Sequence record: MH359124
Length of the DNA: 64,000 nucleotides
Reading direction: 5' to 3' (one strand)
Origin: Escherichia phage SF
Within the stretch, counting starts at the first letter, position 1. Every line of letters begins with the position of its first letter. A model generated the notes under the pieces. That model worked only from the letters and a program-made list of their open reading frames with translations. It had not been told where the DNA came from and ran no database searches. The translations under genes and the position numbers were made by a program. Positions 1-64,000 of this stretch are shown here, piece by piece.

Positions 1-91
1 ATTTGAATGTCATGAACAAGGCATAAAAACTGCCAGACAATTTGCCGAGTTCATGAAAATAAAATTAGAGCCTACATCTATCTAATTTACT

Positions 92-120
92 AGCCCCTTC
101 CGAAAGGTTGGGGCTTTTTT
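92..120 (+). terminator. Rho-independent terminator (GC stem followed by T6)
   Basis: Seen in sequence: AGCCCC...GGGGCT stem followed by TTTTTT. Confidence 0.6.
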
Positions 121-130
121 GCATTTAGCA

Positions 131-182
131 GTTTACTTCTCCTCAGGTTGTGTTATAGTAGACCTTACTTACTAGAGGAGAA
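131..182 (+). promoter_or_regulatory. Early promoter cassette (GTTTAC -35, TATAGT -10) embedded in an 8-bp inverted repeat TTCTCCTC/GAGGAGAA that overlaps the SD
   Basis: Motifs read directly; same architecture recurs at 37926-37976 and 50631-50681. Confidence 0.55.
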
Positions 183-186
183 CGTT

Positions 187-366
187 ATGTCACGTAAAGA
201 AAAAATTTCTAAGTTAATGTTTTTAATTGAAGAGTACGCTAACGCTGTATCCGATTGGGAAAATGCCCACGGGTGTGAAGACGGTGATATCGATATCAAT
301 AAGGCAATGAAAAAGATGGCTGAAGCCCACACCGAATTGCAAATGTATGTTAACGAGATTATGTGA
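187..366 (+). CDS. Hypothetical protein (60 aa)
   Basis: ORF with GAGGAG SD 6 nt upstream of ATG at 187. Confidence 0.5.
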   Translation: MSRKEKISKLMFLIEEYANAVSDWENAHGCEDGDIDINKAMKKMAEAHTELQMYVNEIM

Positions 367-373
367 GGACATT

Positions 374-580
374 ATGCTTTACGATTATACCGGAAAATCT
401 GAAGACGGTGTACTTGAACTTTTACCTGAAAGCGCTGAAGATGATGATATGGTGGTGATGTTTTGTAAAAATGGTCCTGGGGATAAGGGATGGATTTATC
501 TTCGCCAAGAAAATGACTTAATTGTTTTGGACCCTAAACAAGTTGAAGAACTTTATCAACATTTAAAACACAATCGGTAG
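374..580 (+). CDS. Hypothetical protein
   Basis: ORF; internal ATG at 374 follows upstream stop, alternative start 347. Confidence 0.45.
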   Translation: MLYDYTGKSEDGVLELLPESAEDDDMVVMFCKNGPGDKGWIYLRQENDLIVLDPKQVEELYQHLKHNR

Positions 581-744
581 TTTACGACTTGGTAGGACTA
601 TGATATAGTAATCCTACCAAAACAAATGGAGAACAAAATGAAACTTTTGCTTATCGCTTATGTTGTAGTACAATACAATTATCCGATGTTTACTTATAAC
701 ATGGTAAACAGCATAGTGAATCTTATTGAAACGAGTATGGTAAA

Positions 745-924
745 ATGACACGTGAACAAGCTAATAAATTGATGGACCTTATCCGTGACTTACGTGAAGC
801 TGATTCAGATTTGAATGATGTAGCTTATCATGCGGTAAATGATAGCGGAGACTTTTACGAAAATCAGGTTGATGCTTGCCAGAATGCTTTGGTGAATTTT
901 GTTGAAACTTTAATTGGTGAATAA
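745..924 (+). CDS. Hypothetical small protein (59 aa, below ORF-track cutoff)
   Basis: Hand-translated MTREQANKLMDLIRDLREADSDLND... Confidence 0.4.
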   Translation: MTREQANKLMDLIRDLREADSDLNDVAYHAVNDSGDFYENQVDACQNALVNFVETLIGE

Positions 925-925
925 T

Positions 926-1456
926 ATGAAAACTGTAATTGAAACAACCGAGTTGTTTGGTGATTTATGTATTGAAAAACGTGGTTATGCTTACGTTCTG
1001 ACACAAGAAGACGATGCGGTTACTATTCTTCCTATGGAACTCGACAAGATTTTGAAACTCAATCCACCCGGCCATGCATCTGTAATTAACATTAACGAAG
1101 ACCTTCAAGTTCGTTTTTATCATGGACTTTATAGTGGGGTTAATATCGAAACTGAAGACGAATGTTTTTCTATTAATAATTGGAAAACATTCGTCACTAA
1201 GGTGAAAGAATTAATGGAATCTGAAACAGCCAAAAAGGCCAAACTTCAATGGGCTAAATGCCGTAATGCTTTTATTACAAATCAGGACCGCCCTGACTAT
1301 ACAACAGTCCTAGGCGTTAATCCTTCTTATGAAGATGGTGATGTCGTAGTTATTCGTCAAATTGATGACCTTCGTCAACATATCATTACATTAGACAAAG
1401 ATGAAGCAGTTGCTCTTAAAGCTTATCTTGATTCTATTATCCCGACTTTGAAATAA
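926..1456 (+). CDS. Hypothetical protein
   Basis: ORF; ATG at 926 preferred over TTG at 914. Confidence 0.55.
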   Translation: MKTVIETTELFGDLCIEKRGYAYVLTQEDDAVTILPMELDKILKLNPPGHASVININEDLQVRFYHGLYSGVNIETEDECFSINNWKTFVTKVKELMESETAKKAKLQWAKCRNAFITNQDRPDYTTVLGVNPSYEDGDVVVIRQIDDLRQHIITLDKDEAVALKAYLDSIIPTLK

Positions 1457-1465
1457 GGAATTATT

Positions 1466-1939
1466 ATGATTATCAATGAAAACTCTTGGCACTTTAAAAT
1501 TTATGCCGCGTTCAATAGTACATGGAATCGCCCGAAAACGTTGTGTGCTTATTTTTGGAAAACGTTAATCCCGGTATTGTCTGTTTCAATTATCGGATTT
1601 GCGATTTTAGCAGCAGTCGTAATCATTGGCCAGGAAATTTTAACTAAATTCTTTGTTTTTAGCAGTTTATGGACATTAGTTCCAGCCTCAATTGGCGTAG
1701 GCGTTTTAATGGTAGCAGTCATGGCTTTTATTGCTACCGGGTTGGTAATTGGTCCGTCTTGGTTGTTAGACAAATATAACGACAGAAAATATTATAAAGA
1801 AATTGAGTTCATTGCGCAAAACCAAGAACGAATTAAAAATGGACTTGAGCCTATTGAACGTAAGAAATCATTAATAGGCGAATACCTTAAAGCTCGTAAA
1901 GAAAAAGTCTGTCCTACTCTTGAATATAAGGCTAAATGA
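1466..1939 (+). CDS. Hypothetical integral membrane protein
   Basis: Several hydrophobic segments in translation. Confidence 0.55.
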   Translation: MIINENSWHFKIYAAFNSTWNRPKTLCAYFWKTLIPVLSVSIIGFAILAAVVIIGQEILTKFFVFSSLWTLVPASIGVGVLMVAVMAFIATGLVIGPSWLLDKYNDRKYYKEIEFIAQNQERIKNGLEPIERKKSLIGEYLKARKEKVCPTLEYKAK

Positions 1940-2925
1940 TGAAAACAATTATGAAAGGCTACTTTGGTAGCCACCTTTATGGAACGTCTACTCCTGAATC
2001 TGACGTCGATTTTAAAGAAATTTATGTCCCTCATGCTCGTGATATCTTGACCGGTAACGTTAAAGAACACATGAGCAAGAACACGAATAACACATCTTCT
2101 AAGAACACAAAAGACGACGTGGACCACGAGTTGTATAGTCTCAAATATTTCTTTAAACTAGCTATGGATGGTGAAACTGTCGCATTAGATATGCTTCACA
2201 CTCCGCAAAGTCTAGTAGTTAAATCTGATTTGCCTGACATGTGGAAGTATATTCAAGACAACAGGTCTCGTTTCTATACCACTAACATGAAATCTTATTT
2301 AGGGTATGTCCGTAAGCAAGCTTCTAAATACGGTGTCAAGGGTTCTCGACTGGCTATTCTTCGTCAAGCCCTTAAACGTTCTAATGAATGGGGTCAATAC
2401 TTTGATAATGGTGCAGTAATTCGTTTATCACATATGAAGAATGTTCTGCCCGTAGGTGAATTTGCTTCGTGGGTTGAAACCGAAAACGAGAAAACAGGTA
2501 AGCAAACGTTCTATAATCTGTTAGACCGTAAATTCCAAGACACATTAACCAATAAAGAGTTCAATGCCATCCTGGTTAAACTGGAAGAGAACTATGGCGA
2601 ACGTGCTCGTAAGGCAGAAGCTAACGAAGGTATTGACTGGAAAGCATTGAGTCATGCATGTCGTGGTGGACTTCAACTATTAGAAATTTATAAAACCGGC
2701 GACCTGGTTTACCCACTTCGGGATGCTCCATTTATTCTAGATGTTAAGCTTGGTAAACATACGTTTAAAACTGTACAAGAATTCCTAGAAGATATCGTTG
2801 ACCAAGTTGAACAAGCATCAGAACAAGCTGCCAAGAACGGTATGCAACAAAAAGTAGATATGAGTTTCTGGGATGATTTCCTTGAGCAAGTCTACTTAGA
2901 AAACCACAATTCGTACTATAAATGA
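1936..2925 (+). CDS. Predicted nucleotidyltransferase-fold protein (GS-x9-DxD motif)
   Basis: N-terminal GSHLYGTSTPESDVD resembles the Pol-beta-type NTase signature; rest unassigned. Confidence 0.45.
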   Translation: MMKTIMKGYFGSHLYGTSTPESDVDFKEIYVPHARDILTGNVKEHMSKNTNNTSSKNTKDDVDHELYSLKYFFKLAMDGETVALDMLHTPQSLVVKSDLPDMWKYIQDNRSRFYTTNMKSYLGYVRKQASKYGVKGSRLAILRQALKRSNEWGQYFDNGAVIRLSHMKNVLPVGEFASWVETENEKTGKQTFYNLLDRKFQDTLTNKEFNAILVKLEENYGERARKAEANEGIDWKALSHACRGGLQLLEIYKTGDLVYPLRDAPFILDVKLGKHTFKTVQEFLEDIVDQVEQASEQAAKNGMQQKVDMSFWDDFLEQVYLENHNSYYK

Positions 2926-2926
2926 T

Positions 2927-2947
2927 AAGGGCCTTCGGGCCCTTTAG
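2927..2947 (+). terminator. UUCG-tetraloop hairpin (GGGCC-TTCG-GGCCC), terminator or RNA stability element
   Basis: Seen in sequence. Confidence 0.5.
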
Positions 2948-3031
2948 GGGGTCAAAATATTTTTAAAAAGTAGTGTACATGCTTTTAGGATATGTTATTA
3001 TAGACATATCAAAACAAGAGGAGAAAACAAA

Positions 3032-3250
3032 ATGAAAACCAAAATGTTAGAAATGATTCGTGAAGCTGGTGATAAAGGTCTTATGGTTAACACTCGTGAT
3101 GCAGACCAACGTCAAGCATTCGGTGAACTGAAATCCAAAGGTCTGGTTAAAGCATCCTTGGGAATCGGTAATGCATTACGAGTCACTTTGACTCCTGCTG
3201 GTAAAGCAGTGTTCTTTCAACCTCTTACCAAAAAATCTCGTCGCAAATAA
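3032..3250 (+). CDS. Hypothetical protein (72 aa)
   Basis: ORF with GAGGAG SD. Confidence 0.5.
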   Translation: MKTKMLEMIREAGDKGLMVNTRDADQRQAFGELKSKGLVKASLGIGNALRVTLTPAGKAVFFQPLTKKSRRK

Positions 3251-3252
3251 TT

Positions 3253-3284
3253 GTTTACTTTTGCTTTAAACGTGTTATTATAGA
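3253..3284 (+). promoter_or_regulatory. T4-type early promoter (GTTTAC -35, TATTATAG -10)
   Basis: Consensus-like motifs; member of repeated ...tattatagacctatc... cassette family. Confidence 0.55.
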
Positions 3285-3320
3285 CCTATCGAAACGAAAT
3301 GAGTAAATTTGGAGAATAAA

Positions 3321-4301
3321 ATGTTCAACGTTCAAATCAAAAAAGGTATCTATCGTAATAACGAAATCTCTGGTTCTTATGTTGCCACAAAGACCTGGTT
3401 CCCGGCAAAGCTTAATCCTGAATGTTCCCACTTAGGTGATGGTAAAATTTTCGTTATGATTGATGGTTCTGAACGTGGAGTATGGGTCTTCAAATCAGAC
3501 ATCGTAATGGAAGGAGCTGAGACATCACCAGTTGCAGTTGTTGAAAGCACTGAAGATATGAAAACTCGTATCAACAAACGCTTTAAAGTAATGAGCATGA
3601 TGACGAATGGCATTATCGATGGCAAAATTCGTTCACTCATTATTTCAGGTGCAGCTGGTATTGGTAAGACGTATTCTCTGGATAAAGCACTTAATAATGC
3701 TAATGATAACGGTTTCATCAAATACAAAAGCATTAATGGTAAAATCTCTGGTATTGGCCTTTACGAACAACTTTGGCTCAACCGTGATGCAGACAGCGTT
3801 CTCTTAATCGACGACGTTGATGTATTCTCGGATATGGACATCTTGAACCTTCTTAAAGCAGCATTAGATACCGGTGATAAACGCAAAGTTTGTTGGAGCA
3901 CTGCGTCATCTTATCTCGATGATAAGGGTATTGATAAAGAATTTGAGTTTGAAGGTACTATCGTTTTCATTACAAACGTTGATATCGATAAAGAGTTAGA
4001 ACGCGGTTCGAAACTTGCTCCGCACCTTCAAGCTTTAGTATCTCGTTCAGTGTATCTCGACCTTGGAGTACACTCTAATGAAGAGATTATGGTTCGAGTT
4101 GAAGATGTAATATTATCTACTGACATGATGCAGAAACGTGGTCTGACGGATGCAGAAACGTATAAAGCATTGTCCTGGATGAAGGCTAACGTATCTCGTC
4201 TTCGCAATGTATCATTACGTACGGCTCTTTATGTAGCAGATTTTATTTCAACTGATAAAGACGGTTGGGAGGAAATCTCTGAAGTTACACTTCTGAAATA
4301 A
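3321..4301 (+). CDS. Predicted P-loop NTPase (Walker A GAAGIGKT, Walker B LLIDDVD)
   Basis: Motifs in translation; ATG at 3321 with GGAG SD. Confidence 0.5.
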   Translation: MFNVQIKKGIYRNNEISGSYVATKTWFPAKLNPECSHLGDGKIFVMIDGSERGVWVFKSDIVMEGAETSPVAVVESTEDMKTRINKRFKVMSMMTNGIIDGKIRSLIISGAAGIGKTYSLDKALNNANDNGFIKYKSINGKISGIGLYEQLWLNRDADSVLLIDDVDVFSDMDILNLLKAALDTGDKRKVCWSTASSYLDDKGIDKEFEFEGTIVFITNVDIDKELERGSKLAPHLQALVSRSVYLDLGVHSNEEIMVRVEDVILSTDMMQKRGLTDAETYKALSWMKANVSRLRNVSLRTALYVADFISTDKDGWEEISEVTLLK

Positions 4302-4311
4302 AGGTGAAATT

Positions 4312-4653
4312 ATGTTTGAACAATTTATTTACAATCTTTATAACGCAGGTCAGACTTTTTCCAAAGCTATGAAACAATCCGTCGAGGACTATGATAAAGA
4401 AGTTATCAACGGATATACCAATAGAGTTTATAAAACCGATTGTGAAGAAGGAGACTACAAGAGACTGCTCTTGGCCGCGAAGACTCAGGCCTTAATAAAT
4501 CTAGACCGAAAGCAGGTAAAGTTGGCAGGCGACTTCCGAGGTGAACTCTGCGCCATCAGGAATGAATATCGCATTCGTATCGAACACCAACGGAAAAATA
4601 CTACCCAATCCGCTTGGTTCAGTGGAAAAAATACCGAAAAAAGTTTCTTTTAG
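4312..4653 (+). CDS. Hypothetical protein
   Basis: ORF. Confidence 0.5.
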   Translation: MFEQFIYNLYNAGQTFSKAMKQSVEDYDKEVINGYTNRVYKTDCEEGDYKRLLLAAKTQALINLDRKQVKLAGDFRGELCAIRNEYRIRIEHQRKNTTQSAWFSGKNTEKSFF

Positions 4654-4655
4654 TT

Positions 4656-4686
4656 GTTTACAAGGTCTATGGTTATGTTATTATAG
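4656..4686 (+). promoter_or_regulatory. T4-type early promoter
   Basis: GTTTAC ... TATTATAG spacing. Confidence 0.5.
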
Positions 4687-4711
4687 ACCTATCAACTACT
4701 GGAGGTAAAAC

Positions 4712-5239
4712 ATGAACGCTAAAGATATTTTCAACCTGGTAAATTATAACGACGGTAAATTTAAATCTGAAGCACAAAGCAAGTTCTTTAATGACGTTGC
4801 TTATGGTAACGAGATTACCGTGGACGGAGGTCAGATTTTCAAATCTCGTTGGAATTGGATTGCTATCATCGATTCAGTTGGAATTGTGGAAGTCTACAAA
4901 AACACTAACAAAAAACGTACATTATTCTGGTCTCGTGAAACTAACGAGCAGTACAAAAAGGATAAAGCATCTCGTTTATCCAAAGTAACCCAGGAAGATA
5001 TCGAGTTTATCAAGAAAGATATCGAGATGTACGAAAATTTAATCGCTGAAGACCAGGCAGTACTCGATAAGTTTGATGAAATTAAAGCTTCTCGTGAAAT
5101 CCCTGACTTCATGAAAGAAACAGTAAACGAACGATACGCTCTCACTTCAGAACGTATTGCAAACTATACAAAACAGAAAGCAGAACGTATTAGTACTCTT
5201 CGGAAATTTGAAGAACGTTTAAAGACGGTTCACGCATAA
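4712..5239 (+). CDS. Hypothetical protein
   Basis: ORF with GGAGG SD. Confidence 0.5.
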   Translation: MNAKDIFNLVNYNDGKFKSEAQSKFFNDVAYGNEITVDGGQIFKSRWNWIAIIDSVGIVEVYKNTNKKRTLFWSRETNEQYKKDKASRLSKVTQEDIEFIKKDIEMYENLIAEDQAVLDKFDEIKASREIPDFMKETVNERYALTSERIANYTKQKAERISTLRKFEERLKTVHA

Positions 5240-5301
5240 ACGCTTTACCCAAGGACGGGTTATAATGGTTTTGAGTTCTAATTCAATCTGAGGAAATAGT
5301 T

Positions 5302-6297
5302 ATGAGCATTACATCTGATGCGGTAAAACATGAAATTAACGGTTTATGTGCTTCACAGATTAAAGTGTGGTTTAAAGACCATAATGATCGCAGAGCACTT
5401 AATTATGAGCAAATTGCTATCCAAGTTCATCAATTACTGACTAGTAAATTTGATTTTCATATGCCGTCTGAAATCTATACTAATCTGCCGCGAGCACTTA
5501 TTAAAGCGTGTAAAGGTTACGGAAAATCAATGGCCGATGGAATCTTCAGCGCGCTGAATAAACTTAACGTTCTGTCGATGATTAACTCTAACAACATTCT
5601 GCGTAATCTAGGACGTACCGATTTGTTCGGTCGTGAACAGTGTAAAATGCCTTTGAAATGGATTGTTGCTCATCTTAACGAGAACCAAACACGTTTTATG
5701 GCCGTATCAGCACGCTTACAAATGGGCCTAGATCGTCAGATGAACTTTAAAACTCATCCACGTTATTCAGGTTCAACAGACTTTTATAAATGTGAGCTTC
5801 AAAAGGTTGGTGGCAAAACTGTCTTAGTAGTTCGTGTAACGTTTGAAGGACGACGTCAAGGATATTTTGACATAATCGGCTCTGGACTTAAACATTGTGG
5901 ATTTATCGACGAAGTTGATATCAAGCGAGACGGCATTGGATACCGTATTGGATATGTTTGTACTCTTAAAGAAGAGATTTCAGGGCCAGCACCAGGACTA
6001 AAAGACGTTAGATATAAAGACGAGCTCGTTGAAGAAATAAAAGAAGTTGAATATGATATCAACCAAGAAGATGCTCTTAAAGACCTTATTGATGAACTGA
6101 ACCAAGACGTTATTCCTGTTCAGAAATTTGAATCAAAACATGCTGAGCAAATCAAATATTTTGAAGCTTTGATTAACGAACTTAATGTAACTATTCAACA
6201 GACTGACGATGAAATCTCACGATTAGCAGGCTTAAACGGTAAAAATAAAACAGAACGAGCTAATCTTATTCAAGTAGTAAAACTTCTTAAGGAATGA
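5302..6297 (+). CDS. Hypothetical protein with C-terminal coiled coil
   Basis: ORF; heptad-like C-terminus. Confidence 0.55.
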   Translation: MSITSDAVKHEINGLCASQIKVWFKDHNDRRALNYEQIAIQVHQLLTSKFDFHMPSEIYTNLPRALIKACKGYGKSMADGIFSALNKLNVLSMINSNNILRNLGRTDLFGREQCKMPLKWIVAHLNENQTRFMAVSARLQMGLDRQMNFKTHPRYSGSTDFYKCELQKVGGKTVLVVRVTFEGRRQGYFDIIGSGLKHCGFIDEVDIKRDGIGYRIGYVCTLKEEISGPAPGLKDVRYKDELVEEIKEVEYDINQEDALKDLIDELNQDVIPVQKFESKHAEQIKYFEALINELNVTIQQTDDEISRLAGLNGKNKTERANLIQVVKLLKE

Positions 6298-6352
6298 TGT
6301 ACAACCAAGGATGGTTAGAGTATAATAAATTTTTCAACATGAGGAATATAAA

Positions 6353-7312
6353 ATGGCTTCTATTACACGTAGAGAACTTATCAAAGAATTTACCTCGAAC
6401 GCATATACCCCAGGTCCTAATCCTATCCGTATGCCTGTAAAGACTCCTGAAGAGATTGAGGAAGTCTGTTCATATTATGGGATTACTTCTCGTAAGTTTA
6501 CTCAATTTGAATGCGTTACTAACACACCCGTTAAAGAGTTCATTAAAAATGGTGAGTTCAGCCGTTTATTAGCCAAACAGAAACTTCGTAATTTTTGTAT
6601 CGGCGGCTACGGACAATATTTTGCTAAACAGTTCAGAAATAACCTTAACAATCTGATGGCCATTGCTTCTCGTATTCGTCCTCAAGCAATTAACATGAAA
6701 CGTTTGAAATATACTTACGATAAGTTAGAAATCATGGTTATCAGCGAGAACGAGTTCACTCTTACGTATAAACCTAAGAATGATAACGTTGCTCGTGTAT
6801 TCCACCAAGCGTTGGAAGTGTTAGGTGATAATATCCACCAGATTAAAGCAATTTATTCTCGTGAGCTTAATATTATCGACCCTATCAAGAATAAGGGCCA
6901 TATCGCTATCCAGGCTCGTGTATCTATTGGTAAAAAGGTTCCTGCGCCATGGTGGCACAAAGACTCTGAATACTATCAAAATCTTAAAAAGGAAAATGCA
7001 TTGTTTGAAGCATCGCTTACTGGGACCCCAATTGAACAGGCCGAAGTCCTAAGTGCTTATTCTACTTCGGGTAAATCAATGTTTAAAGGTTTGCCAAATG
7101 TGTGCAAACTGTCTGCAGTAAAACTAAATGTTTCTAATGACCTTCTTCCGGCCGAAGATTACCATTACAATCAAATCAAGGCCACTGTGGGCCAACTGTC
7201 TGTTGAACTTGACAAAGCACAAGCTAAGCTTCGTGATGCTCAACAAGTAGTTACCAAGCTCCAGTTGCAGTACTCTAAACTTTTTAACGCAATGAATGCA
7301 TTAAAATCATAA
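6353..7312 (+). CDS. Hypothetical protein with C-terminal coiled coil
   Basis: ORF; heptad-like C-terminus. Confidence 0.55.
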   Translation: MASITRRELIKEFTSNAYTPGPNPIRMPVKTPEEIEEVCSYYGITSRKFTQFECVTNTPVKEFIKNGEFSRLLAKQKLRNFCIGGYGQYFAKQFRNNLNNLMAIASRIRPQAINMKRLKYTYDKLEIMVISENEFTLTYKPKNDNVARVFHQALEVLGDNIHQIKAIYSRELNIIDPIKNKGHIAIQARVSIGKKVPAPWWHKDSEYYQNLKKENALFEASLTGTPIEQAEVLSAYSTSGKSMFKGLPNVCKLSAVKLNVSNDLLPAEDYHYNQIKATVGQLSVELDKAQAKLRDAQQVVTKLQLQYSKLFNAMNALKS

Positions 7313-7360
7313 ATCAGTTTACAACCAAGGACGGTTGGAGTATAATCTTTCTATCTTAAC
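7311..7360 (+). repeat. 50-bp promoter cassette (PeSL-like), identical copy at 49117-49166
   Basis: Base-by-base comparison of both loci; contains GTTTAC and TATAAT. Confidence 0.8.
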
Positions 7361-7374
7361 GAGAGGAAAATATT

Positions 7375-8319
7375 ATGACACGTTCACATTACATTGATTA
7401 TTTTGCAGGTCTTATCGCTAACGTTCATGCCCAACGTGCTTCTGGTTCATTAGGATTTGATGTTCCACACAGAGTTGTAGTAAGTGACATTCTTCGCGAT
7501 TTTGGTACATACACAGGCCAAGAAAATCATATCTGTAAAGATACTCAGAATGCATATTCTCATTCATTAGGGACACTGCTTCAATGGTTTAAACGTTCTC
7601 GTTTATTATCTTCTACTGTAGCTCGTGATAACATTAAAAACTTTATGAAGCCGAGCTTTATTAAATCTGTGACATCTAAAATTGATTTAGTTGAATTTAC
7701 TATTATTAACGATGTTAAAAAGACTCATTTGGCTGATTGGTTATCTACCATTCCTGAAACTAAATTTGCTGATAAATTTGCTTGTGAATTCAATAACCAA
7801 GTGAATATGCTTTTTAAACATTCACGTAAATTATTCACAGGCGGTGATGGACGCACAAATAAAGTTCATGTTAAAGATTGGGTTACTGCAGTATTCAAAC
7901 CAACTGGTAATGGTAACGCATCATTGTCAATTGATATCCAGGTTCCTTATTACTACTCACGTAATCTCGGTACCATGAAAGCCGAAGAAATTAATAAGCA
8001 CAACAAAACTATTCGTTCGTTGTCTTATAAACTTCGTATGATGTTACAGACTATGGATGTTGTTGAAATGTTCAGCGAAACCGAAGATAACGGTTCAATG
8101 TTATTCAGTTCTCGTATTCAAATTAAGCTGAAGAACCCTAATGTGTTTAAGCCTATTAAAGAACCTAAAGCAGAAAAGGTTGATATCATGGCTGAAGAAC
8201 GTGAGTACCTCAAATCTCGTCTGAAAGAAGTCGAAGCCCAGATTGCAGAACAAACTAAATCGTTAAAAGCTCTGAATGCGAAAGCGGACGGTTTACGAAA
8301 TGCCATTGAGGTTTTATAA
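7375..8319 (+). CDS. Hypothetical protein with C-terminal coiled coil
   Basis: ORF. Confidence 0.55.
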   Translation: MTRSHYIDYFAGLIANVHAQRASGSLGFDVPHRVVVSDILRDFGTYTGQENHICKDTQNAYSHSLGTLLQWFKRSRLLSSTVARDNIKNFMKPSFIKSVTSKIDLVEFTIINDVKKTHLADWLSTIPETKFADKFACEFNNQVNMLFKHSRKLFTGGDGRTNKVHVKDWVTAVFKPTGNGNASLSIDIQVPYYYSRNLGTMKAEEINKHNKTIRSLSYKLRMMLQTMDVVEMFSETEDNGSMLFSSRIQIKLKNPNVFKPIKEPKAEKVDIMAEEREYLKSRLKEVEAQIAEQTKSLKALNAKADGLRNAIEVL

Positions 8320-8624
8320 TGAAACTACGTCTTTTAGAGGATATTGACATGAGCACTAATCATGGCTTGGTTAAGTTTATTGACGATAGTTCAAAGATTG
8401 AATTTGTTCAGCGAGATAAAATCCACGGTGAAGAAGAGTTCGTTCCTCCGGCATGGAACGAAATAATGAAAATGGTTGAACGACGTGAAAATGCTGCCAA
8501 ATCGGCAGCAAAACATCCATGCCCGGAATGTGGAACTATCCAAGTCCAACTGGTTAACTGGACCACTGATAACTTGAAATTGAAATGCCGTAAATGCTTC
8601 CACAAATTTGAGAGAACATTATAA
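8319..8624 (+). CDS. Hypothetical zinc-ribbon protein (CPEC...CRKC)
   Basis: Two CxxC pairs in C-terminus. Confidence 0.5.
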   Translation: MKLRLLEDIDMSTNHGLVKFIDDSSKIEFVQRDKIHGEEEFVPPAWNEIMKMVERRENAAKSAAKHPCPECGTIQVQLVNWTTDNLKLKCRKCFHKFERTL

Positions 8625-9037
8625 TGAGATATAGCCTTCGTTGTTTTATTATAGCTTTAGTTTTTGCCATCATTCCATTCATTTGGAACAGCCAGAATAC
8701 TTACATGGAAACTAAAGTAATTCCTGTGGAGGTAGTGGAATTAATTTCAGGACAATCTACAGGAAAATATTCTAAATTAGAATTTATTGCCGTCTATAAA
8801 GATGAGCAAGGACGAGTTTTTGACAGGCATGTATCACCGTCGTTTTATACGCTTCTGAATAAAGGTGATACGATAGCTATAGAAATTCGTGAGATGGATA
8901 TCAAACAAACTACTAAAAATAACTTAATTTGGTTCTTTGGTACAGTGTTGTTGGTTTCTATCTGTATCACAGGTTTTATTACATGTATTGTATTTGGCGT
9001 TGCATATTTAATCGATGAAAGGAAAAATAATGTTTAA
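8624..9037 (+). CDS. Hypothetical membrane protein (N- and C-terminal TM segments)
   Basis: Hydrophobic segments. Confidence 0.5.
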   Translation: MRYSLRCFIIALVFAIIPFIWNSQNTYMETKVIPVEVVELISGQSTGKYSKLEFIAVYKDEQGRVFDRHVSPSFYTLLNKGDTIAIEIREMDIKQTTKNNLIWFFGTVLLVSICITGFITCIVFGVAYLIDERKNNV

Positions 9038-9293
9038 AGTGTACGGGTATGACTCTACTATTCATAAATGCATTTATTGTGATAATGCGAAACGATTGCT
9101 GACTGTTAAGAAACAACCATTCGAATTCATTAATGTTATGCCGGAAAAAGGTGTGTTCGATGATGAGAAAATTGCTGAGCTTCTGGTTAAGCTTGGACGT
9201 GAATCACAAGTCGGATTGACTATGCCTCAAGTGTTTGCTCCTGATGGAAGTCACATTGGTGGATTTGACCAACTACGAGAATATTTTAAATGA
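9030..9293 (+). CDS. nrdC: Glutaredoxin/thioredoxin NrdC
   Basis: MFKVYGYD...CIYCDNAK... closely matches T4 NrdC as I recall it; CxxC active site. Confidence 0.9.
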   Translation: MFKVYGYDSTIHKCIYCDNAKRLLTVKKQPFEFINVMPEKGVFDDEKIAELLVKLGRESQVGLTMPQVFAPDGSHIGGFDQLREYFK

Positions 9294-9586
9294 ATATCGA
9301 TTTAACTTTCCCAGGCCCTTATGACCGGAACGAATTAGAAACTTTGTTATATCAAGAAATGTGCTCTCGTGCTAAGAACGATATTCAGTATGCTATTGAT
9401 AATCCATGGGGCGAATTTCGGGTAATGATGGGTAATAGAATCATCGGTGTCCAATGGCGATTCGTTGGCCTTGAGCCTGAGGACTATGAAGAAAACGAGC
9501 ATGGTGACTGGATTCCTGTTGGTGAATACCACTGGGAATACGGTGGTCCTGACTTCGAAGTTTCCTGTGCATGGGTAGAACAATAA
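9290..9586 (+). CDS. Hypothetical protein
   Basis: ORF, start overlaps upstream stop. Confidence 0.5.
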   Translation: MNIDLTFPGPYDRNELETLLYQEMCSRAKNDIQYAIDNPWGEFRVMMGNRIIGVQWRFVGLEPEDYEENEHGDWIPVGEYHWEYGGPDFEVSCAWVEQ

Positions 9587-9604
9587 CCTGCGAGAATATT
9601 TTAA

Positions 9605-9961
9605 ATGACATATTCATTAAATCTTAAAGATTTCCAAGATGTATACGAAGTTTGTGCCAATGAACTTGGTCCTGATGCTCCAACTATTATTGAAGTTTTA
9701 AATGTGCTCCCTTCATCATTAGCTTACGAAGCCAAATCATGGGGTTGGAACGACACTGTCGTTCGTGATGACCTTTACGTCCTGATGAACGATATGATGG
9801 TTAAAAAGGCAGAACCGGTTGCACCAATGGTTACCATTACCGTTGAAGAATATAATCGCCTGCAAGCCATTGAAGAGCTTCTGTGGAACATTGAATGTGA
9901 CCTGCCGTCAGGGCTAGAATCCTGGATTGATTATGAAGAGCTCAATAAACTCCGGGGTTAA
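9605..9961 (+). CDS. Hypothetical protein
   Basis: ORF. Confidence 0.5.
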   Translation: MTYSLNLKDFQDVYEVCANELGPDAPTIIEVLNVLPSSLAYEAKSWGWNDTVVRDDLYVLMNDMMVKKAEPVAPMVTITVEEYNRLQAIEELLWNIECDLPSGLESWIDYEELNKLRG

Positions 9962-10062
9962 ACCGTGGTATTCGGCTCGATGGGAGACAGTCGAGCCAGA
10001 CGTCGAAACAGTTTACAATGACGAAGAAACGTGTTATGATGAACCTTCAATAAATGAATTAA

Positions 10063-10491
10063 TTGATATGGAGTATGGTTATGAATATTTCTGAAACTCG
10101 CGGTAAATGGTTCAAGATCGTTAAAGAAGATGAAGAACTACAAGTCAAGTTTCCTGAATTAAAGAAAGGAACAATCATCAAGGTAATTGGTATTTCAACA
10201 ACGGCTGACCTGGCGAGCGGCATCGTTGAAGTGATGCTGTCTACCGGCGAGAAACTTTGCATCCACGACCGTGATATTGGTTTTTGGTGTTTCTGGGAAT
10301 CCAATTCAATAGATGAACTCGAAGAAATTGACCAAGTAGTTTGTGGCAGTGAACTTGGTGAATTCGAAGGGGAACGTATTTCTTATGCTTTAGCTAAATT
10401 AGCCGCACAAGAAAATAATGACGGCTATGAAGGTAATCTGATGCAAGCCGCAGCTGAATACATTGAATATTTAGAAAGACGTTTAAGTTAA
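10063..10491 (+). CDS. Hypothetical protein
   Basis: ORF; start ambiguous (ATG at 10063, 10075, 10081). Confidence 0.45.
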   Translation: MIWSMVMNISETRGKWFKIVKEDEELQVKFPELKKGTIIKVIGISTTADLASGIVEVMLSTGEKLCIHDRDIGFWCFWESNSIDELEEIDQVVCGSELGEFEGERISYALAKLAAQENNDGYEGNLMQAAAEYIEYLERRLS

Positions 10492-10500
10492 AGGTTTATT

Positions 10501-10680
10501 ATGAAAACTGAATTATTTTATGGCGAAAGAACAAACGGCCAAAAATCTTGGAAATTTGTTATAATTGGCGCTCCAAACAATCCGAACATGAGGACTTCAA
10601 TCATTTCGGTAACACGTCCTACTAAAAGAATGATTCGCCAATACAAACGTTTCCATCGTGACTTTTATAACGTTTACTAA
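10501..10680 (+). CDS. Hypothetical small basic protein (59 aa)
   Basis: Hand-translated; below ORF-track cutoff. Confidence 0.35.
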   Translation: MKTELFYGERTNGQKSWKFVIIGAPNNPNMRTSIISVTRPTKRMIRQYKRFHRDFYNVY

Positions 10681-10682
10681 AT

Positions 10683-10690
10683 TATAAATA
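10683..10690 (+). promoter_or_regulatory. T4 late promoter core TATAAATA upstream of gene 49, followed by CCCTTA/TAAGGG leader hairpin
   Basis: Exact TATAAATA; T4 gene 49 is known to be expressed from a late promoter. Confidence 0.55.
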
Positions 10691-10719
10691 CCCTTATCTA
10701 TTTAAGGTAAGGGTTTATC

Positions 10720-11193
10720 ATGTTATTATCAGGCGCAAAATACAAAGAAGAAAAACAAAAATTTTATGATGCACAGAATGGTAAGTGTCCTATTTGCCAC
10801 CGTGAATTAGACCCTGATGTTCAAGGTAACCATCTTGACCACGACCACGAATTAAACGGGCCAAAAGCAGGTAGAGTTCGTGGGTTACTCTGTAATCTGT
10901 GCAACGCAGCAGAAGGCCAAATGAAGCATAAGTTCAACCGTTCCGGTCTTAAAGGACGTGATGTCGACTACCTCGAATGGCTTGAAGCTCTTCTTGCTTA
11001 TTTGAAACAAGATTATTCTGATAATAATATCCATCCTAATTTTGTTCCAGACAAAACTAAAGAGTTCTCAAGACTAGGTAAAGAGGAAATGATGGCTGAG
11101 ATGCTTCAAAGAGGATTTGAATATAATGAATCTGATACCAAAACACAATTAATAGCTTCATTCAAAAAGCAGCTTAGAAAGAGTTTAAAATGA
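10720..11193 (+). CDS. 49: Endonuclease VII (Holliday junction resolvase)
   Basis: 157 aa, CPICHRELD...HLDHDHELNG...CNLCNAAEG matches T4 gp49. Confidence 0.92.
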   Translation: MLLSGAKYKEEKQKFYDAQNGKCPICHRELDPDVQGNHLDHDHELNGPKAGRVRGLLCNLCNAAEGQMKHKFNRSGLKGRDVDYLEWLEALLAYLKQDYSDNNIHPNFVPDKTKEFSRLGKEEMMAEMLQRGFEYNESDTKTQLIASFKKQLRKSLK

Positions 11194-13007
11194 AAATTGA
11201 AAAAGAAATTGAAGGATTAATTCATAAAACTAATAAAGATCTTTTGAACGAGAATGCTAATAAAGATTCTCGTGTTTTTCCAACTCAACGGGACCTTATG
11301 GCTGGTATTGTGTCTAAGCACATTGCCAAAAATATGGTCCCGTCTTTTATTATGAAAGCACATGAAAGCGGAATTATCCATTTCCATGATATTGATTATT
11401 CCCCTGCACTTCCATTTACTAATTGCTGTTTAGTAGATTTAAAAGGAATGCTTGAAAACGGATTTAAGCTAGGTAACGCTCAAATTGAAACGCCTAAATC
11501 GATCGGTGTTGCTACTGCAATTATGGCACAAATTACTGCACAGGTTGCTTCTCATCAATATGGCGGAACGACTTTTGCGAATGTAGATAAAGTACTTTCT
11601 CCTTATGTTAAACGCACCTATGCAAAACATATTGAGGATGCAGAAAAATGGCAAATCGCTGATGCGTTGAATTATGCTCAATCCAAAACAGAAAAAGATG
11701 TCTATGACGCGTTCCAAGCTTATGAATATGAAGTAAATACTCTCTTTAGTTCAAACGGACAAACGCCTTTTGTAACAATTACATTTGGTACTGGAACTGA
11801 CTGGACTGAACGAATTATTCAGAAGGCAATTCTTAAAAACCGCATTAAAGGCCTTGGTCGTGATGGAATAACTCCTATTTTCCCTAAGCTTGTTATGTTC
11901 GTTGAAGAAGGCGTTAATCTTTATAAAGATGATCCAAACTATGATATTAAACAACTTGCGTTAGAATGTGCAAGCAAAAGAATGTATCCTGACATTATTT
12001 CGGTTAAGAATAATAAAGCTATTACCGGTTCTTCAGTTCCTGTTTCTCCAATGGGTTGCCGTAGTTTCTTGAGCGTATGGAAAGATTCGACTGGTAATGA
12101 AATTCTTGATGGACGTAATAATCTCGGTGTTGTAACACTGAATCTTCCTCGTATCGCATTAGATTCTTATATTGGAACACAGTTCAATGAACAGAAATTT
12201 ATTGAATTGTTCAATGAACGAATGGATTTGTGTTTTGAAGCATTGATGTGTAGAATTAGTTCTTTAAAGGGTGTTAAAGCGACTGTTGCTCCTATTCTTT
12301 ACCAAGAAGGTGCATTTGGGGTTCGTCTTAAACCTGACGATGATATAATTGAGTTATTTAAAAACGGTAGAAGTTCAGTGTCTTTAGGATACATTGGTAT
12401 TCACGAATTGAATATTCTTGTCGGTCGTGATATTGGACAAGAAATTTTGACTAAAATGAATGCTCGTCTTAAGCAGTGGACTGAAAGAACTGGATTTGCT
12501 TTTAGTTTATACTCTACTCCTGCTGAAAACCTTTGTTATCGCTTCTGTAAACTTGATACTGAAAAATATGGAAGTGTAAAGGATGTTACTGATAAAGGCT
12601 GGTACACTAATAGTTTCCATGTTTCAGTAGAAGAAAATATCACTCCGTTTGAAAAGATTTCTCGCGAAGCCCCATATCATTTCATTGCGACAGGCGGTCA
12701 CATTTCTTATGTTGAACTTCCTGATATGAAAAATAACTTAAAAGGTCTTGAGGCTGTCTGGGATTACGCTGCACAACATTTAGATTATTTTGGTGTTAAT
12801 ATGCCAGTAGATAAATGTTTTACATGTGGAAGTACACATGAAATGACTCCTACTGAAAACGGATTTGTTTGTTCTATTTGTGGAGAAACTGATCCTAAAA
12901 AGATGAACACCATAAGAAGAACATGCGGTTATCTTGGAAATCCGAACGAACGTGGATTTAATCTCGGCAAAAATAAAGAAATCATGCATAGGGTTAAACA
13001 CCAATGA
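11190..13007 (+). CDS. nrdD: Anaerobic ribonucleoside-triphosphate reductase, uninterrupted
   Basis: 605 aa, T4 NrdD-like throughout; C-terminal glycyl-radical and Zn-Cys region. Confidence 0.92.
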   Translation: MKIEKEIEGLIHKTNKDLLNENANKDSRVFPTQRDLMAGIVSKHIAKNMVPSFIMKAHESGIIHFHDIDYSPALPFTNCCLVDLKGMLENGFKLGNAQIETPKSIGVATAIMAQITAQVASHQYGGTTFANVDKVLSPYVKRTYAKHIEDAEKWQIADALNYAQSKTEKDVYDAFQAYEYEVNTLFSSNGQTPFVTITFGTGTDWTERIIQKAILKNRIKGLGRDGITPIFPKLVMFVEEGVNLYKDDPNYDIKQLALECASKRMYPDIISVKNNKAITGSSVPVSPMGCRSFLSVWKDSTGNEILDGRNNLGVVTLNLPRIALDSYIGTQFNEQKFIELFNERMDLCFEALMCRISSLKGVKATVAPILYQEGAFGVRLKPDDDIIELFKNGRSSVSLGYIGIHELNILVGRDIGQEILTKMNARLKQWTERTGFAFSLYSTPAENLCYRFCKLDTEKYGSVKDVTDKGWYTNSFHVSVEENITPFEKISREAPYHFIATGGHISYVELPDMKNNLKGLEAVWDYAAQHLDYFGVNMPVDKCFTCGSTHEMTPTENGFVCSICGETDPKKMNTIRRTCGYLGNPNERGFNLGKNKEIMHRVKHQ

Positions 13008-13474
13008 ATTATGATAGATTTTATCCTTGCGATTTTGTGAATGGCCCTGGATGCAGGGTCGTTCTTTTCGTTACAGGTTGTTTGCATAAATGCGAGGGGT
13101 GTTATAATAAATCAACATGGAATGCTAGAAACGGTATTCCATTCACTGGTGAAACACTAGAACAATTAATTGAATGTTTGAATAATGATTATATAGAAGG
13201 ATTAACTATAACTGGAGGAGACCCTCTCTATCCTGATAACCGAGATGTTATTCACTCTGTAGTTCAAACAGTAAAAAATCTTTATCCCAATAAAAGCATT
13301 TGGTTGTGGACAGGATATAAGTTTGAAGATATTAAACAACTAGAAATGCTTAAATATGTTGATGTTATTATTGATGGGAAGTATGAGAAAAATCTTCCGA
13401 CTAAAAAACTGTGGCGAGGATCAGATAATCAGCGACTTTGGTCAAATACCGATGGGGTGTGGAAACATGATTAA
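13004..13474 (+). CDS. nrdG: Anaerobic RNR activating protein (radical SAM)
   Basis: 156 aa; Cys cluster CLHKCEGC; position after nrdD. Confidence 0.88.
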   Translation: MNYDRFYPCDFVNGPGCRVVLFVTGCLHKCEGCYNKSTWNARNGIPFTGETLEQLIECLNNDYIEGLTITGGDPLYPDNRDVIHSVVQTVKNLYPNKSIWLWTGYKFEDIKQLEMLKYVDVIIDGKYEKNLPTKKLWRGSDNQRLWSNTDGVWKHD

Positions 13475-13588
13475 ATTGAATTATATTATGGATACTATAA
13501 ATGATATGATTTTTCATTTTGGTCCAGAATTTTATTCCCAATATAGCTTAGTGTTTATCAATGTTTGGTTAATTAATTAAGGGTAAAT

Positions 13589-13804
13589 ATGTATAAATTT
13601 CGTAAAGGTTTAGCTGATTTTCTTACAACTGTAACGTTCTTTTTGTTTATGGCAGTTGGAGCTATTTTTCTTATTCCTTTTACTGTTGTATTTTTCGTGA
13701 TTAGTTTAATTTCTCCTGAAAAGGGTTTATCCTCCAGCGAATTCAACGAACGTTTGGACAAAATTACTAATAAACTGAATTCTGTTCTTGATAAAAAGGC
13801 TTAA
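13589..13804 (+). CDS. Hypothetical membrane protein
   Basis: Hydrophobic 71-aa ORF. Confidence 0.45.
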   Translation: MYKFRKGLADFLTTVTFFLFMAVGAIFLIPFTVVFFVISLISPEKGLSSSEFNERLDKITNKLNSVLDKKA

Positions 13805-13806
13805 TT

Positions 13807-14124
13807 ATGATTAGTTTTGAGCAGTATGTGGTAGAGAGTTGGAAGGGGTTTGATATGTTCGGTAATGACTATTATTTTTACGAATGTGATCTAAATCCTA
13901 GTTTTTGGGCTGGACGTGAACGAGATCTCGAAGAAATTAATGCTCGTGCCGAATTGTTAGGTGAATTACCTACGGTTTATTTTACCTTTGATGCATCCGG
14001 ATTTGTTATCCAGGTTTATTTTCCTGAAGAAAATTCTGGTGATGATTCTGTTAACCCGCCATATTGGGCTTACCAAGGAATTATTTCTCGTGGAACAAAA
14101 CTCGAACTTAAAGAACAAGATTGA
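13807..14124 (+). CDS. Hypothetical protein
   Basis: ORF. Confidence 0.45.
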   Translation: MISFEQYVVESWKGFDMFGNDYYFYECDLNPSFWAGRERDLEEINARAELLGELPTVYFTFDASGFVIQVYFPEENSGDDSVNPPYWAYQGIISRGTKLELKEQD

Positions 14125-14413
14125 AATTTATGGCATCCCTGAAGAAGTAGGACGTTGTCCAGGATGTTATACTGTTACAAAACTTTTAAAGGAGCTCAAT
14201 GCTCCTTATACATTTTATAAAGTCCTCACTAATAATGGTAAGATTGAATATGACCGTCCTTTAATCGTATCTCTTGCTAAACGTGCAGGATTCACTTCAC
14301 TTAATATTCGTTATCCTGTCATATTTTTAAATGGTAAGAAACAAAAGAATATTGCAGAGTTTAAAAAGTCCTTGATTTCATTAGGATACGACTCTGATAT
14401 CATAGAAGATTGA
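14090..14413 (+). CDS. nrdH: Glutaredoxin-like protein (NrdH-like), start uncertain
   Basis: IEIYGIPEEVGRCPGCYTV redox motif; no in-frame ATG nearby, GTG at 14090 with AAGGA SD is candidate. Confidence 0.6.
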   Translation: MEQNSNLKNKIEIYGIPEEVGRCPGCYTVTKLLKELNAPYTFYKVLTNNGKIEYDRPLIVSLAKRAGFTSLNIRYPVIFLNGKKQKNIAEFKKSLISLGYDSDIIED

Positions 14414-14437
14414 CCAGGTGCCGCCTGGTCTTCTTTA
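14412..14437 (+). terminator. Hairpin GACCAGG-TGCCG-CCTGGTC followed by T-rich tract
   Basis: Seen in sequence. Confidence 0.5.
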
Positions 14438-14581
14438 TCCCATTTCTAATATAATCTATTGGAATCTTTACTTCACCATCTCCTTGTGCCCCTCTCAAAT
14501 CAAAAATATTTTCATAAAACAGTTTACATCCTCAATAGATGTGTTAAGATTAAACCATCTTCTACTATAGAGGAAAATAAA

Positions 14582-14764
14582 ATGACAATTGAAGATAAAG
14601 AAATTAAGGTCGACCAGTACTATTCTGTCAACGGTAATGCCGTACAGATAACCAGAGTTTCAAGCCTGGATGTTTGGTACCGTTCAATCAAATATCCAGA
14701 AATTGGTGAAATGCTTTGTGACCGTGGTATCTTCTGTTCAATTGCGAAGGAAATTAAGCCATGA
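14582..14764 (+). CDS. Hypothetical protein (60 aa)
   Basis: ORF with AGAGGAAA SD. Confidence 0.45.
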   Translation: MTIEDKEIKVDQYYSVNGNAVQITRVSSLDVWYRSIKYPEIGEMLCDRGIFCSIAKEIKP

Positions 14765-15009
14765 TTAGTTTAGATTCAAAGAAAGTTGTTCTAACCCTTA
14801 AAGTTAATGACGAGCGACTGGTATTCATTACCATTTCCGATTTGCATGTTGAAATTGCTAATGGCGTTCGTACTTATCAAGCAAATAAAACTCAATGGGA
14901 TTATATCCCGATGTTGACGCTTACTCAGCGTTTAGAATCAATCGGTCTTAAAGACCTTTCAGTAAGTGAAGTGAATTTTATCAAACGCATTGTATCAATC
15001 AATCTCTGA
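14761..15009 (+). CDS. Hypothetical protein
   Basis: ORF. Confidence 0.45.
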   Translation: MISLDSKKVVLTLKVNDERLVFITISDLHVEIANGVRTYQANKTQWDYIPMLTLTQRLESIGLKDLSVSEVNFIKRIVSINL

Positions 15010-15016
15010 GGTACTT

Positions 15017-15310
15017 ATGGGTAAAACATATCGTCGTAAAGATTTGAAAGTTCGTGATTACGACTATTTTGGTAAACGTAAAGCTCCTGACGGTGTTAGC
15101 CACAAAGACATGGTTGAAAATATTTTCCGCTCAGATAAATGGAAACGTATGAAAGGCGTTGATTCTGAAGTCAAGAATGAAATGAATCGACAACTCCGCA
15201 AAGAAGTTCGTAAGTTGAAAAAAGATGTTTACAGTAAAGAAGATTATGATTATAATACTTCTCATACTGAAGCCAAACGTAAAGCTAACGAATGTTATCG
15301 TTACAGTTGA
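15017..15310 (+). CDS. Hypothetical basic protein
   Basis: ORF with GAGG SD. Confidence 0.45.
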   Translation: MGKTYRRKDLKVRDYDYFGKRKAPDGVSHKDMVENIFRSDKWKRMKGVDSEVKNEMNRQLRKEVRKLKKDVYSKEDYDYNTSHTEAKRKANECYRYS

Positions 15311-15317
15311 GGAAATT

Positions 15318-15452
15318 ATGAATATCAAACGAATGCTTTTTAAGCAGGGATTATATACTTTAAATGTTAATCCAAAGGGTGATACAACTAAATGGTCTGT
15401 AAATGACTGGATTAAGTTCATCGATGAAAATGGGGCGTGGAACACAAAATGA
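15318..15452 (+). CDS. Hypothetical small protein (44 aa)
   Basis: ORF with GAGGAAA SD. Confidence 0.35.
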   Translation: MNIKRMLFKQGLYTLNVNPKGDTTKWSVNDWIKFIDENGAWNTK

Positions 15453-15649
15453 ATCCTGAAAATATTGTGTCATGGCAACTTCGTGAAGAACGTGCCGAAT
15501 TCTTTGCCAATATGAAACTCAACGGTATTGAGGACGAAGACTTTTTACGTTGGTTCTGGATTTACAAATACAAAGAATGCCAACATGCTGTGCTATTGAC
15601 TTGCGCAGTTATGTACGAAGGCTGGAAAGGTGCCAAAAAGTTCGGTTAA
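15449..15649 (+). CDS. Hypothetical protein
   Basis: ORF. Confidence 0.4.
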   Translation: MNPENIVSWQLREERAEFFANMKLNGIEDEDFLRWFWIYKYKECQHAVLLTCAVMYEGWKGAKKFG

Positions 15650-15712
15650 TAGTTTACGATGGTAGGAAGATAATAACAGGTCTTCCTATCGTCTTAAAAT
15701 GAGGAAAATATC

Positions 15713-15952
15713 ATGGCCCAAGAATTAGATTTTATCAAATTCAAAAAACACCTCGACGTTAAAATTGGTGATTCAATTGTTAGGATTGAGTATGACATTT
15801 TAACAGATGCTATTACTGTTAGATGTGATGGAAATAGTTTCAGCTTCGATACAACCGAAAACAAATACCCGATCTATAAAGGCATTTTTGATATGGGTGT
15901 TGATATTACTCCACGTGATACAAATTACTTACTTTTCATGCTTAAAAAATAG
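15713..15952 (+). CDS. Hypothetical protein
   Basis: ORF with GAGGAAA SD. Confidence 0.5.
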   Translation: MAQELDFIKFKKHLDVKIGDSIVRIEYDILTDAITVRCDGNSFSFDTTENKYPIYKGIFDMGVDITPRDTNYLLFMLKK

Positions 15953-16013
15953 TATACAAACTCTTGAGAGTATAATTCTCTCATTGGATAATAAAATAAC
16001 CGAGGAAAATAAT

Positions 16014-16346
16014 ATGTCTACTAAAATCAAAAACGTAGTTAATTCTTTCGCTTTCGATAAAGTTGTTGCTCTTCTGGAATCTGGCAATATTGTTACTCCT
16101 CAAGTTCTTGACGCGTGGGAATTCCGTCTTTATGAAATCATGCAAAAACACGACCAGAAAATTGGACGTAATTCTATTCGTGAAATTCTAGTACAATATA
16201 TTCTTTCTGAATTTGACGTTGCCGCATTTGGTGTTGAATCTAAAGCTTATCAGAAACATGAAATCTCTGAAAAGACTATCCGTCGTATGAAAAAACAACG
16301 TAAGAAAAAATTTGTTGACCTGAAAATTGTTAAGGCGGTAAAATGA
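16014..16346 (+). CDS. Hypothetical protein
   Basis: ORF with GAGGAAA SD. Confidence 0.5.
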   Translation: MSTKIKNVVNSFAFDKVVALLESGNIVTPQVLDAWEFRLYEIMQKHDQKIGRNSIREILVQYILSEFDVAAFGVESKAYQKHEISEKTIRRMKKQRKKKFVDLKIVKAVK

Positions 16347-16570
16347 GCGTATTAACAGAAACTTTGATTAATGACCTGCGTCTAGCTGGTTACGAAGTTG
16401 GTACAAATAGTCTAGGTCTTCCTCAGATTGAAGGGCCTGGATTTATTTTGGAATACGAATTCAAACAATGGTGGTTATATGCTACGGTTGACGATGCGTT
16501 GAATATTGATTTCGTTGACCAATTTGATTCGCTGGATGCTGCTCTTGAAGCAGCAAAGGAACTAGAATGA
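16343..16570 (+). CDS. Hypothetical protein
   Basis: ORF, overlapping stop/start. Confidence 0.45.
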   Translation: MSVLTETLINDLRLAGYEVGTNSLGLPQIEGPGFILEYEFKQWWLYATVDDALNIDFVDQFDSLDAALEAAKELE

Positions 16571-16836
16571 AATTAACTCGAATCAGTATAACTGAAGAAA
16601 AGCTGGGCGAATTTTATGTTGACGAATACATGAAAGTCACGTATTTTCCATTCGTTAAAGGTGTTGGTTTTTGGGAAACTCATGTATCTCAATTAAACGA
16701 AGGCGACTATAACGAAACACATGAGAACTTTTTAGATTTTCTTTATAATGCCGGTCTTACTGAGCTTTATATCGATATCCATGAGTTCAAACGTTTAATG
16801 GAAAAAGTGTTTCAGGCTTATTGTTTGCTCCGATAG
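16567..16836 (+). CDS. Hypothetical protein
   Basis: ORF, overlapping stop/start. Confidence 0.45.
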   Translation: MKLTRISITEEKLGEFYVDEYMKVTYFPFVKGVGFWETHVSQLNEGDYNETHENFLDFLYNAGLTELYIDIHEFKRLMEKVFQAYCLLR

Positions 16837-16842
16837 TATCTC

Positions 16843-16880
16843 GTGCTTTAAGATAGGTCTCTAAATATTATGATATAATA
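16843..16880 (+). promoter_or_regulatory. Promoter region upstream of gene 55 (MotA-box-like TGCTTTA plus TATTAT/TATAAT -10 elements)
   Basis: Motifs read directly. Confidence 0.4.
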
Positions 16881-16908
16881 GACCTATGAATTGAGCTAAG
16901 AGGTACTT

Positions 16909-17466
16909 ATGACTGAACAAAAACCTAAAAATAACTATGTGAATAATAAAGAGCTTCTCGCCGCTATAATCGAGTGGAAAAAGGAGCTCTTAAATAATAA
17001 AGACCCAAACAAAATTATTCGTCAGAATGATACCATCGGTTTAGCAATTATGCTTATCGCCGAAGGCCTATCCAAACGTTTCAACTTTTCAGGATATACC
17101 CAATCTTGGAAGCAGGAGATGATTGCAGATGGGATTGAAGCCTCTATTAAGGGACTTCATAATTTCGACGAAACCAAGTACAATAACCCACATGCATACA
17201 TAACTCGAGCTTGTTTTAATGCTTTTGTCCAACGTATCAAAAAAGAACGTAAGGAAGTTGCAAAGAAATATAGTTACTTCGTTCATAACGTCTACGACAG
17301 TCATGACGATGATATGGTAGCGTTGGTAGATGAAACGTTTATTCAAGACATCTACGATAAAATGACGCATTATGAAGAATCCGCTTATAAAGCTCCTGGG
17401 GCTGAAAAGAAGGAAGTTGTTAGCGATTCGCCTAGTTTGGATTTTTTATATGAGGATGACAATTGA
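16909..17466 (+). CDS. 55: Late-transcription sigma factor gp55
   Basis: 185 aa, near-identical to T4 gp55 as I recall it. Confidence 0.93.
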
Positions 17467-17665
17467 CATCTCTAACTACTTAGAAGAACCTTTTGACGAA
17501 GCAATCCCTTATTTGGTAAAACTGTTGGGTCGTGAATTTAAAATTAATTTTGACATCGACCCTTTGAACCCACATGACGTGTCATTTTCGATAAATGGGA
17601 CTCCGGTTGAGTATGAGTTCTGTATTGAAGAGGATGGACGTTTTTATTTTAATTTAATGAGATAA
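17450..17665 (+). CDS. Hypothetical protein (start uncertain)
   Basis: ORF overlapping 3' end of gene 55. Confidence 0.35.
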
Positions 17666-17666
17666 T

Positions 17667-17990
17667 ATGACTACCGAGATTATTGAAAATAAAGAAGCGG
17701 AAGATGCAGTAGCTAAAATGCTACAAGAAATCCAAAAGAAAAATGAAGCTGAAGCACGTAAAAAATCCGAAAAGATTCTTAAAAAGAATCGTTTTGAACT
17801 AAACCGTCTTTATGCTCATGCTCAAGAAGCAGCAATTCAAAACAACTTCGAAGCTTATGAATATGCTATTAAGAAATCTCGGGATATTCTACGACAACCA
17901 TATAATGACAAGTTAATTAAAATCCAGTGGGTTACTACTCGTCAGGCTATTGAGGACATCATTAATGGCGCTAGTTCAAACAAAGTTTAA
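17667..17990 (+). CDS. Hypothetical protein
   Basis: ORF. Confidence 0.45.
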   Translation: MTTEIIENKEAEDAVAKMLQEIQKKNEAEARKKSEKILKKNRFELNRLYAHAQEAAIQNNFEAYEYAIKKSRDILRQPYNDKLIKIQWVTTRQAIEDIINGASSNKV

Positions 17991-18171
17991 ACGTCTTAAT
18001 CTGAACGCAGGATTCACCCTTAAATTGGGAGGTCCTCTTTGTGTTAAAATTTCCGAAAAGGAATATCACGACGGTTCTATTACAGAAATTTGTCCGCCTA
18101 TTGTAAAGGCAGACCCAAAACAACTCGTGTGGGTTGATTCATTTCAAGTTAAGAAATGGTGGAAACGATGA
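17965..18171 (+). CDS. Hypothetical protein
   Basis: ORF. Confidence 0.4.
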   Translation: MALVQTKFKRLNLNAGFTLKLGGPLCVKISEKEYHDGSITEICPPIVKADPKQLVWVDSFQVKKWWKR

Positions 18172-18210
18172 GAGAAATCGATTTAGGTATTTTCTGAGAG
18201 GTGATTATGC

Positions 18211-18384
18211 ATGACGAACGACCCGACCTCTGAAAATTTCGATAAAATCCGTAAAGGCAAAGCAGAAAGAATGAGACGTTTTAAAGAGTCTTATGATAAA
18301 GCTAAAGCCGAAGGAACTATTACATACAAGCCCATTCGATTTAAAAGTTCAAATGAGCCTCTGTACGGTGTACTATGTGGATAG
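18211..18384 (+). CDS. Hypothetical small protein (57 aa), followed directly by terminator
   Basis: Hand-translated MTNDPTSENFDKIRKGKAERMRRFKE... Confidence 0.35.
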   Translation: MTNDPTSENFDKIRKGKAERMRRFKESYDKAKAEGTITYKPIRFKSSNEPLYGVLCG

Positions 18385-18410
18385 GAACTCTTCGGAGTTC
18401 CTTTTTTTTT
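18383..18410 (+). terminator. UUCG-tetraloop terminator (GGAACTC-TTCG-GAGTTCC followed by T9)
   Basis: Seen in sequence. Confidence 0.7.
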
Positions 18411-18433
18411 GCTTTATAAACGGATGATAGAAT
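18410..18433 (+). promoter_or_regulatory. MotA-dependent middle promoter (TGCTTTA box, 12 nt, TAGAAT) for gene 47
   Basis: Same box/-10 arrangement recurs upstream of 39 and 56. Confidence 0.55.
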
Positions 18434-18456
18434 GAATTAACTAATGAGGAAATAAT

Positions 18457-19476
18457 ATGAAAATTTTGCACTTAGGCGACTTCCATATCGGAGTCAAACA
18501 AGACGACCCATGGGTTCAAGATATTCAACGTGATGGTATTCGTCAAGCAATTGAATACTCTAAGAAACACGGGATTAAAACTTGGATTCAATACGGTGAC
18601 TGGTTTGACGTCCGTAAAGCAATAACACATCGTACAATGGAATTCAATCGTGAAATCGTTGATATGATTTCTAAAGCAGGCATTCACGTTCATGTCACGA
18701 TAGGAAACCATGACATGGCGTTTAAGAATACAATAACACCTAACACTGTTTCCGAATTGTTAACTCAATTTGAAAACTTTACTATTTACGAGCATCCAAC
18801 TACTGTAGATTTTGACGGATGTCTGATTGATATCGTTCCATGGATGTGTGAAGAAAATACAGGTGAAATCTTAGAGCACATCAAGACTTCTTCCGCAGCG
18901 TATTGTGTTGGGCACTGGGAACTGAATGGCTTTTATTTCTATAAAGGAATGAAGTCTCATGGGCTTGAACCTGATTTCTTAAAGACTTATAAACAAGTCT
19001 GGTCCGGCCACTTCCACACAATCTCTGAAGCTGCTAACGTCAAATATATTGGGACACCATGGACCCTTACTGCAGGTGATGAGAACGACCCGCGCGGATT
19101 CTGGGTATTTGACACTGATGTTGAACGTATGGAATTTATTCCTAATGAAACAACATGGCATCGACGAATCACTTATCCGTTTAAAGGCAAAATCAATTAT
19201 TCTGATTATACTAATATAGCCTTACGTGTTATAGTATCAGAAATTGATTCAGAGTTGACTAAGTTTGAATCTGAACTTGAAAAAGTAGTTCACTCTCTTC
19301 GTATGGTTTCTAAAGTTGATAACAGTGTTGAATCTGATGACGACCAGGAAATCGAGATTAAATCACTTCAAGATATCATTAAAGAATATATTGACGCGAT
19401 TCCAGATATCTCAGACGAAGACAGAGAAGTGCTGGTCAAATATTCCAACGAACTTTATATTGAGGCAACACAATGA
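18457..19476 (+). CDS. 47: Recombination endonuclease subunit gp47 (Mre11-like)
   Basis: 339 aa, phosphoesterase motifs GDFH...GDWFD...GNHD. Confidence 0.92.
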   Translation: MKILHLGDFHIGVKQDDPWVQDIQRDGIRQAIEYSKKHGIKTWIQYGDWFDVRKAITHRTMEFNREIVDMISKAGIHVHVTIGNHDMAFKNTITPNTVSELLTQFENFTIYEHPTTVDFDGCLIDIVPWMCEENTGEILEHIKTSSAAYCVGHWELNGFYFYKGMKSHGLEPDFLKTYKQVWSGHFHTISEAANVKYIGTPWTLTAGDENDPRGFWVFDTDVERMEFIPNETTWHRRITYPFKGKINYSDYTNIALRVIVSEIDSELTKFESELEKVVHSLRMVSKVDNSVESDDDQEIEIKSLQDIIKEYIDAIPDISDEDREVLVKYSNELYIEATQ

Positions 19477-19730
19477 CTTTAGATGAATTTAACAATGCTG
19501 GGCTTGGGCTTGAAGTTGAAATGGACGTTAAAGATGATGATGGATTCGAGAACACTATCAAGTATTGGATTGAGCCATTACGCGTTGAAGGCAATGAAGT
19601 TAAAGCAGTTCATGTCTGCACCGACTGGGCTATTGAATTTAGCTTTAATATAATGGACAACGATACTCCTGGCTCTATTCTTAAAATGGCTGAAGCGTGT
19701 ATTGAGGATGCGTATAATGACGAAGACTGA
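19473..19730 (+). CDS. Hypothetical protein
   Basis: ORF. Confidence 0.45.
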   Translation: MTLDEFNNAGLGLEVEMDVKDDDGFENTIKYWIEPLRVEGNEVKAVHVCTDWAIEFSFNIMDNDTPGSILKMAEACIEDAYNDED

Positions 19731-19956
19731 TTATGAAATCCATCGTCATGAATTTAGTATTGGTGACGGTTATATTGGTATTGTTGAATGGACTGAGAAT
19801 TACGAGGAATCAACTCCTCGTTTCTTTGGAACAATGTATGTTACCTGTGAGTACGCGCCGGGTGTTGTTATGTATGCAGAACTAGATGAATATTTTGCTG
19901 ATAGAGATGACATGTTAAAATATGTAGAGGACTTCATTCGAAGAGAATACATATGA
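19717..19956 (+). CDS. Hypothetical protein
   Basis: ORF. Confidence 0.45.
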   Translation: MTKTDYEIHRHEFSIGDGYIGIVEWTENYEESTPRFFGTMYVTCEYAPGVVMYAELDEYFADRDDMLKYVEDFIRREYI

Positions 19957-21641
19957 AATCATTTAAATTAAATCGTGTTCGTTATCAAAACATCATGTCG
20001 GTAGGTGGGAATCCTATTGACATCCAATTAGATAAAGTCCAAAAGACATTAATCACTGGTAAAAATGGTGGTGGTAAATCTACGATGTTAGAAGCCATTA
20101 CTTTCGGACTTTTCGGTAAACCATTTCGTGATGTTAAGAAAGGACAAATCATTAATAGCACGAACAAGAAAGAGCTCTTAGTTGAGCTTTGGATGGAATT
20201 CGATGGTAAAAAATACTTCATTAAACGCGGCCAAAAGCCCAATATTTTCGAAATCTCCGTTGACGGTGTTCGTCTTGATGAATCTGCCAGCAGTCGTGAC
20301 TTCCAAGAAGAATTTGAACGTAGCATCGGAATGTCATACGCGTCTTTTAAACAAATCGTTGTGCTTGGGACGGCAGGGTATACCCCTTTCATGGCTCTTA
20401 GCACCCCTGCTCGTAGAAAACTTGTCGAAGACCTTTTAGAAGTCGGCACACTCGCTGAAATGGATAAAATCAATAAGTCTCTAGTTCGAGAACTTAATTC
20501 CCAGGGGCAAGTTCTCGATGCCAAGAAAGATGGTGTTATCCAACAAATTAAGATTTATAACGAGAATATCGAACGTCAAAAGAAATTATCTGGCGATAAT
20601 GTAGCGCGTCTACAGAATATGTATGACGACCTAGCCAAAGAAGCTCGTTCATTAAAAGCAGAAATTGAAGAAGCTAACGAGCGTCTACTTAATATCGTTC
20701 TTGATGAAGACCCTACTGAGGCATTCAACAAGATCGGACAAGAAGCATTCTTGATTAAATCTAAAATCGACTCATATAACAAAGTTATTAAGATGTATCA
20801 TGACGGTGGTACATGTCCTACTTGTGCATCACAGTTGCACCAGGGTGATCCTATTGTCTCTAAGATTACCAATAAGCTTCAAGAATGTAATCACTCATTC
20901 GAGCAACTTACATGTCACAGAGATAATCTGAGTGTCCTAGTGGACGAATATAGAGCTAATGTTAAGACTAAACAGGACCTTGCATCTGATATTCGTACCA
21001 AGAAACAAGCAATGATTGCCACTATTGATAAAGCTAAGAAAGTTAAAGCTGCAATAGAACAAGCCTCAGCTGAATTTATCGACCATGCTGATGAGATAGC
21101 TTTGCTTCAAAAAGAACTTGATAAAATCATTAAAACAAAATCGGATATCGTTCTTGAAAAATACCATCGTGGTATTATCACAGATATGTTAAAAGATTCT
21201 GGTATTAAAGGTGCTATCATTAAAAAATATGTGCCTCTGTTCAACAAGCAGATTAACCATTATCTTAAAATCATGGAAGCTGATTATGTGTTTTCTATTG
21301 ACGAAGAATTCAATGAATCTATAAAATCACGTGGTCGTGAAGATTTTAGTTATGCTTCATTTAGTCAAGGTGAAAAGGCCCGTATCGATATCGCGTTGTT
21401 GTTTACATGGCGAGATATTGCTGAAAAGGTCTCTGGTGTTAAAATCAACACTCTGATTCTTGATGAGGTTTTTGATGGTGCTGTCGATTCTGAGGCTGTT
21501 AAGGCTATAGATACCATTCTTGGAAGTTTACAAAATACTAATGTGTTCATTATCTCTCATCGAGACCATGACCCTCAACGTTATGGACAACATCTTCAGA
21601 TGAGCAAAGTTGGACGATTTACTGTAATGACCGTTTCATAA
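19953..21641 (+). CDS. 46: Recombination endonuclease subunit gp46 (Rad50/SbcC-like)
   Basis: 562 aa, Walker A GKNGGGKST, coiled-coil middle with CPTC zinc hook, C-terminal signature and D-loop LILDEVFDG. Confidence 0.92.
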   Translation: MKSFKLNRVRYQNIMSVGGNPIDIQLDKVQKTLITGKNGGGKSTMLEAITFGLFGKPFRDVKKGQIINSTNKKELLVELWMEFDGKKYFIKRGQKPNIFEISVDGVRLDESASSRDFQEEFERSIGMSYASFKQIVVLGTAGYTPFMALSTPARRKLVEDLLEVGTLAEMDKINKSLVRELNSQGQVLDAKKDGVIQQIKIYNENIERQKKLSGDNVARLQNMYDDLAKEARSLKAEIEEANERLLNIVLDEDPTEAFNKIGQEAFLIKSKIDSYNKVIKMYHDGGTCPTCASQLHQGDPIVSKITNKLQECNHSFEQLTCHRDNLSVLVDEYRANVKTKQDLASDIRTKKQAMIATIDKAKKVKAAIEQASAEFIDHADEIALLQKELDKIIKTKSDIVLEKYHRGIITDMLKDSGIKGAIIKKYVPLFNKQINHYLKIMEADYVFSIDEEFNESIKSRGREDFSYASFSQGEKARIDIALLFTWRDIAEKVSGVKINTLILDEVFDGAVDSEAVKAIDTILGSLQNTNVFIISHRDHDPQRYGQHLQMSKVGRFTVMTVS

Positions 21642-21695
21642 ACGCTTTAACACGATGTGGTTATAATGACCACATCAAATTAAATGGAGAACAAC

Positions 21696-21884
21696 ATGGA
21701 GTATTCAACCGGTCAACATCTTCTCGTTGTCCCTGAAATTAAAAAATATGTTTTGACCAATACGTTTTCAGGTGAAGAACATATTGTTACTGAACAAATG
21801 CTCAAATCTGCTTTTAAAGATGAGTATAATAAAATAATGTCTAATCGCAATTCCGCATGGACAGTTACCGACTTCTACGAATAA
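21696..21884 (+). CDS. Hypothetical protein
   Basis: ORF with GGAGAA SD. Confidence 0.45.
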   Translation: MEYSTGQHLLVVPEIKKYVLTNTFSGEEHIVTEQMLKSAFKDEYNKIMSNRNSAWTVTDFYE

Positions 21885-21896
21885 GAGAGAAATAAT

Positions 21897-22313
21897 ATGT
21901 TTACTACTGCTAAAGGTTTCACTGCTGCTGATCTGAAAGTTACTTCTATCCGTACTGACGCTAACCCACATAACCATAATCGTGTTCGTAAAGCATGGGT
22001 CCTGCATTGTGATGACGCAAGTGCTAAAAAACTCCAATCTTTGCCGCAAGAAACTCGTTTTATGATTTATGGTTTTATTGATAACGATGTATCTGATATG
22101 TGGATTCATCTGATGCGTAAGCACTATAAAGATTCTATTGAAGCCGGCGGAAAAATCGTTCTTGATAAAGATGGTTCTGAGCGTCTGGAAGATTTCTACT
22201 GTGTTGATGCCGACGAACAACTAATTGCAGCTGGCGAAATTGTTGCTTCTAAAATTCCAGAATATATTGAATCACTGCCTGAAGCTATTAAAAAGCAGAT
22301 GGTTTCTGCTTAA
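21897..22313 (+). CDS. rpbA: RNA polymerase-binding protein RpbA (by position and size)
   Basis: Synteny between 46 and 45. Confidence 0.55.
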   Translation: MFTTAKGFTAADLKVTSIRTDANPHNHNRVRKAWVLHCDDASAKKLQSLPQETRFMIYGFIDNDVSDMWIHLMRKHYKDSIEAGGKIVLDKDGSERLEDFYCVDADEQLIAAGEIVASKIPEYIESLPEAIKKQMVSA

Positions 22314-22355
22314 TAAATTTGTTATAAACTTTGAATTGTCTTGAAAGGAAATAAA

Positions 22356-23042
22356 ATGAAACTGTCTAAAGATACTATCGCTATTCTGAAAAACTTTGCC
22401 TCTATTAACTCCGGCATTCTGCTGAGTCAAGGTAAATTTATTATGACTCGTGCAGTTAATGGCACCACTTATGCGGAAGCAAATATCTCTGATGAAATTG
22501 ATTTTGACGTAGCACTTTACGATTTGAATAGCTTCTTAAGCATTTTGAGTCTAGTGTCTGATGATGCTGAAATTTCAATGCACACTGATGGCAATATTAA
22601 AATTGCAGACACACGTTCCACAGTTTATTGGCCTGCCGCTGACAAGAGCACCATTGTTTTTCCTAATAAGCCAATTCAATTCCCAGTGGCTTCTGTGATT
22701 ACTGAAATTAAAGCTGAAGACCTTCAACAATTGCTTCGAGTTTCACGTGGTCTTCAGATTGATACAATTGCTATTACAAATAAAGATGGTAAAATTGTTA
22801 TTAATGGCTATAATAAAGTTGAAGATTCTGGACTAACTCGTCCTAAGTATTCTTTGACTCTTACCGATTATGATGGTTCTAACAATTTTAACTTCGTAAT
22901 CAATATGGCTAATATGAAAATCCAGCCAGGTAACTATAAAGTAATGTTGTGGGGAGCTGGTGATAAAGTTGCAGCCAAGTTTGAAAGCCCTCAAGTAAGT
23001 TATGTTATTGCGATGGAAGCCGATTCTACTCACGACTTCTAA
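22356..23042 (+). CDS. 45: Sliding clamp gp45
   Basis: MKLSKDT...ALEADSTHDF matches T4 gp45; ATG at 22356 preferred over TTG at 22341. Confidence 0.93.
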   Translation: MKLSKDTIAILKNFASINSGILLSQGKFIMTRAVNGTTYAEANISDEIDFDVALYDLNSFLSILSLVSDDAEISMHTDGNIKIADTRSTVYWPAADKSTIVFPNKPIQFPVASVITEIKAEDLQQLLRVSRGLQIDTIAITNKDGKIVINGYNKVEDSGLTRPKYSLTLTDYDGSNNFNFVINMANMKIQPGNYKVMLWGAGDKVAAKFESPQVSYVIAMEADSTHDF

Positions 23043-23117
23043 GTCAAAGCTTTACGTTTAATGTAGTACTATTATGGAGGAGAAATCCTCCAGTTTAATG
23101 ATAATGAGGAAAATTAC

Positions 23118-24080
23118 ATGATTACTATCAATTCCAAAGAACACATTCTAGAACAGAAATATCGTCCTTCTTCCATTGACGAATGTATTCTGCCTGCATA
23201 TGACCATGAAACATTCAAGTCTTTAGTATCTAAAGGAAAACTTCCTCATATTATTTTACACTCTCCATCTCCTGGTACCGGTAAAACAACCGTGGCAAAA
23301 GCATTATGTAACGATATCAACGCTGAAATGATGTTCGTCAACGGTTCTGATTGTAAAATTGATTTTGTACGCGGTCCGTTAACTGCATTTGCTCGTTCAG
23401 TCTCAATGGAAGGCAAGCCGAAAGTTATTGTTATCGATGAATTTGACCGTAGTGGCCTCGCCGAATCACAACGGCACCTTCGTACATTCATGGAAGAATT
23501 CTCTAGTAACTGTTCTATTATTATTACTGCTAACAACATCGATGGAATTATTGAACCATTACGTAGTCGTTGTCGAGTTATCGAATTCGGACGTCCAACT
23601 GAAGAAGATAAAATCTCGATGATGAAGAAAATGATTCATCGTATGGTTGAAATCTGTAAGAACGAAAATATCGAAATCGCCGATATGAAAGTTGTTGCAG
23701 CTCTGGTTAAAAAGAACTTCCCGGACTTTCGTCGTACAATTGGTCAATTAGACCAGTACTCGTCTAAAGGTGTTCTTGATGCAGGTATTTTGTCTATCGT
23801 AACTAATGACCGTGGCACAGTCTCTGATGTTATTGAAGCAATGAAGAACAAAGATATCAAACAGCTTCGTGCATTAGCTCCAAAATATGCCGCAGATTAT
23901 TCATGGTTCATCGATAAATTAGTTTCAGAATGTTATGACCAAGTTACACCTGGTAAAAGTATTATTTCGCTTTATGAAATTGCAGGCGAAAACAATAAGT
24001 TTCATGGATTAGCAAGTAATATTGAATTACATGTTATGTATATGCTTCTTCAACTGACCTGCGAACTGACTTGGAAATAA
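23118..24080 (+). CDS. 44: Clamp loader large subunit gp44 (AAA+)
   Basis: Walker [18 protein letters not shown] motif. Confidence 0.93.
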
Positions 24081-24081
24081 T

Positions 24082-24645
24082 ATGAACTTATTCGATGATG
24101 ACGTCCGGCTTAACGAGCACCAAATTGCATGGAAGTCTAATGACGCTGATGCGATTCAAAAATGTGCTGATATGTTTAAAGAAAAACCCGAGAATGAATT
24201 CTTTAAAATCATTAATGCTATTAATGAAAAGAAATCTATGTCAATTGCTCAGGTCGACTACTCAAAATTTATGGTTGAGAACTCATTATCCCAGTTCCCA
24301 GAATGTATGCCAGCTGTTTACATGATGAACTTAGTCGGTTCTGAATTAAGTGATGAAGCGCATTTCAACTATATGATGGCGGCAATTCCGCGTGGTCGTC
24401 GATTCTCTAAATGGGCTAAACTAGTCGAAGACACTTCAGAGTTACTAGTTATCAAACTGTTGATGAAACATTACACAATCAACATGAATGATGCTACTGA
24501 GTATAAGCGGCTCCTTGAAAAAAATAACAAGTTGCCAATAGTCCTTAAAGAACTGAAGGCCATGGTCACTGATGAATTTCTCAAAGAAGTTACAAAAAAT
24601 GTGAAAGAACAAAAACAATTTAAAAAATTAGCATTGGAATGGTAA
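24082..24645 (+). CDS. 62: Clamp loader small subunit gp62
   Basis: 187 aa, synteny after 44. Confidence 0.85.
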
Positions 24646-24647
24646 AA

Positions 24648-25016
24648 ATGATTGAAATTAAATTGAAGAACCCTGAAGATTTTCTGAAAGTCAAAGAGAC
24701 TCTGACCCGTATGGGCATCGCTAATAACAAGGATAAAGTCCTTTACCAATCTTGTCATATCCTCCAAAAGCAAGGTAAGTACTATATCGTCCACTTTAAA
24801 GAAATGTTGCGTATGGATGGACGTCAGGTTGATATTGACGGTGAAGATTATCAGAGACGTGATTCGATTGCTCAGTTGCTTGAGGACTGGGGATTGATTG
24901 TTATTGAAGACTCTGCTCGTGAAGATCTATTTAGCCTGACTAATAACTTCCGAGTTATCTCTTTTAAACAGAAAGATGACTGGACTTTGAAAGCAAAATA
25001 TACAATTGGTAATTAA
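24648..25016 (+). CDS. regA: Translational repressor RegA
   Basis: MIEIKLKNPEDFLKVKETLTRMGIANNKD... matches T4 RegA. Confidence 0.9.
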   Translation: MIEIKLKNPEDFLKVKETLTRMGIANNKDKVLYQSCHILQKQGKYYIVHFKEMLRMDGRQVDIDGEDYQRRDSIAQLLEDWGLIVIEDSAREDLFSLTNNFRVISFKQKDDWTLKAKYTIGN

Positions 25017-25020
25017 AGCA

Positions 25021-25041
25021 ATGGGACTTCGGTCCCATTTG
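25021..25041 (+). terminator. UUCG-tetraloop hairpin (GGGAC-TTCG-GTCCC) after regA
   Basis: Seen in sequence; short T tract only. Confidence 0.4.
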
Positions 25042-25068
25042 GAGTATAATAAGTTCATCAACAAACAA

Positions 25069-25097
25069 AAGACAATAACTCGTCTAAAGGAAATTAA
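25069..25097 (+). promoter_or_regulatory. Candidate gp43 translational operator: 4-bp stem AGAC/GTCT with 8-nt loop AATAACTC immediately 5' of the SD
   Basis: Hairpin plus SD architecture; T4 gp43 is known to autoregulate via a hairpin operator. Confidence 0.45.
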
Positions 25098-27809
25098 ATG
25101 AAAGAATTTTACTTAACGGTTGAACAGATTGGTGATTCAATTTTCGAACGTTATATCGATTCTAACGGACGTGAACGTGTTCGTGAAGTAGAGTATAAGC
25201 CCTCGTTGTTTGCACATTGTCCAGAAAGTCAGGCCACGAAATATTTTGATATCTATGGTAAACCTTGTACTCGTAAACTGTTCGCTAACATGCGTGACGC
25301 GTCTCAATGGATTAAACGCATGGAAGATATCGGACTTGAAGCACTTGGCATGGACGATTTCAAATTGGCGTATTTGTCTGACACTTATAACTATGAAATC
25401 AAATATGACCATACAAAAATTCGTGTGGCTAACTTCGACATCGAAGTAACATCTCCGGACGGGTTCCCTGAGCCGTCACAAGCAAAACATCCGATTGATG
25501 CTATTACCCATTATGACTCAATTGACGACAGGTTCTACGTATTTGATCTATTGAATTCTCCATATGGTAATGTAGAAGAATGGTCTATCGAAATTGCGGC
25601 TAAGCTTCAAGAACAAGGTGGTGATGAAGTTCCGTCTGAAATTATCGATAAAATCATTTATATGCCGTTCGATAACGAAAAAGAATTGTTGATGGAATAT
25701 CTCAACTTCTGGCAACAGAAAACTCCTGTCATTTTGACTGGATGGAACGTTGAGTCATTTGATATTCCATATGTGTATAACCGAATCAAGAATATTTTTG
25801 GCGAATCTACCGCGAAACGTTTATCACCACATCGTAAAACTCGTGTTAAAGTTATCGAAAACATGTATGGTTCTCGTGAAATCATTACATTGTTCGGTAT
25901 CTCTGTTCTTGATTACATTGACCTTTACAAAAAATTCTCTTTTACCAATCAACCGTCATATTCTCTGGATTACATTTCAGAATTTGAATTGAACGTTGGT
26001 AAACTGAAATATGACGGCCCTATTTCTAAGCTTCGTGAAAGCAATCACCAACGATATATTTCTTATAACATTATCGACGTGTATCGTGTATTGCAAATTG
26101 ATGCTAAGCGTCAGTTCATCAACTTGAGTTTGGACATGGGTTATTATGCTAAGATACAGATTCAATCTGTGTTTAGTCCAATTAAAACATGGGATGCTAT
26201 TATTTTTAATAGCCTTAAAGAGCAGAACAAGGTGATTCCACAAGGTCGTTCTCACCCGGTTCAACCTTATCCTGGCGCTTTTGTTAAGGAACCTATTCCA
26301 AATCGATACAAATATGTAATGAGTTTCGACCTTACATCTCTGTATCCAAGTATTATTCGCCAAGTGAATATTAGCCCGGAAACAATAGCAGGAACGTTTA
26401 AAGTAGCTCCACTGCATGATTATATTAATGCAATCGCTGAACGTCCTTCTGATGTGTACAGTTGCTCTCCTAACGGCATGATGTATTATAAAGACCGTGA
26501 TGGTGTAGTTCCAACTGAAATCACTAAGGTCTTTAATCAACGTAAAGAACATAAAGGTTACATGCTTGCAGCTCAACGTAATGGTGAAATAATTAAAGAG
26601 GCATTGCATAATCCTAATCTTTCTGTTGACGAACCATTAGATGTTGATTATCGTTTCGACTTCAGCGATGAGATTAAAGAAAAGATTAAAAAGTTGTCTG
26701 CTAAATCTCTTAATGAAATGTTGTTTAGAGCTCAACGTACTGAAGTTGCAGGTATGACTGCACAGATTAACCGTAAATTGCTCATCAACTCGCTTTATGG
26801 TGCACTTGGAAACGTTTGGTTCCGTTATTACGATTTGCGTAATGCTACTGCAATCACAACATTTGGTCAAATGGCTTTACAGTGGATTGAACGTAAAGTT
26901 AATGAATATCTGAATGAAGTTTGTGGTACAGAAGGCGAAGCTTTCGTTCTATATGGTGATACAGACTCCATTTACGTATCTGCAGATAAAATTATTGATA
27001 AGGTTGGTGAATCTAAATTCCGTGATACCAACCATTGGGTAGACTTCTTAGATAAGTTTGCACGTGAACGTATGGAACCTGCTATTGATAGAGGTTTCCG
27101 TGAAATGTGCGAATACATGAATAATAAGCAACATTTGATGTTCATGGACCGAGAAGCTATCGCTGGGCCTCCACTCGGTTCTAAAGGTATTGGTGGATTC
27201 TGGACTGGTAAGAAACGTTATGCCTTAAACGTGTGGGATATGGAAGGTACTCGTTACGCTGAGCCTAAACTCAAAATCATGGGTCTAGAGACTCAGAAAT
27301 CTTCGACTCCTAAAGCAGTACAGAAAGCTCTTAAAGAATGTATTCGTCGTATGCTTCAAGAAGGTGAAGAATCATTACAAGAATATTTTAAAGAGTTTGA
27401 AAAAGAATTCCGTCGATTGAATTATATTAGCATCGCGTCGGTATCTTCTGCGAATAACATTGCTAAATATGATGTAGGTGGATTCCCTGGTCCCAAATGC
27501 CCGTTCCATATTCGTGGAATTCTGACGTATAACCGGGCTATCAAAGGTAATATCGATGCACCGCAAGTTGTAGAAGGTGAAAAAGTATATGTTCTGCCTT
27601 TACGTGAAGGAAACCCATTCGGTGATAAATGTATCGCATGGCCTTCTGGTACTGAAATCACAGATTTAATTAAAGACGACGTACTTCATTGGATGGACTA
27701 CACTGTTCTCCTTGAGAAGACATTTATTAAACCACTTGAAGGATTCACATCAGCAGCGAAACTCGATTATGAGAAGAAAGCATCTCTGTTCGATATGTTC
27801 GATTTTTGA
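25098..27809 (+). CDS. 43: DNA polymerase gp43 (family B)
   Basis: 903 aa; exo motif FDIEV, YGDTDS polymerase motif. Confidence 0.96.
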   Translation: MKEFYLTVEQIGDSIFERYIDSNGRERVREVEYKPSLFAHCPESQATKYFDIYGKPCTRKLFANMRDASQWIKRMEDIGLEALGMDDFKLAYLSDTYNYEIKYDHTKIRVANFDIEVTSPDGFPEPSQAKHPIDAITHYDSIDDRFYVFDLLNSPYGNVEEWSIEIAAKLQEQGGDEVPSEIIDKIIYMPFDNEKELLMEYLNFWQQKTPVILTGWNVESFDIPYVYNRIKNIFGESTAKRLSPHRKTRVKVIENMYGSREIITLFGISVLDYIDLYKKFSFTNQPSYSLDYISEFELNVGKLKYDGPISKLRESNHQRYISYNIIDVYRVLQIDAKRQFINLSLDMGYYAKIQIQSVFSPIKTWDAIIFNSLKEQNKVIPQGRSHPVQPYPGAFVKEPIPNRYKYVMSFDLTSLYPSIIRQVNISPETIAGTFKVAPLHDYINAIAERPSDVYSCSPNGMMYYKDRDGVVPTEITKVFNQRKEHKGYMLAAQRNGEIIKEALHNPNLSVDEPLDVDYRFDFSDEIKEKIKKLSAKSLNEMLFRAQRTEVAGMTAQINRKLLINSLYGALGNVWFRYYDLRNATAITTFGQMALQWIERKVNEYLNEVCGTEGEAFVLYGDTDSIYVSADKIIDKVGESKFRDTNHWVDFLDKFARERMEPAIDRGFREMCEYMNNKQHLMFMDREAIAGPPLGSKGIGGFWTGKKRYALNVWDMEGTRYAEPKLKIMGLETQKSSTPKAVQKALKECIRRMLQEGEESLQEYFKEFEKEFRRLNYISIASVSSANNIAKYDVGGFPGPKCPFHIRGILTYNRAIKGNIDAPQVVEGEKVYVLPLREGNPFGDKCIAWPSGTEITDLIKDDVLHWMDYTVLLEKTFIKPLEGFTSAAKLDYEKKASLFDMFDF

Positions 27810-27849
27810 TATAATGACATGGACGGTAAACTAATTAAATGAGAGAAAT

Positions 27850-28485
27850 ATGAAAACTACTCCTATTACTATCGCTATTGACGCAATCATAAAACAAGCT
27901 TCTTCTTTGGCCGCTATGGCCAAAGTAATTAGTCAAAACCCTGCTCGTTATAATGCTATTTTAGAAACTCTTCGACGCCCGGGACTTAGTAATTATGAAA
28001 GCCGAGTAATTATTACAGGTGTTGGTAAGAACGCTAATATCGCAACTAAAGCTTCTGAGACTTTTGCTTCACTCGGTATACCGAGTATGTACTTGAACAC
28101 TGGGCATTATTCTCACGGTGATGCAGGATTCATTGCGCCTAATGATGTGTTGATTCATATTAGTCGTTCTGGTAAAACTGAAGAAATGATAGGTGTGGCT
28201 AAGCATCTTAAAATGATTCGTCCGAACGTCAAACAGATTCTGTTGCATTGTAACCCAGACATTCCGCAAGAAAATGAAGCCCTTTTTGATTACTCTTTCT
28301 GTACAGGCATCGCTGTAGAAGTTGACGAGAACTCTTTAGCTCCGACTATGTCCACTACATTGTTGTTAGCGCTTATCGATACGTTTGCTATCAACCTTTC
28401 GTCTGAACGTGGATTTACCTCTAATGACTTCCTTAAGTTCCACCCTGGTGGTGCACTAGGTGCCATGTTACGAGGCGAACAATGA
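27850..28485 (+). CDS. SIS-domain sugar-phosphate isomerase, arabinose-5-phosphate isomerase (KdsD/GutQ) type, no CBS domains
   Basis: ITGVGKN, HGDAG, ISRSGKTEE, APTMSTT, FHPGGALG match the KdsD-type SIS signature. Confidence 0.8.
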   Translation: MKTTPITIAIDAIIKQASSLAAMAKVISQNPARYNAILETLRRPGLSNYESRVIITGVGKNANIATKASETFASLGIPSMYLNTGHYSHGDAGFIAPNDVLIHISRSGKTEEMIGVAKHLKMIRPNVKQILLHCNPDIPQENEALFDYSFCTGIAVEVDENSLAPTMSTTLLLALIDTFAINLSSERGFTSNDFLKFHPGGALGAMLRGEQ

Positions 28486-28625
28486 AAGCAATAACAATAG
28501 GACTTTTACTATTGATGCTTGTCATGACTATCTACTGGAGCTTAACGGCTCCAGTAATGGTCCCGACTCTTATAATCGGATGGATTATGATTGGACTACA
28601 AGCAAAGTATGAATGCTTTAACTAG
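28482..28625 (+). CDS. Hypothetical small membrane peptide (47 aa)
   Basis: Hand-translated MKAITIGLLLLMLVMTIYW...; ATG overlaps upstream stop (ATGA). Confidence 0.35.
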   Translation: MKAITIGLLLLMLVMTIYWSLTAPVMVPTLIIGWIMIGLQAKYECFN

Positions 28626-28666
28626 AATAGTGTACAATACTCCTACTTACCAATGAGGACCACAAC

Positions 28667-30352
28667 ATGAAAAAAGCTGTTATTCTTGGTGCTGGACTGG
28701 CAACTCGTTTGTATCCAATAACGCATCATATTCCTAAGGTGCTTGTTAACTATAAACAAGACACTATTCTGAGCAATTTGTATACAATCTATTCTGACCT
28801 TGGCGCAGATGAAATTATTGTAGTAGTTCATTCAAAATTTGCTGAAACCGTTCGAGCTTATTGTGAGCAAGAAGGGTTCAATGTGACTATTCGTACAGTT
28901 GATGAAGCGTATGGTTCTGCTTATGCTCTTGCTAAATTACACAAAGATTTAGACGGCCATAATGTAATTGTTAACTGGTGTGATATTATTCCCGATTTTG
29001 GTTCATGGTCTTGGAATGTTAACGCAATCTATGTTAAGGGTGACGAATGTCGATATAATTTCGACGGTGAAAATATCACTAACGTAGGTTCAACAGGTGG
29101 TAATGTTGTAGGAATTTATCAGTTCAAAGACTGGGAATTCTATATGGGTTCTACTGATGAGGAAATTCATGAATACTGCAAAGGACGCGATTTCGTAGAA
29201 TTCCTTTACGGCAGTGCATTCAATAAATCAGAGCTTATGAATCTAATTGATTTAGGTGATATGCCTAAACTTGAAAAAGCTCATGAAGTTCGTGAACTTA
29301 ATCGTAGTTTTAATGCAGTTGAAATTGGTGAAGAAACTGTAACTAAATTCGCATTAACCGAACAGGGTCGAGCTCTTCAGAAAGATGAGATTTCGTGGTA
29401 TCTTAAAGTGAAATCAGATTCAGTTCCTCAGTTAGTTTCTGTTAATGAAAATAACTTTGAAATGGAACGCATTAAAGGTAAGCCGGCATTTGAATATATT
29501 AAATCCAAATCAAGTCTTGCTCGACCACAAATTGTTGATGCAATCTTAGATGCACTGAAATTCAGCACAGACACTTATTTTGTAAGTCCTGAAACTGTTC
29601 GTCGTGATTTCACTAAAGAATTCTATACTAAAGTTATTGATCGTTGCGAAAGTATTCAACCATTGATTGATTCATTTGGTAAAATCACACATGTGAACTA
29701 CACTAAGATCGGACGTCTGAAGCCAATGTTGAAACAAGCTTTAGAACACCTTATTCGTTATCATAACCGTTCTCAGGGACAGTACTCTGTTATTCATGGC
29801 GACCCGAACTTCAGTAATACTATGATTACTGATAATGGTGAAGTCAAGTTTATCGACCCTCGTGGATATTTTGGCGAAACCAAGATTTACGGACCAAAAT
29901 TGTATGATGAAGCTAAAGTGCTTTACGCCGTTTCAGGTTATGATGAATTCAACGCTAATCCGACCTGGGGGCAGTTTACTATTGATGAAACAACTTGTAA
30001 TGTGACTATTAACATCAATCCATTAGTTTACAAATATGGAAAGATGAGTTCGTTTAACGAGTATCATCATTTGGCAGTGGCAATTATCTGGATTGCATTA
30101 GGTGGTTATTTCAAGAATAATCCACTTAAAGCGGTAGCCGCATATTATAAAGGTATGGAACTTCTGACTAAGCAATTACGTAACATGGGCCGTGTACTTC
30201 AGGACGGCTCTATTAGTTACGACGTAGCAGAACCTGTAACGGCTACTCTGATTACAAAAAATCCTGGTAAATGGGTACTAACTGATAAAGAAACTGGTGT
30301 TTCTTATCGTCCAATCGGTGGCGATATCACTCATCAATGGGAACGAATCTAA
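28667..30352 (+). CDS. Bifunctional sugar-1-phosphate nucleotidyltransferase (N-terminal) / APH-type sugar kinase (C-terminal)
   Basis: N-terminus ILGAGLATRL (NTP-transferase G-x-G-x-R loop); C-terminus IHGDPNFSN...FIDPRG (APH/ChoK catalytic loop and metal-binding D). Confidence 0.75.
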   Translation: MKKAVILGAGLATRLYPITHHIPKVLVNYKQDTILSNLYTIYSDLGADEIIVVVHSKFAETVRAYCEQEGFNVTIRTVDEAYGSAYALAKLHKDLDGHNVIVNWCDIIPDFGSWSWNVNAIYVKGDECRYNFDGENITNVGSTGGNVVGIYQFKDWEFYMGSTDEEIHEYCKGRDFVEFLYGSAFNKSELMNLIDLGDMPKLEKAHEVRELNRSFNAVEIGEETVTKFALTEQGRALQKDEISWYLKVKSDSVPQLVSVNENNFEMERIKGKPAFEYIKSKSSLARPQIVDAILDALKFSTDTYFVSPETVRRDFTKEFYTKVIDRCESIQPLIDSFGKITHVNYTKIGRLKPMLKQALEHLIRYHNRSQGQYSVIHGDPNFSNTMITDNGEVKFIDPRGYFGETKIYGPKLYDEAKVLYAVSGYDEFNANPTWGQFTIDETTCNVTININPLVYKYGKMSSFNEYHHLAVAIIWIALGGYFKNNPLKAVAAYYKGMELLTKQLRNMGRVLQDGSISYDVAEPVTATLITKNPGKWVLTDKETGVSYRPIGGDITHQWERI

Positions 30353-30738
30353 TGCACCGTGTAGAAAACATGCTTAATCTTTGTTTTGATGTCGATGATT
30401 GTATAACAGAGTGGAATAACAATCGTGATTACGTGAACTTCAAACCAGACGTCGAAATGGTGTCTGCCATTAATGCCCTGTATGATGCAGGGCATACCAT
30501 AACGCTTTACACTGCTCGCGGTATGAAGTCAGTCGGTCCTGGTCGTATAGCAATTGACATTCTCCCAAGTCTGATTCAGAACTTGTCAAACATTGGATTG
30601 AAGTACCATAATTTGCTAACACATAAACCAGTATATGATTGGATTATCGACGACAAAGCTATGCGTCCTGACGAATTCAAAGCTCTTATGAATAAAGGCG
30701 AATTCGAAACATTTAAATCATATAAACCGAATCTATAA
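30352..30738 (+). CDS. HAD-superfamily phosphatase (KdsC-like motif DVDDCIT)
   Basis: DxD nucleophile motif near N-terminus, DDK motif near C-terminus; TAATG coupling to upstream gene. Confidence 0.6.
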   Translation: MHRVENMLNLCFDVDDCITEWNNNRDYVNFKPDVEMVSAINALYDAGHTITLYTARGMKSVGPGRIAIDILPSLIQNLSNIGLKYHNLLTHKPVYDWIIDDKAMRPDEFKALMNKGEFETFKSYKPNL

Positions 30739-30798
30739 TAATTTAAGTAAGACCTGCAAAAACCATCGCGTCAATTAACGTGAGATGCAAAAAAAAAA

Positions 30799-31959
30799 AT
30801 GAATACTTTTAAAATCGGAACGAATTTTGATTTAGCTCTTCTTGATAAAATCGTAGAGCTCAATAAAACTTATCCTAATAGCTTGATAAACGAAGTATAC
30901 GGCTCTACAAGAGAAATGGCTTTTGTAGCAGCCAGACCTGATTTTAGGCTTCCTGACGTTGACAAAAAGATGTTAGAAGATTACGTTAAACGTTGTAACG
31001 AATTGGGTATTTGCTTTAACTATACACTCAACACGATAAATCCTGGTTCAAAAAGAGAACTAGTTGAGTGGAAGAAGAAAGCTATTCAGGATTATGTTCA
31101 GTATCTTTGGTCAATAGGTGTATGGCGTATTACTATCGCTAACCCTGTTGTTATGGAAATTGTTCGTGAAGTCAATAAAGACATTGAGATTGAAGTTTCA
31201 ACAATTCTACATGTCGATGCTGTAACTCAAATCAAATACTTGCATGACCAATATAATATCAAAAAGGTCTGCTGTGGAATTCATAAGAACCGTTCAGTTT
31301 CTTTCCTGAAGCGTGCAGCAGAGTTTTGTAATAAGAACAATATAATATTTGAAGTTCTCGTAAATGAATTCTGCTCTAATGCTGGTAAAGGGTATACAAC
31401 ACATTGTAGCTATCGTGACTCTTGCTATATTTTCCATAGCACCGATGTTACAGTAGATGATGCCAAATCCTTAAATGGATATCCAATGCAACACTGTATT
31501 AAAGCTCGTGATACAGATCCATTTAACTGGTTGAGAACTCGTTTTGTTCGTCCTCAAGATTTGAAACTTTATAATGATATTGGTATCACTCAATTTAAAG
31601 TTTCGGGACGTACAGGTAGCACAGACTACATTTTGAAAGTTCTTGAAGCTTATGCTTCTGAAAAGTTTGAAGGTAATTTGTTAGAACTGTGGAAGCCTTT
31701 AGAGACCATTTTCACTCTTGAAAATGAGACCGAGTTTTCACATACGGTAAATATTGAAACCTCTTTGTTAGATGGCTTTTTAGAAAAAAGGTGGTTCAAA
31801 CATCCGGATTTCGATTGTGCTAATGAAATCTGCGGGACGACGTGTACATATTGTGAAAGATATTATAAACGTCAGTTATCTAAAAATGGGTTATCAGAAA
31901 ACTCTATATCTATTATTGATATAACTAACTCTGATGACGCTTTGAGGTACCCAGAATGA
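30799..31959 (+). CDS. Cys-rich protein, possible peptidase-U32-family / Fe-S enzyme
   Basis: YTLNTI, EIEVSTILH, EVLVNEFCS...HCSYRDSC resemble U32 blocks; C-terminal CGTTCTYC (CX3CX2C). Confidence 0.4.
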   Translation: MNTFKIGTNFDLALLDKIVELNKTYPNSLINEVYGSTREMAFVAARPDFRLPDVDKKMLEDYVKRCNELGICFNYTLNTINPGSKRELVEWKKKAIQDYVQYLWSIGVWRITIANPVVMEIVREVNKDIEIEVSTILHVDAVTQIKYLHDQYNIKKVCCGIHKNRSVSFLKRAAEFCNKNNIIFEVLVNEFCSNAGKGYTTHCSYRDSCYIFHSTDVTVDDAKSLNGYPMQHCIKARDTDPFNWLRTRFVRPQDLKLYNDIGITQFKVSGRTGSTDYILKVLEAYASEKFEGNLLELWKPLETIFTLENETEFSHTVNIETSLLDGFLEKRWFKHPDFDCANEICGTTCTYCERYYKRQLSKNGLSENSISIIDITNSDDALRYPE

Positions 31960-32040
31960 TTTCTAGAAAAAACTTTTAACCACCAACTTAACGAAGAGAT
32001 TTTGACTATGAAAATTAACAGCAACGAACAAATTCTTAAA

Positions 32041-32061
32041 AAGGCCCTTATGGGCCTTTTT
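32041..32061 (+). terminator. Hairpin GGCCC-TTAT-GGGCC followed by T5
   Basis: Seen in sequence. Confidence 0.55.
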
Positions 32062-32237
32062 GAAACTAAAGCGGCTAAAGTGATTAAAGAGCCTGTTCAA
32101 TTGTAATACTACGCTGATGCATTTCTTCATAGCGTTCTTGGAAGTATCGATGCTGAAGCTTTACGTTATATCAACATCGCTAAGAAATTCAAATAAGCTT
32201 TATGAATTGAGTATATAATAACTGTATTGAGGTAAAC

Positions 32238-32954
32238 ATGGGAAAACATAACACAATGAAATATATTAAAGCCGCAGATTTTCAATCCGCATTTAAAGCT
32301 GTCAATCGTGAAATTTTAGAAAATCCACAGTTCGTTACTGATTCTCGTATTGGACGTTGTAATGAAATTGGGTCTATGACAGTAGTTGTTGATACCCCTT
32401 CATCATTCAAAATGACCGACCCACGTATTAATCGCATCTCTTATGAATATGCTGAAGATTTCTGGAAATTTATGATTTCTGGTGGTACTGATGCAGAAGA
32501 AGCATTTAAGGCATATCCTAATGTCGCTAAATTTATTTCTAAACCAAAATCAGATGCTTTGCCTACGAACTTCAACACTTTCTATGGTCCTCGCATTGCG
32601 GCCCAGTTACCAGCTCTTCTCAAAGAACTTAAAGAGAAACCTAATTCACGAAGAGTTGTGTTCCAAATTCTAGAAAGTTCAGATCAGGCTTTGCTTGATT
32701 CAGACGAAACACTTGAATATCCATGTACTGACTCAGTGACTTATTATATTCGTGATGGTAAGCTTTATACCCACTGTCATATGCGTTCTCAGAACTGTGC
32801 TGTTGTTATGCAGTTGGATTTTTATCTCCAAGGAAAATTACTTCATTATATCGCTAACGAATGTGGTGTAGAAGTTGGTGATTATACTCATACCATGGTA
32901 AGTGCCCATGTGTTTGAACGTGATTTTGATTATGTTAAAGGATTCCTTGACTAA
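32238..32954 (+). CDS. 42: dCMP hydroxymethylase (thymidylate-synthase fold), divergent from T4 gp42
   Basis: NSRR, PCTDS (nucleophile Cys), YIRD, HMRSQN...QLDFY align with T4 dCH catalytic blocks; syntenic between 43 and uvsX. Confidence 0.7.
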   Translation: MGKHNTMKYIKAADFQSAFKAVNREILENPQFVTDSRIGRCNEIGSMTVVVDTPSSFKMTDPRINRISYEYAEDFWKFMISGGTDAEEAFKAYPNVAKFISKPKSDALPTNFNTFYGPRIAAQLPALLKELKEKPNSRRVVFQILESSDQALLDSDETLEYPCTDSVTYYIRDGKLYTHCHMRSQNCAVVMQLDFYLQGKLLHYIANECGVEVGDYTHTMVSAHVFERDFDYVKGFLD

Positions 32955-33853
32955 TGGCTATTTTCCGCGTACCTATCTTGAGTATGCGGTCTTATGAAAC
33001 TGGACAGTATGCTATCCTTAAGGATGGCAACTTCCAACTTCATTTGCACCGTGCTAATCCAGGTGATGTGATTACATATCCACGTAATGCATCTGATATT
33101 AAAGAATGTGAACGTCTTTTCCCGGAATTTAAGTTTGTTCCATTATGGTATAAAGATAACGCATATAACACTCGTAAATATTTCTGGTCTGAAAATGAAT
33201 TTGTGGTTGATTCATTAATTGATTATTATGATTGTGATTTTCTAATCACAGATATCACTGGATATGACGGCACTTTTGACGTAGAATTCAATTTCAATAT
33301 CACTGCGGACCCTAATAAACCACGTTTTTATATTGACGAATTCTTAAAAACCGACATGTTGTCTGTTAATCGTTCACTTCAAACTACTGTGTTGAATGAA
33401 CGTCAAAAAGAAGTGCTGGTTAACGCAGGTGCAGATGGTAATAAGATTATCGTAACCCGGAAAGTTATACGTCCTTCCATCATGCAGCGTCTTGTAGGTG
33501 ATTTGGCTCCTATTCATCTAGATGGTATTTTTCATCCATTTCGAATTAGTGACCCGTGTTATCGTTTTGAACAAGTGGTTGAATGTGCAATTCAATTAGG
33601 TCAACCGCTTTATATAACCGATCCAAATAATAGCTTCGACAGAAATAAGTATCCTGAAGAAGCGCTGATTCGAATTTTTAATCCAACTAAAACTGAGTAC
33701 TATCAAATTCTTAAAGGACGGCCGAAGATTCAATATTTCGAAAATCCTGAAGAAGTATTCCATCCAGGTCTTGGCGAGTTCATCTACTTTAACGCTTTAA
33801 TTTCTTCACCGTATAATATACCTAAATATGAAGATGTCGTAATCGAGGAATAA
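32954..33853 (+). CDS. Hypothetical protein (299 aa) at the position of T4 beta-gt
   Basis: ORF; no motif recognised. Confidence 0.5.
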   Translation: MAIFRVPILSMRSYETGQYAILKDGNFQLHLHRANPGDVITYPRNASDIKECERLFPEFKFVPLWYKDNAYNTRKYFWSENEFVVDSLIDYYDCDFLITDITGYDGTFDVEFNFNITADPNKPRFYIDEFLKTDMLSVNRSLQTTVLNERQKEVLVNAGADGNKIIVTRKVIRPSIMQRLVGDLAPIHLDGIFHPFRISDPCYRFEQVVECAIQLGQPLYITDPNNSFDRNKYPEEALIRIFNPTKTEYYQILKGRPKIQYFENPEEVFHPGLGEFIYFNALISSPYNIPKYEDVVIEE

Positions 33854-33854
33854 A

Positions 33855-34403
33855 ATGGCTAAAATTATTTTAGTAGATGGCCCGGATAATGCTGGTAAAA
33901 CAACTTTCATTAATGACATAATGGAAATTAGTGAAAGATATGTAAAGATTGATTTCCCTAAACGAACAGTTGATGGACGTTTCGACGTTAAGTCTCGAAA
34001 TGAAGTTGGCTGTTTCGAAACGATGTTGAATTATTTAGACCCTACTAAGATTTATCTGTTAGACCGTGGATATATTAGTAACTGGGTTTATGGACGTATT
34101 CGACAAGATGCGGACTCGGTTCTTGACGTTTATGAACAGGATTATGTTCGTCTTTGCCAAAACCACGATGTGTTCACAATTATTTTAACACGTAACGAAA
34201 TGACTGAAAGTTTTGAAGACGACCTTATTACTTTGTCTTCATTCGGTTTTAATACAGTAATTTCATATTTTGAAGAGTTTGCAATCCATAACGAAATCCA
34301 AACGTATCAATTACTTAATCATGATGGTGCTAACAAAGTTATAGGATTTAATGCAAGCGAACGTAATAATTTGATTACAGAAATCATCAAATGGGCTCGT
34401 TAA
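33855..34403 (+). CDS. P-loop nucleotide kinase, thymidylate/dNMP-kinase-like
   Basis: Walker A GPDNAGKTT and DRGY motif resembling the TMPK DRY motif. Confidence 0.55.
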   Translation: MAKIILVDGPDNAGKTTFINDIMEISERYVKIDFPKRTVDGRFDVKSRNEVGCFETMLNYLDPTKIYLLDRGYISNWVYGRIRQDADSVLDVYEQDYVRLCQNHDVFTIILTRNEMTESFEDDLITLSSFGFNTVISYFEEFAIHNEIQTYQLLNHDGANKVIGFNASERNNLITEIIKWAR

Positions 34404-34423
34404 GAGCCTGTTTAAAGTTTTTA

Positions 34424-34450
34424 AATGCTGTATAACCATTAGTATATAAT
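34424..34450 (+). promoter_or_regulatory. Candidate middle promoter for uvsX (TGCTGTA MotA-like box, 12 nt, TATAAT)
   Basis: Motifs read directly. Confidence 0.4.
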
Positions 34451-34503
34451 CATCTTATCTTTTAAACATGAGTAAAATATAATGATGCCTATGGAAAAAT
34501 ACA

Positions 34504-35676
34504 ATGTCTGATTTAAAATCTCGTCTGATTAAAGCTTCTACTTCTAAAATGACCGCAGACTTGACTAAGTCTAAGTTGTTTAATAATCGCGATGAAGTCC
34601 CTACTCGTATTCCGATGTTGAATATTGCATTAGGTGGTGCACTGAATGCTGGGTTGCAATCAGGCTTAACTATTTTTGCTGCTCCTTCTAAACACTTTAA
34701 AACGTTGTTTGGACTGACCATGGTTGCAGCATATATGAAGAAATATAAAGATGCAATTTGTTTGTTCTATGATTCTGAATTTGGTGCTTCAGAATCTTAT
34801 TTTCGTTCAATGGGTGTTGATTTAGACCGTGTAGTTCATACTCCGATTCAATCTGTCGAACAACTTAAAGTTGATATGACTAATCAGCTTGATGCTATCG
34901 AACGCGGTGATAAAGTTATTATCTTTATCGATTCAATCGGTAATACTGCATCTAAGAAAGAAACTGAAGATGCATTGAACGAGAAAGTCGTAGGTGATAT
35001 GTCTCGTGCTAAGGCACTTAAATCTCTTTTCCGTATTGTGACTCCTTATCTGACTATTAAAGATATTCCGTGTGTTGCAATCAACCATACAGCAATGGAA
35101 ATTGGCGGATTGTATCCTAAAGAGATTATGGGTGGTGGTACAGGTATTCTTTATTCTGCCAACACGGTATTTTTTATCTCTAAACGTCAGGTTAAAGAAG
35201 GTACAGAATTGACCGGTTATGACTTCACGTTGAAAGCAGAAAAATCTCGTACGGTTAAAGAAAAATCTACTTTCCCAATCACGGTTAATTTCGATGGTGG
35301 TATTGACCCATTCAGTGGCTTGTTAGAAATGGCAACTGAAATTGGTTTTGTAGTTAAGCCTAAAGCTGGTTGGTATGCTCGTGAATTCCTTGACGAGGAA
35401 ACAGGCGAAATGATTCGTGAAGAGAAATCATGGCGTGCTAAAGCTACTGATTGTGTAGAATTCTGGGGACCGTTGTTTAAACACAAACCTTTCCGAGATG
35501 CAATTGAAACTAAATATAAGCTAGGTGCTATCTCTTCTATTAAAGAAGTTGATGACGCTGTTAACGACCTTATTAATTGCAAAGCAACAACTAAAGTTCC
35601 GGTTAAAACTTCTGATGCTCCGTCTGCAGCAGATATAGAAAACGACCTTGACGAAATGGAAGATTTCGATGAATAA
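34504..35676 (+). CDS. uvsX: Recombinase UvsX (RecA-like)
   Basis: 390 aa, matches T4 UvsX. Confidence 0.95.
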   Translation: MSDLKSRLIKASTSKMTADLTKSKLFNNRDEVPTRIPMLNIALGGALNAGLQSGLTIFAAPSKHFKTLFGLTMVAAYMKKYKDAICLFYDSEFGASESYFRSMGVDLDRVVHTPIQSVEQLKVDMTNQLDAIERGDKVIIFIDSIGNTASKKETEDALNEKVVGDMSRAKALKSLFRIVTPYLTIKDIPCVAINHTAMEIGGLYPKEIMGGGTGILYSANTVFFISKRQVKEGTELTGYDFTLKAEKSRTVKEKSTFPITVNFDGGIDPFSGLLEMATEIGFVVKPKAGWYAREFLDEETGEMIREEKSWRAKATDCVEFWGPLFKHKPFRDAIETKYKLGAISSIKEVDDAVNDLINCKATTKVPVKTSDAPSAADIENDLDEMEDFDE

Positions 35677-36010
35677 TCTCGATGATTTAAATCTAGAAAT
35701 CGTTGATGAATCCCCTTCTTCGGAAGGGGAAGACATTCGCAAAGAACGAGTGTTTAATGAATCTCTTAAAATTATCCGTTCAGCAATGGAAAATGTCATT
35801 CAAGAGATTCTGATTACGCTTGAAGATGGTTCTCATCATATAGTCTATATTACAAAACTAGACTGGGTTGATGGTAAAATCGTAATGGACTTTGCAGTTC
35901 TTGACCAGGACAGAAAAGCAGAACTTGCACCACATGTTGAAAAATGTGTTACAATGCAAGTACAACAAGCTTTTAATGAACGGACCAAGAAAAAATTTAA
36001 ATTCTTTTAA
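35669..36010 (+). CDS. 40: Head vertex assembly chaperone gp40
   Basis: Synteny between uvsX and 41; start overlaps uvsX stop. Confidence 0.65.
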   Translation: MNNLDDLNLEIVDESPSSEGEDIRKERVFNESLKIIRSAMENVIQEILITLEDGSHHIVYITKLDWVDGKIVMDFAVLDQDRKAELAPHVEKCVTMQVQQAFNERTKKKFKFF

Positions 36011-36019
36011 GGAGTTATC

Positions 36020-37462
36020 GTGGTAGAAATTATTTTGTCTCATCTAGTATATGACCAGGCTTATTTTTCTAAGGTCTGGCCTTATATGGATTCTGAGTAT
36101 TTTGAGCGTGGACCGGCAAAAAACGTCTTTAAAATTATAAAGAGCCACGTTAACGAATATAATGCAATGCCATCTATCAATGCGTTAAAGGTGGCTTTAG
36201 ATAACAGTTCTTTAACTGAAGCCGAATACAAAGGAACTTCAGACCTAATTGAAAAATTGGCTGATACTCCTGAAGACCACGAATGGTTGGTTAAAGAAAC
36301 TGAGAAATATGTCCAGCAAAAAGCGATGTATAATGCTACATCAAAAATCATTGAGATTCAGTCTAATGCTGAACTACCTCCAGAACAACGTAACAAGAAA
36401 ATGCCTGACGTAGGAGCTATTCCTGATATTATGCGTCAAGCACTTTCAATTTCGTTTGATAGTTATGTTGGGCATGACTGGATGGAAGACTACGAAGCAC
36501 GCTGGCTTTCTTATCTGAACAAAGCACGTAAGGTCCCGTTCAAATTAAACATTCTGAATAAAATCACTAAAGGTGGTGCTGAAACTGGTACACTGAATGT
36601 TTTAATGGCTGGTGTTAATGTTGGTAAATCTTTAGGCCTTTGTTCACTTGCTGCAGATTATCTTCAAACAGGTCATAATGTTCTTTATATTTCCATGGAA
36701 ATGGCTGAAGAAGTTTGTGCTAAGCGTATAGATGCAAACATGCTTGACGTATCACTTGATGATATTGATGATGGTAACGTATCTTATGCCGAATATAAAG
36801 CCAAGATGGAAAAATGGCGTTCAAAAACAACATTAGGACGTTTAGTAGTTAAACAGTATCCTACTGGTGGAGCTAATGCTAATACATTCCGTGCATTGCT
36901 TAATGAGTTAAAACTTAAGAAGAACTTTGTGCCATCTGTAATCATGGTTGATTACTTAGGTATTTGCGGGTCTTGTCGTATCAGAGTTTACACTGAAAAT
37001 AGTTACACATTAGTTAAAGCTATCGCAGAAGAACTTCGTGCATTAGCAGTAGAATCTGAAACAGTTCTATGGACTGCAGCTCAAGTAGGACGTGCAGCAT
37101 GGGATGCTTCGGATATGAACATGAGCGATATTGCAGAATCGGCAGGTTTACCAGCAACGGCAGATTTCATGTTGGCCGTAATTGAAACCGAAGAACTTGC
37201 ACAAGCTGAACAACAACTTATCAAACAAATCAAATCACGATATGGTGATAAGAATAAGTGGAATAAATTCCTGATGGGTGTACGTAAAGGCAACCAGAAA
37301 TGGATTGAGATTGAGCAAGAAGGCATGAACACACCTAACACAGTAAATGAAAACGCAGGTGCTCAGATGCGTCAGGCAGAGGTGAATCGTACGGAACGCG
37401 TAGGTAAAGCCAAAGCAACACGTGCTGACCTAGATAGCTTAGCCAACGAGTTAAAATTTTAA
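36020..37462 (+). CDS. 41: Replicative DNA helicase gp41 (DnaB-like), GTG start
   Basis: MVEIILSHLVYDQAYFSKVWPYMDSEYF; Walker A GVNVGKS; AAGGAG SD before GTG. Confidence 0.93.
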   Translation: MVEIILSHLVYDQAYFSKVWPYMDSEYFERGPAKNVFKIIKSHVNEYNAMPSINALKVALDNSSLTEAEYKGTSDLIEKLADTPEDHEWLVKETEKYVQQKAMYNATSKIIEIQSNAELPPEQRNKKMPDVGAIPDIMRQALSISFDSYVGHDWMEDYEARWLSYLNKARKVPFKLNILNKITKGGAETGTLNVLMAGVNVGKSLGLCSLAADYLQTGHNVLYISMEMAEEVCAKRIDANMLDVSLDDIDDGNVSYAEYKAKMEKWRSKTTLGRLVVKQYPTGGANANTFRALLNELKLKKNFVPSVIMVDYLGICGSCRIRVYTENSYTLVKAIAEELRALAVESETVLWTAAQVGRAAWDASDMNMSDIAESAGLPATADFMLAVIETEELAQAEQQLIKQIKSRYGDKNKWNKFLMGVRKGNQKWIEIEQEGMNTPNTVNENAGAQMRQAEVNRTERVGKAKATRADLDSLANELKF

Positions 37463-37467
37463 TAAAA

Positions 37468-37495
37468 AGGAGACTTCGGTCTCCTTTCGGGGTTT
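37468..37495 (+). terminator. UUCG-tetraloop terminator (GGAGAC-TTCG-GTCTCC)
   Basis: Seen in sequence. Confidence 0.6.
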
Positions 37496-37550
37496 ACATC
37501 TTCCTCTAGGCATGATATGATGTACTTACACAAACCAAGAGGAAAACATT

Positions 37551-37925
37551 ATGAATATGTCTCAAGCAATTTTTACTGCAATCACCGAAAACACAACTGT
37601 TGAAGTAGTTTCTCCGCTGGCAACCTACGTTATTCTTGCTCCTAAAACTATTGTATCTCGTATGGAAAACATGGGCAAACGTATCGTACAAATTGTTGGA
37701 GCTGGAAATCAAAAACTTGATTATCTGCGAACCATCAAAGCTTATGAACATTTCCAACTCGAAAAAGGTTCTCCTATCCAGGTAGAACTCGTAAATGGTG
37801 ATATCGTTCGAGCAATGTTCCATCATTTCTATGCATTGAATGACCCATCTAAAGCTGTTCGTTTAATTGCATACGACGCAAACCAAACCGAAATCAACGC
37901 AGATATATCTAAATTACATTTTTAA
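37551..37925 (+). CDS. Hypothetical protein
   Basis: ORF with GAGGAAA SD. Confidence 0.5.
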   Translation: MNMSQAIFTAITENTTVEVVSPLATYVILAPKTIVSRMENMGKRIVQIVGAGNQKLDYLRTIKAYEHFQLEKGSPIQVELVNGDIVRAMFHHFYALNDPSKAVRLIAYDANQTEINADISKLHF

Positions 37926-37976
37926 GTTTACTTCTCCAGTAGTTGTGTTATGATAGACCTATCAACTACTGGAGAA
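37926..37976 (+). promoter_or_regulatory. Early promoter cassette with perfect 14-bp inverted repeat TTCTCCAGTAGTTG/CAACTACTGGAGAA spanning promoter and SD
   Basis: Arms at 37932-37945 and 37963-37976 checked base by base. Confidence 0.6.
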
Positions 37977-37980
37977 CAAA

Positions 37981-38298
37981 ATGAAAACCATCGACTGTAA
38001 AGCAGAATTTAAGATTTTTTATCACGGATCAAGTAGTTCAGCTAACATAGAAAATATGCTTTGTCCTCCTGAGGAAACAGGAGTTCTGTCTGAAACTGGA
38101 CGTAAGAAAAACTTGGATCGTGTATTCTTTACTGAAGATATCGGTTTAGCAAAGATTTATGCAGGACGAGCAGCACGCTCTTGTGGAGGTGAACCACGTC
38201 TCTATCGAGTAATTTCTCCGGTAGACGTAGTTCAAATGAATAATACTAAAGGTGCTACAGTTTATCACGCTGAATGGGCATTTTGCGAGGAAATATGA
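37981..38298 (+). CDS. Hypothetical protein
   Basis: ORF. Confidence 0.5.
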   Translation: MKTIDCKAEFKIFYHGSSSSANIENMLCPPEETGVLSETGRKKNLDRVFFTEDIGLAKIYAGRAARSCGGEPRLYRVISPVDVVQMNNTKGATVYHAEWAFCEEI

Positions 38299-38483
38299 GC
38301 AAATTAACTAAAGTTACTTTTATCGGTTGGTTTAAAAGCGGCGAGATGTTCACTAAAGATATCATGTTATCAGGTGATCGCGAAGAAATCGAGTGGGTTG
38401 CGGTACAACTTGCCGAAGTGAACAACGCATTAGTTAAAGCATTTGTTAATGACGAGAAAGTTTTCGAAGCAGATTTTCGATAA
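38295..38483 (+). CDS. dmd: Dmd (61.5), antitoxin against host RnlA/LsoA-type toxins
   Basis: MSKLTKVTFIGWFKSGEMFTKDIML...ALVKAFVNDEKVFEADFR matches T4 Dmd. Confidence 0.85.
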   Translation: MSKLTKVTFIGWFKSGEMFTKDIMLSGDREEIEWVAVQLAEVNNALVKAFVNDEKVFEADFR

Positions 38484-38554
38484 TTTTAAAATAACCGTTT
38501 ACAAGCACCACATACTGTGTTACTATCTTTCTATCAACTACAGAGGAAATTGAA

Positions 38555-38923
38555 ATGAAAAAATTAATCGCTTTAGCAATGGTATTTGGATTAACCGGAT
38601 GTGGTGCCCATGGCTTTATCCCTAATAACGTTGGCCAACTGATTTACAATCCGAATGTTAAACAGTATGAACAACCTAAAGTTGAAGTGGAAGACCCGGT
38701 TACTGTAGGTAATCGAATGATTCAAGCTGATGCTCATGCTCAACGTTATCGTGATTCTGATACTGTGGCTGTGTCAAAAGAACAACGCGTTAAAGAACAT
38801 TGCTTACAGGCTACTGAAATCGCATTCATTCGCTATGTTGAAACAACTGGTAAAGAGCCTACCCAGAAACAAATCGCAAATAACTACGTCCAGTGTATTG
38901 AACGTTTAAACAAATTTAATTAA
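38555..38923 (+). CDS. Putative lipoprotein (lipobox LTGC)
   Basis: Signal peptide MKKLIALAMVFGLTGCG. Confidence 0.55.
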   Translation: MKKLIALAMVFGLTGCGAHGFIPNNVGQLIYNPNVKQYEQPKVEVEDPVTVGNRMIQADAHAQRYRDSDTVAVSKEQRVKEHCLQATEIAFIRYVETTGKEPTQKQIANNYVQCIERLNKFN

Positions 38924-38984
38924 TTGGTTTACGCCAAAGTTAAAACAAGATATTATAAACATAACAAATCAAGAGGAAATTAAC

Positions 38985-39233
38985 ATGGAATTATTCGTAG
39001 CTAGTTCAGTAGCGGTTTTAATCGCAGGTATTGGTTCAATCATCATTTACATGTTGCCTTGGGTAATCGCACTTATTCGTGGCACAAAAAGCACAACAGC
39101 AATCTTCTTTGTATCTTTACTCTTTAACTGGACGATGATTGGTTGGATTGGAACTTTAATTTGGTCTATCGTTGCCGAAAAGAAATCTGCCCAGCAGCCT
39201 CAACAAGTAATTATTATTCGCGAAAAAGAATAA
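38985..39233 (+). CDS. Hypothetical membrane protein
   Basis: Two hydrophobic segments. Confidence 0.5.
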   Translation: MELFVASSVAVLIAGIGSIIIYMLPWVIALIRGTKSTTAIFFVSLLFNWTMIGWIGTLIWSIVAEKKSAQQPQQVIIIREKE

Positions 39234-39296
39234 ACTTGTTTACATTATAGATGGACTATAGTATAGTAGTCCTATCAAATTAACTAAGGAGTTAAA

Positions 39297-39590
39297 ATGA
39301 AAAAGTTATCATTGGCAGCAATCTTACTTGCAGTATCATGTGCACCAGCTCCAGTTACGGCAGGTTATGATAAAGACCTCTGTGAGTGGTCAATGACTGC
39401 AAATCAAGAAGATGTTGAACAACAAATCTTCTCTGATATCATGAACATCACTAAACGAGACCGTCCTAATATGGTTAATAAAGTTGTTGAACAACTTAAG
39501 TCTGGCGGTATCATGCAGTACAATTATGTTTTGTATTGTGACCCTAATTTCGATAACAAAGATATCGTAACCGAAATCACAGGTGAATAA
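39297..39590 (+). CDS. sp: Spackle periplasmic protein (lysozyme inhibitor / superinfection exclusion)
   Basis: Signal peptide plus GYDKDLCEWSMTA...YVLYCD matches T4 Sp. Confidence 0.85.
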   Translation: MKKLSLAAILLAVSCAPAPVTAGYDKDLCEWSMTANQEDVEQQIFSDIMNITKRDRPNMVNKVVEQLKSGGIMQYNYVLYCDPNFDNKDIVTEITGE

Positions 39591-39591
39591 T

Positions 39592-40242
39592 ATGATTTAT
39601 TATATGCACAAAAATGCGCCGTTTAAATATGGTAAATTTCCTAATGCACAATGTTATAATATAACGCCTAATGAAAATAATAACGGATATCATATTGGTG
39701 TAATTTTTGTAATTGTTAAAGATAACGAAATCGTTGCCTGGGCAGATTTTAAAGGTACAACGTATGATGTTAATCCTGTGCCTTTCACATATTACAATAT
39801 AATGGATTTGGCATATGATTATAATTGGTTTAATCATGACGCGTTGGCTCATATTGAAGGTGTAGGATTTGACATCTCTTATTCTAGATATTCATTATGT
39901 CCTATGAGCCGAGCTCACGGTAAAGATGCATCATATCTTTCATTTCGGAAACGTGTAAACTTCAAACGTAGTACAGAGTATGTCGGTGGACTCTTTGTTA
40001 AAGATAATAAAATAACCCGTATTAGTTATCCTTTAAGTGTAGGTCAAAAAGATGTTGATGTTGATTTAGACTTAACTGAAAATAACATTAATCGTATTGC
40101 TTCTGTATATTTTGATATCGATGAAAAAATTGTAGTGTGTGGATACGAATTACCACCTGAAGAAAAGGCTGAAGCAATTGAAGTTGAATTAGAAATTTCT
40201 GTTGATGACCAAATATTTAATGCATTTATGAATCGAGGTTAA
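39592..40242 (+). CDS. Hypothetical protein
   Basis: ORF. Confidence 0.5.
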   Translation: MIYYMHKNAPFKYGKFPNAQCYNITPNENNNGYHIGVIFVIVKDNEIVAWADFKGTTYDVNPVPFTYYNIMDLAYDYNWFNHDALAHIEGVGFDISYSRYSLCPMSRAHGKDASYLSFRKRVNFKRSTEYVGGLFVKDNKITRISYPLSVGQKDVDVDLDLTENNINRIASVYFDIDEKIVVCGYELPPEEKAEAIEVELEISVDDQIFNAFMNRG

Positions 40243-40243
40243 A

Positions 40244-40441
40244 ATGACTACTGCAATTTGCACTGGTTCCAAAATTAGTGTTTTTACAAGTTTTGAAGAT
40301 TATGAAGTTGTTTCAAAACACCAATACCATATTAGCGTAAAAGCTAATGACGGTGTAATTTGGAATATTCCACAGTATGAAGGCACTACATATGAAGTCA
40401 AAGATATAAATGGTGACAAAGCAATCTTTGTAATTGATTAA
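40244..40441 (+). CDS. Hypothetical protein
   Basis: ORF. Confidence 0.45.
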   Translation: MTTAICTGSKISVFTSFEDYEVVSKHQYHISVKANDGVIWNIPQYEGTTYEVKDINGDKAIFVID

Positions 40442-40460
40442 ATATACTCAGGAGGTACCT

Positions 40461-40928
40461 ATGGGTATTATTAACACTGCAATAGATTCTGTTTATGCAT
40501 ATAAGTTTATTCGACTAATGCAAAAACCTTTTACCGAATGGAAAGCATACGAAGCCAAAATCATCGATGAACGTGGAAGTGTTCTTAAACGTCCTTCTAC
40601 TCCAGAAGAGAAAGCGGCTTATACACCTTTTCATGCTTCAGTTCGTTCAATGAAGCGAATGATGAGCACTGTTCCAGGTCTTAATGGAATGGCCTCAATG
40701 ATGTCTGCCTGGAGTGCTGTAGCTTCACGCTATAACATTACGGAAGAACAACAGAAAGAAATATTTAAAGAACTCCCTTTATTTGAGGATATGGTTGCTG
40801 GTGATTCAGGTGGCAGCCCTCAAGCTATTGCATCAGGAACAACTACAGGTGCAGTCGTAAATAAAGGCCCAGAACAAATTCCTTCCAAGAAAAGAAAGCG
40901 AATTAAAGTAAATATTAATAAGTTGTGA
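40461..40928 (+). CDS. Hypothetical protein
   Basis: ORF with GGAGG SD before ATG at 40461. Confidence 0.5.
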   Translation: MGIINTAIDSVYAYKFIRLMQKPFTEWKAYEAKIIDERGSVLKRPSTPEEKAAYTPFHASVRSMKRMMSTVPGLNGMASMMSAWSAVASRYNITEEQQKEIFKELPLFEDMVAGDSGGSPQAIASGTTTGAVVNKGPEQIPSKKRKRIKVNINKL

Positions 40929-40967
40929 TATGATGGCCTTATTAATTTAAGGCCTCTGGAGAATACT

Positions 40968-41990
40968 ATGGCTGAATGGATAGATAATGAATTTGCTTAT
41001 CGTGCGTTTTCTCACCTACCTCGTTTTAGACAAATCAATAATTCAAGCACATTTAAATTAACATTTCGTTGTCCAGTTTGTGGCGACTCCCAGACCGATG
41101 CAATGAAAGCTCGCGGATGGTATTATGGCGGTACTCCTGGTAATGTACATTGTTATAATTGTCAATACCACAATACAATTTCCGGATACTTAAAAGAGTA
41201 TGATGAAGAGCTTTATCGCGAATACCTAATGGAAGTTCGTAAAGAAAAAGCTAGAATGGAACCAAAGATTGAAAAGGTTCCTGAACATAAACCAGAACCG
41301 GAGAAAAAGACTATAAATTCTTTGCCGTCTTGTTCTCGTCTGGACAAGCTGCCTGAAGAGCATCCTATTGTGAAATATGTTAAGTCTCGATGCATTCCTA
41401 AAGAATCATGGAACAGATTATGGTTCACATTAGAATGGCCTAAATTGGTCAACAAGATTCAACCTGGTACGTATAAGAAAGAGATTCCCGAACCACGTTT
41501 AGTGATTCCTATTTTTAATAAAGACGGGAAGGCTGAGTCATTCCAAGGACGTGCACTTCGTAAAGATGCTCCTCAGAAATATATCACTATTAAAGCGTTC
41601 GAGTCTGCAACAAAAATTTATGGTGTTGAACGTGTTAAGGAAGGAGACGTCTGGGTAATGGAAGGCCCTATTGATAGTTTATTCATACCCAATGCAATCG
41701 CTATTACAGGCGGCTCAATAGATTTAGATGTGGTACCATTTAAAGAACGTCGGGTATGGGTAATGGATAATGAACCTAGGCATCCAGATACTATAGCTCG
41801 CATGAAGCGATTAGTTGATGCAGGCGAACGTGTTATGTTCTGGGACCGAGCTCCATGGAGATCAAAGGATGTGAACGATATGGTAATGAAAGAAAATGCA
41901 ACACCACAAGAAATTTTAGAATATATGAAACAGAATATTTCAAGTGGGTTGCATGCTAAAATGAGATTATCTCGTTATTCTAAGATTTAA
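40968..41990 (+). CDS. 61: DNA primase gp61
   Basis: 340 aa, zinc ribbon CPVCGDS...CYNC, TOPRIM-like region. Confidence 0.92.
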   Translation: MAEWIDNEFAYRAFSHLPRFRQINNSSTFKLTFRCPVCGDSQTDAMKARGWYYGGTPGNVHCYNCQYHNTISGYLKEYDEELYREYLMEVRKEKARMEPKIEKVPEHKPEPEKKTINSLPSCSRLDKLPEEHPIVKYVKSRCIPKESWNRLWFTLEWPKLVNKIQPGTYKKEIPEPRLVIPIFNKDGKAESFQGRALRKDAPQKYITIKAFESATKIYGVERVKEGDVWVMEGPIDSLFIPNAIAITGGSIDLDVVPFKERRVWVMDNEPRHPDTIARMKRLVDAGERVMFWDRAPWRSKDVNDMVMKENATPQEILEYMKQNISSGLHAKMRLSRYSKI

Positions 41991-42184
41991 ACAAGCCCTA
42001 TAATAGCAAATGCCAAATCAACTACGGTATCCAATGGAACAGAAGGAACCATAACACCATGGGCAACTAACAATGGCGCAATCCCGAAGTTCCATGAAAT
42101 AATGCCACCTACAACTATTGCAGCGATAGCAGTTTTCTTTTTATTGCCTTTAATAGCGTTGATTAACGATGGAAGTTTAAACAT
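41987..42184 (-). CDS. Hypothetical small membrane protein on the opposite strand
   Basis: 65-aa hydrophobic ORF with AAGGAG SD 5 nt before ATG. Confidence 0.45.
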   Translation of the reverse strand: MFKLPSLINAIKGNKKKTAIAAIVVGGIISWNFGIAPLLVAHGVMVPSVPLDTVVDLAFAIIGLV

Positions 42185-42215
42185 AATATCTCCTTAGTTA
42201 CCTATTATTTATTAC

Positions 42216-42239
42216 GCTTTATAAAATTAATGTTAGAAT
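42216..42239 (+). promoter_or_regulatory. MotA-box middle promoter (GCTTTA, 12 nt, TAGAAT) for gene 56
   Basis: Same arrangement as promoters of 47 and 39. Confidence 0.5.
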
Positions 42240-42273
42240 TAACTTCTCTTATACTGAATTGAAAGGAAAAATA

Positions 42274-42795
42274 ATGGCGCACTTTAACGAATGTTCACAA
42301 CTTATTTCTGGTGTTGATAAAGCAGAAGAAGCTTATTTTAATGCTCTGATTCATGAAGATAAAGACCCATTGCAGGTAATGCTTGATATGCAGAAATCTT
42401 TACAGGTTCGTCTGGCAAATGACAAGCCTGAACATAACAAACATCCTGATGAATTGGCCACTGCTGGCGATGTTGTTGATTGGCTGCGTAATCAGAAAGA
42501 TTATATCGATGATGAATTCCGTGAACTGCTGACTTCACTTGGTGGTATGAGCAATGGTGAAAAAGCCGCTAGCTCTGTATGGAAGCCGTGGAAAGCACAA
42601 CATGCTGAATATCGAAATCGACGTATCGATGAACTGTCTCCTGAAGACCAGCTTGAAATTAAATTCGAGATGATTGATATCCTCCACTTTGTTCTGAATA
42701 TGTTCCAAGGCCTAGGTCTTTCCGCTGAAGAAATCTTTAAACTTTACTACTTGAAAAACCAACACAACTTTGAACGCCAGGATAATGGTTACTGA
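42274..42795 (+). CDS. 56: dCTP/dCDP pyrophosphatase gp56 (MazG-like)
   Basis: MAHFNEC...matches T4 gp56. Confidence 0.9.
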   Translation: MAHFNECSQLISGVDKAEEAYFNALIHEDKDPLQVMLDMQKSLQVRLANDKPEHNKHPDELATAGDVVDWLRNQKDYIDDEFRELLTSLGGMSNGEKAASSVWKPWKAQHAEYRNRRIDELSPEDQLEIKFEMIDILHFVLNMFQGLGLSAEEIFKLYYLKNQHNFERQDNGY

Positions 42796-42802
42796 TTAGG
42801 GT

Positions 42803-42810
42803 TATAAATA
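42803..42810 (+). promoter_or_regulatory. T4 late promoter core TATAAATA upstream of soc
   Basis: Exact TATAAATA about 30 nt before soc ATG. Confidence 0.6.
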
Positions 42811-42841
42811 CACCTGTAATTAAACAACAAAGGAGTTAATT

Positions 42842-43078
42842 ATGGGTGGTTATGTAAACATCAAAACCTTTACACGTCCGGCTGGTGAAGGCAAAGAAGT
42901 TAAAGGTATGGAAGTTTCTGTACCGTTTGAGATTTATTCAAACGAACATCGGATTGCAGATTCTCATTACCAAATCTTTCCATCAGAAAAGGCAGCATAT
43001 TCTACTGTAGTTTCTGATGCAGCTGATTGGAAAACTAAGAATGCTGCAATGTTTACCCCTACACCAGTAAGCGGTTAA
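42842..43078 (+). CDS. soc: Small outer capsid protein Soc
   Basis: GYVNIKTF...HYQIFPSEKAAYSTV matches T4 Soc. Confidence 0.9.
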   Translation: MGGYVNIKTFTRPAGEGKEVKGMEVSVPFEIYSNEHRIADSHYQIFPSEKAAYSTVVSDAADWKTKNAAMFTPTPVSG

Positions 43079-43087
43079 ATAATTTAA

Positions 43088-43113
43088 GGAATCCTTCGGG
43101 ATTCCTTTTTTTT
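43088..43113 (+). terminator. UUCG-tetraloop terminator (GGAATCC-TTCG-GGATTCC followed by T8)
   Basis: Seen in sequence. Confidence 0.7.
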
Positions 43114-43180
43114 GTTTCTAGAGTTTACAACCACTAAAAACTGTGTTAAGATATTCTTACTTACTCAAGAGGAGAACAAT

Positions 43181-43408
43181 ATGTTAAATCGTTGGATTAA
43201 ACCTAATAACACATTAGGTGCTTTGATTGCTCAAGAAGTTTCGTTGAAATACGGTCTTGGATATTATGATGATGTAGTCGTACACTCGTTCATGATGGAT
43301 GGCGAAGACGTCAAATTTAATGCCGAAATCCGTTGGGACGATGGTGGTGTTCGTTTTGTTCGAGGAACAATTAATGCTTACGATGCTGAAGAAGTTGTTT
43401 GCTGTTAA
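43181..43408 (+). CDS. Hypothetical protein
   Basis: ORF with GAGGAG SD. Confidence 0.5.
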   Translation: MLNRWIKPNNTLGALIAQEVSLKYGLGYYDDVVVHSFMMDGEDVKFNAEIRWDDGGVRFVRGTINAYDAEEVVCC

Positions 43409-43419
43409 ACCAGGCGAAG

Positions 43420-43622
43420 GTATGATGCCTATTCCTGATACACACGAAAAAAGTTGGGAATATATCGGTGACGGAATGATGGAAGAAGTTGTTCGTCCAA
43501 AAACAAAACAGGTTAATGCTTCAAGCTCTTCAAGTTATAATCATTCATACGTATCATCTTGGCCTGGTGATTCCGGGTCAAGTTATTCTGATTGTGGTTC
43601 AAGCTCAGGGAGCTGTGAATGA
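43420..43622 (+). CDS. Hypothetical protein with Ser-rich C-terminus
   Basis: ORF with GAAGG SD. Confidence 0.4.
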
Positions 43623-43798
43623 ACAGAATAGTAAAATGGTTTAAAAGCTGGAATGATGGAGTCGGACCAGAAGATTGGTTAGATGTTTTTGAAGAGAAAA
43701 TGGTCAAAGAACTCCAGAAACATGAAGAGAAGCTCGTCGAAGATGAAGGCGAACGTATTGTAAAACTTTATATGGGTGAACCATCGAGGAAATTATAA
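43619..43798 (+). CDS. Hypothetical small protein (59 aa)
   Basis: Hand-translated; ATGA overlap with upstream stop. Confidence 0.35.
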   Translation: MNRIVKWFKSWNDGVGPEDWLDVFEEKMVKELQKHEEKLVEDEGERIVKLYMGEPSRKL

Positions 43799-44262
43799 TG
43801 GATGCTATGCTATTTAAAATGTATTTGCTTGAAGCCAAGTCGTTTAAACATATACCAGTAGAAGATAAGACTCCACTAGAAATAGCTATTCTCATTAACA
43901 AATGTCTAAATAATCCGCAATATATCGTAGAAGAATTCTGCAAATTGCAGATTCCTAAAGGTTACAAAATTCGTGTAGAGCGAGTTGGAGCTATTACTCG
44001 TTCTAAAAATTCTCCGTTTAGTCTTGAAGAAGGCATAAAGGACTTAGGTTATGAATCTACGGAAAATGCCGTTTATGTGAATCCAGAAAAGCGTTTAGAT
44101 TTGTTTGAAAAGCGAGACCATAAGTATTTTGCCAAAAAATACTTTATTACGTCATTAGCAGATTTAATCCATTTGCAACGAGCTATTTGGAAATTTTTTA
44201 AGACAAAAGGTGTAGCGCTAGAAACATTCTCCGAACCTGCTAGTTTTTATCTCGGTGAATAA
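43798..44262 (+). CDS. Hypothetical protein
   Basis: ORF. Confidence 0.5.
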   Translation: MDAMLFKMYLLEAKSFKHIPVEDKTPLEIAILINKCLNNPQYIVEEFCKLQIPKGYKIRVERVGAITRSKNSPFSLEEGIKDLGYESTENAVYVNPEKRLDLFEKRDHKYFAKKYFITSLADLIHLQRAIWKFFKTKGVALETFSEPASFYLGE

Positions 44263-44263
44263 T

Positions 44264-44443
44264 ATGGACTTGATGAGTATGTTTGATGAGCCTGAAGTTG
44301 AGGCTCCTAAAGTGCATCGTAGTGAACTTGTTGATGAACTAGATAGTATTATACAACGTCACGGCTTTAGTTTACCTGTTGAAGCCCTGAAAGACCTTGC
44401 CTCTTATTATGACGACCCTCCACCATGGAGTCCTTGGAAATGA
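44264..44443 (+). CDS. Hypothetical small protein
   Basis: ORF. Confidence 0.4.
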   Translation: MDLMSMFDEPEVEAPKVHRSELVDELDSIIQRHGFSLPVEALKDLASYYDDPPPWSPWK

Positions 44444-44659
44444 AAGAGAAATTTAAAGAGAAATTCTTACTAGAAATCAAGGAAAAAGACTTTGAGACAT
44501 GGTATCGAATGGTGAAAGGGTTGACATTGCTTTTTAAAGCATCCTTATTCATGTTAGAACAACCTGGTCCTGATGGACCTTTAGTAGGAAAGCTTAAAAA
44601 GTAGTTTACATTCCCTCCTCTCGTGTTATGATAGGCTTATCTTTAAATGGAGGTCTATC

Positions 44660-45241
44660 ATGACATGTCAATCTGAACTTCAAGAACGCGAATACCTAAC
44701 AAATCTGATTGATAGCAAATTCACCCGCCAAGAACAAAACATTCTCTGGGCTTGCACAGATTCTAAGGAAGACCCGGATTTCCACTATGAATTAGACCAT
44801 CTTGTTCGTAAGCATATGACTTCTACAGTACCAGTAGAACTCTACCGCGGTGTAACTCCAGAAGAAGTAGAACGTCTTTCCCTTCTTTCTGTTGGATGTC
44901 ATTGGTCTCCTGGACGAGTAACATCATTCACAACTGATTTCAGTACAGCTCGTCAATTCTCCGGGAGTTGGGAGTATCAGACGTACACTATTCTTAGTCT
45001 CAGGAATGCTCCATTCATTTTTGATTACTACCAAAACATGGTTAACATTGTACTTGCCGGAAAGAACCCTAAGCATGTTATGGAAGAAACACGTGTTGAC
45101 GTCCTAGATATGATTGAATCTGAACAAGAGTACATGGTCTCAGGTATCTCTAGATTTGAGATTGTGGAAATTGAAGACTTAGAATATGACCCTTTATCTC
45201 AGTTATACAAAATCATTCATTTAAAAATGTTGAATTTTTAG
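44660..45241 (+). CDS. Mod-family ADP-ribosyltransferase (ModA/ModB-like)
   Basis: R-S-E-type pattern: ELYRG, FSTAR, EQEYMVSG; synteny next to srd. Confidence 0.65.
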   Translation: MTCQSELQEREYLTNLIDSKFTRQEQNILWACTDSKEDPDFHYELDHLVRKHMTSTVPVELYRGVTPEEVERLSLLSVGCHWSPGRVTSFTTDFSTARQFSGSWEYQTYTILSLRNAPFIFDYYQNMVNIVLAGKNPKHVMEETRVDVLDMIESEQEYMVSGISRFEIVEIEDLEYDPLSQLYKIIHLKMLNF

Positions 45242-45298
45242 TGTACAAACTCTTCCGACGATGATACTATACTTTTATCAACCACAGGAGAAACCTAA

Positions 45299-45907
45299 AT
45301 GTTTATGCCGTATAATGAATGTGAAATTGAGGAAATGGTTCGACGTGCTCAATGCCTGGATTATCAAGATATGCTTCAGTACAAAATCGATGAGCAATTC
45401 AGTGACATTGAACAAAGTGTACTATGGCAGTGTATGGAAAACAAGCCTGATAGCATCCAACAAGATTTAAGTGCAATCGTTCGTAGAAATTGGTCTTCTT
45501 CAGTTCCTGAGACAATGTATCGTGGAATCTCTAAGAAAACTATGGCCACACTCGATGATAAAGGCATTGGTAGTATTATTAAATTTGACAGAGTAATGAG
45601 CTTCAGCCCAGTGTTCGGTGTAGCACGTAACTTTGCTTCATATAATTTTTACGGAACATTTAATATGTTCTGCATCAAAGATGCACCATTTGCTTTCAAC
45701 TTCCGTGAACATATGCTTAATATGATTCTGGCTGCACCATCTTGCGAGTTCAATGGAGCTTTCCCTGAAGCGACAAGACGGTCTAATGCTAGACTTATAT
45801 CTGACGAATGTGAATTTATGCTCCCTATAGGGACTACACTGCGTGTAGATTCTATTATTCAAGATGGACGTTATACAATCTGGAATCTGTCTATTGTCGG
45901 TTACTGA
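45299..45907 (+). CDS. Mod-family ADP-ribosyltransferase (ModA/ModB-like)
   Basis: TMYRG, FSPVF, ECEFMLP; paralogous to preceding ORF. Confidence 0.65.
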   Translation: MFMPYNECEIEEMVRRAQCLDYQDMLQYKIDEQFSDIEQSVLWQCMENKPDSIQQDLSAIVRRNWSSSVPETMYRGISKKTMATLDDKGIGSIIKFDRVMSFSPVFGVARNFASYNFYGTFNMFCIKDAPFAFNFREHMLNMILAAPSCEFNGAFPEATRRSNARLISDECEFMLPIGTTLRVDSIIQDGRYTIWNLSIVGY

Positions 45908-46059
45908 CTGGATTGGAATAACCGGATGGAACTCAGAACCATTATAACACATAAAAAATTAAAGCATTTTACGAAAAAAGTGTGTACACTACCTGAGGGC
46001 ATGATATTATAGACCTATCAGCTAAATGACCTAACGTCCGTAAGACAGAGGAAAATATT

Positions 46060-46806
46060 ATGTTATCAAATAATAAAATTAACAAAATCAATCGTCGTCT
46101 TGACCACACCAGAGCTTCTGCGAAGAGACGCTCTAAGGATTTTAACTTAGATTTTAATTACCTTAAAAACATCCTTGATCAAAAGGTCTGCGCTTACTCA
46201 GGTGAATCTTTCAATAACTCTGTTGAAGGTGAGAAATTATCCTTAGAACGTTTTAATAACGATATCGGCTACATTAAAGGTAATGTTATCCCGGTTAAGA
46301 AAAAATATAACACGGCTCGTTCTGATTTAACATTAGAAGAACTTATTGATAAACGTGATGCCATTGCAAGACGTATCGCTAATCCTTCTGCCCGTAAAGT
46401 AGAGAAACTTAATCTCGACGAGAAGAAATGGGCCCAAATTAAAAAGGTTTATGGTACTATTTTAAAAATCCGAGCAAAACGTGAAAATCGTGTTAAGCAT
46501 ATGGCGAACATGATGAAAAATCAACCTTTATCTAACGAATCTAAACTTAGAATTGTTGCTTTGAAAGCACGCATTAATGGCTCACATCAAGCAGAAGGCC
46601 ATGAACTTACTAAACTCAACGTTCTTCTTAAAGGCTCTGACTGGAAAACTAAAACTAAATTAACTGACGCTGAATCGCTTTTCGATACATATGATAAAGT
46701 TATCCAAGGTCTGCAACGTTTTGAAAAGATCGGTTTCATTGGTAAATTAAAATTGAAACGTGGCTTACCACTTAGCGCATCATTATTCCAACTGATTAAA
46801 GGTTAA
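46060..46806 (+). CDS. srd: Srd-like protein (by synteny and size)
   Basis: 248 aa between mod genes and dda. Confidence 0.5.
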   Translation: MLSNNKINKINRRLDHTRASAKRRSKDFNLDFNYLKNILDQKVCAYSGESFNNSVEGEKLSLERFNNDIGYIKGNVIPVKKKYNTARSDLTLEELIDKRDAIARRIANPSARKVEKLNLDEKKWAQIKKVYGTILKIRAKRENRVKHMANMMKNQPLSNESKLRIVALKARINGSHQAEGHELTKLNVLLKGSDWKTKTKLTDAESLFDTYDKVIQGLQRFEKIGFIGKLKLKRGLPLSASLFQLIKG

Positions 46807-46808
46807 TT

Positions 46809-47120
46809 ATGGTTTATGTATATGCAATAGTTTATCGAGATATGGAAGGATTTACTGTCCCGGTTCCACTTGATGAGCATCGTCCTGCAGTATTTTTTAG
46901 AAAGGATATTGCAGATAAAGTTTTCGATACTTTGAAAACACAGTATAAAACAGATTTAAAAATGGGAGTTCTAAGAATGGTCGAAACTCCGCGTAAGTTC
47001 TGGTTTAATAAGCTTGAAATGAAACACGTTAAACTAGATGCGGAGACGCAAAGATTGTATCAACGAATCCTGGATACAGGCCGTATTGTTAGTATTCCAA
47101 TTGCAGGGACTTTACGATGA
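46809..47120 (+). CDS. Hypothetical protein (dda.1 position)
   Basis: ORF. Confidence 0.5.
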   Translation: MVYVYAIVYRDMEGFTVPVPLDEHRPAVFFRKDIADKVFDTLKTQYKTDLKMGVLRMVETPRKFWFNKLEMKHVKLDAETQRLYQRILDTGRIVSIPIAGTLR

Positions 47121-48430
47121 CATTTGATGATTTGACTGAAGGTCAGAAAAACGCCTTCAACGTTGTTATGAACGCCATTAAAGAAAAGAAACATCACGTA
47201 ACTATTAATGGGCCTGCTGGCACAGGTAAAACAACCCTTACTAGATTCATCGTTGAAGCCCTTATTTCTTCTGGAGAATCAGGTATTATTTTAGCAGCCC
47301 CTACACATGCTGCTAAAAAGGTTCTAAGCAAACTTGCGGGTCAAGAAGCATCGACTATTCATAGCATTCTTAAAATCAACCCAACTACATACGAAGAAAA
47401 CGTATTGTTTGAACAGAAAAAGGTCCCCGACTTAGCCTTGTGCCGTGTACTGTTATTTGATGAAGCGTCAATGTGCGACCGTTCTCTGTTTAAAATAATG
47501 TTAGCTAGTATCCCTAAATGGTGTACAGTAATTGGAATCGGCGACCGATGCCAGATTCGTCCGGTAGACCCAGGCGAATCAACTGCGTATCTAAGTCCTT
47601 TCTTCACTCACAAAGACTTCGTGCAATGCAACCTTACAGAAGTTAAACGTAGCAATGCACCAATTATTGATGTTGCGACTGATATTCGTAATGGTAAATG
47701 GATTTACGATAAAGTAGTTGATGGACACGGTGTTCATGGATATACAGACCTTAAATCGTATATGATGAACTATTTTAACGTCGTTAAAACTCCTGAAGAC
47801 CTTTTCGAAAATCGAATGATGGCATTCACAAATAAGTCGGTGGACAAGTTAAATTCAATTATTCGCCGAAAACTTCTTGAAACAGAAAAACCGTTTATTA
47901 AAGACGAGGTCATTGTTCTACAAGAGCCATTTACTAAGACATATAAGCTAGATGGTAAAAATATGACCGAAATGCTTTTCAATAACGGCCAATTCGTTCG
48001 TATTCGAGATGCTGTAGAAACGTCTACATTCGTTAAAGCACGTGGTGTTTCAGGCGAATATATGATACGATACTGGAATCTTACAGTAGAAACATATGGG
48101 GATGATGAAGAATACATCCGCGAAGATATAAAGGTTATTTCTTCTGAAGAAGAGCTTTATAAATTCAATTTGTTTTTAGCTAAGACCGCAGAAACATACA
48201 AATTTTGGAATAAAGGTGGTAAAGCTCCATGGAGCGAATTCTGGGATGCTAAACGTATGTTCACTAAGGTGAAGGCACTACCAGTATCAACCTTCCATAA
48301 AGCCCAGGGTATGTCTGTTGACACAGCCTTTGTTTATACACCGTGTATCCATTATGCCGATTCAGAATTAGCTAAACAGTTATTGTATGTCGGCACAACT
48401 CGTGGTCGTTTTGACGTCCATTTTATTTGA
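47117..48430 (+). CDS. dda: DNA helicase Dda (SF1B)
   Basis: MTFDDLTEGQKNAFN..., Walker A GPAGTGKTT, matches T4 Dda. Confidence 0.95.
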   Translation: MTFDDLTEGQKNAFNVVMNAIKEKKHHVTINGPAGTGKTTLTRFIVEALISSGESGIILAAPTHAAKKVLSKLAGQEASTIHSILKINPTTYEENVLFEQKKVPDLALCRVLLFDEASMCDRSLFKIMLASIPKWCTVIGIGDRCQIRPVDPGESTAYLSPFFTHKDFVQCNLTEVKRSNAPIIDVATDIRNGKWIYDKVVDGHGVHGYTDLKSYMMNYFNVVKTPEDLFENRMMAFTNKSVDKLNSIIRRKLLETEKPFIKDEVIVLQEPFTKTYKLDGKNMTEMLFNNGQFVRIRDAVETSTFVKARGVSGEYMIRYWNLTVETYGDDEEYIREDIKVISSEEELYKFNLFLAKTAETYKFWNKGGKAPWSEFWDAKRMFTKVKALPVSTFHKAQGMSVDTAFVYTPCIHYADSELAKQLLYVGTTRGRFDVHFI

Positions 48431-48439
48431 GAGAAAATT

Positions 48440-49117
48440 ATGAGCACTGATGTTATTATAGATTTTGAAACATTCGGCAATACATCAAAAGCGGCTGTTA
48501 TTGACCTTGCGGTTATTGCATATAATTCCGACCCTGAAGTTGTTGAATCATTTGAAGAACTTGTTCAACGAGGTAAGCGAATTAAATTTAATCTAGCTTC
48601 TCAGAAAGGGAAGCGAGTTTTCGCTAAATCTACTATGAAATGGTGGAAAGAACAATCGGCTGAAGCACGTAAAAACTTGGCTCCGTCTGAAGACGATGTC
48701 ACTACGCTTGAAGGCATTAAAATCTTTTTAGATTATTGCCGAGCTAATAAAGTTGACCAATGGAAATCACAGATGTGGTGCCGTGGTATGAGCTTTGACT
48801 TCCCGATCTTGGTCGATTTGATTCGTGACCTCTATCGTGATGAAGGTGTTCCTGAACCAGAGATTGATACTGATAAATTAGAACCGGTTAAATTCTGGGC
48901 TCAACGCGATATTCGTACGGCAATCGAAGCTTACTCGTTGACACGAGGATTAAGTATGTGTCCATTACCGATAGGTACGCTAAAAGGATTCGTTGCCCAT
49001 GATAGTATTCATGATTGTGCTAAAGATATTTTGATGTTAAAATATGCTCAGCGTTATGCGCTTGGTCTTGAAGATGTCCCTGAGAATCCAGACCCGTTAA
49101 GTGTAAAACAGCGATAA
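48440..49117 (+). CDS. dexA: Exonuclease A (DnaQ-like 3'-5' exonuclease)
   Basis: Synteny after dda; N-terminal IDFETFG exo I motif. Confidence 0.85.
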   Translation: MSTDVIIDFETFGNTSKAAVIDLAVIAYNSDPEVVESFEELVQRGKRIKFNLASQKGKRVFAKSTMKWWKEQSAEARKNLAPSEDDVTTLEGIKIFLDYCRANKVDQWKSQMWCRGMSFDFPILVDLIRDLYRDEGVPEPEIDTDKLEPVKFWAQRDIRTAIEAYSLTRGLSMCPLPIGTLKGFVAHDSIHDCAKDILMLKYAQRYALGLEDVPENPDPLSVKQR

Positions 49118-49166
49118 AATCAGTTTACAACCAAGGACGGTTGGAGTATAATCTTTCTATCTTAAC
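49117..49166 (+). repeat. Second copy of the 50-bp promoter cassette identical to 7311-7360
   Basis: Base-by-base identity. Confidence 0.8.
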
Positions 49167-49183
49167 CAAACAGGAAAAACATT

Positions 49184-49678
49184 ATGAATATCAATACTAC
49201 GGCTACTTACATCCTGAAAGACGAAAAACAAATCAACTGGTACGGTGCTTCAGTGCGAGCTTATGAAAAGTTTTGTGAAATTTTAGGTGCCACTCAAGGT
49301 AATAGTTTCACTATTGTTAACTTCATTAAACAAGCTGAAGGCCCTTGGTTATTCTTAGAAATTAAAAATTCATATGGTACAATTTCTACTACTGCCATTC
49401 CAAGCACCGACTTTGAACTCTTGATTGAAGAAGTAGAACCCGTTAAAGACATCTGTATTGATATGGATATCGCTTGTATGTACGGTACTCTGATTAAGCA
49501 TATTGAGCCTACTGATTTATTGTGTAAATATGTTTCAATTCGACGCCCATTCGCTGGTCCAGTAAATGGATGGGTAACTGACCAATGGATTGAAGACGGT
49601 GTTGAACTTCTGAACGTTGTTCACGCAAGTGATTTTAGTGTAGTTCCACGTAGTGCTGTGGTTAATATCCTTAATTAA
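49184..49678 (+). CDS. Hypothetical protein, member 1 of tandem paralog triplet
   Basis: Shares C-terminal block DQWIEDGVELLNVVHASDFSVVP with the next two ORFs. Confidence 0.6.
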   Translation: MNINTTATYILKDEKQINWYGASVRAYEKFCEILGATQGNSFTIVNFIKQAEGPWLFLEIKNSYGTISTTAIPSTDFELLIEEVEPVKDICIDMDIACMYGTLIKHIEPTDLLCKYVSIRRPFAGPVNGWVTDQWIEDGVELLNVVHASDFSVVPRSAVVNILN

Positions 49679-49741
49679 TGTTGTACATCCAAGGACGGAT
49701 GGAGTATAATGAATTCAATTTAACAAAGAGAGAGAGAAATT

Positions 49742-50197
49742 ATGATTACTATTGGTGAAATTAAGCGTGTATCAATTGCATCCCGGTCTAAAGCCGCAGG
49801 TCGTCTGGTTGAAGTTATCGGACTTCGCACAAATGGCATGGGACGTATTAAAGAAGTTAAAGTTCGAATCATTCCTAGTTTTGGACGTCAGGATACTCAG
49901 TACGCTTACGTAAGTCCTAAATTCTTGGAAACTCCTGTGAGCGCTCATTTTGCTTCCACTGAACCTAATGTACAGTTCAAATGGGCCCTTTGCAAAGGCG
50001 TTGAATTCCAGACTGATAAAGAATTTGACTTCATCGATGAATACGGTTATCCAAGCAAAACTGATACTATGTGTGGCTTCATTAGTGACCAATGGGTTGA
50101 AGATGGTGAAAAGTTATACAATATCGTATTCTTAGGTGACTTCCGAGTTGTTAAAGAATCTGAAATCACTCGCTATGTGTCTCCTCGTAAAGCTTAA
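49742..50197 (+). CDS. Hypothetical protein, member 2 of tandem paralog triplet
   Basis: SIASRSKAAGRLVEV and DQWVEDGEKLYNIVFLGDFRVV shared. Confidence 0.6.
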   Translation: MITIGEIKRVSIASRSKAAGRLVEVIGLRTNGMGRIKEVKVRIIPSFGRQDTQYAYVSPKFLETPVSAHFASTEPNVQFKWALCKGVEFQTDKEFDFIDEYGYPSKTDTMCGFISDQWVEDGEKLYNIVFLGDFRVVKESEITRYVSPRKA

Positions 50198-50206
50198 GGA
50201 ATTATT

Positions 50207-50626
50207 ATGAATATTGTAAATCTCTCTACAAGTGATTACGTATATGTATCTGTTGCTTCTCGCTCTAAAGTTGCTGGGAAGTTGGTTGAAGTTCTTTCTG
50301 TAAGTTGTGGACTCTTTAGTCCACATCAAGTTAAAGTTCGTGATGCTGATGGCAACATTGGCTACGTCTCAAGCCAATTCATTGAACCAGAAGAAAAAGC
50401 GTTCAAATGGGGACTATGCAGATCGGTTTCTGTTGAAAAAGACCATGAATTCACTATTGCTGCGGCAACTGATGGAACGCCGTGGAAAACTAAGCAAATC
50501 GCCGGATTTATTAGTGACCGTTGGGTAGAAGATGGTGTTAAGCTTTATAACATCGTTTTCGCTGGACAGTTCATGGTAGTTCCTGAATTCCAAATTAAAA
50601 AATATAGCCCAGCTGCTTTCGCATAA
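50207..50626 (+). CDS. Hypothetical protein, member 3 of tandem paralog triplet
   Basis: SVASRSKVAGKLVEV and DRWVEDGVKLYNIVFAGQFMVV shared. Confidence 0.6.
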   Translation: MNIVNLSTSDYVYVSVASRSKVAGKLVEVLSVSCGLFSPHQVKVRDADGNIGYVSSQFIEPEEKAFKWGLCRSVSVEKDHEFTIAAATDGTPWKTKQIAGFISDRWVEDGVKLYNIVFAGQFMVVPEFQIKKYSPAAFA

Positions 50627-50630
50627 AGTT

Positions 50631-50681
50631 GTTTACTTCTCCTCTGGTTTTGATATTATAACCATATCAACCAGAGGAGAA
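50631..50681 (+). promoter_or_regulatory. Early promoter cassette with perfect 13-bp inverted repeat TTCTCCTCTGGTT/AACCAGAGGAGAA spanning promoter and SD
   Basis: Arms at 50637-50649 and 50669-50681. Confidence 0.6.
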
Positions 50682-50685
50682 TAAT

Positions 50686-51210
50686 ATGTTAGTTTACCGC
50701 GTAGAACGTAGTTTTTGTACTCAACGTGAATCATTACCAGGAATTGCTATCGAAGACGGTAAAGCCGTCAGAATTTGGGAAACCTCTTGGAATAAAGAAC
50801 CTCGTTCGCCATACGGTTGGTCGGGCACCGACAACTCTGAAGAAACATGGGAGTTCCTTGATAAGCATGGAATACTCTCAGGTAACTTCTACCATCATGG
50901 CGACAACTACAATGTCTCTAATCGTCCTACAGTAAATGAAGACAAACTCCTTGAACAAAATATCTTAAGATACTATAGAATTGAGCACACATTTGAATTG
51001 AGTGAAGATTGGGCTCAAGGGTTCTATTTTGGATTTGAAAGTGTTGACGCGGTTTATGCATGGTTTGATGACCAGGTGGATGTTGAACTCTTGAAAGCTA
51101 AAGGATACTACATAGCGGTCTATGAAGCACCTGATTTCATCCTCGGAAGTTGTCAATTAATGTTTAGACGTTCATTGGCAGAACAAGTTGATTTTATTTT
51201 GCTAAAATGA
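50686..51210 (+). CDS. Hypothetical protein (motB position)
   Basis: ORF; synteny only. Confidence 0.45.
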   Translation: MLVYRVERSFCTQRESLPGIAIEDGKAVRIWETSWNKEPRSPYGWSGTDNSEETWEFLDKHGILSGNFYHHGDNYNVSNRPTVNEDKLLEQNILRYYRIEHTFELSEDWAQGFYFGFESVDAVYAWFDDQVDVELLKAKGYYIAVYEAPDFILGSCQLMFRRSLAEQVDFILLK

Positions 51211-51267
51211 TGTACAACAACTATGGTCTATGATACTATAGACCTATCAAAACAAGAGGAGAATATT

Positions 51268-51495
51268 ATGAAACGTCAAATCATTAAAAACGTAACTACT
51301 GATTCAAACATCGATGAGTTTGAAGATGTTCTGTTTAATCCTGATTTAGTTGTTGTACAGAAAAACTGGACCGAATTTTTATGCTACACTGAAGTGGTTT
51401 ACGTTTACGAAAAACTCGGCGATGAAATGCCTATCTATGGTATCTTCCGTGAAATCACTGAAAATGGTACAACTTATTGGAAGGAAACTTACTAA
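51268..51495 (+). CDS. Hypothetical protein
   Basis: ORF with GAGGAG SD. Confidence 0.5.
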
Positions 51496-51905
51496 TGGCT
51501 AATAAATTCCGCGTTAACTCATGGTACCAATTTATAGATAAACGTGCCCAAGAAGAGTTTATTAAAGACCACACTGATAATGGGATTTATGCACGACGTC
51601 TTGGCATGGAACCATTTAAAGTATTAGATGTTGACCATCTTGGACGTCCTACTAAAATTGTGACATCTACTGGCACGGTTGGATACGCAACAGGCGGTGA
51701 TATCCTTGATGAAAACTTTATCTGGCTCTCCACGAATGAATCAGAGTTCTTTGACGAAGTTGAAAATCCATATCAAGCGTCCGAAGAGCAAGATTCTGGT
51801 AAACTTGACGAATTGTCTGAATTTCCAGTGATGACGATTACTATCGAAAATAACGACCAGGCATGGTCTTTGTATCAAATGTTGAAAGCACATTTTAAGG
51901 AATAA
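51495..51905 (+). CDS. Hypothetical protein
   Basis: ORF; TAATG coupling. Confidence 0.5.
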
Positions 51906-51907
51906 TA

Positions 51908-52087
51908 ATGCCATTATACGACTATAAATGTCAATCTGAAGATTGTGGCCATGAATATGAAAAAATTAAAAGAATTTCTGAACGAGAAAACGATGTTTGC
52001 CCTGAATGTCATCGTTTGTCTACTCGTCGGGTTTCTGCTCCTAAACATGTGAACGGTGGTTTTTACGACTTACTTAAGAAGGGATAA
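51908..52087 (+). CDS. FmdB-type zinc-ribbon protein (59 aa, below ORF-track cutoff)
   Basis: MPLYDYKCQSEDCGHEY...CPECH: two CxxC pairs. Confidence 0.5.
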   Translation: MPLYDYKCQSEDCGHEYEKIKRISERENDVCPECHRLSTRRVSAPKHVNGGFYDLLKKG

Positions 52088-52089
52088 TT

Positions 52090-52515
52090 ATGGCTTTTAA
52101 AGGTTTTGAAGTTGGTAAGAAATATCGTATTATCAAAGGACAGGAAGATAATTTCTTGAGAATTCTTAATACGACTGGTAAACGTCTTAATACTAATCTG
52201 CATACTACTTTATTGTCCAAAGATTTTATTGTGGAAGAGATGATTGGTTACGGCGTTTCGGTTATTGCCGTAGAAGCCGTAGGCGATTATGGCCGAACTA
52301 TTCATAGTATGCAAGGTGATATTCTGCTTTATGGTGCAGAATTTAAATTCTTTGAAGAAGTTCCGGAACCAGATACATCTGTCGATTTCAAAAAAGGCTC
52401 TGTAGAATTTGTTGACGGTTCGGTGATCGTATCAGGTGATGTGGTCATTACAGTTAAAAGTGAACAAGGGCGTTTGGCTGCAATTGATGCACTTCAGAAA
52501 ATTAAATTTAAATAA
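52090..52515 (+). CDS. Hypothetical protein
   Basis: ORF. Confidence 0.5.
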   Translation: MAFKGFEVGKKYRIIKGQEDNFLRILNTTGKRLNTNLHTTLLSKDFIVEEMIGYGVSVIAVEAVGDYGRTIHSMQGDILLYGAEFKFFEEVPEPDTSVDFKKGSVEFVDGSVIVSGDVVITVKSEQGRLAAIDALQKIKFK

Positions 52516-52532
52516 GGGCTTCGGCCCTTTTT
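52516..52532 (+). terminator. UUCG-tetraloop terminator (GGGC-TTCG-GCCC followed by T5)
   Basis: Seen in sequence. Confidence 0.65.
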
Positions 52533-52556
52533 GCTTTAGATTTCGGATGATAGAAT
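52531..52556 (+). promoter_or_regulatory. MotA-box middle promoter (TGCTTTA, 12 nt, TAGAAT) for gene 39
   Basis: Near-identical to the gene 47 promoter at 18410-18433. Confidence 0.55.
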
Positions 52557-52578
52557 ACCTTCATAACGAGGAGACGAC

Positions 52579-54396
52579 ATGATTAAAAATGAAATTAAGG
52601 TATTGTCAGACGTAGAACATATTAAGAAACGTAGTGGCATGTATATTGGTTCTTCGGCCAAAGAAGCCCATGAGCGTTTTTTGTTTGGTAAATATCAACA
52701 AGTTGAATATGTTCCTGGTCTGGTTAAATTAATCGATGAGATTATTGACAACTCGGTTGATGAAGCTATTCGTACATCATTTAAGTTTGCAAATAAAATT
52801 GATGTGCAAATTAAAAATAATCAAGTTTCGGTGGAAGATAACGGACGTGGTATTCCTCAAGGTTTAGTTACTGACCAAACAGGTGAACAAATTCCTGGGC
52901 CTGTAGCAGCCTGGACTATTCCAAAGGCTGGCGGTAACTTTGGTGATGACTCTGAACGTAAGACCGGTGGTATGAACGGCGTCGGGAGTAGTTTAACTAA
53001 TATCTTCTCTACGTTGTTTACAGGCATCACGTCAGATGGCGAAAATGAAATCACTGTTAACTGTTCAAACGGAATGGAAAACAAATCATGGTCTTCTAAG
53101 AAATCTAAAGGTAAAGGCACTAAAGTAATCTTCACTCCTGATTTCTCTTCATTTGAAGAGCATAATTTATCTCAAATTTATTTAGATATTACTTTAGACC
53201 GACTTCAAACATTGGCAGTCGTTTATCCTGATATCAAGTTCACATTTAATGGTAAAAAGGTTGATGGTAATTTTAAACGATTTGCTAAACAATTTGGCGA
53301 AGATAACATCATTCAAGAAAATGATAAAGTCTCTATAGCATTCACAACATCACCAGATGGCTTCCGTCATTTAACTTATGTGAATAACATCCATACTAAA
53401 AATGGCGGTCATCACGTTGAATGTGTAATGGATGATATCTGCGAACATCTTTTGCCTGGTATTAAAAAGAAATATAAGGGTATTGAAGTCACTAAAGCTC
53501 GTGTTAAAGAATGTCTCACAATGTTGATGTTTATTAGAGACATGAGCAACATGCGTTTTGATTCTCAGACTAAAGAACGTTTAACGTCAACGTATGGCGA
53601 TATTCGTAATCATATCCAATTAGATACTAAGAAAATTGCTCAGGCACTTCTTAAAAACGAAGCCTTGATTATGCCTATTGTTGAAGCAGCATTAGCTCGT
53701 AAATTGGCAGCAGAAAAAGCTGCAGAAACTAAAGCAGCTAAAAAGGCAACTAAAGCTAAGGTTCATAAGCATATTAAAGCTAACCAATGTGGTAAAGATG
53801 CAGATACGACATTGTTTTTAACAGAAGGTGATTCTGCAATTGGTTATCTCATTGATGTTCGTGACCGTGAACTACACGGCGGATTTCCATTACGTGGTAA
53901 GGTGATGAATAGCTGGGGTATGTCATATGCTGATATGATGAAGAACAAAGAGCTCTTTGATATCTGTGCTATCACAGGTCTTATTCTTGGTGAAAAGGCA
54001 GAGAATACGAACTATCGTAATATTGCAATTATGACCGATGCCGATCATGACGGTCTTGGAAGTATTTATCCGGCTTTGCTTGCTTTCTTTAGTAATTGGC
54101 CTGAATTGTTTGAACAAGGACGTATTCGCTTTGTTAAAACGCCTGTAATTATTGCACAAATTGGCAAAACTCAAAAATGGTTTTATACTGTAACTGAGTA
54201 TGAAGAAGCTAAAGATACACTGCCTAAGCATAGTATTCGATACATCAAAGGATTGGGCTCCCTTGAAAAGTCAGAATATCGTGAAATGATTCAGAACCCT
54301 GTGTACGACGTAGTTAAACTTCCTGAAAATTGGAAAGAACTCTTTGAAATGTTGTTGGGTGATGATTCAGAACTTCGTAAAGAATGGATGTCCTAA
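52579..54396 (+). CDS. 39: DNA topoisomerase II large subunit, contiguous gp39+gp60 equivalent (GyrB-like)
   Basis: 605 aa single ORF with ATPase N-terminus and TOPRIM C-terminus. Confidence 0.9.
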   Translation: MIKNEIKVLSDVEHIKKRSGMYIGSSAKEAHERFLFGKYQQVEYVPGLVKLIDEIIDNSVDEAIRTSFKFANKIDVQIKNNQVSVEDNGRGIPQGLVTDQTGEQIPGPVAAWTIPKAGGNFGDDSERKTGGMNGVGSSLTNIFSTLFTGITSDGENEITVNCSNGMENKSWSSKKSKGKGTKVIFTPDFSSFEEHNLSQIYLDITLDRLQTLAVVYPDIKFTFNGKKVDGNFKRFAKQFGEDNIIQENDKVSIAFTTSPDGFRHLTYVNNIHTKNGGHHVECVMDDICEHLLPGIKKKYKGIEVTKARVKECLTMLMFIRDMSNMRFDSQTKERLTSTYGDIRNHIQLDTKKIAQALLKNEALIMPIVEAALARKLAAEKAAETKAAKKATKAKVHKHIKANQCGKDADTTLFLTEGDSAIGYLIDVRDRELHGGFPLRGKVMNSWGMSYADMMKNKELFDICAITGLILGEKAENTNYRNIAIMTDADHDGLGSIYPALLAFFSNWPELFEQGRIRFVKTPVIIAQIGKTQKWFYTVTEYEEAKDTLPKHSIRYIKGLGSLEKSEYREMIQNPVYDVVKLPENWKELFEMLLGDDSELRKEWMS

Positions 54397-54418
54397 GCTC
54401 CTTCGGGAGCTTCATTTT
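54397..54418 (+). terminator. UUCG-tetraloop hairpin (AGCTCC-TTCG-GGAGCT)
   Basis: Seen in sequence. Confidence 0.5.
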
Positions 54419-54438
54419 AATTTTAATAAGGCTTAATT

Positions 54439-55539
54439 ATGAAAGTTATGTTTATCCCATCTCGTGCAGTCCCATTTAATCCTGACCGTGTACAAGGTGG
54501 TCTTGAAGCAGTACATTTAAATGTGCTGAAATATTTAGTTTCTATTGGTGCCGATATTGATTATATCGGTTTTGATAATGACACGTTTGGTGACTGGAAA
54601 GTTACACACCACCCTGTTGGACATCTGACTAAATTCAGTCTAGGTATGAGTTATACTATGGCTCGTAAGATTGTTGAACTAGCCGGCATCCATGAATACG
54701 ATTTTGTTGTTACTATGGAACCGACTAAACTAACCGTTCAGGCAATTAAAGACGCAGGTCTCTCTAAAGTTCATAAGAATTTTATGGCAACACCATTTGA
54801 ACCTGTATCTCGTGGCATTGTTCAAATTTGGGACCAGACTATTCAAATTCATAAGAATGGTGGTAAGAGTTATGCTCCTACTAAAGCCTTCCGTGAATTT
54901 GAACGCAAATATTGTTATATGACTTCAGGTCTGACTGACAAAATTGATTATGATTATTGGCGAGCAAATCCGTTGTTTGAAGCCGAAGATTATCCGGTTA
55001 TTTGTTTGAATGAGAAACCTGAAGTTCTTCCTGCGACTGATCTGATTATTAGTGCACAACGTTATGACACTAAAATGCGTCGTACTGATGTTGCTCTTGA
55101 AGCGATTAAAGCACTAGGCGAAAATGGTGTAGGATACTGTCCAAGCAAATGGGCACCACCAGCTAAATATCCTGTTATTATTGATGCTCCACACAGTGAA
55201 ATCATGGAACGTCTTAAAACAGCTAAAGCACTTATTAATACGTGTCCTGACACAGGTACGGTAGAGAATAGTTCTATTGAAGCCATCTCTAAAGGTGTCC
55301 CTGTAATCCAGTTAGTTTTTAAGGATTATCCTCATGCGACATTCGAATACGACCCAGATACTGTGCGTGTAGAAATTGATTCCTCTACTCCTAAGAAAGA
55401 AGTAGTTGCGCTTTACACAAAAGCTGTATTAGAATTCACTGACACATACGAAGCTCGAGTTAAACGTGCTGAAGCAGTATGGAAGAAGTATAACCGAGAT
55501 GCAGTTGTTGCGATGTGGGATAAAATCTTCACAGCGTAA
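54439..55539 (+). CDS. GT-B-fold glycosyltransferase (GT4-like), candidate DNA hydroxymethylcytosine glycosyl(arabinosyl)transferase
   Basis: C-terminal GTVENSSIEAISKGVPVI resembles the GT4 EX7E region; inserted between 39 and rIIA where T4 has only a small ORF. Confidence 0.6.
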   Translation: MKVMFIPSRAVPFNPDRVQGGLEAVHLNVLKYLVSIGADIDYIGFDNDTFGDWKVTHHPVGHLTKFSLGMSYTMARKIVELAGIHEYDFVVTMEPTKLTVQAIKDAGLSKVHKNFMATPFEPVSRGIVQIWDQTIQIHKNGGKSYAPTKAFREFERKYCYMTSGLTDKIDYDYWRANPLFEAEDYPVICLNEKPEVLPATDLIISAQRYDTKMRRTDVALEAIKALGENGVGYCPSKWAPPAKYPVIIDAPHSEIMERLKTAKALINTCPDTGTVENSSIEAISKGVPVIQLVFKDYPHATFEYDPDTVRVEIDSSTPKKEVVALYTKAVLEFTDTYEARVKRAEAVWKKYNRDAVVAMWDKIFTA

Positions 55540-55631
55540 ATCCTGAATAGCCTGAGGCACTATTACACATAAGATGATAGATTATATGGTCTTTAGTAAT
55601 AGTGCCCTAGGAATCTACTGAAGAGAATATT

Positions 55632-55832
55632 ATGAGAACATATAACGTGGACTTGGAACTTTTTGATAAAGCTGTGCTCCGGGAATTCCGGCTTATCCAA
55701 AGGTTTTTTGATATCGAGTCAGCTGAAGCCTTTAAAGAACGCTTTAAGGAAATTCGATATAAAATACAAACCGATACAGCTACTAAAGAAGAACTTCTTG
55801 AAGTAGCAGAAATTTTTAAACGTAACTTGTGA
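55632..55832 (+). CDS. Hypothetical protein (rIIA.1 position)
   Basis: ORF. Confidence 0.45.
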   Translation: MRTYNVDLELFDKAVLREFRLIQRFFDIESAEAFKERFKEIRYKIQTDTATKEELLEVAEIFKRNL

Positions 55833-55844
55833 TGAGAGAAAAAT

Positions 55845-58058
55845 ATGATTATTGAAACGGCTAAAGAAACGATTATCGGTTCAGGCGGTAAGAGCACAGC
55901 ATTTACTATTCAAGGCAATAGCAAAGTTTATAAGATTTTGTCTAATGACCTTTATACAAACAAAGAATTGGCTTGTGTACGTGAATTAATCACAAACTGT
56001 ATTGATGGACAAATTCTTAATGGTTGCACTGATAAGTTTATTGTTCAGGCTCCAGGTCGTTTAGACCCACGTTTTGTAGTTCGAGACTTTGGTCCTGGTA
56101 TGAGTGATTTCACCATTCGAGGTAATGACGAAGAGCCAGGAATCTATAACTCATATTTTGCTTCAACTAAAACATCGAGTAACGATTTCATTGGTGGATT
56201 CGGACTCGGTTCTAAAGCTCCACTAGCATATACTGATACGTTTAACATTACTTCTTATCATAATGGTGAAGTTCGTGGTTACGTAATCTACCAAGATGAC
56301 ACGGGTCCACAAATTAAGCCAACATTTGTAGATAAGATGGGTCCTGATGACAGGACCGGCGTTGAAGTAGTTGTGCCTGTTAACCCAGAAGATTTTGAAA
56401 AGTTCGCATCCGAAATTGCTTATGTTATGCGTCCTCTCGGCGATATTGCAGAAGTTCGTGGTGTTAAAGATATCAAATACTTCCCAGAATTTGATGATGT
56501 TTATTTAGCCAAGGAAGCTCCATGGGGTGAACGTGGTAATATCATGGCTGTTTATGGTGGTATTGTATATCCAATCGGAAGTGTTATTAAAGAACAAACA
56601 TGGATGATGACGCGATGCACTACAGCTTATATTAAATTCCCTATGGGTGAACTAGATGTAGCCCCGTCTCGTGAAGCATTGTCATTTGATAAACGTACAG
56701 TAGCAAATATCCATAAACGCGTTGCAGAAATCGATGCAAAATTATTTGCTGAAGATTCTAAGAAATGGATTGATTGTGAATATCCACGTCATGTATTCCG
56801 TGAAATCGATTCTCTTGGTTACTCTGCTCGTAAATACATGGAAAAAGCTGGTTCTAATATTGAATCACTGAAATATTCTAAAGAACAGCTAACTTATTCT
56901 GAGTTGTACAAACGTTTTAAAATGGGACCTGAATGGTGCAACCTTGGCGTTGTATATGATATCGTTTCAGACCCACGGCTTCGTCGTATTCGTGAAAGCG
57001 GAAGCTCGTCTTCAACTATTTCAATTAATAGCCTGCTAGGTATTAGTCGTAAGCATATTGATATTGTTATTGACGATGTGAAAGGCCGCGTACCAATGAT
57101 GCGTGCTCTGAACGATGCTTTGACTTCCACCGATGCATCAACACTCGTTGATAAGGTTCCTTCCGGATGGGGTAGTAGCGTATTATTCATTAACCCAGAA
57201 GACGAAGTTGCAATGAAACTTCTGGAACGATTAAAGGTTATTTTCGCTGGTGATAGCCTTAAATTTTATAAGACCTCCGAAATTCTTGCATTGGTTAAAC
57301 CGTGGATTGAAGTTAAAGAACGTTCATCACAGCCTCGTCCTAAATCACCGAGTGCTCATCGGTTCTTTAAGAATGAAAACGATGTTTGGGTATCAGAAGA
57401 TCTCTTTATTCCGGCCGGTAAAGCTGATGAGATTCAAGGTTATGTTGTAATTCGTAATCGTTCTAACGCTGAATGTCTTGACGCAGATAAAGGTTGGTTG
57501 AACTATGATTCTAGTTTCTTGACTCGTATTGCCGATTTGTCAGGTATTAAAGAGTTCACTGTAGTTCGCCCACAGATTGCTAAGAAAGTTCGTAAACTTG
57601 GTGAAGTAGAATGCTTGTTCGAAAAATCAATTAATGACTATATTATGCTAATCGATAAAGTAGATTATGATGAGTATGTATCACCAAGTCGTAGAGCACA
57701 GCCTTATTTGAATCATATTACTCGTAATGAAGAGCTTAACTTCCTCAGTAAGTATTTTAGCTCTAAGAACAAAGAAATCAGTAAAGATTTTGCAAAACTT
57801 TCAACAGTAAATAATCGTTGGGGATGGAATCGATTCGCAGGTGCTGATAACAGAGACCTGAACAGGAAGTTAGAATTGTGTGCTAAAATTTTCGATAAGC
57901 TTAAAGATAATGCTTACGATAATGATGATAAAATGGTTATTGAATTTGAAACCAATTATCATATTGTGTCAGAATACATGGGACGACGTGGTACTCTTTC
58001 TAAAGAACAGGTCGCTCAAATCGTTAAATTCATGAAGGCCGTGGAAGCGGCCAAATAA
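55845..58058 (+). CDS. rIIA: rIIA membrane-associated protector from prophage-induced early lysis
   Basis: 737 aa; N-terminal region matches T4 rIIA. Confidence 0.93.
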   Translation: MIIETAKETIIGSGGKSTAFTIQGNSKVYKILSNDLYTNKELACVRELITNCIDGQILNGCTDKFIVQAPGRLDPRFVVRDFGPGMSDFTIRGNDEEPGIYNSYFASTKTSSNDFIGGFGLGSKAPLAYTDTFNITSYHNGEVRGYVIYQDDTGPQIKPTFVDKMGPDDRTGVEVVVPVNPEDFEKFASEIAYVMRPLGDIAEVRGVKDIKYFPEFDDVYLAKEAPWGERGNIMAVYGGIVYPIGSVIKEQTWMMTRCTTAYIKFPMGELDVAPSREALSFDKRTVANIHKRVAEIDAKLFAEDSKKWIDCEYPRHVFREIDSLGYSARKYMEKAGSNIESLKYSKEQLTYSELYKRFKMGPEWCNLGVVYDIVSDPRLRRIRESGSSSSTISINSLLGISRKHIDIVIDDVKGRVPMMRALNDALTSTDASTLVDKVPSGWGSSVLFINPEDEVAMKLLERLKVIFAGDSLKFYKTSEILALVKPWIEVKERSSQPRPKSPSAHRFFKNENDVWVSEDLFIPAGKADEIQGYVVIRNRSNAECLDADKGWLNYDSSFLTRIADLSGIKEFTVVRPQIAKKVRKLGEVECLFEKSINDYIMLIDKVDYDEYVSPSRRAQPYLNHITRNEELNFLSKYFSSKNKEISKDFAKLSTVNNRWGWNRFAGADNRDLNRKLELCAKIFDKLKDNAYDNDDKMVIEFETNYHIVSEYMGRRGTLSKEQVAQIVKFMKAVEAAK

Positions 58059-58067
58059 GGAAACATT

Positions 58068-59003
58068 ATGTACAATATCAAATGCTTGTCCCAAGAAGAA
58101 CAGTTAGAAGCTTACAACCTGGTCAAATCAGGCAAATGGACCCGTAAAGAAATTGCCGATTACTTCGACATTTCAACAGATACTCTTCGTAAGATTGTTA
58201 AGAATTTTAAAGCTGAAGAGAAAGCAGCTAAATTTGAAGACGAAGAACAGGTCCCAGAAAATAATGAACCTATTATTACAGGTCATCGTCCAGAAATCGT
58301 ATGGAACGCGTCATCTAAATTTATTTCAATCATTGAAGGACGCGTAGCATACAATGCGACCCCATCAAGTCATGCAAATTTTGAAGAAATTAAAGCTAAT
58401 TTGGTCGCAGGAAACCTTAGTAAAGCTGTCGAACTTATTAACATCAAGAAAGCTATTACTAAGTTTGTTGACGGTAATGTTACTATTGAAGGTGGTAGTT
58501 TATTTTATCAAGGTATAGAGATTCGTTCAGGACTGGTTAATCGTATTATTGATTCCATGGAAAAAGGCGAAGACTTTAAATTCTATCTGCCGTTCCTTGA
58601 AAACCTGTTAGAAAACCCAAGCGAAAAAGCTGTACAACGTTTATTCGACTTCTTGGTTGCAAACGATATTGAAATCACTGAAGATGGGCATTTCTATGCG
58701 TGGAAAGTAGTTCGTAAAGACTATTTAGATTGCTATAGCGGTACATTTGATAACTCGCCTGGTAAAGTTGTTTCAATGCCTCGTACTCGTGTTAACGATG
58801 ATGATACTCAAACCTGCTCCCGTGGTCTACATGTTTGTGCTAAATCATATATTCGTTACTTTGGTTCTAGCTCAGATAAAGTTGTTAAGGTTAAAGTTCA
58901 TCCACGTGATGTTGTATCTATCCCAGTTGACTATGGCGATGCTAAGATGCGTACTTGTCGTTATGAAGTAATTTCAGACGTTACTGAATTATTTGCAGAA
59001 TAA
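58068..59003 (+). CDS. rIIB: rIIB
   Basis: MYNIKCL... matches T4 rIIB; follows rIIA. Confidence 0.9.
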   Translation: MYNIKCLSQEEQLEAYNLVKSGKWTRKEIADYFDISTDTLRKIVKNFKAEEKAAKFEDEEQVPENNEPIITGHRPEIVWNASSKFISIIEGRVAYNATPSSHANFEEIKANLVAGNLSKAVELINIKKAITKFVDGNVTIEGGSLFYQGIEIRSGLVNRIIDSMEKGEDFKFYLPFLENLLENPSEKAVQRLFDFLVANDIEITEDGHFYAWKVVRKDYLDCYSGTFDNSPGKVVSMPRTRVNDDDTQTCSRGLHVCAKSYIRYFGSSSDKVVKVKVHPRDVVSIPVDYGDAKMRTCRYEVISDVTELFAE

Positions 59004-59008
59004 TAATT

Positions 59009-59030
59009 GGGGACTTCGGTCCCCTTTTTT
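59009..59030 (+). terminator. UUCG-tetraloop terminator (GGGGAC-TTCG-GTCCCC followed by T6)
   Basis: Seen in sequence. Confidence 0.7.
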
Positions 59031-59044
59031 CTTTAGGGGTAATT

Positions 59045-59332
59045 ATGATTCATCCATTTGACGTATCAGAATCCAAAATTGCTAATCTTCGTGGTCATCA
59101 TAAGTGTAAATCAGTTTATTGCGCTAAATTGGTAAAACATCCTGGCGATGCACACTACGGCTGGTTAGAATGCGACGAAGTTGTTATTGAAATTCCGCCT
59201 GTAGATGCAGAATATCTTGAAGAAGGTGATCGCATTTATTTTGGCGAACTACACATCAGAGGTATCTATGGTAAAGACGAACTTGGGGCTGTTGAGACTG
59301 AAGAATCTTCCGACATTTATCCTGTCGAATGA
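59045..59332 (+). CDS. Hypothetical protein
   Basis: ORF. Confidence 0.5.
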   Translation: MIHPFDVSESKIANLRGHHKCKSVYCAKLVKHPGDAHYGWLECDEVVIEIPPVDAEYLEEGDRIYFGELHIRGIYGKDELGAVETEESSDIYPVE

Positions 59333-59348
59333 GTTTTTGACTAGTGAA

Positions 59349-59825
59349 ATGAAGGTGAAGATTGCTGACACTGCTCGGTATTCCCTGAGCCAAAATCCTG
59401 GCCAAAACAAAGAAGATGTAGTTCGACGTTGTAAGGTTGCGGTCTTTGCAGAGTATGTAGTAGCAAATTGGCTAGACGGATATGTTAATAAAGGTATTGA
59501 AGACGTAGAAGACCCATACACGTATGCATGGGACGTGTTAGCCCATCCCAAGTATTGCGGAATTCGTGTAGAAGTCAAGACACACCAGATAGATTCTAAA
59601 TGGATTTCGGTTACCACAGGATACAGTGGTGATTATCCGGGTGGTAATGGAATCAATATAGGGCCCTTCTTGAACCATCGAGTCGCAGACTGCATTATTA
59701 TATTAGATGTCAAAGAAACCTCACCTGACGTCTTCTCTTATTCTATAAAGTTCGTGGGAGACCATGAAGACCTAAAGAAAATCGTCCGCAAGAGCAACTA
59801 CAACGGGTGGTATCTTCATCTTTAA
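59349..59825 (+). CDS. Hypothetical protein (denB position; identity not established)
   Basis: ORF between rIIB and ndd; internal ATG at 59349 avoids overlap. Confidence 0.4.
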   Translation: MKVKIADTARYSLSQNPGQNKEDVVRRCKVAVFAEYVVANWLDGYVNKGIEDVEDPYTYAWDVLAHPKYCGIRVEVKTHQIDSKWISVTTGYSGDYPGGNGINIGPFLNHRVADCIIILDVKETSPDVFSYSIKFVGDHEDLKKIVRKSNYNGWYLHL

Positions 59826-59893
59826 TTTCATAAAAGTGTTTACAACTAAGTAGGACTATGATACAGTAGTCCTATCTAAAAGAGGATAGCATC

Positions 59894-60157
59894 ATGAAAT
59901 TTAAATTTTTCTACGCAAAACATAAAGTAACAGGCGAATTTGTTTCAATGTACAACACCGCAGATGATGAAGGGATGATTTATACCCATTTAGGCCTATC
60001 TCATTGGGACTCAGACGTGCCTTATATGTCATCTGAAGCCGAAATAACTCGTCTGGTTAATGGACATATGAACGACCATTTTAGTGTTATTCTTTCTAAA
60101 GACCTTAAAGAGGTTATCAACAAAGGATATATGGAACTCGCGGAAGTTGAGATATGA
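59894..60157 (+). CDS. Hypothetical protein
   Basis: ORF. Confidence 0.5.
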   Translation: MKFKFFYAKHKVTGEFVSMYNTADDEGMIYTHLGLSHWDSDVPYMSSEAEITRLVNGHMNDHFSVILSKDLKEVINKGYMELAEVEI

Positions 60158-60404
60158 GCTCTAAAATGTGGATAGGAATATGGTTTCTTAGTATCCCTAT
60201 GATTTGTATAATATTTTCAATTGCATTGAGGTACTTATGAAAAATGCACTTATTGTACTAAGAACAATTTGCGATACAGGTTTTTACATCGCATGTTCGT
60301 TCACTGGAACATGGTTGGCTTTAACATATTTTAATGTAATTTAATTGTTTACAACACAGTAGGATTATGGTATAGTAGTCCTATCAAAACACGAGGAAAA
60401 CAAA

Positions 60405-60605
60405 ATGGCTAAGCTTTTTAAAGATGTTGAAATTGGTGAAAAATTTGTCCTGAATAATGGTCAGCAGCTTATTCGTGTAGCTTCTATAGCCGGACAAACT
60501 CATAACTGCATAGCCCCAACGTGTTGGACCCGATTCTTTATTGAGGATGACACCGAATGTTTAACTGTTGAAGAGCTTTTTGAACGTTCTGATATAACCG
60601 AATAA
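60405..60605 (+). CDS. Hypothetical protein
   Basis: ORF. Confidence 0.5.
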   Translation: MAKLFKDVEIGEKFVLNNGQQLIRVASIAGQTHNCIAPTCWTRFFIEDDTECLTVEELFERSDITE

Positions 60606-60681
60606 AATTGTACAAACTCTTGAGAGCAGAGTATAATGCTCTCATGGATTACAAAAACATTAATCAATTGAGGAAATTAGC

Positions 60682-61128
60682 ATGTCCAAATATTTAACTC
60701 GTAAAGACCTTCTGGCAGTTGGCGGTGAAGTTGTTGCAGTAGTTCGTAATGGCGAATACGGTTCTGAAGTTTCTAAAGAGTTTCGTTCTCGTGAAGGTTT
60801 TTACTTCTTTGTTAAAGGTTCATCTGATTGGCGTCAAGTAGCAGCACGATTCTTTGTAGGACGTCAACGTTCTAAACAAGGGTTGGATGCAATTCTTTCT
60901 CACATTCGTCAAGGCCGTTCGCAACTAGCCCGTACTATGGGCACTAACAATATTGAATATGATGTAATCTTTGTTGCAGCTAAGAACATGAAACCACTGA
61001 CCACTGGTTATGGTAAAGGACAATTGGCTCTGGCATTCACTCGCAATCATACATCAGAATATCAAACACTCACTGAAATGAACCGTCTTCTGGCAGATAA
61101 TTTCAAATTCATTCTGCAGAGTTATTAA
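60682..61128 (+). CDS. ndd: Nucleoid disruption protein Ndd
   Basis: [11 protein letters not shown]...[13 protein letters not shown]...[20 protein letters not shown] matches T4 Ndd. Confidence 0.9.
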
Positions 61129-61180
61129 TTTATATAGGCCTATTAAGTTAGGCCTTTAATTTATTTTTGAGGTAATTAAA

Positions 61181-61330
61181 ATGGTAACATGGATTATTGC
61201 ATTGTTGTGTTGGTCGTTTTTATTCATTAACACTTTAGTTACAGGCGAAACAACAGTATTTCAACAGGCTGTATCACAAGGTACCTTAGCGGTCTTAGCT
61301 CTTTTTAACGTATTAAAAGGCGAGCAATGA
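61181..61330 (+). CDS. Hypothetical small membrane peptide (49 aa)
   Basis: Hand-translated MVTWIIALLCWSFLF... Confidence 0.3.
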   Translation: MVTWIIALLCWSFLFINTLVTGETTVFQQAVSQGTLAVLALFNVLKGEQ

Positions 61331-61468
61331 TTAAGAAAATCTTAGCAGGAGCCTTCGGGCTCTTGTTGTTGCTTACGGTCCTGTACTACGGTGTGATGTT
61401 TGGGCTAATCCAAGTAGTGCTTTTCATTTCAGATGTTATAATGGCTATTCGTTCATTAATATGGTGAA
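61328..61468 (+). CDS. Hypothetical small membrane peptide (46 aa)
   Basis: Hand-translated MIKKILAGAFGLLLLLTVLYY... Confidence 0.3.
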
Positions 61469-61471
61469 AAT

Positions 61472-62797
61472 ATGCAATTGAATTCTCGTAATCTAAAAAG
61501 TATTATTGATAACGAAGCCTTAGCATATGCGATGTACACCGTTGAAAACCGTGCAATCCCAAACATGATTGATGGATTTAAGCCGGTTCAACGTTTTGTG
61601 GTTCATCGTGCGTTAGATTTGGCTCGTGGTAATAAAGAAAAATTTCATAAACTTGCGTCAATTGCAGGCGGTGTTGCAGATTTAGGTTATCACCATGGTG
61701 AATCTTCTGCACAAGATGCAGGTGCATTGATGGCTAACACATGGAACAACAACTATCCACTGTTAGATGGCCAAGGCAACTTTGGTTCTCGAACAGTCCA
61801 AAAAGCTGCAGCATCTCGTTATATTTTTGCTCGTGTAAGTAAAAATTTCTATAACGTATATAAAGATACTGAATATGCTCCAGCTCATGAAGATAAAGAA
61901 CACATTCCACCAAAATTCTATCTTCCTATTATTCCAACAGTTCTTTTGAATGGCGTCTCTGGTATTGCAACCGGTTACGCAACAAATATTCTGCCTCATA
62001 GTTTTAAATCAGTCAAAAAGGCTGTATTACAAGCTCTTCAAGGTAAAAATGTCACTAAGCCAAAAGTTGAATTCCCGGAATTCCGTGGTGAAGTACATGA
62101 AGTTGATGGGCGTTATGAGATTCACGGAACATATAAGTTCACATCCCGAACTCAAATGCAGATAACTGAAATCCCATATAAATTCGACCGTGAAACGTAT
62201 GTGAGTAAGGTTCTTGACCCATTGGAAGACAAAGGTCTAATCTCATGGGAAGATGATTGTGGTGAACACGGCTTTGGGTTTAAGGTGAAGTTCCGTAAAG
62301 AGTACTCGCTTCCTGATGATGAAGAGCTACGTCATGAAAAAATCATGAAAGATTTTAGTCTCATCGAACGTCGTTCGCAAAACATCACAGTGATTAATGA
62401 AAAGGGTAAATTAGCGGTCTATGATAACGTAGTGGACTTAATCAAAGATTTTGTTGAAGTCCGTAAGACTTATGTTCAGAAACGTATTGACAACAAAATC
62501 CTTGAATCTGAAAAAGCATTTAAACTGGCTTTTGCTAAGGCACACTTCATCAAAAAAGTTATTACAGGTGAAATTGTGATTCAGGGCAAGACTCGTAAAG
62601 CTTTGACTGAAGAGCTAGCACAAATCGAAATGTATAAAGAACATGTCGATAAACTGGTAGGCCTTAACATCTTCCATATCACTTCCGACGAAGCACGTAA
62701 ACTAGCAGAAGAAGCTAAGGCTAAGAAAGAAGAAAATGAGTATTGGAAGTCTACTGATGTTGTGACAGAGTACACTAAAGACTTGGAGGCACTTTGA
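61472..62797 (+). CDS. 52: DNA topoisomerase II medium subunit gp52 (GyrA-like)
   Basis: 441 aa; N-terminal AYAMYTVENRAIPNMIDGFKPVQR. Confidence 0.92.
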   Translation: MQLNSRNLKSIIDNEALAYAMYTVENRAIPNMIDGFKPVQRFVVHRALDLARGNKEKFHKLASIAGGVADLGYHHGESSAQDAGALMANTWNNNYPLLDGQGNFGSRTVQKAAASRYIFARVSKNFYNVYKDTEYAPAHEDKEHIPPKFYLPIIPTVLLNGVSGIATGYATNILPHSFKSVKKAVLQALQGKNVTKPKVEFPEFRGEVHEVDGRYEIHGTYKFTSRTQMQITEIPYKFDRETYVSKVLDPLEDKGLISWEDDCGEHGFGFKVKFRKEYSLPDDEELRHEKIMKDFSLIERRSQNITVINEKGKLAVYDNVVDLIKDFVEVRKTYVQKRIDNKILESEKAFKLAFAKAHFIKKVITGEIVIQGKTRKALTEELAQIEMYKEHVDKLVGLNIFHITSDEARKLAEEAKAKKEENEYWKSTDVVTEYTKDLEAL

Positions 62798-62873
62798 GTG
62801 CCCTAGCCTTAGGATTTCTCGGTGCAATAGCTGCACTAGTGATTTGGCTGTATTGGTTGGACAAACATGATTA

Positions 62874-62893
62874 GGGAGCTTCGGCTCCCTTTT
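62874..62893 (+). terminator. UUCG-tetraloop terminator (GGGAGC-TTCG-GCTCCC followed by T-rich tract)
   Basis: Seen in sequence. Confidence 0.65.
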
Positions 62894-62984
62894 GTGCATT
62901 TTTTTCTCACAAAACAGTTTACTTTTGCTTCAAACATGATATTATAGACCTATCAAAACAAAACAACCAAATTGGAGAAATAAA

Positions 62985-63200
62985 ATGTCTAAAATGAAAT
63001 TAACCCAAAACACAACTACTCGTTTCGGTAAAGTTAAACCTGGTATGAATGCTCCCCGTAAAGCACTTGTTGAAGAATTAAATTTCTTAGAAGTTGAAAT
63101 CAATTCTTTAGTGGTTCGCGGTTCAAATGGACATCATTTAGAAAAGCTTCGTTCTAAAAAGGCAAAACTTATTGGCCTTATTAAAGAAATGAGTTTGTAA
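62985..63200 (+). CDS. Hypothetical basic protein
   Basis: ORF. Confidence 0.5.
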   Translation: MSKMKLTQNTTTRFGKVKPGMNAPRKALVEELNFLEVEINSLVVRGSNGHHLEKLRSKKAKLIGLIKEMSL

Positions 63201-63304
63201 ATTTTACCAGGGCTTTTGGAAAAAGAGCCCAAAATAAAGTTTACTTTTGCTTCAAACGTGATATTATAGACCTATCAAAACAAATACTAATTTGGAGAAA
63301 TAAA

Positions 63305-63937
63305 ATGTCTAAAGTTACTTACATCATCAAAGCTTCTGAAAACGCTCTGAATGAAAAAACTGCTGCAATAATGGTTTATGTCATTAAGAACAACTTCACC
63401 ACGGCTGCCAATGTCCGTGAAGCTCTGGAAGCGGAATACAATGCATCGGTTGTTAACTCTAACATTGGTGTATTGATTAAGAAAGGTTTAGTCGAAAAAT
63501 CCGGTGATGGACTTGTAGCAACAGGCGAAGCAATGGATATTATCCAAAAAGCTGCAGACCTCTTTGCCCAAGAAAATGCTCCAGAACTTCTTCAGAAACG
63601 TAACACTAGAAAAGCACGTGGAGTTACTCCTGAAATGCACGAATTAGCGAACTTTGTTTTTGAAAATATTAAAGATAAAGTTGAAGTTAAAGAAATTGGT
63701 GAAAACCGTAGTAACTTGGAAGTTCGATTTGCAAAACGAGTTCTAGGTATTCGTCAGATCGAAATTCGTCGAAATGGTTCTCTTAGAATCTTTGCATACA
63801 ACATGTCAGAAACTGAATCAAAGCTGTTTACTTCTCTTGAAAATGATGTTAAGATTAAGATCGGTGGTAAATATACATACATTGACTTCCCTAATGTGTC
63901 CAAAGAAATCATTACCCTTGTAACTAACGTACTGTGA
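63305..63937 (+). CDS. motA: Middle-transcription activator MotA
   Basis: MSKVTYIIKAS...SNIGVLIKKGLVEKSGDGL matches T4 MotA. Confidence 0.9.
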   Translation: MSKVTYIIKASENALNEKTAAIMVYVIKNNFTTAANVREALEAEYNASVVNSNIGVLIKKGLVEKSGDGLVATGEAMDIIQKAADLFAQENAPELLQKRNTRKARGVTPEMHELANFVFENIKDKVEVKEIGENRSNLEVRFAKRVLGIRQIEIRRNGSLRIFAYNMSETESKLFTSLENDVKIKIGGKYTYIDFPNVSKEIITLVTNVL

Positions 63938-64000
63938 GGAATACATAATGAATAAGCTGAATATTATTAACGAACTTCGTAAATGTGCAGAACCTACTCA

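Follow-up and report, generated by a model that had tools for sequence, protein, structure and literature searches.

Which activated sugar does a T-even-like phage make with a single polypeptide that joins a sugar-phosphate nucleotidyltransferase to a kinase, and from which substrate? The question is raised by an open reading frame (ORF) in Escherichia phage SF (sequence record MH359124), an RB69-like phage of T-even type (Mosigvirus), of which we analyzed a stretch of 64,000 nucleotides, here called the window. A preliminary description, made from the sequence alone, had read this ORF as a fused nucleotidyltransferase-kinase that generates an activated sugar by the logic of salvage enzymes, which phosphorylate a free sugar. 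The observation itself is confirmed, and both the architecture and the arabinose that had been put forward for an assay survive our analysis; the free-sugar logic finds no support. In our assessment, the product of the ORF is very probably the enzyme that activates the sugar for cytosine arabinosylation in RB69-like phages, acting by the steps proposed below.

The gene and its module

The gene, which is intact in the window, and its parts are as follows.

28667..30352, + strand: bifunctional nucleotidyltransferase-kinase, 561 aa (ORF; orthologue of RB69 ORF53_52c [gp52:53]; analogue of HY126 AfhE)
28667..29281, + strand: sugar-1-phosphate nucleotidyltransferase domain, aa 1-205 (NTP loop, catalytic motifs)
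29282..30187, + strand: protein-kinase-like domain of the APH/choline-kinase fold, aa 206-507 (K227, E241, catalytic loop, metal-binding motif)
30188..30349, + strand: C-terminal extension, aa 508-561 (small beta elements, modeled at pLDDT 81-90)

The protein is orthologous over its full length to the RB69 protein, with 99.6% identity to ORF053c+052c over 561 aa (tblastn); the match falls into two pieces because of a known frameshift error in the RB69 GenBank record, in which a sequencing error divides the gene in two (PMC6024577). The JS09 protein is 100% identical, DLP3 gp82 is 57% identical, and PHROG 4098 covers the whole length. RB69 ORF53_52c, HY126 AfhE, and DLP3 gp82 share with it the family, the architecture, the neighbors, and the locus between the genes for DNA polymerase gp43 and UvsX, and ORF53_52c differs by a few substitutions and in nothing substantive. 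Both the gene and the pathway to which it belongs have been published before, and our finding is not novel, because RB69 ORF53_52c was described in 2018, when it was put forward for UDP-arabinose synthesis (PMC6024577). The expectation that the enzyme generates an activated (NDP-) sugar was correct. RB69 gp52:53 is moreover regarded as analogous to HY126 AfhE by Lee et al., NAR 2026 (PMC13326640). The 54%-identical Thanatos orthologue, TH1_060, is essential for propagation (PMC12838424).

Around the gene lie the following features.

27850..28485, + strand: SIS-domain D-arabinose-5-phosphate (A5P) isomerase without CBS domains (RB69 gp55 equivalent), ribulose-5-P to arabinose-5-P
28482..28625, + strand: small, strongly hydrophobic ORF, 47 aa, RB69 ORF054c-like (sequence; OR062945 annotation; JS98 orf054c-like)
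30352..30738, + strand: cap-less HAD phosphatase, 128 aa, RB69 gp51/AfhF equivalent (motifs, PDB, TIGR01689)
30799..31959, + strand: Peptidase_U32-family protein, 386 aa, RB69 gp50 (Pfam PF01136, E 6.3e-11)
32238..32954, + strand: thymidylate-synthase (ThyA) homologue, dCMP 5-hydroxylase (5hodCMP synthase, RB69 gp48; Pfam Thymidylat_synt, E 2.3e-15)
32954..33853, + strand: putative first DNA arabinosyltransferase, 299 aa, RB69 gp46:47 equivalent (assigned by synteny)
33855..34403, + strand: P-loop nucleotide kinase, 182 aa, RB69 gp45 equivalent (OR062945 and JS98 annotations; PMC13326640 Table 1)
34389..34413, + strand: terminator-like hairpin (10-bp stem, then a T-run) closing the module before uvsX (consensus scan only)
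54439..55539, + strand: second DNA arabinosyltransferase, 366 aa, RB69 ORF003c/gp3 equivalent, between the topoisomerase gene and rIIA

The enzyme shares its module with an A5P isomerase, a HAD phosphatase, a dCMP 5-hydroxylase, and an arabinosyltransferase. The isomerase is recognized by Pfam SIS (E 1e-10), TIGR00393 KpsF/GutQ (E 2e-32), and KdsD (E 7e-31), and by PDB entries 3etn (E 2.6e-25) and 2xhz API (E 3.5e-19); its stop is overlapped by the ATG of the small ORF (ATGA). The start codon of the HAD phosphatase gene likewise overlaps the stop of the nucleotidyltransferase-kinase gene (TAATG). The phosphatase carries motif I (D13-V-D15-D-C-I-T) and motif IV (I-I-D-D-K) and matches TIGR01689, capsule biosynthesis phosphatase (E 3e-13), PDB 9iqw (∼99% identical over 128 aa), and 1xpj (E 2.6e-10). 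In GenBank records, the phage HAD gene is mislabeled “phosphoheptose isomerase.” The ThyA homologue has near-identical PDB entries (9iqc, 9ir2, and 9iqu), and dCMP 5-hydroxylase activity has been demonstrated for RB69 gp48 (PMC13326640). The near-identity of 9iqw and 9iqc to the HAD protein and the ThyA homologue of the window suggests that the phage of the published enzymology has essentially the same genome as the window; the connection of these entries with HY126 is one that we infer. The PDB search, which returned near-identical entries for both neighbors, found no solved structure of the nucleotidyltransferase-kinase itself.

The first transferase gave no Pfam match and no PDB sequence match; it is syntenic with JS98 orf047c-like, DLP3 gp79, and Thanatos TH1_063, and RB69 gp46:47 is assigned to GT-B in Table 1 of PMC13326640. 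The second is conserved in RB69-like genomes, at record position 2523-3620, and shares 42% identity with genes of Acinetobacter phages that are labeled “DNA alpha-glucosyltransferase” (both by tblastn). The nucleotide kinase, which gave no Pfam match, presumably takes 5-hydroxy-dCMP toward the triphosphate. A promoter scan returned 21 sites against 26.8 expected.

This module—SIS, nucleotidyltransferase-kinase, phosphatase, ThyA homologue, glycosyltransferase, and kinase—is kept in DLP3, Thanatos, JS98, and Tenacibaculum phage PTm5. The last of these has a histidine phosphatase where the others have the HAD enzyme, and this nonhomologous replacement argues that the phosphatase step is required.

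Two conserved catalytic domains

The union of a sugar-phosphate nucleotidyltransferase with an APH/choline-kinase-fold kinase in one polypeptide, as the preliminary description had it, is borne out by the folds and motifs of both domains and, for the N-terminal one, also by Pfam. The N-terminal domain carries the NTP loop G8-A-G10-L-A-T-R14-L (G-x-G-x-R) followed by the catalytic Lys24, with further motifs at Trp104-x-Asp106 and D195-L-G-D198-x-x-K201, and it scores above the curated threshold of Pfam PF00483 over aa 3-99 (39.1 bits versus a cutoff of 21.2). Its GT-A-like nucleotidyltransferase fold is complete, including the C-terminal part that binds the metal and the sugar phosphate. All its strong structural neighbors are nucleotidyltransferases, and in the PDB the best match by sequence is to LicC, which is a CTP:phosphocholine cytidylyltransferase (E 2e-05). 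Since these neighbors variously use UTP, dTTP, CTP, or GTP, the NTP specificity of the domain is not readable from them. The earlier caution that neither NTP nor sugar is evident from sequence was fair; both are now in the literature, as UTP and D-arabinofuranose, in the enzymology cited in PMC13326640.

The C-terminal domain has the bilobal kinase fold, a catalytic loop (H377-G-D379-P-N-F-S-N384) that conforms to H-x-D-x4-N, and a metal-binding motif equivalent to DFG (I-D397-P-R399-G). A Lys-Glu pair is formed by K227 (strand 224-229) and E241 (helix 232-247), both invariant or nearly so; judging from their positions in the predicted secondary structure, K227 is probably the ATP-anchoring lysine and E241 its partner. 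For the earlier assignment of this half to the APH fold, fold and catalytic motifs speak in favor, and the Pfam score for APH (PF01636 clan) does not, at 14.4 bits against a threshold of 23.2; Fructosamin_kin (17.1 versus 22.4) and EcKL (16.2 versus 22) also fell below their thresholds. Searches of the PDB with phmmer and a family profile returned nucleotidyltransferases only, plus RIO2 at E 0.084, so that detection of the kinase domain, missed by sequence-only searches, needed a structure model; some homologues do have precomputed PF01636 matches. The kinase fold matches choline kinases, the best structural matches include MurU, LicC, and LicA, and the neighbors of the kinase domain include glucosamine kinase 6hwj and methylthioribose kinase 2olc. 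As modeled, the domain is a divergent APH/choline-kinase member, recognizable by fold.

Across 120 homologues, some with as little as 27% identity, neither domain varies in its catalytic residues, and thus both activities are under selection. In the alignment of 121 sequences, D379, N384, and D397 are present in every one, and G10, R14, and K24 in 119, the remaining two being gaps; basic residues that are invariant besides the ATP-binding lysine are R213, R326, R399, K417, and K488. The C-terminal tail of ∼55 residues, present in 79 sequences and absent from 42, is found in T4-like phage orthologues; the long fusions lack it, as do most metagenomic homologues. Some family members are fused to cupin isomerases, and distant homologues fuse HAD, SIS, nucleotidyltransferase, and kinase in a single chain. 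The family reaches giant-virus-like contigs, where such single-chain HAD-SIS-nucleotidyltransferase-kinase enzymes lie within glycan clusters.

A proposed route from ribulose-5-phosphate to UDP-D-arabinofuranose

Our analysis establishes the ORF and both folds, shows that both catalytic sets are conserved and that RB69 ORF53_52c is an orthologue, and documents the gene neighborhood with its conservation; we infer the role of each named catalytic residue and that the step order in the SF phage is the one described for AfhE/AfhF. On this proposal, (i) the phage SIS isomerase would turn host ribulose-5-P into D-arabinose-5-P; (ii) the C-terminal kinase would phosphorylate the anomeric C1-OH to give arabinofuranose-1,5-bisphosphate, with ATP held by K227/E241, D379 as the catalytic base, and Mg2+ bound by N384 and D397; (iii) the HAD phosphatase would take off the 5-phosphate; (iv) the N-terminal nucleotidyltransferase, through its G-x-G-x-R loop, K24, D106, and D195/D198, would join Araf-1-P and UTP into UDP-D-arabinofuranose and PPi; and (v) the GT-B transferases (32954-33853 and 54439-55539) would place the arabinose on 5-hydroxycytosine, whose precursor the ThyA homologue would supply. 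DNA arabinosylated in this way resists restriction enzymes and Cas nucleases.

The final steps agree with published biochemistry: the virion DNA of RB69 and its close relatives bears arabinose on 5-hydroxycytosine, phage arabinosyltransferases accept UDP-Araf and not UDP-Arap as donor in vitro, and DLP3 gp76+gp77 add arabinose to DNA from UDP-Araf. For the earlier steps, HY126 AfhE is described, in He et al. 2026 as cited in PMC13326640, as a kinase acting on D-arabinose-5-phosphate that is also a UDP-D-arabinose pyrophosphorylase and that converts D-arabinose 5-phosphate to Araf-1,5-bisphosphate; in the same cited account, the AfhF phosphatase removes the 5-phosphate, UDP-Araf is made by the N-terminal domain only afterward, and the substrates of that last step are UTP and Araf-1-P. 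PMC13326640 itself assigns the N-terminal domain to UDP-Ara formation and the C-terminal domain to the kinase step. Arabinose proved the right choice of sugar. The salvage logic fared less well: an A5P isomerase and a start-overlapping HAD phosphatase flank the gene, and AfhE, in that cited account, acts on D-arabinose 5-phosphate. What is reported for AfhE/AfhF is de novo synthesis that starts from ribulose-5-P and includes an intervening phosphatase, and by analogy the SF enzyme would follow this route; the same logic follows from the neighbors, with the isomerase upstream and the HAD phosphatase downstream, followed by hydroxylase, glycosyltransferase, and nucleotide kinase.

The order of steps is the point on which a rival reading has most to offer. 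The published account is not wholly self-consistent, because the text and Table 1 of PMC13326640 give different orders: the table keeps an older one, in which the phosphatase gp51 converts Araf5p to free Ara and the kinase acts on arabinose, the C-terminal domain converting Ara to Araf1p. In a salvage-type order of this kind, the HAD enzyme would free D-arabinose from arabinose-5-P, the kinase would phosphorylate C1, and the nucleotidyltransferase would make NDP-arabinose, and the APH-fold sugar kinases 6hwj and 2olc do use nonphosphorylated sugars. We nevertheless consider this order unlikely, given that the text of PMC13326640, citing the HY126 enzymology, gives Araf5P as the substrate of the kinase and Araf-1,5-P2 as that of the phosphatase, that the set of isomerase, kinase, phosphatase, and nucleotidyltransferase shares the logic of the ADP-heptose pathway, and that the invariant R213, R326, R399, K417, and K488 could fit an anionic substrate.

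An enzyme dedicated to some other molecule—another pentose, a hexose, or phosphocholine as in LicC/LicA—is very improbable, even with LicC as the best PDB sequence match (E 2e-05) and with a kinase fold that matches choline kinases. The relatives in giant-virus glycan clusters or fused to cupin isomerases likewise lend it something, since they suggest that the family may handle several sugars; for the RB69 group, however, arabinose on 5-hydroxycytosine in virion DNA, the arabinose-5-P isomerase family of the adjoining gene, and the inactivity of TH1_060 on xylose-1-P with any NTP (PMC12838424) speak against it. Least probable of all, to the point of being hardly tenable, is that the protein acts as a DNA glycosyltransferase in its own right, as the database label “glycosyltransferase family A,” the CDD GT-A superfamily label mentioned in PMC6024577, and the naming of TH1_060 as a glycosyltransferase candidate in PMC12838424 might imply. 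We reject a GT-A glycosyltransferase identity for the N terminus: its signature is the nucleotidyltransferase G-x-G-x-R...K motif, its strong structural neighbors are without exception nucleotidyltransferases, TH1_060 glycosylated neither DNA nor dCMP nor dCTP in vitro (PMC12838424), and the module has GT-B transferases of its own, with DLP3 gp76+gp77 doing this work from UDP-Araf.

Compared with known systems, arabinose activation as proposed here has a close analogue in the ADP-heptose pathway of GmhA, HldE, and GmhB, in which a SIS isomerase is followed by a bifunctional C1 kinase, a HAD enzyme then cleaves off the distal phosphate, and the NDP-sugar is formed by the bifunctional enzyme's second domain. 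The pathway logic is identical, but this is analogy and not homology. HldE joins an N-terminal ribokinase-fold kinase to an adenylyltransferase of the HIGH-motif cytidylyltransferase fold, folds unrelated to those of the phage enzyme, whose kinase is protein-kinase-like and C-terminal and whose nucleotidyltransferase is GT-A-like. The 110 structural matches listed were all GT-A-like nucleotidyltransferases or protein-kinase-like kinases, with no ribokinase-type or HIGH-motif cytidylyltransferase-type description among them. Because the folds differ, we rejected membership in the HldE family, and the pathway analogy alone stands.

The same pair of folds with the same two chemistries occurs in AmgK-MurU, which serves MurNAc recycling, and in LicA-LicC (including fused LicCA), which activates phosphocholine: an APH/choline-kinase-fold enzyme forms a phosphate ester, which a GT-A-like nucleotidyltransferase then turns into an NDP or CDP conjugate. 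These systems differ in that their substrate is nonphosphorylated (MurNAc/GlcNAc or choline, where the phage enzyme would use a pentose phosphate), no phosphatase intervenes, and the activities usually reside in two proteins. Fkp of Bacteroides, a fucokinase/GDP-fucose pyrophosphorylase, and the Leishmania arabino/fucokinase-pyrophosphorylase also place an N-terminal nucleotidyltransferase and a C-terminal anomeric kinase in one chain to make an NDP-sugar; their kinases, however, are of the GHMP fold, they use free sugars to make pyranose GDP-sugars, and they have no phosphatase step. Salvage enzymes of the Fkp type are the parallel that the preliminary description had in mind.

The U32 neighbor and the biology of arabinosylated phages

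The value of this analysis lies in the correct filing of a known finding and the correction of the free-sugar logic; its possible new point is the neighboring U32 gene. The U32 protein (30799..31959) has nine invariant cysteines, and in other phages its gene pairs with a chorismate mutase gene, a linkage to chorismate mutase/DAHP synthase. No chorismate mutase was found in the window, where the best profile match (E 0.02) lies at an unrelated position, and no U32 gene was found in Acinetobacter phages. We tentatively propose, as an idea that we rate slightly less likely than not, that the U32 protein is an Fe-S, prephenate-dependent, O2-independent hydroxylase that would provide 5-hydroxy(deoxy)cytosine under conditions in which the O2/flavin-dependent ThyA-homologue hydroxylase is unable to act. 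A role of gp50 as an anaerobic cytosine hydroxylase was not found stated in the accessible literature.

The nucleotidyltransferase-kinase provides the donor of the arabinose with which the phage hypermodifies its DNA. This hypermodification shields a sizable group of T-even-like phages against both restriction enzymes and CRISPR nucleases, and it also exposes them to type IV restriction systems; the group includes many phages considered for therapy against E. coli, Klebsiella, and Acinetobacter. If the U32 protein is indeed an anaerobic cytosine hydroxylase, this would explain modification without oxygen: enteric phages could arabinosylate their DNA in the anoxic gut, and the U32 hydroxylase family would gain a deoxynucleotide or DNA substrate.

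The fused enzyme and its conserved domains

The window encodes a member of the RB69 gp52:53/AfhE group (AfhE being the analogue in phage HY126), a nucleotidyltransferase-kinase (NTase-kinase) fusion that is real, well described and already known. An unbroken frame of 561 codons spans 28667-30352 on the + strand (start ATG, stop TAA) and carries the three motifs given in the preliminary description, ILGAGLATRL (aa 6-15), HGDPNFSN (aa 377-384) and FIDPRG (aa 395-400); a ribosome-binding site, GAGGA, lies 7 nt 5' of the start, and the opposite strand is rich in stops. The gene is flanked by those for DNA polymerase gp43 (25098-27809) and UvsX (34504-35676) and shares 98-99% DNA identity with T-even, RB69-like members of the genus Mosigvirus (F2, JS09 and HX01 among them). 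Its product is 100% identical to the protein of JS09, PHB12 and other phages, 99.6% identical to RB69 ORF053c+052c, entered in GenBank as two genes, and 54% identical to TH1_060 of Shewanella phage Thanatos. Thomas et al. (2018) showed the RB69 pair to be a single 561-residue gene, ORF53_52c, and proposed that it acts with ORF055c in UDP-arabinose synthesis (PMC6024577); BASEL-collection records label the gene "putative enzyme involved in UDP-arabinose biosynthesis."

At the N terminus, Pfam detects NTP_transferase above threshold (aa 3-99, E 8.5e-10); in the C-terminal half, its kinase-like matches (around aa 344-409) are all below threshold. The full-length PHROGs match is to a family without assigned function, and PDB sequence searches, including one with a 42-sequence profile, returned nucleotidyltransferases only, apart from RIO2 at E 0.084. 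For gp52:53, Lee et al. (2026) describe a MurU/LicC-like N-terminal domain and an APH/choline-kinase-like C-terminal domain (PMC13326640). An AlphaFold2 model built from the 42-sequence alignment is confident (pLDDT 93.3, pTM 0.90), and structural matches, together with what is known of these systems, place the same fold pair in AmgK-MurU and LicA-LicC. Salvage enzymes such as Fkp have GHMP kinases and take free sugars as substrates.

Across 120 homologues, with identity as low as 27%, the two domains always occur together, and residues of both the nucleotidyltransferase (G10, R14, K24, W104, D106, D195, D198 and K201) and the kinase (K227, E241, H377, G378, D379, N384, D397, P398, R399 and G400) are invariant or nearly so, a conservation by which each domain looks active throughout the family's lineages. 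By alignment, a C-terminal tail of about 55 residues (aa 508-561, 30188-30349, + strand) is found in 79 of 121 sequences, being kept in T4-like phage orthologues and missing from all long fusions and most metagenomic homologues. It is modeled as small beta elements (pLDDT 81-90) and might be an interaction element.

Gene neighborhood and the route to UDP-Araf

The surrounding genes, in order, are as follows.

Upstream of the NTase-kinase gene: SIS protein, 211 aa, lacking CBS domains and belonging to the KpsF/GutQ/KdsD arabinose-5-phosphate isomerase family
28482-28625, +: very hydrophobic 47-aa ORF, MKAITIGLLLLMLVMTIYWSLTAPVMVPTLIIGWIMIGLQAKYECFN, between the isomerase and NTase-kinase genes
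Downstream of the NTase-kinase gene: cap-less HAD phosphatase, 128 aa, motifs DVDDC and IIDDK
30799-31959, +: Peptidase_U32 protein, after the HAD phosphatase
After the U32 gene: thymidylate-synthase homologue, near-identical to PDB 9iqc, 9ir2 and 9iqu
Next: 299-aa protein, with no match at sequence level
Next: kinase-like protein, 182 aa
Next: terminator-like hairpin
54439-55539: second transferase gene, equivalent of RB69 ORF003c

The phosphatase is about 99% identical to PDB 9iqw, and the 47-aa ORF is kept in Dhakavirus JS98 as an orf054c-like ORF. Stop and start codons overlap both at the NTase-kinase/phosphatase junction (TAATG, 30350-30354) and at that between the isomerase and the 47-aa ORF (ATGA, 28482-28485), which points to coupled translation of the enzymes in this pathway.

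According to Lee et al. (2026), arabinosylated 5-hydroxycytosine is the modified base, RB69 gp48 acts as dCMP 5-hydroxylase and UDP-Araf works as donor in vitro (PMC13326640). Citing He et al. 2026, they also report that AfhE converts D-arabinose 5-phosphate to Araf-1,5-bisphosphate, that the phosphatase AfhF then takes off the 5-phosphate and that UDP-Araf forms last. We consider it very probable that the NTase-kinase serves UDP-Araf synthesis for this arabinosylation, and hold the exact order of steps with lower confidence. In the scheme with most support, the SIS isomerase would convert ribulose-5-P to arabinose-5-P, the kinase domain would form Araf-1,5-P2, the HAD phosphatase would release Araf-1-P and the NTase domain would yield UDP-Araf, from which arabinose would pass to 5-hydroxycytosine. 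GmhA/HldE/GmhB of ADP-heptose synthesis follow the same logic with unrelated folds, as structural comparison and what is known of that pathway indicate.

The main alternative, a salvage order through free arabinose, still appears in Table 1 of Lee et al. (PMC13326640), and the preliminary description had implied it; that description was right about the architecture, the product class and arabinose, and its free-sugar logic departs from the published route. We regard the salvage order as improbable. That the enzyme acts on a different substrate seems very unlikely; TH1_060, essential for phage propagation, has no activity on xylose-1-P (PMC12838424). Still more doubtful is a direct glycosyltransferase role for this protein.

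The U32 protein as a candidate hydroxylase

The U32 gene is RB69 gp50, beside the dCMP 5-hydroxylase gene, and Lee et al. call it only a "sugar or heterocycle reductase," without further discussion (PMC13326640). Its family includes RlhA, TrhP and UbiU/V, which are O2-independent hydroxylases: 5-hydroxycytidine in 23S rRNA needs RlhA, 5-hydroxyuridine in tRNA needs TrhP, and UbiU/V reportedly take their oxygen from prephenate. Clusters of the 4Fe-4S type have been shown for UbiU/V and are a prediction for most other members (PMC5727448, PMC6599085, PMC6747719, PMC10990095).

Nine cysteines (C158, C192, C203, C209, C233, C340, C345, C349 and C352) are invariant in 121 U32 sequences, and phage orthologues keep at least 82% identity across genera, compared to only 50-72% for the NTase-kinase. 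Their hosts are Enterobacterales and Shewanella; Acinetobacter is not among the organism names listed for 220 U32 phage records, 57 Acinetobacter phage records have the NTase-kinase, and the gene is absent from Acinetobacter phage DLP3. This host-range correlation is weakened because JS98-like coliphages also lack the gene. Directly 3' of the U32 gene, some phages carry a type II chorismate mutase (54 phage records), and in Thanatos the pair has relocated together.

L008 5658-5903: chorismate mutase, Klebsiella phage (PWKp16)
L009 5658-6002: chorismate mutase, Erwinia/Serratia phages (Erwinia phage Virsaitis27)
L017 12061-12318: chorismate mutase, Shewanella phage (Thanatos)
L012 4545-8804: NTase-kinase homologue, U32 gene, DAHP synthase and epimerase/reductase in a row, 80-kb phage-like metagenomic contig

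No chorismate mutase was found across all 64 kb of the window, where the corresponding slot (31960-32237) has only a short ORF049c-like frame without the ATG start that OR062945 gives it. The metagenomic NTase-kinase homologue (484 aa, 29% identity, E 3e-50) is accompanied by DAHP synthase (E 2.6e-70), the first enzyme of the shikimate pathway, and a nearby histidine phosphatase; the locus lacks any ThyA homologue within 6 kb. On other large contigs, the U32 gene adjoins dCMP deaminase, thymidylate kinase, dNK, NT5C and UDG genes. Taken together, the cysteines, conservation, host range, chorismate mutase and contig contexts indicate that the U32 protein may be a prephenate-dependent, O2-independent pyrimidine C5 (cytosine) hydroxylase of the arabinosylation pathway, related to RlhA/TrhP. 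We found no proposal of such a role for gp50 in the literature covered, to which He et al. 2026 and Mahler et al. 2025 do not belong.

The module beyond Mosigvirus

The pathway module is kept in DLP3, Thanatos and JS98. In phage PTm5 of Tenacibaculum, the gene between those for the NTase-kinase and the ThyA homologue, where T4-like phages have the HAD phosphatase, belongs to the histidine-phosphatase family (L006 7571-8275), a nonhomologous replacement which argues that the phosphatase step is required. The modules of JS98 and PWKp16 include the NTase-kinase but have no annotated SIS isomerase, and JS98 orf43 gives no SIS match in Pfam; both phages presumably draw arabinose-5-P from host KdsD/GutQ. 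On giant-virus-like contigs, HAD, SIS and NTase-kinase form single chains of about 890-955 aa (31-35% identity with the core), so that what the phages encode in three genes is tied together as a single pathway.

L002 8001-10781: HAD-SIS-NTase-kinase fusion
L014 7001-9679: HAD-SIS-NTase-kinase fusion
L015 7001-9862: HAD-SIS-NTase-kinase fusion

These contigs carry Rpb2, Rpb10, MutS-HNH, a 1553-aa family-B polymerase and UCH. A few kilobases from its fusion gene, L014 also has a second fusion (1-1144, more than 805 aa) with the Pfam order NTP_transferase, HAD and then EcKL/APH kinase.

The L014 and L015 fusions adjoin glycosyltransferase, epimerase or sulfotransferase genes, and one family member (P0091) comes from a eukaryotic transcriptome. 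Given these neighbors, the giant-virus-like contigs and the eukaryotic member, our data suggest that the same sugar-activation pathway serves glycans outside phage DNA modification.

Follow-up and report, generated by a model that had tools for sequence, protein, structure and literature searches.

The window analysed here comprises 64,000 nucleotides of Escherichia phage SF (MH359124). At positions 30799..31959 of its plus strand, the ORF listing contains an ATG-initiated reading frame of 386 aa, the orthologue of RB69 gp50, which is predicted to encode a U32-family Fe-S protein and for which we propose a role as a prephenate-dependent, O2-independent cytosine C5-hydroxylase. The presence of the gene as such is already known, RB69 gp50 being annotated as 'peptidase'. 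All sequence blocks quoted in a preliminary description of the DNA were located in the protein (YTLNTI at residue 75, EIEVSTILH at 130, EVLVNEFCS at 185, HCSYRDSC at 202 and CGTTCTYC at 345-352), and the tentative assignment to the U32 family made there proved correct: the Pfam profile Peptidase_U32 (PF01136) matches residues 94-286 with 42.4 bits (gathering threshold 22.4), nearly all homologues of the phage protein carry a precomputed PF01136 annotation, and the AlphaFold model of the phage protein has the U32 TIM-barrel fold. A PDB sequence search with the protein returned no match. Cysteine content is 13 residues (3.4%). All 220 phage records with the gene contain it at full length, and with a dN/dS of ~0.03 against RB69 and ~0.06 against a Bragavirus copy it is under strong purifying selection.

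The DNA-modification cluster

The gene is located, as first described, within a DNA-modification cluster, in which the genes named here are all encoded on the plus strand. It is preceded by genes for a SIS-domain D-arabinose-5-phosphate isomerase (27850..28485; ORF and annotations), a bifunctional, AfhE-like sugar-1-phosphate nucleotidyltransferase/kinase that makes UDP-arabinofuranose (28667..30352; Pfam NTP_transferase and kinase-like matches), and an AfhF-like HAD phosphatase that converts Araf-1,5-P2 to Araf-1-P (30337..30738; TIGR01689, phrog_1238). The roles of the latter two are those given by Lee et al., for the phosphatase citing He et al.; in their summary, Araf5P is turned into UDP-arabinose by AfhE and AfhF. 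On the other side lie the ThyA-like 5-hydroxy-dCMP synthase (32238..32954; Pfam Thymidylat_synt), a flavin- and O2-dependent orthologue of RB69 gp48 that is 97.5-99.6% identical to the Mosigvirus records listed, a glycosyltransferase of the RB69 gp46:47 type, the first arabinosyltransferase on 5hoC-DNA (32954..33853; phrog_3891; Lee et al., Table 1), and a P-loop nucleotide kinase of the RB69 gp45 type (33855..34403; ORF and 308Ecol101PP annotation). The function of RB69 gp48 has been shown, including by 18O2 labelling (Lee et al. 2026).

Elsewhere on the plus strand of the window are genes for a dCTP pyrophosphatase (42259..42795), which supplies dCMP and excludes unmodified C, and for a second glycosyltransferase of the RB69 gp3 type, beta-arabinosyltransferase 2 (54439..55539; both from ORF, annotation and Lee et al., Table 1). 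In RB69, cytosine is fully replaced via the mononucleotide pool, using the dCTPase and the dCMP-level synthase. The window further contains the plus-strand genes nrdD (11190-13007) and nrdG (13004-13474) for an anaerobic ribonucleotide reductase and its activase (together 11190..13474; ORFs, near-identical 308Ecol101PP annotation and tblastn), and the phage is thus equipped for replication without O2.

Immediately downstream of the U32 gene, at 31956..32195 on the plus strand, is a disrupted remnant of ORF049c. In RB69 this is an intact gene of 79 aa that overlaps the U32 stop codon; the alignment to RB69 (alignment A5) places a +1 insertion of an A at about 31967 and a GAA to TAA change at 32104. 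ORF049c was considered as a diverged chorismate mutase and rejected, as it has no Pfam match, reaches an hhalign probability of 0.1%, and is found alongside a chorismate mutase, as a gene of its own, in Yersinia phage TG1.

Cysteine sites and characterised U32 proteins

Prephenate and Fe-S are required by RlhA (ho5C), TrhP (ho5U) and UbiU/V, none of which depends on O2. U32 hydroxylases have a four-cysteine [4Fe-4S] motif, CX6CX15CX3/4C, which takes the form CX6CX16CX38C in UbiU, where the Fe-S ligands have been demonstrated (Pelosi 2019). In the phage protein, a putative [4Fe-4S] site of this canonical type was identified by alignment with the cysteines of UbiU, RlhA and TrhP and is composed of C192/C203/C209/C233 (31372..31497, plus strand). 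C203 and C209 align with UbiU C169 and C176 and with the CX6C of RlhA and TrhP, with a spacing of CX5C (C203-x5-C209) instead of CX6C, and C233 aligns with UbiU C232. The canonical third cysteine is missing, and C192 is likely to substitute for it, judging from its conservation: in 120 distant representatives, C192 is conserved to 99%, C203 and C233 to 100%, and position 209 is occupied by Cys in 60% and by His in 39%.

The CX3CX2C arrangement at the C-terminus, on which Fe-S ligation had been based in the preliminary description, is indeed present, as part of a four-cysteine cluster C340-x4-C345-x3-C349-x2-C352 (31816..31854, plus strand), but it is not the canonical U32 Fe-S site, for which C192/C203/C209/C233 is the candidate. 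This second site is specific to the subfamily; it is absent from UbiU, UbiV and TrhP (alignment A1), and its CX4CX3CX2C pattern is invariant in 110 homologues and 92-93% conserved in the 120 more distant representatives, so that it is not a chance arrangement. The phage protein is predicted to bind Fe-S. A radical-SAM reading of CX3CX2C, for which a profile check had been proposed, was rejected: the protein has no Radical_SAM match at E<=1, the motif lies at the very C-terminal end, and a fourth cysteine is present.

By profile comparison, the best match of the phage protein in E. coli is RlhA (YdcP), the 5-hydroxycytidine synthase of 23S rRNA C2501, at ~21% identity. The two share the U32 domain and conserved cysteines, and the base produced by RlhA, which needs prephenate and Fe-S biogenesis, is C5-hydroxylated cytosine, the base found in RB69 DNA. 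RlhA differs in its length of 653 aa, its architecture of U32 domain, DUF3656 and Cys-rich C-terminal region, and its ribosome-precursor substrate, whereas the phage protein of 386 aa combines a U32 barrel with a short CX4CX3CX2C tail and has a proposed deoxynucleotide substrate. As the protein is compact and Pfam finds PF01136 alone, the DUF3656 and the C-terminal extension of RlhA are absent.

UbiU-UbiV, which together with UbiT form the O2-independent ubiquinone hydroxylases, are likewise U32 Fe-S proteins and act on a small-molecule aromatic ring with prephenate as oxygen donor; they differ in being a heterodimer with a lipid substrate, and the phage protein has another candidate for the fourth ligand (C192) and the additional C-terminal Cys4. 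It is not a UbiU orthologue, scoring 19.4 bits against the UbiU equivalog NF047963 (NCBIfam; cut-off 440), and with hhalign the N-terminal barrel alone aligned to UbiU. TrhP and TrhO, which make tRNA ho5U34, are an unrelated enzyme pair with one product, of which the U32 member is prephenate-dependent and the other O2-dependent. This is the logic that we propose for the U32 and ThyA-like proteins; in the TrhP/TrhO case, however, the substrate is a tRNA uridine, the O2-dependent partner is a rhodanese and not a ThyA-fold flavoenzyme, and the genes are unclustered. A further known parallel of O2-dependent and O2-independent enzyme sets is that of UbiI-H-F and UbiU-V.

Distribution and linkage to chorismate mutase

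The ThyA-like gene was found in 372 phage records, including 57 of Acinetobacter phages, 20 named after Rhizobium (plus Agrobacterium) and one of a Pseudomonas phage. The U32 gene was found in 220 phage records, with Acinetobacter, Rhizobium, Agrobacterium and Pseudomonas absent from the hosts listed, a split drawn from only about three independent lineages of phages of aerobes. The clusters of Acinetobacter and Pseudomonas phages that were inspected lack U32 but otherwise keep the gene order. In Acinetobacter phage DLP3, the cluster that produces arabinosylated 5hoC contains no U32 gene (Lee et al. 2026), and gene order in its relative Lazarus is the same, again lacking U32. A strict rule by which phages of facultative anaerobes always carry U32 was rejected: E. 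coli Dhakaviruses such as MX01 have a ThyA-like cluster containing neither U32 nor chorismate mutase, and U32 is thus not obligatory for enteric 5hoC phages. In IMG/VR loci of the T-even type, U32 occurs together with the ThyA-like gene in 15/15 cases, and GenBank counts by genus fit a picture in which phages with U32 form a subset of those with the ThyA-like gene.

Chorismate mutase is encoded next to U32 in 56 related phage records. The enzyme makes prephenate, which characterised U32 hydroxylases use as oxygen donor or co-substrate. Type II chorismate mutases of Entb_45, LC53, SdyM_006 and Thanatos exceed the Pfam cut-off; the gene is flanked by U32 and the ThyA-like gene in Entb_45 and LC53, where start and stop codons overlap, and in Thanatos U32 and chorismate mutase are jointly shifted to another position of the cluster. 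The two genes behave as a cassette; the Acinetobacter and Pseudomonas phages examined lack it, although their clusters are otherwise syntenic. The window and the Mosigvirus lineage contain no chorismate mutase, and the Mosigvirus U32 protein would depend on host PheA/TyrA for prephenate.

Outside these phages, U32 was found at 40-58% identity in 34 distant viral loci, accompanied by homologues of the gp46:47 glycosyltransferase (23 loci), AfhE (16), the SIS isomerase (9) and the gp45-like kinase (7), and in at least 11 of the 34 by chorismate mutase or a DAHP-synthase-chorismate-mutase fusion. Protein clusters from these loci match genes of the window, namely c4 (Pfam SIS) the isomerase with E=2.7e-28, c1 the gp46:47-type glycosyltransferase with E=6.5e-26, and c7 (Pfam Thymidylate_kin) the gp45-type kinase with E=6.9e-13; a ~200-aa protein encoded between AfhE and U32 (c3) was rejected as an equivalent of the HAD phosphatase. 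No dCMP-type ThyA hydroxylase was found within ±8 kb of U32 in the 34 loci. In locus L032, a ThyA-family gene adjoins the glycosyltransferase; it was rejected as a 5hodCMP synthase, as it appears, from one sequence motif, to keep the Asn of dUMP-specific enzymes. Further neighbours of U32 act at the nucleotide level (dCMP deaminase, thymidylate kinase, dNK, NT5C and a guanylate-kinase-methyltransferase fusion). Matches of U32 in genomes were almost all to MAGs or isolates of obligate anaerobes, and the homologues in uncultured phages and in MAGs of mostly obligate anaerobes (40-58% identity) share kinase, glycosyltransferase and sugar-activation neighbours, often together with chorismate mutase or DAHP-synthase-chorismate-mutase fusions and with no ThyA-like hydroxylase found within 8 kb.

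Proposed function and alternatives

Comparative evidence, namely the adjacent chorismate mutase in relatives and the anaerobe-linked distribution, supports the earlier expectation that the protein is an O2-independent hydroxylase and not a protease. An extra chemical step on the base or sugar, as had been envisaged for such an enzyme in this locus, is probably not what it contributes: DLP3 makes arabinosylated 5hoC without U32, and related Acinetobacter phages lack U32 as well. More plausibly, it offers a second way, free of oxygen, to the C5 hydroxylation that the ThyA-like flavoenzyme carries out with O2. We lean towards a U32 enzyme that hydroxylates cytosine C5 anaerobically in a prephenate-dependent manner, as a backup of the O2-dependent one. 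It would hydroxylate cytosine C5 without O2, most likely on dCMP, with prephenate as the oxygen donor, and the resulting 5-hydroxy-dCMP would be phosphorylated, incorporated into phage DNA and arabinosylated. Prephenate use, O2 independence and the choice of dCMP over DNA or another nucleotide as substrate are all predictions of this reading. The U32 protein would thereby be the anaerobic counterpart of the adjacent flavin- and O2-dependent ThyA-like 5hodCMP synthase (RB69 gp48/HY126), which is encoded in the same cluster and has the same proposed product, but has a thymidylate-synthase fold and a flavin, takes its oxygen atom from O2 and occurs in U32-less phages of aerobes. With both enzymes, an enteric phage could hypermodify its DNA over the whole range of O2.

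T-even phages also hold an aerobic and an anaerobic enzyme for one DNA-precursor step in NrdAB and NrdDG, although folds and chemistry are unrelated (NrdDG being a glycyl-radical enzyme). The CmoA/CmoX 5-carboxymethylcytosine system of Synechococcus phage S-B43 is a precedent for prephenate-dependent RNA-modification chemistry being repurposed for genome-wide modification of phage DNA; it differs in that prephenate is converted to carboxy-SAM and modification follows replication, at GC motifs, with no U32 or chorismate mutase mentioned. A 2024 PNAS paper states that direct hydroxylating activity in vitro had by then been demonstrated for no U32 hydroxylase, RlhA and TrhP included, and that an assay in vitro was yet to come.

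Beyond this phage, phage U32 proteins may constitute an unrecognised class of Fe-S enzymes that hydroxylate DNA-precursor pyrimidines with prephenate in place of O2, a proposition that we hold in even balance. In enteric T-even phages they would be the anaerobic twin of the flavin 5hodCMP synthase, in phages of obligate anaerobes the sole hydroxylase feeding DNA glycosylation, and the phage genes for chorismate mutase or DAHP-synthase-chorismate-mutase would be auxiliary metabolic genes supplying the stoichiometric oxygen donor. As a rough estimate, prephenate demand amounts to ~6e4 cytosines per genome times the burst size.

To our knowledge, the single route by which 5-hydroxycytosine is known to arise in phage DNA depends on O2. 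The accessible literature labels the U32 gene as peptidase, reductase or UDP-arabinose enzyme, and full-text searches returned no link of U32, chorismate mutase or prephenate to phage hydroxycytosine. A Tn-seq preprint that includes Bas46 lists no essentiality value for the gene. If correct, our proposal would address how an O2-requiring 5hoC route can be reconciled with infection of gut bacteria and with the anaerobic ribonucleotide reductase genes of the same phages: the sugar-coated DNA of gut phages could be built without oxygen. Prephenate-dependent hydroxylation would then reach beyond RNA and quinones to DNA precursors, with the first DNA-related U32 substrate, and the presence of shikimate-pathway genes in phages would be explained. 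As dCMP is cheap and soluble, U32 hydroxylases could for the first time be reconstituted in vitro and studied mechanistically with it as substrate. The gene could also serve as a marker for new hypermodifications based on hydroxypyrimidines in uncultured phages of anaerobes, and would be of relevance to phage therapy, in which restriction evasion is influenced by how the DNA is modified in the anoxic gut.

Among the alternatives, an O2-independent cytosine hydroxylase that acts on DNA cytosine after replication, or on dCTP or dUMP in place of dCMP, is the least improbable, though still unlikely. Polynucleotides are the substrates of the closest characterised relative by profile, RlhA, and both RlhA and TrhP act on RNA polymers; in some distant loci U32 adjoins dCMP deaminase and dUTPase, which would fit dUMP. 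This reading is countered by the compact protein, with its U32 domain alone and no equivalent of the RlhA extensions, by the recurrence of nucleotide kinases (gp45-like, thymidylate-kinase-like and guanylate-kinase fusions) next to U32, and by the complete replacement of cytosine through the mononucleotide pool in RB69.

We consider it decidedly unlikely that the protein belongs to the sugar branch, as a reductase, epimerase or other modifier of arabinose phosphate or UDP-arabinose. The gene directly follows those for the isomerase, the AfhE-like protein and the HAD phosphatase, and as U32 lies beside sugar-activation genes (SIS and AfhE-like) in many distant loci, the neighbourhood alone cannot fully separate a base from a sugar role. 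There are nevertheless loci in which U32 occurs without such genes (kinase-GT-U32-PolIII, dCMP deaminase-U32 and guanylate kinase/methyltransferase-U32), and a sugar role leaves the chorismate mutase linkage unexplained. Moreover, we know of no U32 member that acts on sugars. Existing labels point to the sugar branch ('Sugar or heterocycle reductase' in Lee et al.; 'putative enzyme involved in UDP-arabinose biosynthesis' for Bas47), but AfhE and AfhF, by the summary of Lee et al., already prepare UDP-arabinose, and DLP3 makes arabinosyl-5hoC without U32, with Lazarus having the same synteny.

It is very unlikely that the protein hydroxylates phage-encoded or host tRNA or rRNA in the manner of TrhP or RlhA, with its position in the cluster being coincidental. 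All characterised nucleic-acid U32 enzymes act on RNA and the best E. coli match is RlhA, yet the accessory domains of the RNA enzymes are absent, U32 accompanies the ThyA-like gene in every T-even-type IMG/VR locus and, by GenBank per-genus counts, as a subset, and in distant phages it lies between DNA glycosyltransferase and nucleotide kinases.

A role as Fe-S redox partner, supplying or removing electrons for the ThyA-like 5hodCMP synthase and itself no hydroxylase, is very improbable indeed. It would suit the adjacent flavoenzyme and the up to two conserved Cys4 sites. In E. coli, however, RB69 gp48 together with the dNMP kinase gp159 led to clear 5hodC incorporation, and gp48 alone to traces, all without gp50 (Lee et al. 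2026). The flavoenzyme also occurs without U32 in phages of aerobes and U32 without a nearby flavoenzyme in distant phages, and the linkage to chorismate mutase would again be unaccounted for.

A reading of the protein as a defence or counter-defence factor was rejected, with no PADLOC model matched. That it is a genuine U32 peptidase of the collagenase-like kind, in line with the family's historical name, phrog_5757 ('peptidase') and most GenBank labels, is barely credible given that UbiU/V, RlhA and TrhP are Fe-S proteins tied to prephenate-dependent hydroxylation, that the gene context is one of nucleotide and DNA modification, and that the protein has conserved cysteine sites and a linked chorismate mutase.

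The U32-family protein and its cysteine sites

The open reading frame was confirmed in the ORF listing at 30799-31959 (+ strand, 386 aa; hereafter U32), and all motifs quoted in the preliminary description were found in its product. Its assignment there to the U32 family was correct: Pfam Peptidase_U32 matched residues 94-286 with 42.4 bits (gathering score 22.4), and radical-SAM profiles gave no signal. PHROG 5757 ("peptidase") matched end to end in profile searches, UbiU was matched in NCBIfam only below threshold (19 bits vs a cut-off of 440), and a PADLOC search gave no match. The AlphaFold2 model, computed with 110 homologues as input, was confident (pLDDT 93.7, pTM 0.92), with the final ~25 residues disordered. 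An exhaustive family search gave 1180 cluster representatives with E ≤ 1e-3, of which 113 reached E ≤ 1e-30. The source phage is a Mosigvirus, an RB69-like T-even coliphage, and its U32 is 99.2% identical to RB69 gp50 and 99.5% to the HY126 copy; over the 7-kb region, the phage records that match best, e.g. PNJ-6, F2 and HX01, share 97-98% identity with it. Other records label the gene "peptidase", "hypothetical protein" (HY126) or "putative enzyme involved in UDP-arabinose biosynthesis" (Bas47).

Nine cysteines are invariant among the 110 homologues (46-87% identity). In a second set of 120 representatives at about 28-47% identity, C203 and C233 were 100% and C192 99% conserved, C340, C345, C349 and C352 92-93%, and C209 was Cys in 60% and His in 39%, an exchange typical of metal ligands. 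C203/C209 align with C169/C176 of UbiU and with the first cysteine pair of both RlhA and TrhP, and C233 aligns with UbiU C232; all three of these positions in UbiU have been shown to ligate a [4Fe-4S] cluster (Pelosi 2019). Alignment and conservation thus argue for a putative canonical-type site, with C192 as a non-canonical candidate for the fourth ligand. The C-terminal CX3CX2C motif noted previously is present, but belongs to a four-cysteine cluster, C340-x4-C345-x3-C349-x2-C352, which would constitute a second, subfamily-specific Cys4 site.

The arabinosyl-5-hydroxycytosine cluster

The proposed location in a modification cluster was borne out by gene order and profile matches. U32 lies within an arabinosyl-5-hydroxycytosine cluster consisting of an A5P isomerase (27850-28485), an AfhE-like nucleotidyltransferase/kinase making UDP-arabinofuranose (28667-30352), a HAD phosphatase (30337-30738), U32, a broken ORF049c (about 31956-32195), a ThyA-like 5hodCMP synthase (32238-32954), a glycosyltransferase (32954-33853), a kinase (33855-34403) and uvsX. 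RB69 DNA contains arabinosylated 5-hydroxycytosine, and its ThyA-like gp48 makes 5hodCMP with flavin, the oxygen atom coming from O2 as traced by 18O2 labelling (Lee et al., NAR 2026, PMC13326640). In that paper gp50 has a table entry only ("Sugar or heterocycle reductase") and is nowhere discussed, and the RlhA and tRNA ho5U papers are cited as unrelated routes of pyrimidine hydroxylation. A strongly hydrophobic 47-aa ORF (28482-28625), annotated at the equivalent position in 308Ecol101PP, HY126 and Bas47, overlaps the A5P isomerase stop codon and may be a small membrane protein within the sugar-activation cluster.

The dN/dS of U32 (0.03-0.06) points to strong purifying selection, in contrast to the decay of the adjoining ORF049c. 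The latter, an intact 79-aa gene coupled to the U32 stop codon in RB69, is inactivated twice in the window, by a +1 A insertion at about 31967 and a GAA->TAA change at 32104; it carries a different frameshift in 308Ecol101PP, is truncated or split in HY126, PNJ-6, HX01 and TU01, and is intact in most Mosigviruses. It was considered as a chorismate mutase and rejected. Immediately 5' of the U32 start codon, and including it, the window has an A11 run (30785-30802); the RB69 run is A6. An upstream ATG, which in RB69 is in frame and starts the annotated 389-aa product, begins in the window a mini-ORF of five codons (MQKKK) that ends in a TGA overlapping the U32 ATG. The length-variable homopolymer could affect translation initiation.

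Chorismate mutase and the distribution of U32 in cultured phages

In Enterobacter phage Entb_45, a 79-aa gene between the U32 and ThyA-like genes, overlapping both with its start and stop codons, encodes a type II chorismate mutase (Pfam CM_2, 40.9 bits; cut-off 27). CM_2 also exceeded its threshold in Serratia LC53, Shigella SdyM_006 (Bragavirus) and Shewanella Thanatos, where the U32-chorismate-mutase pair has been relocated as a unit behind the kinase. By tblastn, chorismate mutases of the Entb_45 type occur in 56 phage records (hosts Klebsiella, Serratia, Yersinia, Edwardsiella, Pectobacterium, Erwinia, Proteus, Providencia, Morganella, Kosakonia and Shewanella), adjoining ThyA-like and/or U32 genes in the annotated ones; the window's own lineage has U32 and no chorismate mutase. 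The product of chorismate mutase is prephenate, which both RlhA-dependent ho5C and TrhP-dependent ho5U formation require. For UbiU/V, prephenate donates the oxygen (PNAS 2024). No CmoA-like carboxy-SAM synthase was found in the T-even cluster; the chorismate mutase there is therefore not explained by the other role that prephenate is known to play in phages.

Of 372 phage records with the ThyA-like hydroxylase, 57 are from Acinetobacter phages, 20 from Rhizobium-named ones (plus Agrobacterium) and 1 from a Pseudomonas phage. U32 was found in 220 records, with hosts among the ten commonest genera listed being Enterobacterales and Shewanella; only about three aerobe-phage lineages stand behind this host comparison. 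Acinetobacter phage Lazarus and Pseudomonas phage PspYZU05 have a syntenic cluster, except that the ThyA-like gene comes immediately after the HAD gene. At this junction, U32 and chorismate mutase thus have the behaviour of a cassette. The cassette is also missing from E. coli Dhakavirus MX01 (L010). The 5-hydroxycytosine-type cluster of MX01 likewise has no annotated SIS isomerase and carries a kinase between the HAD and ThyA-like genes; this phage is a natural comparator for anaerobic infection.

Distant loci and a proposed oxygen-free route to 5-hydroxycytosine

In 34 distant loci (32 from IMG/VR, 2 from metagenome look-ups; U32 at 40-58% identity), the neighbours of U32 included a glycosyltransferase of the type of gp46:47, the first arabinosyltransferase of RB69 (23 loci; E=6.5e-26 to the window gene), AfhE-like enzymes (16; direct phmmer matches with E 1e-28 to 1e-45, the stronger set), SIS isomerases (9; E=2.7e-28), kinases like RB69 gp45 (7; E=6.9e-13) and, in at least 11, a chorismate mutase or its fusion to DAHP synthase (Pfam 84.8 and 86.1 bits in L046). 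No dCMP-type ThyA hydroxylase occurs within ±8 kb of U32 in the 34 loci, and the sole ThyA-family gene (L032) appears to be dUMP-type. The remaining contexts are likewise nucleotide-level: on a 466-kb contig a dCMP deaminase and U32 show translational coupling, and other neighbours are NT5C, dNK, nucleoside deoxyribosyltransferase and a guanylate-kinase-methyltransferase fusion. Nearly all matches in genomes belong to obligate anaerobes (Lachnospiraceae, Oscillospiraceae, Romboutsia, Erysipelotrichales, Gastranaerophilaceae, Tannerella, Phocaeicola, Desulfobacteraceae), several with the same module.

On the simplest account, this U32 subfamily would use prephenate as oxygen donor to hydroxylate C5 of a pyrimidine DNA precursor. 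In phages of obligate anaerobes it would stand in for the O2-dependent ThyA-like enzyme, and enteric T-even phages would retain both, paralleling the paired NrdAB and NrdDG (nrdD and nrdG are encoded at 11190-13474). We infer dCMP as substrate because the protein is compact and has kinases among its neighbours, and because the pathway works by a mononucleotide logic. On balance we favour this reading, in which 5-hydroxycytosine would be made by a route that needs no oxygen; it sharpens the preliminary description into a specific hypothesis that can readily be tested. Action on the sugar branch, hydroxylation of RNA, or service as a redox partner would each leave unexplained either the chorismate mutase linkage or the loci with U32 but without ThyA-like or sugar genes. 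The same holds for a true protease. As of 2024, direct in vitro hydroxylation had been shown for no U32 hydroxylase (PNAS 2024). Full-text literature searches, with partial coverage of the relevant 2025-2026 papers, returned none connecting U32, chorismate mutase or prephenate with phage hydroxycytosine.

The DAHP-synthase fusions, with C-terminal chorismate mutase, lie in uncultured phage contigs (L042:6411-7433, L044:9-971, L045:6321-7376, L046:6332-7387, L056:9079-10197), adjacent to U32 or one gene away, and resemble phage auxiliary metabolic genes serving the shikimate pathway and the provision of prephenate. In 16 distant loci (L039, L040, L042, L044-L046, L048-L049, L051, L053-L057, L059, L061), a conserved ~200-aa protein (cluster c3) with no Pfam match is encoded either in the interval from the AfhE-like gene to U32 or behind AfhE; it occupies the HAD position with no detectable similarity to the HAD phosphatase. 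A recurrent module (L079:3044-7137; also L004, L074-L078), in genomes or MAGs labelled Phocaeicola, Tannerella, Lachnospiraceae, Clostridia, BRC1 and Woesearchaeota, comprises in sequence GP88 (PF17338), a guanylate-kinase and SAM-methyltransferase fusion (415-450 aa), a 265-280 aa protein and U32; by analogy with tRNA ho5U -> mo5U it may be a nucleotide hydroxylation-plus-methylation system. Radical SAM/SPASM proteins are encoded near U32 at L003:1-249 and L004:12160-13185, one locus being probably a megaphage and the other Clostridia-like; L004 additionally encodes a nucleoside deoxyribosyltransferase and, at 13227-14360, a divergent second U32 protein. The most remote relatives, with 27-31% identity and located in Bacillota/Clostridia MAGs (L080, L081, L082, L086), are tandem U32 pairs reminiscent of the UbiU-UbiV heterodimer and probably represent a different subfamily.

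Follow-up and report, generated by a model that had tools for sequence, protein, structure and literature searches.

The open reading frame (ORF) at positions 32238-32954 of Escherichia phage SF (sequence record MH359124) very probably encodes AfhB, the 5hodCMP synthase, an enzyme predicted to employ flavin instead of folate and to hydroxylate C5 of dCMP with oxygen derived from O2. The window, a stretch of 64,000 nucleotides, carries this 238-aa ORF on the plus strand, and its course from ATG start to stop coincides exactly with the span that an earlier note had flagged as a divergent dCMP hydroxymethylase.

32238..32954, plus strand: AfhB / 5hodCMP synthase, predicted flavin-dependent dCMP 5-hydroxylase with a thymidylate synthase (TS) fold (phmmer, Foldseek, alignments)

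Near-identity to AfhB of phage HY126 and to gp48 of phage RB69, together with a set of signature residues, indicates that the product of the window enzyme is 5-hydroxy-dCMP, made with flavin and O2, and not 5-hydroxymethyl-dCMP made with methylene-THF. None of the observations conflicts with this reading. The enzyme type is already known (Lee et al., NAR 2026, PMC13326640; He et al., Nat Chem Biol 2026). Working on near-identical proteins, others have demonstrated the product, the derivation of its oxygen from O2 and the presence of flavin and dCMP in the crystal; the present analysis establishes the identity, the signature residues and the genomic context in phage SF. This has corrective value, as public records name the gene thymidylate synthase or dCMP hydroxymethylase, and it is the entry enzyme to DNA containing arabinosyl-5-hydroxycytosine, a base that alters how coliphages considered as therapeutic candidates meet restriction, CRISPR and type IV defence systems.

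Identity to AfhB and signature residues

In a phmmer search of the PDB, the window protein matches entries 9iqc and 9iqu with an E-value of 1e-160. It has the same length as HY126 AfhB (9iqc/9ir2/9iqu) and differs from it at two residues (99.2% identity); three residues separate it from RB69 gp48 (98.7%). Glu87 is replaced by Lys in HY126, Thr110 by Ala in both HY126 and RB69, and Ser17 and Gln31 by Thr and Glu in RB69. A functional difference of the window allele from either protein would not be expected. The AF2 model (pLDDT 86) superimposes on 9iqc with a Foldseek TM of 0.94; that entry is titled 'Monooxygenase dependent on riboflavin with dCMP and FAD', and Foldseek also returns 9iqu, 'phage HY126 dCMP hydroxylase-AfhB with substrate dCMP'. 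The identifier 9IQC was not found in the text of the searchable literature. It has been shown that RB69 gp48, expressed with a dNMP kinase, gives rise to 5hodC in E. coli DNA, that 18O2 labels this 5hodC, and that the purified protein binds an FMN-like flavin (PMC13326640). The naming of the flavin thus differs between sources, the PDB titles referring to FAD and riboflavin and the NAR paper to an FMN-like flavin for RB69 gp48.

All the sequence blocks on which the earlier note had relied are present in the protein: NSRR (136-139), PCTDS (162-166), YIRD (170-173), MRSQN (182-186) and QLDFY (192-196). The Pfam thymidylate synthase model PF00303 covers only residues 122-235 of the 238 (E 2e-15), which fits the note's remark that only the catalytic blocks are kept. 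The key residues are the nucleophile Cys163, Glu160, Asn186 and Asp194, along with the phosphate-binding arginines Arg37, Arg138, Arg139 and Arg183. In E. coli numbering, Cys163 corresponds to C146, and the other three to the substitutions L143E (Glu160), D169N (Asn186) and N177D (Asp194). Alignment bears out both the nucleophilic Cys and the cytosine-specifying Asp proposed earlier, the latter corresponding to D179 of T4 and N177 of E. coli. Cys163, Glu160, Asn186 and Asp194 are invariant across 40 aligned family members, and among the 150 best cluster representatives 76 have the E/N/D triplet. The E/N/D plus Cys signature is shared with HY126 AfhB and RB69 gp48; DLP3 gp80 is another known 5hodCMP synthase. 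One block was misread, since MRSQN had been counted as a catalytic element shared with T4 and in fact contains D169N; Asn in place of Asp169 is the published diagnostic that separates hydroxylases from hydroxymethylases.

Most database records name this ORF family thymidylate synthase, which would make the protein an ordinary enzyme converting dUMP to dTMP. Thymidylate synthase models are its top matches in both Pfam and NCBIfam, and many GenBank records carry that name, but the best NCBIfam score is 69.7 against a trusted cutoff of 174.6 and all such scores fall far below cutoff. Moreover, Asn177 is replaced by Asp194, which makes such enzymes favour dCMP over dUMP (PMC13326640), the folate-side residues are altered, and the related crystal entries contain dCMP. 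The probability of this assignment is practically negligible.

Divergence from T4 and conservation among 5hoC phages

The earlier note had described the gene as far more divergent from T4 than its neighbours, and the comparison is clear on this point. By tblastn, the window ORF and its T4 counterpart share 24.8% identity along 218 aa (E 4e-10), a value well apart from the range of the surrounding genes: gp55 (91%), gp41 (85%), gp40 and gp46 (83% each), gp45 and Dda (79% each), gp44 (78%), gp62 (73%), UvsX (68%) and gp43 (61%). When the comparison is restricted to window ORFs that are 100 aa or longer and whose T4 match reaches a coverage of 70%, 49 ORFs remain; their median identity is 68.3%, and the present ORF ranks lowest. 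The closeness of gp55, UvsX, Dda and gp44 to T4, stated in the note, was likewise confirmed, and the identity to T4 gp42 is not comparable to that of the neighbouring genes. BLASTP scores the protein at 51.6 bits (25%) against T4 gp42 and 57.4 bits against E. coli ThyA.

This distance does not reflect rapid evolution. Between genera of 5hoC phages, afhB is 78-80% identical, compared with 68-90% for UvsX, gp41 and gp43, so the sequences indicate that the gene is not fast-evolving and that the discontinuity is seen only towards T4-type gp42. The identity distribution of homologues is bimodal, with none between about 60% and 33%. In a neighbour-joining tree of 148 sequences, T4-type gp42 lies on a long branch, sister to or outside the E/N/D clade that holds the window protein; the tree is rough, its sample is biased towards the query, and it does not separate lateral displacement from very old divergence in place. 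A single replication-cluster gene that is far more divergent than its neighbours is a sound cue for switches in DNA chemistry.

The reading closest to the earlier note is that the ORF is a true gene 42 orthologue, a folate-dependent dCMP hydroxymethylase whose sequence has changed fast, be it by drift or by co-evolution with a new sugar modification. The ORF occupies the genomic slot of T4 gene 42, it possesses the Cys nucleophile and the cytosine-specifying Asp, several GenBank records label the family dCMP hydroxymethylase, and T4-type gp42 is sister to its clade in the tree above. Against this, the enzymes with which the protein shares 99% identity have been demonstrated to be hydroxylases and not hydroxymethylases, and neither its conservation between genera nor the bimodal identities suit rapid drift. 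In addition, the equivalent of the folate-contacting D169 is Asn, whereas gp42 of T4 and of Aeromonas phage 31 keep Asp. The loop that aligns with W80/W83 of ThyA is replaced by an invariant FYGPRI without Trp, and the C-terminal segment of ThyA beyond about residue 215 has no counterpart in the alignment. T4 gp42 itself scores 9iqc at just E 4e-6 in phmmer, weaker than cellular ThyA. This reading is therefore very improbable. As for the description of the gene as a gene 42 homologue, membership of the TS superfamily and the gene 42 position stand, and the function as dCMP hydroxymethylase does not. If the window enzyme were supplied with methylene-THF, a hydroxymethylated product should be absent because of the diagnostic Asp-to-Asn change and the near-identity to hydroxylases.

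Comparison with known TS-fold enzymes

T4 gp42 (PDB 1b5d/1b5e/1b49) shares with the window protein the TS fold, the Cys nucleophile, the cytosine-selecting Asp, dCMP as substrate and an acidic residue at the L143 position, as well as a genomic location between gene 43 and uvsX, with a DNA glycosyltransferase gene next to it. The two differ in that identity is only 24-25% and T4 retains Asp at the D169 position and the Trp-containing loop. Their chemistries also diverge: T4 gp42 combines methylene-THF and water to yield a CH2OH group, whereas the window enzyme type employs flavin and introduces an OH from O2. The T4 enzyme is not among the 50 best Foldseek matches of the AF2 model.

After AfhB, the best structural match is MilA, the CMP 5-hydroxymethylase of mildiomycin biosynthesis (PDB 5jnh, 5b6d; TM 0.82, 24% identity), which is also the best full-length phmmer match. 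Asp occupies the N177 position of MilA and also its L143 position (PMC13326640), but the enzyme is folate-dependent, acts on a ribonucleotide, is about 80 residues longer and carries Asp at the D169 position, placing it in the D/D/D class. Like ThyA of E. coli and L. casei, the window protein has the TS fold, the catalytic Cys, all four arginines that bind phosphate, and His207; within the His/Tyr pair that binds deoxyribose, Tyr209 is replaced by Phe226. Identity to ThyA is 20%, the changes N177D, D169N and L143E are present, neither the folate loop nor the C-terminal segment of ThyA has an equivalent in the alignment, and substrate, cofactor and product would all be different.

The cassette between gene 43 and uvsX

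The whole interval between gene 43 and uvsX (27810-34503) is a cassette different from that of T4. It encodes an arabinose-5-P isomerase, AfhE, AfhF, a U32 protein, AfhB, an arabinosyltransferase and a kinase, and it is collinear with the clusters of HY126 and RB69, with proteins 97-100% identical. The genus Mosigvirus is common to all three phages. The genes other than afhB and the U32 gene are as follows.

27850..28485, plus strand: D-arabinose-5-phosphate isomerase, RB69 gp55 homologue (100% identical to RB69ORF055c)
28667..30352, plus strand: AfhE-like bifunctional sugar kinase / UDP-arabinose pyrophosphorylase, 561 aa (99.7% identical to RB69 gp52:53)
30337..30738, plus strand: AfhF-like HAD phosphatase, arabinose-1,5-bisphosphate to arabinose-1-phosphate (98.5% identical to RB69 gp51)
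32954..33853, plus strand: DNA arabinosyltransferase 1, RB69 gp46:47 homologue, one intact 299-aa ORF (identity to RB69)
33855..34403, plus strand: thymidylate-kinase-like nucleotide kinase, RB69 gp45 homologue (98.9% identical to RB69ORF045c)

Several of these roles are derived from the literature. The isomerase assignment follows the annotation of the collinear HY126 gene as D-arabinose-5-phosphate isomerase. The AfhE-like ORF shows a Pfam NTP_transferase domain at residues 3-99 and weak kinase-family matches at 344-409, and the AfhF-like ORF matches the NCBIfam capsule biosynthesis phosphatase TIGR01689 below its trusted cutoff (E 3.5e-13); the roles of both come from published work. The arabinosyltransferase is without a Pfam match and is 97% identical to RB69ORF047c over the covered part; RB69 ORFs 46 and 47 have been reported to be a single gene split through a sequencing error. 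The kinase assignment of the RB69 gp45 homologue is structural and taken from the published Table 1.

The earlier note had proposed that the gene co-evolved with a different downstream modification or was acquired with the cassette. Arrival with a cassette fits, as all the genes lying between 43 and uvsX are different from those of T4; the divergence should not be taken for fast evolution, the gene being as conserved as the replication core. Base composition gives no signal of recent cassette acquisition, with GC at 0.35-0.40 throughout and no step at 27.8-34.5 kb. T4 alpha-gt and beta-gt have no match in the window (tblastn, E 0.01), which also speaks against a T4-type hydroxymethylase, and neither segA nor a second TS-family gene was found in these 64 kb.

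Proposed pathway to arabinosyl-5-hydroxycytosine

The stepwise chemistry of AfhB would probably begin with addition of Cys163 to C6 of dCMP, as in TS-family enzymes generally. The activated C5 may then attack a flavin-derived oxygen species made from reduced flavin and O2, after which elimination of Cys163 would release 5-hydroxy-dCMP; the choice of cytosine over uracil would be made by Asp194. Phage kinases are predicted to convert 5hodCMP to the triphosphate, which DNA polymerase would incorporate instead of dCTP, the latter being removed by gp56.

42274..42795, plus strand: gp56 dCTPase (71.7% identical to T4 gp56)

According to the T4 record annotation, gp56 supplies dCMP and keeps dCTP from the DNA precursor pool. 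The adjacent glycosyltransferase would finally attach arabinofuranose from UDP-arabinose, presumably supplied by the upstream isomerase, AfhE and AfhF.

A neighbouring U32 protein and a possible anaerobic route

Two genes upstream of afhB lies a gene for a U32-family protein, which bears on the question of how every cytosine of the progeny genomes could be hydroxylated in the anoxic gut by a hydroxylase that requires O2.

30799..31959, plus strand: U32-family Fe-S protein, 386 aa, RB69 gp50 homologue (Pfam Peptidase_U32)

We tentatively suggest, with slightly less than even weight, that this protein hydroxylates C5 of deoxycytidylate, or of cytosine in DNA, in a reaction that depends on prephenate and not on O2. 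Under anoxia, the Fe-S protein might supply the 5-hydroxyl group with prephenate as oxygen donor, AfhB constituting the aerobic half of two routes. This proposal complements the identification of AfhB as a hydroxylase, and the two are not mutually exclusive.

The known U32 enzymes are O2-independent, prephenate-dependent hydroxylases, two of which act on pyrimidine C5. RlhA (ho5C2501 in 23S rRNA), TrhP (ho5U34 in tRNA) and UbiU/UbiV share a U32 domain, an FKxxGR motif and an extra C-terminal Cys cluster with the phage protein, and the phage relatives are likewise linked genomically to prephenate supply. In 54 related phage genomes, for example LC53, a chorismate mutase gene (Pfam CM_2, 44.6 bits against a cutoff of 27) is wedged between the U32 gene and afhB, and on one metagenomic contig a U32 homologue is followed by DAHP synthase. 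In megaphage-like contigs, the neighbours of homologous U32 genes encode dCMP deaminase, dUTPase/DCD, DNA glycosyltransferases and a DAHP synthase, and a TS-like gene is absent from the surrounding 7-8 kb. Homologues occur in 220 phage genomes with Enterobacterales and Shewanella hosts and were not found in phages of the strict aerobes Acinetobacter and Rhizobium, many of which have AfhB-type genes; host and phage phylogeny are confounded in this distribution. Also against the proposal, the E. coli dhakaviruses (IME08) carry the cassette without the U32 gene, and a tblastn search with the LC53 protein finds no chorismate mutase in the window.

The phage protein itself scores 42.4 bits against Peptidase_U32 (gathering cutoff 22.4) and has ten invariant cysteines, including Cys203 and Cys209. 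Only very remote homology links it to the E. coli paralogues RlhA, TrhP and UbiU, the HMM scores being 4-12 bits, and it differs from them in that it is phage-encoded, stands among deoxynucleotide genes and is without RNA-binding or DUF3656 parts. In a weak HMM alignment in which the Cys spacing is off by one residue, Cys209 aligns with C176 of RlhA and with C180 of UbiV; the invariant pair may thus correspond to C169 and C176, both of them essential in RlhA. No meaningful PDB sequence match was obtained; the best fold match in the PDB is the U32 protein 5d88, and no U32 hydroxylase is among the 50 best Foldseek PDB matches. A link between a U32 protein and prephenate-dependent cytosine hydroxylation was not found in the searchable literature, a scope that leaves out He et al. 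2026 and Mahler et al. 2025.

If the dual route is real, prephenate-dependent hydroxylation, familiar for RNA and quinones, would also operate on DNA precursors and in viruses, and the two routes would mirror the host pairs UbiI/H/F versus UbiU/V and TrhO versus TrhP. In the megaphage-like contigs, the hydroxyl group on which DNA is glycosylated would then come from the U32 protein alone, serving anaerobic habitats.

The region upstream of afhB

The slot between the U32 gene and afhB, which holds the chorismate mutase gene in related genera, is occupied in the window by a decayed ORF.

31956..32196, plus strand: decayed RB69ORF049c homologue (DNA alignment with RB69)

It is a pseudogene, disrupted by a 1-nt insertion in an A-run and a GAA-to-TAA change, and is unrelated to chorismate mutase. 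A generic sigma-70 and terminator scan of the cassette gave no excess of sites over shuffles. Putative expression signals of its own precede afhB.

32195-32202, plus strand: MotA-box-like AAGCTTTA, followed after 11 nt by TATAAT (32214-32219), with GAGG at 32229-32232

The combination of AAGCTTTA and TATAAT is a candidate for a T4-type middle promoter of afhB, judged by the consensus of such promoters.

Identity of the divergent gene

The gene at 32238-32954 (+) is a single ATG-to-stop open reading frame (ORF) of 238 aa on translation, preceded at a distance of 6 nt by the ribosome-binding site GAGG, and it almost certainly encodes AfhB, the 5hodCMP synthase (dCMP 5-hydroxylase). A PDB sequence search gave near-identity with 9iqc/9ir2 and 9iqu (E ~1e-160), followed by ordinary thymidylate synthases (TS; 4e-12) and the CMP hydroxymethylase MilA (2e-11); T4 dCMP hydroxymethylase (dCH) was not found among the best 60 matches. 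In the reverse query, T4 gp42 matched 9iqc only at E 3.7e-6, ranked under B. subtilis and E. coli ThyA. Foldseek matched an AlphaFold model of the protein (pLDDT 86) to 9iqc, "Monooxygenase dependent on riboflavin with dCMP and FAD" (TM 0.94), to 9iqu, "phage HY126 dCMP hydroxylase-AfhB with substrate dCMP", and to MilA (TM 0.82), with no T4 dCH among the top 50. Two substitutions (E87K, T110A) separate the window protein from HY126 AfhB, and three separate it from RB69 gp48. The enzyme, its structure, signature and gene cluster have been published and are thus already known. Database annotation trails this publication: afhB-family genes appear in public records as thymidylate synthase, dCMP hydroxymethylase, deoxycytidylate 5-hydroxymethyltransferase or hypothetical protein. 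Some records give the arabinosyltransferase next to afhB as "RNA polymerase binding protein".

The window derives from an RB69-group (Mosigvirus) T4-like phage, its + strand corresponding to the T4 minus strand, with the T4-collinear order nrdC region, 55, 47, 46, 45, 44, 62, regA, 43, uvsX, 40, 41, 61, 56, dda, 39, rIIA/B, 52. About 24 kb around afhB share 97.8% identity with Escherichia phage AV117 and some 150 further records. Directly 5' of afhB, at 32195-32232 (+), lie AAGCTTTA, 11 nt, TATAAT and then GAGG, which we take to resemble a T4 MotA-dependent middle promoter. This putative promoter would give afhB its own transcription start past a decayed upstream ORF. Further pathway genes lie around afhB.

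Genes of the 5-hydroxycytosine (5hoC) arabinosylation pathway around afhB
27850-28485, isomerase, UDP-arabinofuranose synthesis
28667-30352, AfhE, UDP-arabinofuranose synthesis
30337-30738, AfhF, UDP-arabinofuranose synthesis
32954-33853, arabinosyltransferase, one intact ORF in the window, split in the RB69 record
33855-34403, kinase, completing the 5hoC pathway with gp1 elsewhere in the genome
42274-42795, gp56 dCTPase, 72% identity to T4

Signature residues and chemistry

RB69 DNA carries arabinosyl-5-hydroxycytosine, not arabinosyl-5-hydroxymethylcytosine (Lee et al., NAR 2026, PMC13326640). RB69 gp48, which holds an FMN-like flavin, produces 5-hydroxy-dC in E. coli DNA together with a dNMP kinase, and the oxygen derives from 18O2 in labelling; the hydroxylase is marked by Asp to Asn at E. 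coli ThyA position 169, accompanied by N177D and L143E (PMC13326640). The aligned window residues are N186, D194 and E160, with C163 as the nucleophile, whereas gp42 of T4 and of Aeromonas phage 31 has Asp at position 169. All four window residues are invariant in 40 homologues, at identities down to 53%. The motif blocks quoted in the earlier note (NSRR, PCTDS, YIRD, MRSQN and QLDFY) are all present, at residues 136-139, 162-166, 170-173, 182-186 and 192-196. Because MRSQN includes N186, it holds the single residue by which this enzyme is told apart from hydroxymethylases; with this diagnostic Asn, and only two residues away from AfhB, the protein is not the gene-42-type hydroxymethylase that had been proposed. 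The Pfam TS model covers residues 122-235 only, the C-terminal half.

In place of the Trp-bearing loop of ThyA (W80/W83), the aligned AfhB segment is an invariant FYGPRI, and the ThyA C-terminal segment lacks a counterpart in the AfhB alignment; as judged from sequence, both features would fit a loss of folate use. Proteins 99% identical to the window enzyme bind flavin and convert dCMP to 5hodCMP with oxygen from O2. By analogy with TS-family chemistry, Cys163 would add to C6 of dCMP, the activated C5 would take oxygen from a reduced-flavin/O2 adduct, and an elimination step would restore the enzyme.

Drift or replacement

Every translated window ORF was compared with T4 by tblastn. The flagged ORF aligned with gene 42 over 218 aa at 24.8% identity (E 4e-10). 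When ORFs of 100 aa or more whose T4 match spans 70% or more of the ORF are considered, 49 in all (median 68.3%), this is the lowest value. The claim that it is much more divergent than its neighbours therefore holds, as does the closeness to T4 of gp55 (90.7%), UvsX (67.7%), Dda (78.6%) and gp44 (77.8%); the adjoining gp43, gp40 and gp41 reach 61.5, 83 and 85%.

By these comparisons, afhB is not fast-evolving. Against Serratia phage LC53, AfhB is 79.7% identical (UvsX 70, gp41 71, gp43 74, gp61 61%), and against Dhakavirus IME08 78.4% (gp43 84, gp41 68, gp61 62%). Across 50,697 phage records its identities are bimodal: at least 61% in cassette-carrying Straboviridae, about 30-33% in Rhizobium Pootjesviridae, likewise 5hoC phages (PMC13326640), and about 25% to T4-type gp42. 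A rough NJ tree places window AfhB within a large clade carrying Glu, Asn and Asp at the three signature positions (E/N/D), non-Straboviridae members included, with T4-type gp42 as a long branch outside it. We conclude that T4-like phages differ in which of two distinct TS-family lineages occupies this slot.

This difference could reflect very old divergence in place, but lateral cassette exchange, proposed earlier as acquisition with the cassette, is better supported. Where T4 has an imm.1-imm-42-beta-gt-segA block, the window has a 6.7-kb cassette, in which no ORF between gene 43 and uvsX other than afhB has a T4 counterpart by tblastn. Homologues of imm.1 and imm (33% and 65% to T4), which lie between genes 42 and 43 in T4, are found at 38555-39233 (+), between dmd and sp, whereas in IME08 imm stays beside gene 43 (L009:4545-4844). 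The cassette exchange would therefore have come with a local rearrangement in the Mosigvirus lineage; since no base-composition step was found at the cassette, the exchange would be old.

Elsewhere, residues 181-605 of the NrdD homologue (11190-13007, +) are 98.8% identical to T4, against a window median of 68%, apparently through recent exchange with a T4-type phage. T4 nrdD is flanked or interrupted by homing endonucleases and an intron, to which this exchange is possibly tied.

A possible prephenate-dependent route

The ORF at 30799-31959 (+; 386 aa) is a Peptidase_U32 family member by Pfam, named "peptidase" or "collagenase-like protease" in public records; its RB69 homologue is given only as "sugar or heterocycle reductase", without discussion (PMC13326640). 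Those U32 proteins that have been characterised are Fe-S hydroxylases that work without O2 and take their oxygen from prephenate: RlhA forms 5-hydroxycytidine in 23S rRNA, TrhP forms 5-hydroxyuridine in tRNA (with TrhO as O2-dependent backup), and UbiU/V stand in for the flavin monooxygenases UbiI/H/F under anoxia. Several observations suggest an analogous role here, in which the U32 protein would provide an O2-independent, prephenate-dependent route to 5-hydroxycytosine. In 54 phage genomes (LC53 and 53 others), a bona fide chorismate mutase (Pfam CM_2 44.6 bits, cutoff 27), whose product is prephenate, is encoded between the U32 gene and afhB, with stop and start codons that overlap. After one metagenomic U32 homologue comes a gene for DAHP synthase (DAHPS 237 bits vs KDO8PS 63), the first shikimate-pathway enzyme. 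A phage genome search found U32 homologues, all at least 80% identical, in 220 genomes from phages of Enterobacterales and Shewanella, and none in phages of the aerobes Acinetobacter and Rhizobium, though AfhB-type genes are present there. The U32 gene is the most conserved of the cassette (83.7% to LC53), and its protein has ten invariant cysteines, C209 aligning with the essential RlhA C176 in a weak HMM alignment. In megaphage-like contigs, U32 homologues (50-58% identity) directly adjoin genes for dCMP deaminase, dUTPase/DCD, deoxynucleotidase, deoxynucleoside kinase, DNA glycosyltransferases and UDP-galactopyranose mutase, with no TS-family ORF within 7-8 kb. Against this role stand the IME08 cassette without a U32 gene, the confounding of host and phage phylogeny, and the remote similarity to the E. 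coli paralogues.

In the window, the chorismate mutase slot (31956-32196, +) holds only a decayed homologue of RB69ORF049c (79 aa in RB69): an A-run around 31966-31972 has gained one nucleotide, and at 32104-32106 GAA has become TAA. Prephenate for the proposed route would thus need to come from the host. RB69ORF049c was ruled out as a chorismate mutase, being unrelated to the enzyme filling the slot in other genera. A GC-rich hairpin lies inside the decayed ORF at 32038-32061. No link between U32 proteins and phage DNA modification was found in the searchable literature, and the role has perhaps been assigned or excluded elsewhere. Among the AfhB-region findings, the U32/prephenate reading merits experiment, and AfhB itself is of modest interest.

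The U32 loci compared with the window gene were the phage or metagenomic contigs L008:5494-7004, L019:7001-8891, L020:7001-9000 and L010:7447-9086, the last with a radical SAM/SPASM gene nearby. In metagenomic L011:12160-14360, genes for deoxynucleotide salvage (NT5C, dNK, nucleoside deoxyribosyltransferase) surround a U32 homologue, a second U32-like paralogue that is highly divergent, and a radical SAM/SPASM protein.

Family size and variants

Searched exhaustively with HMMER, 1.84 billion cluster representatives yielded 2760 AfhB relatives at E <=1e-3 and 339 at E <=1e-10. Among the best 150, 76 carry the E/N/D triplet and 42 a MilA/dCH-like D/D/D triplet, while 18 have Ser (11), Cys (5) or His (2) at the D169 position. 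These 18 variants retain Glu at L143 and Asp at N177 (e.g. relatives P0142, P0163, P0192 and P0218, among P0121-P0270), and the published D169N rule gives no prediction of their chemistry. Four metagenomic E/N/D proteins of 427-463 aa (P0124, P0126, P0127 and P0131) are fused to a C-terminal histidine-phosphatase (His_Phos_1) domain, a predicted base hydroxylase-phosphatase fusion.
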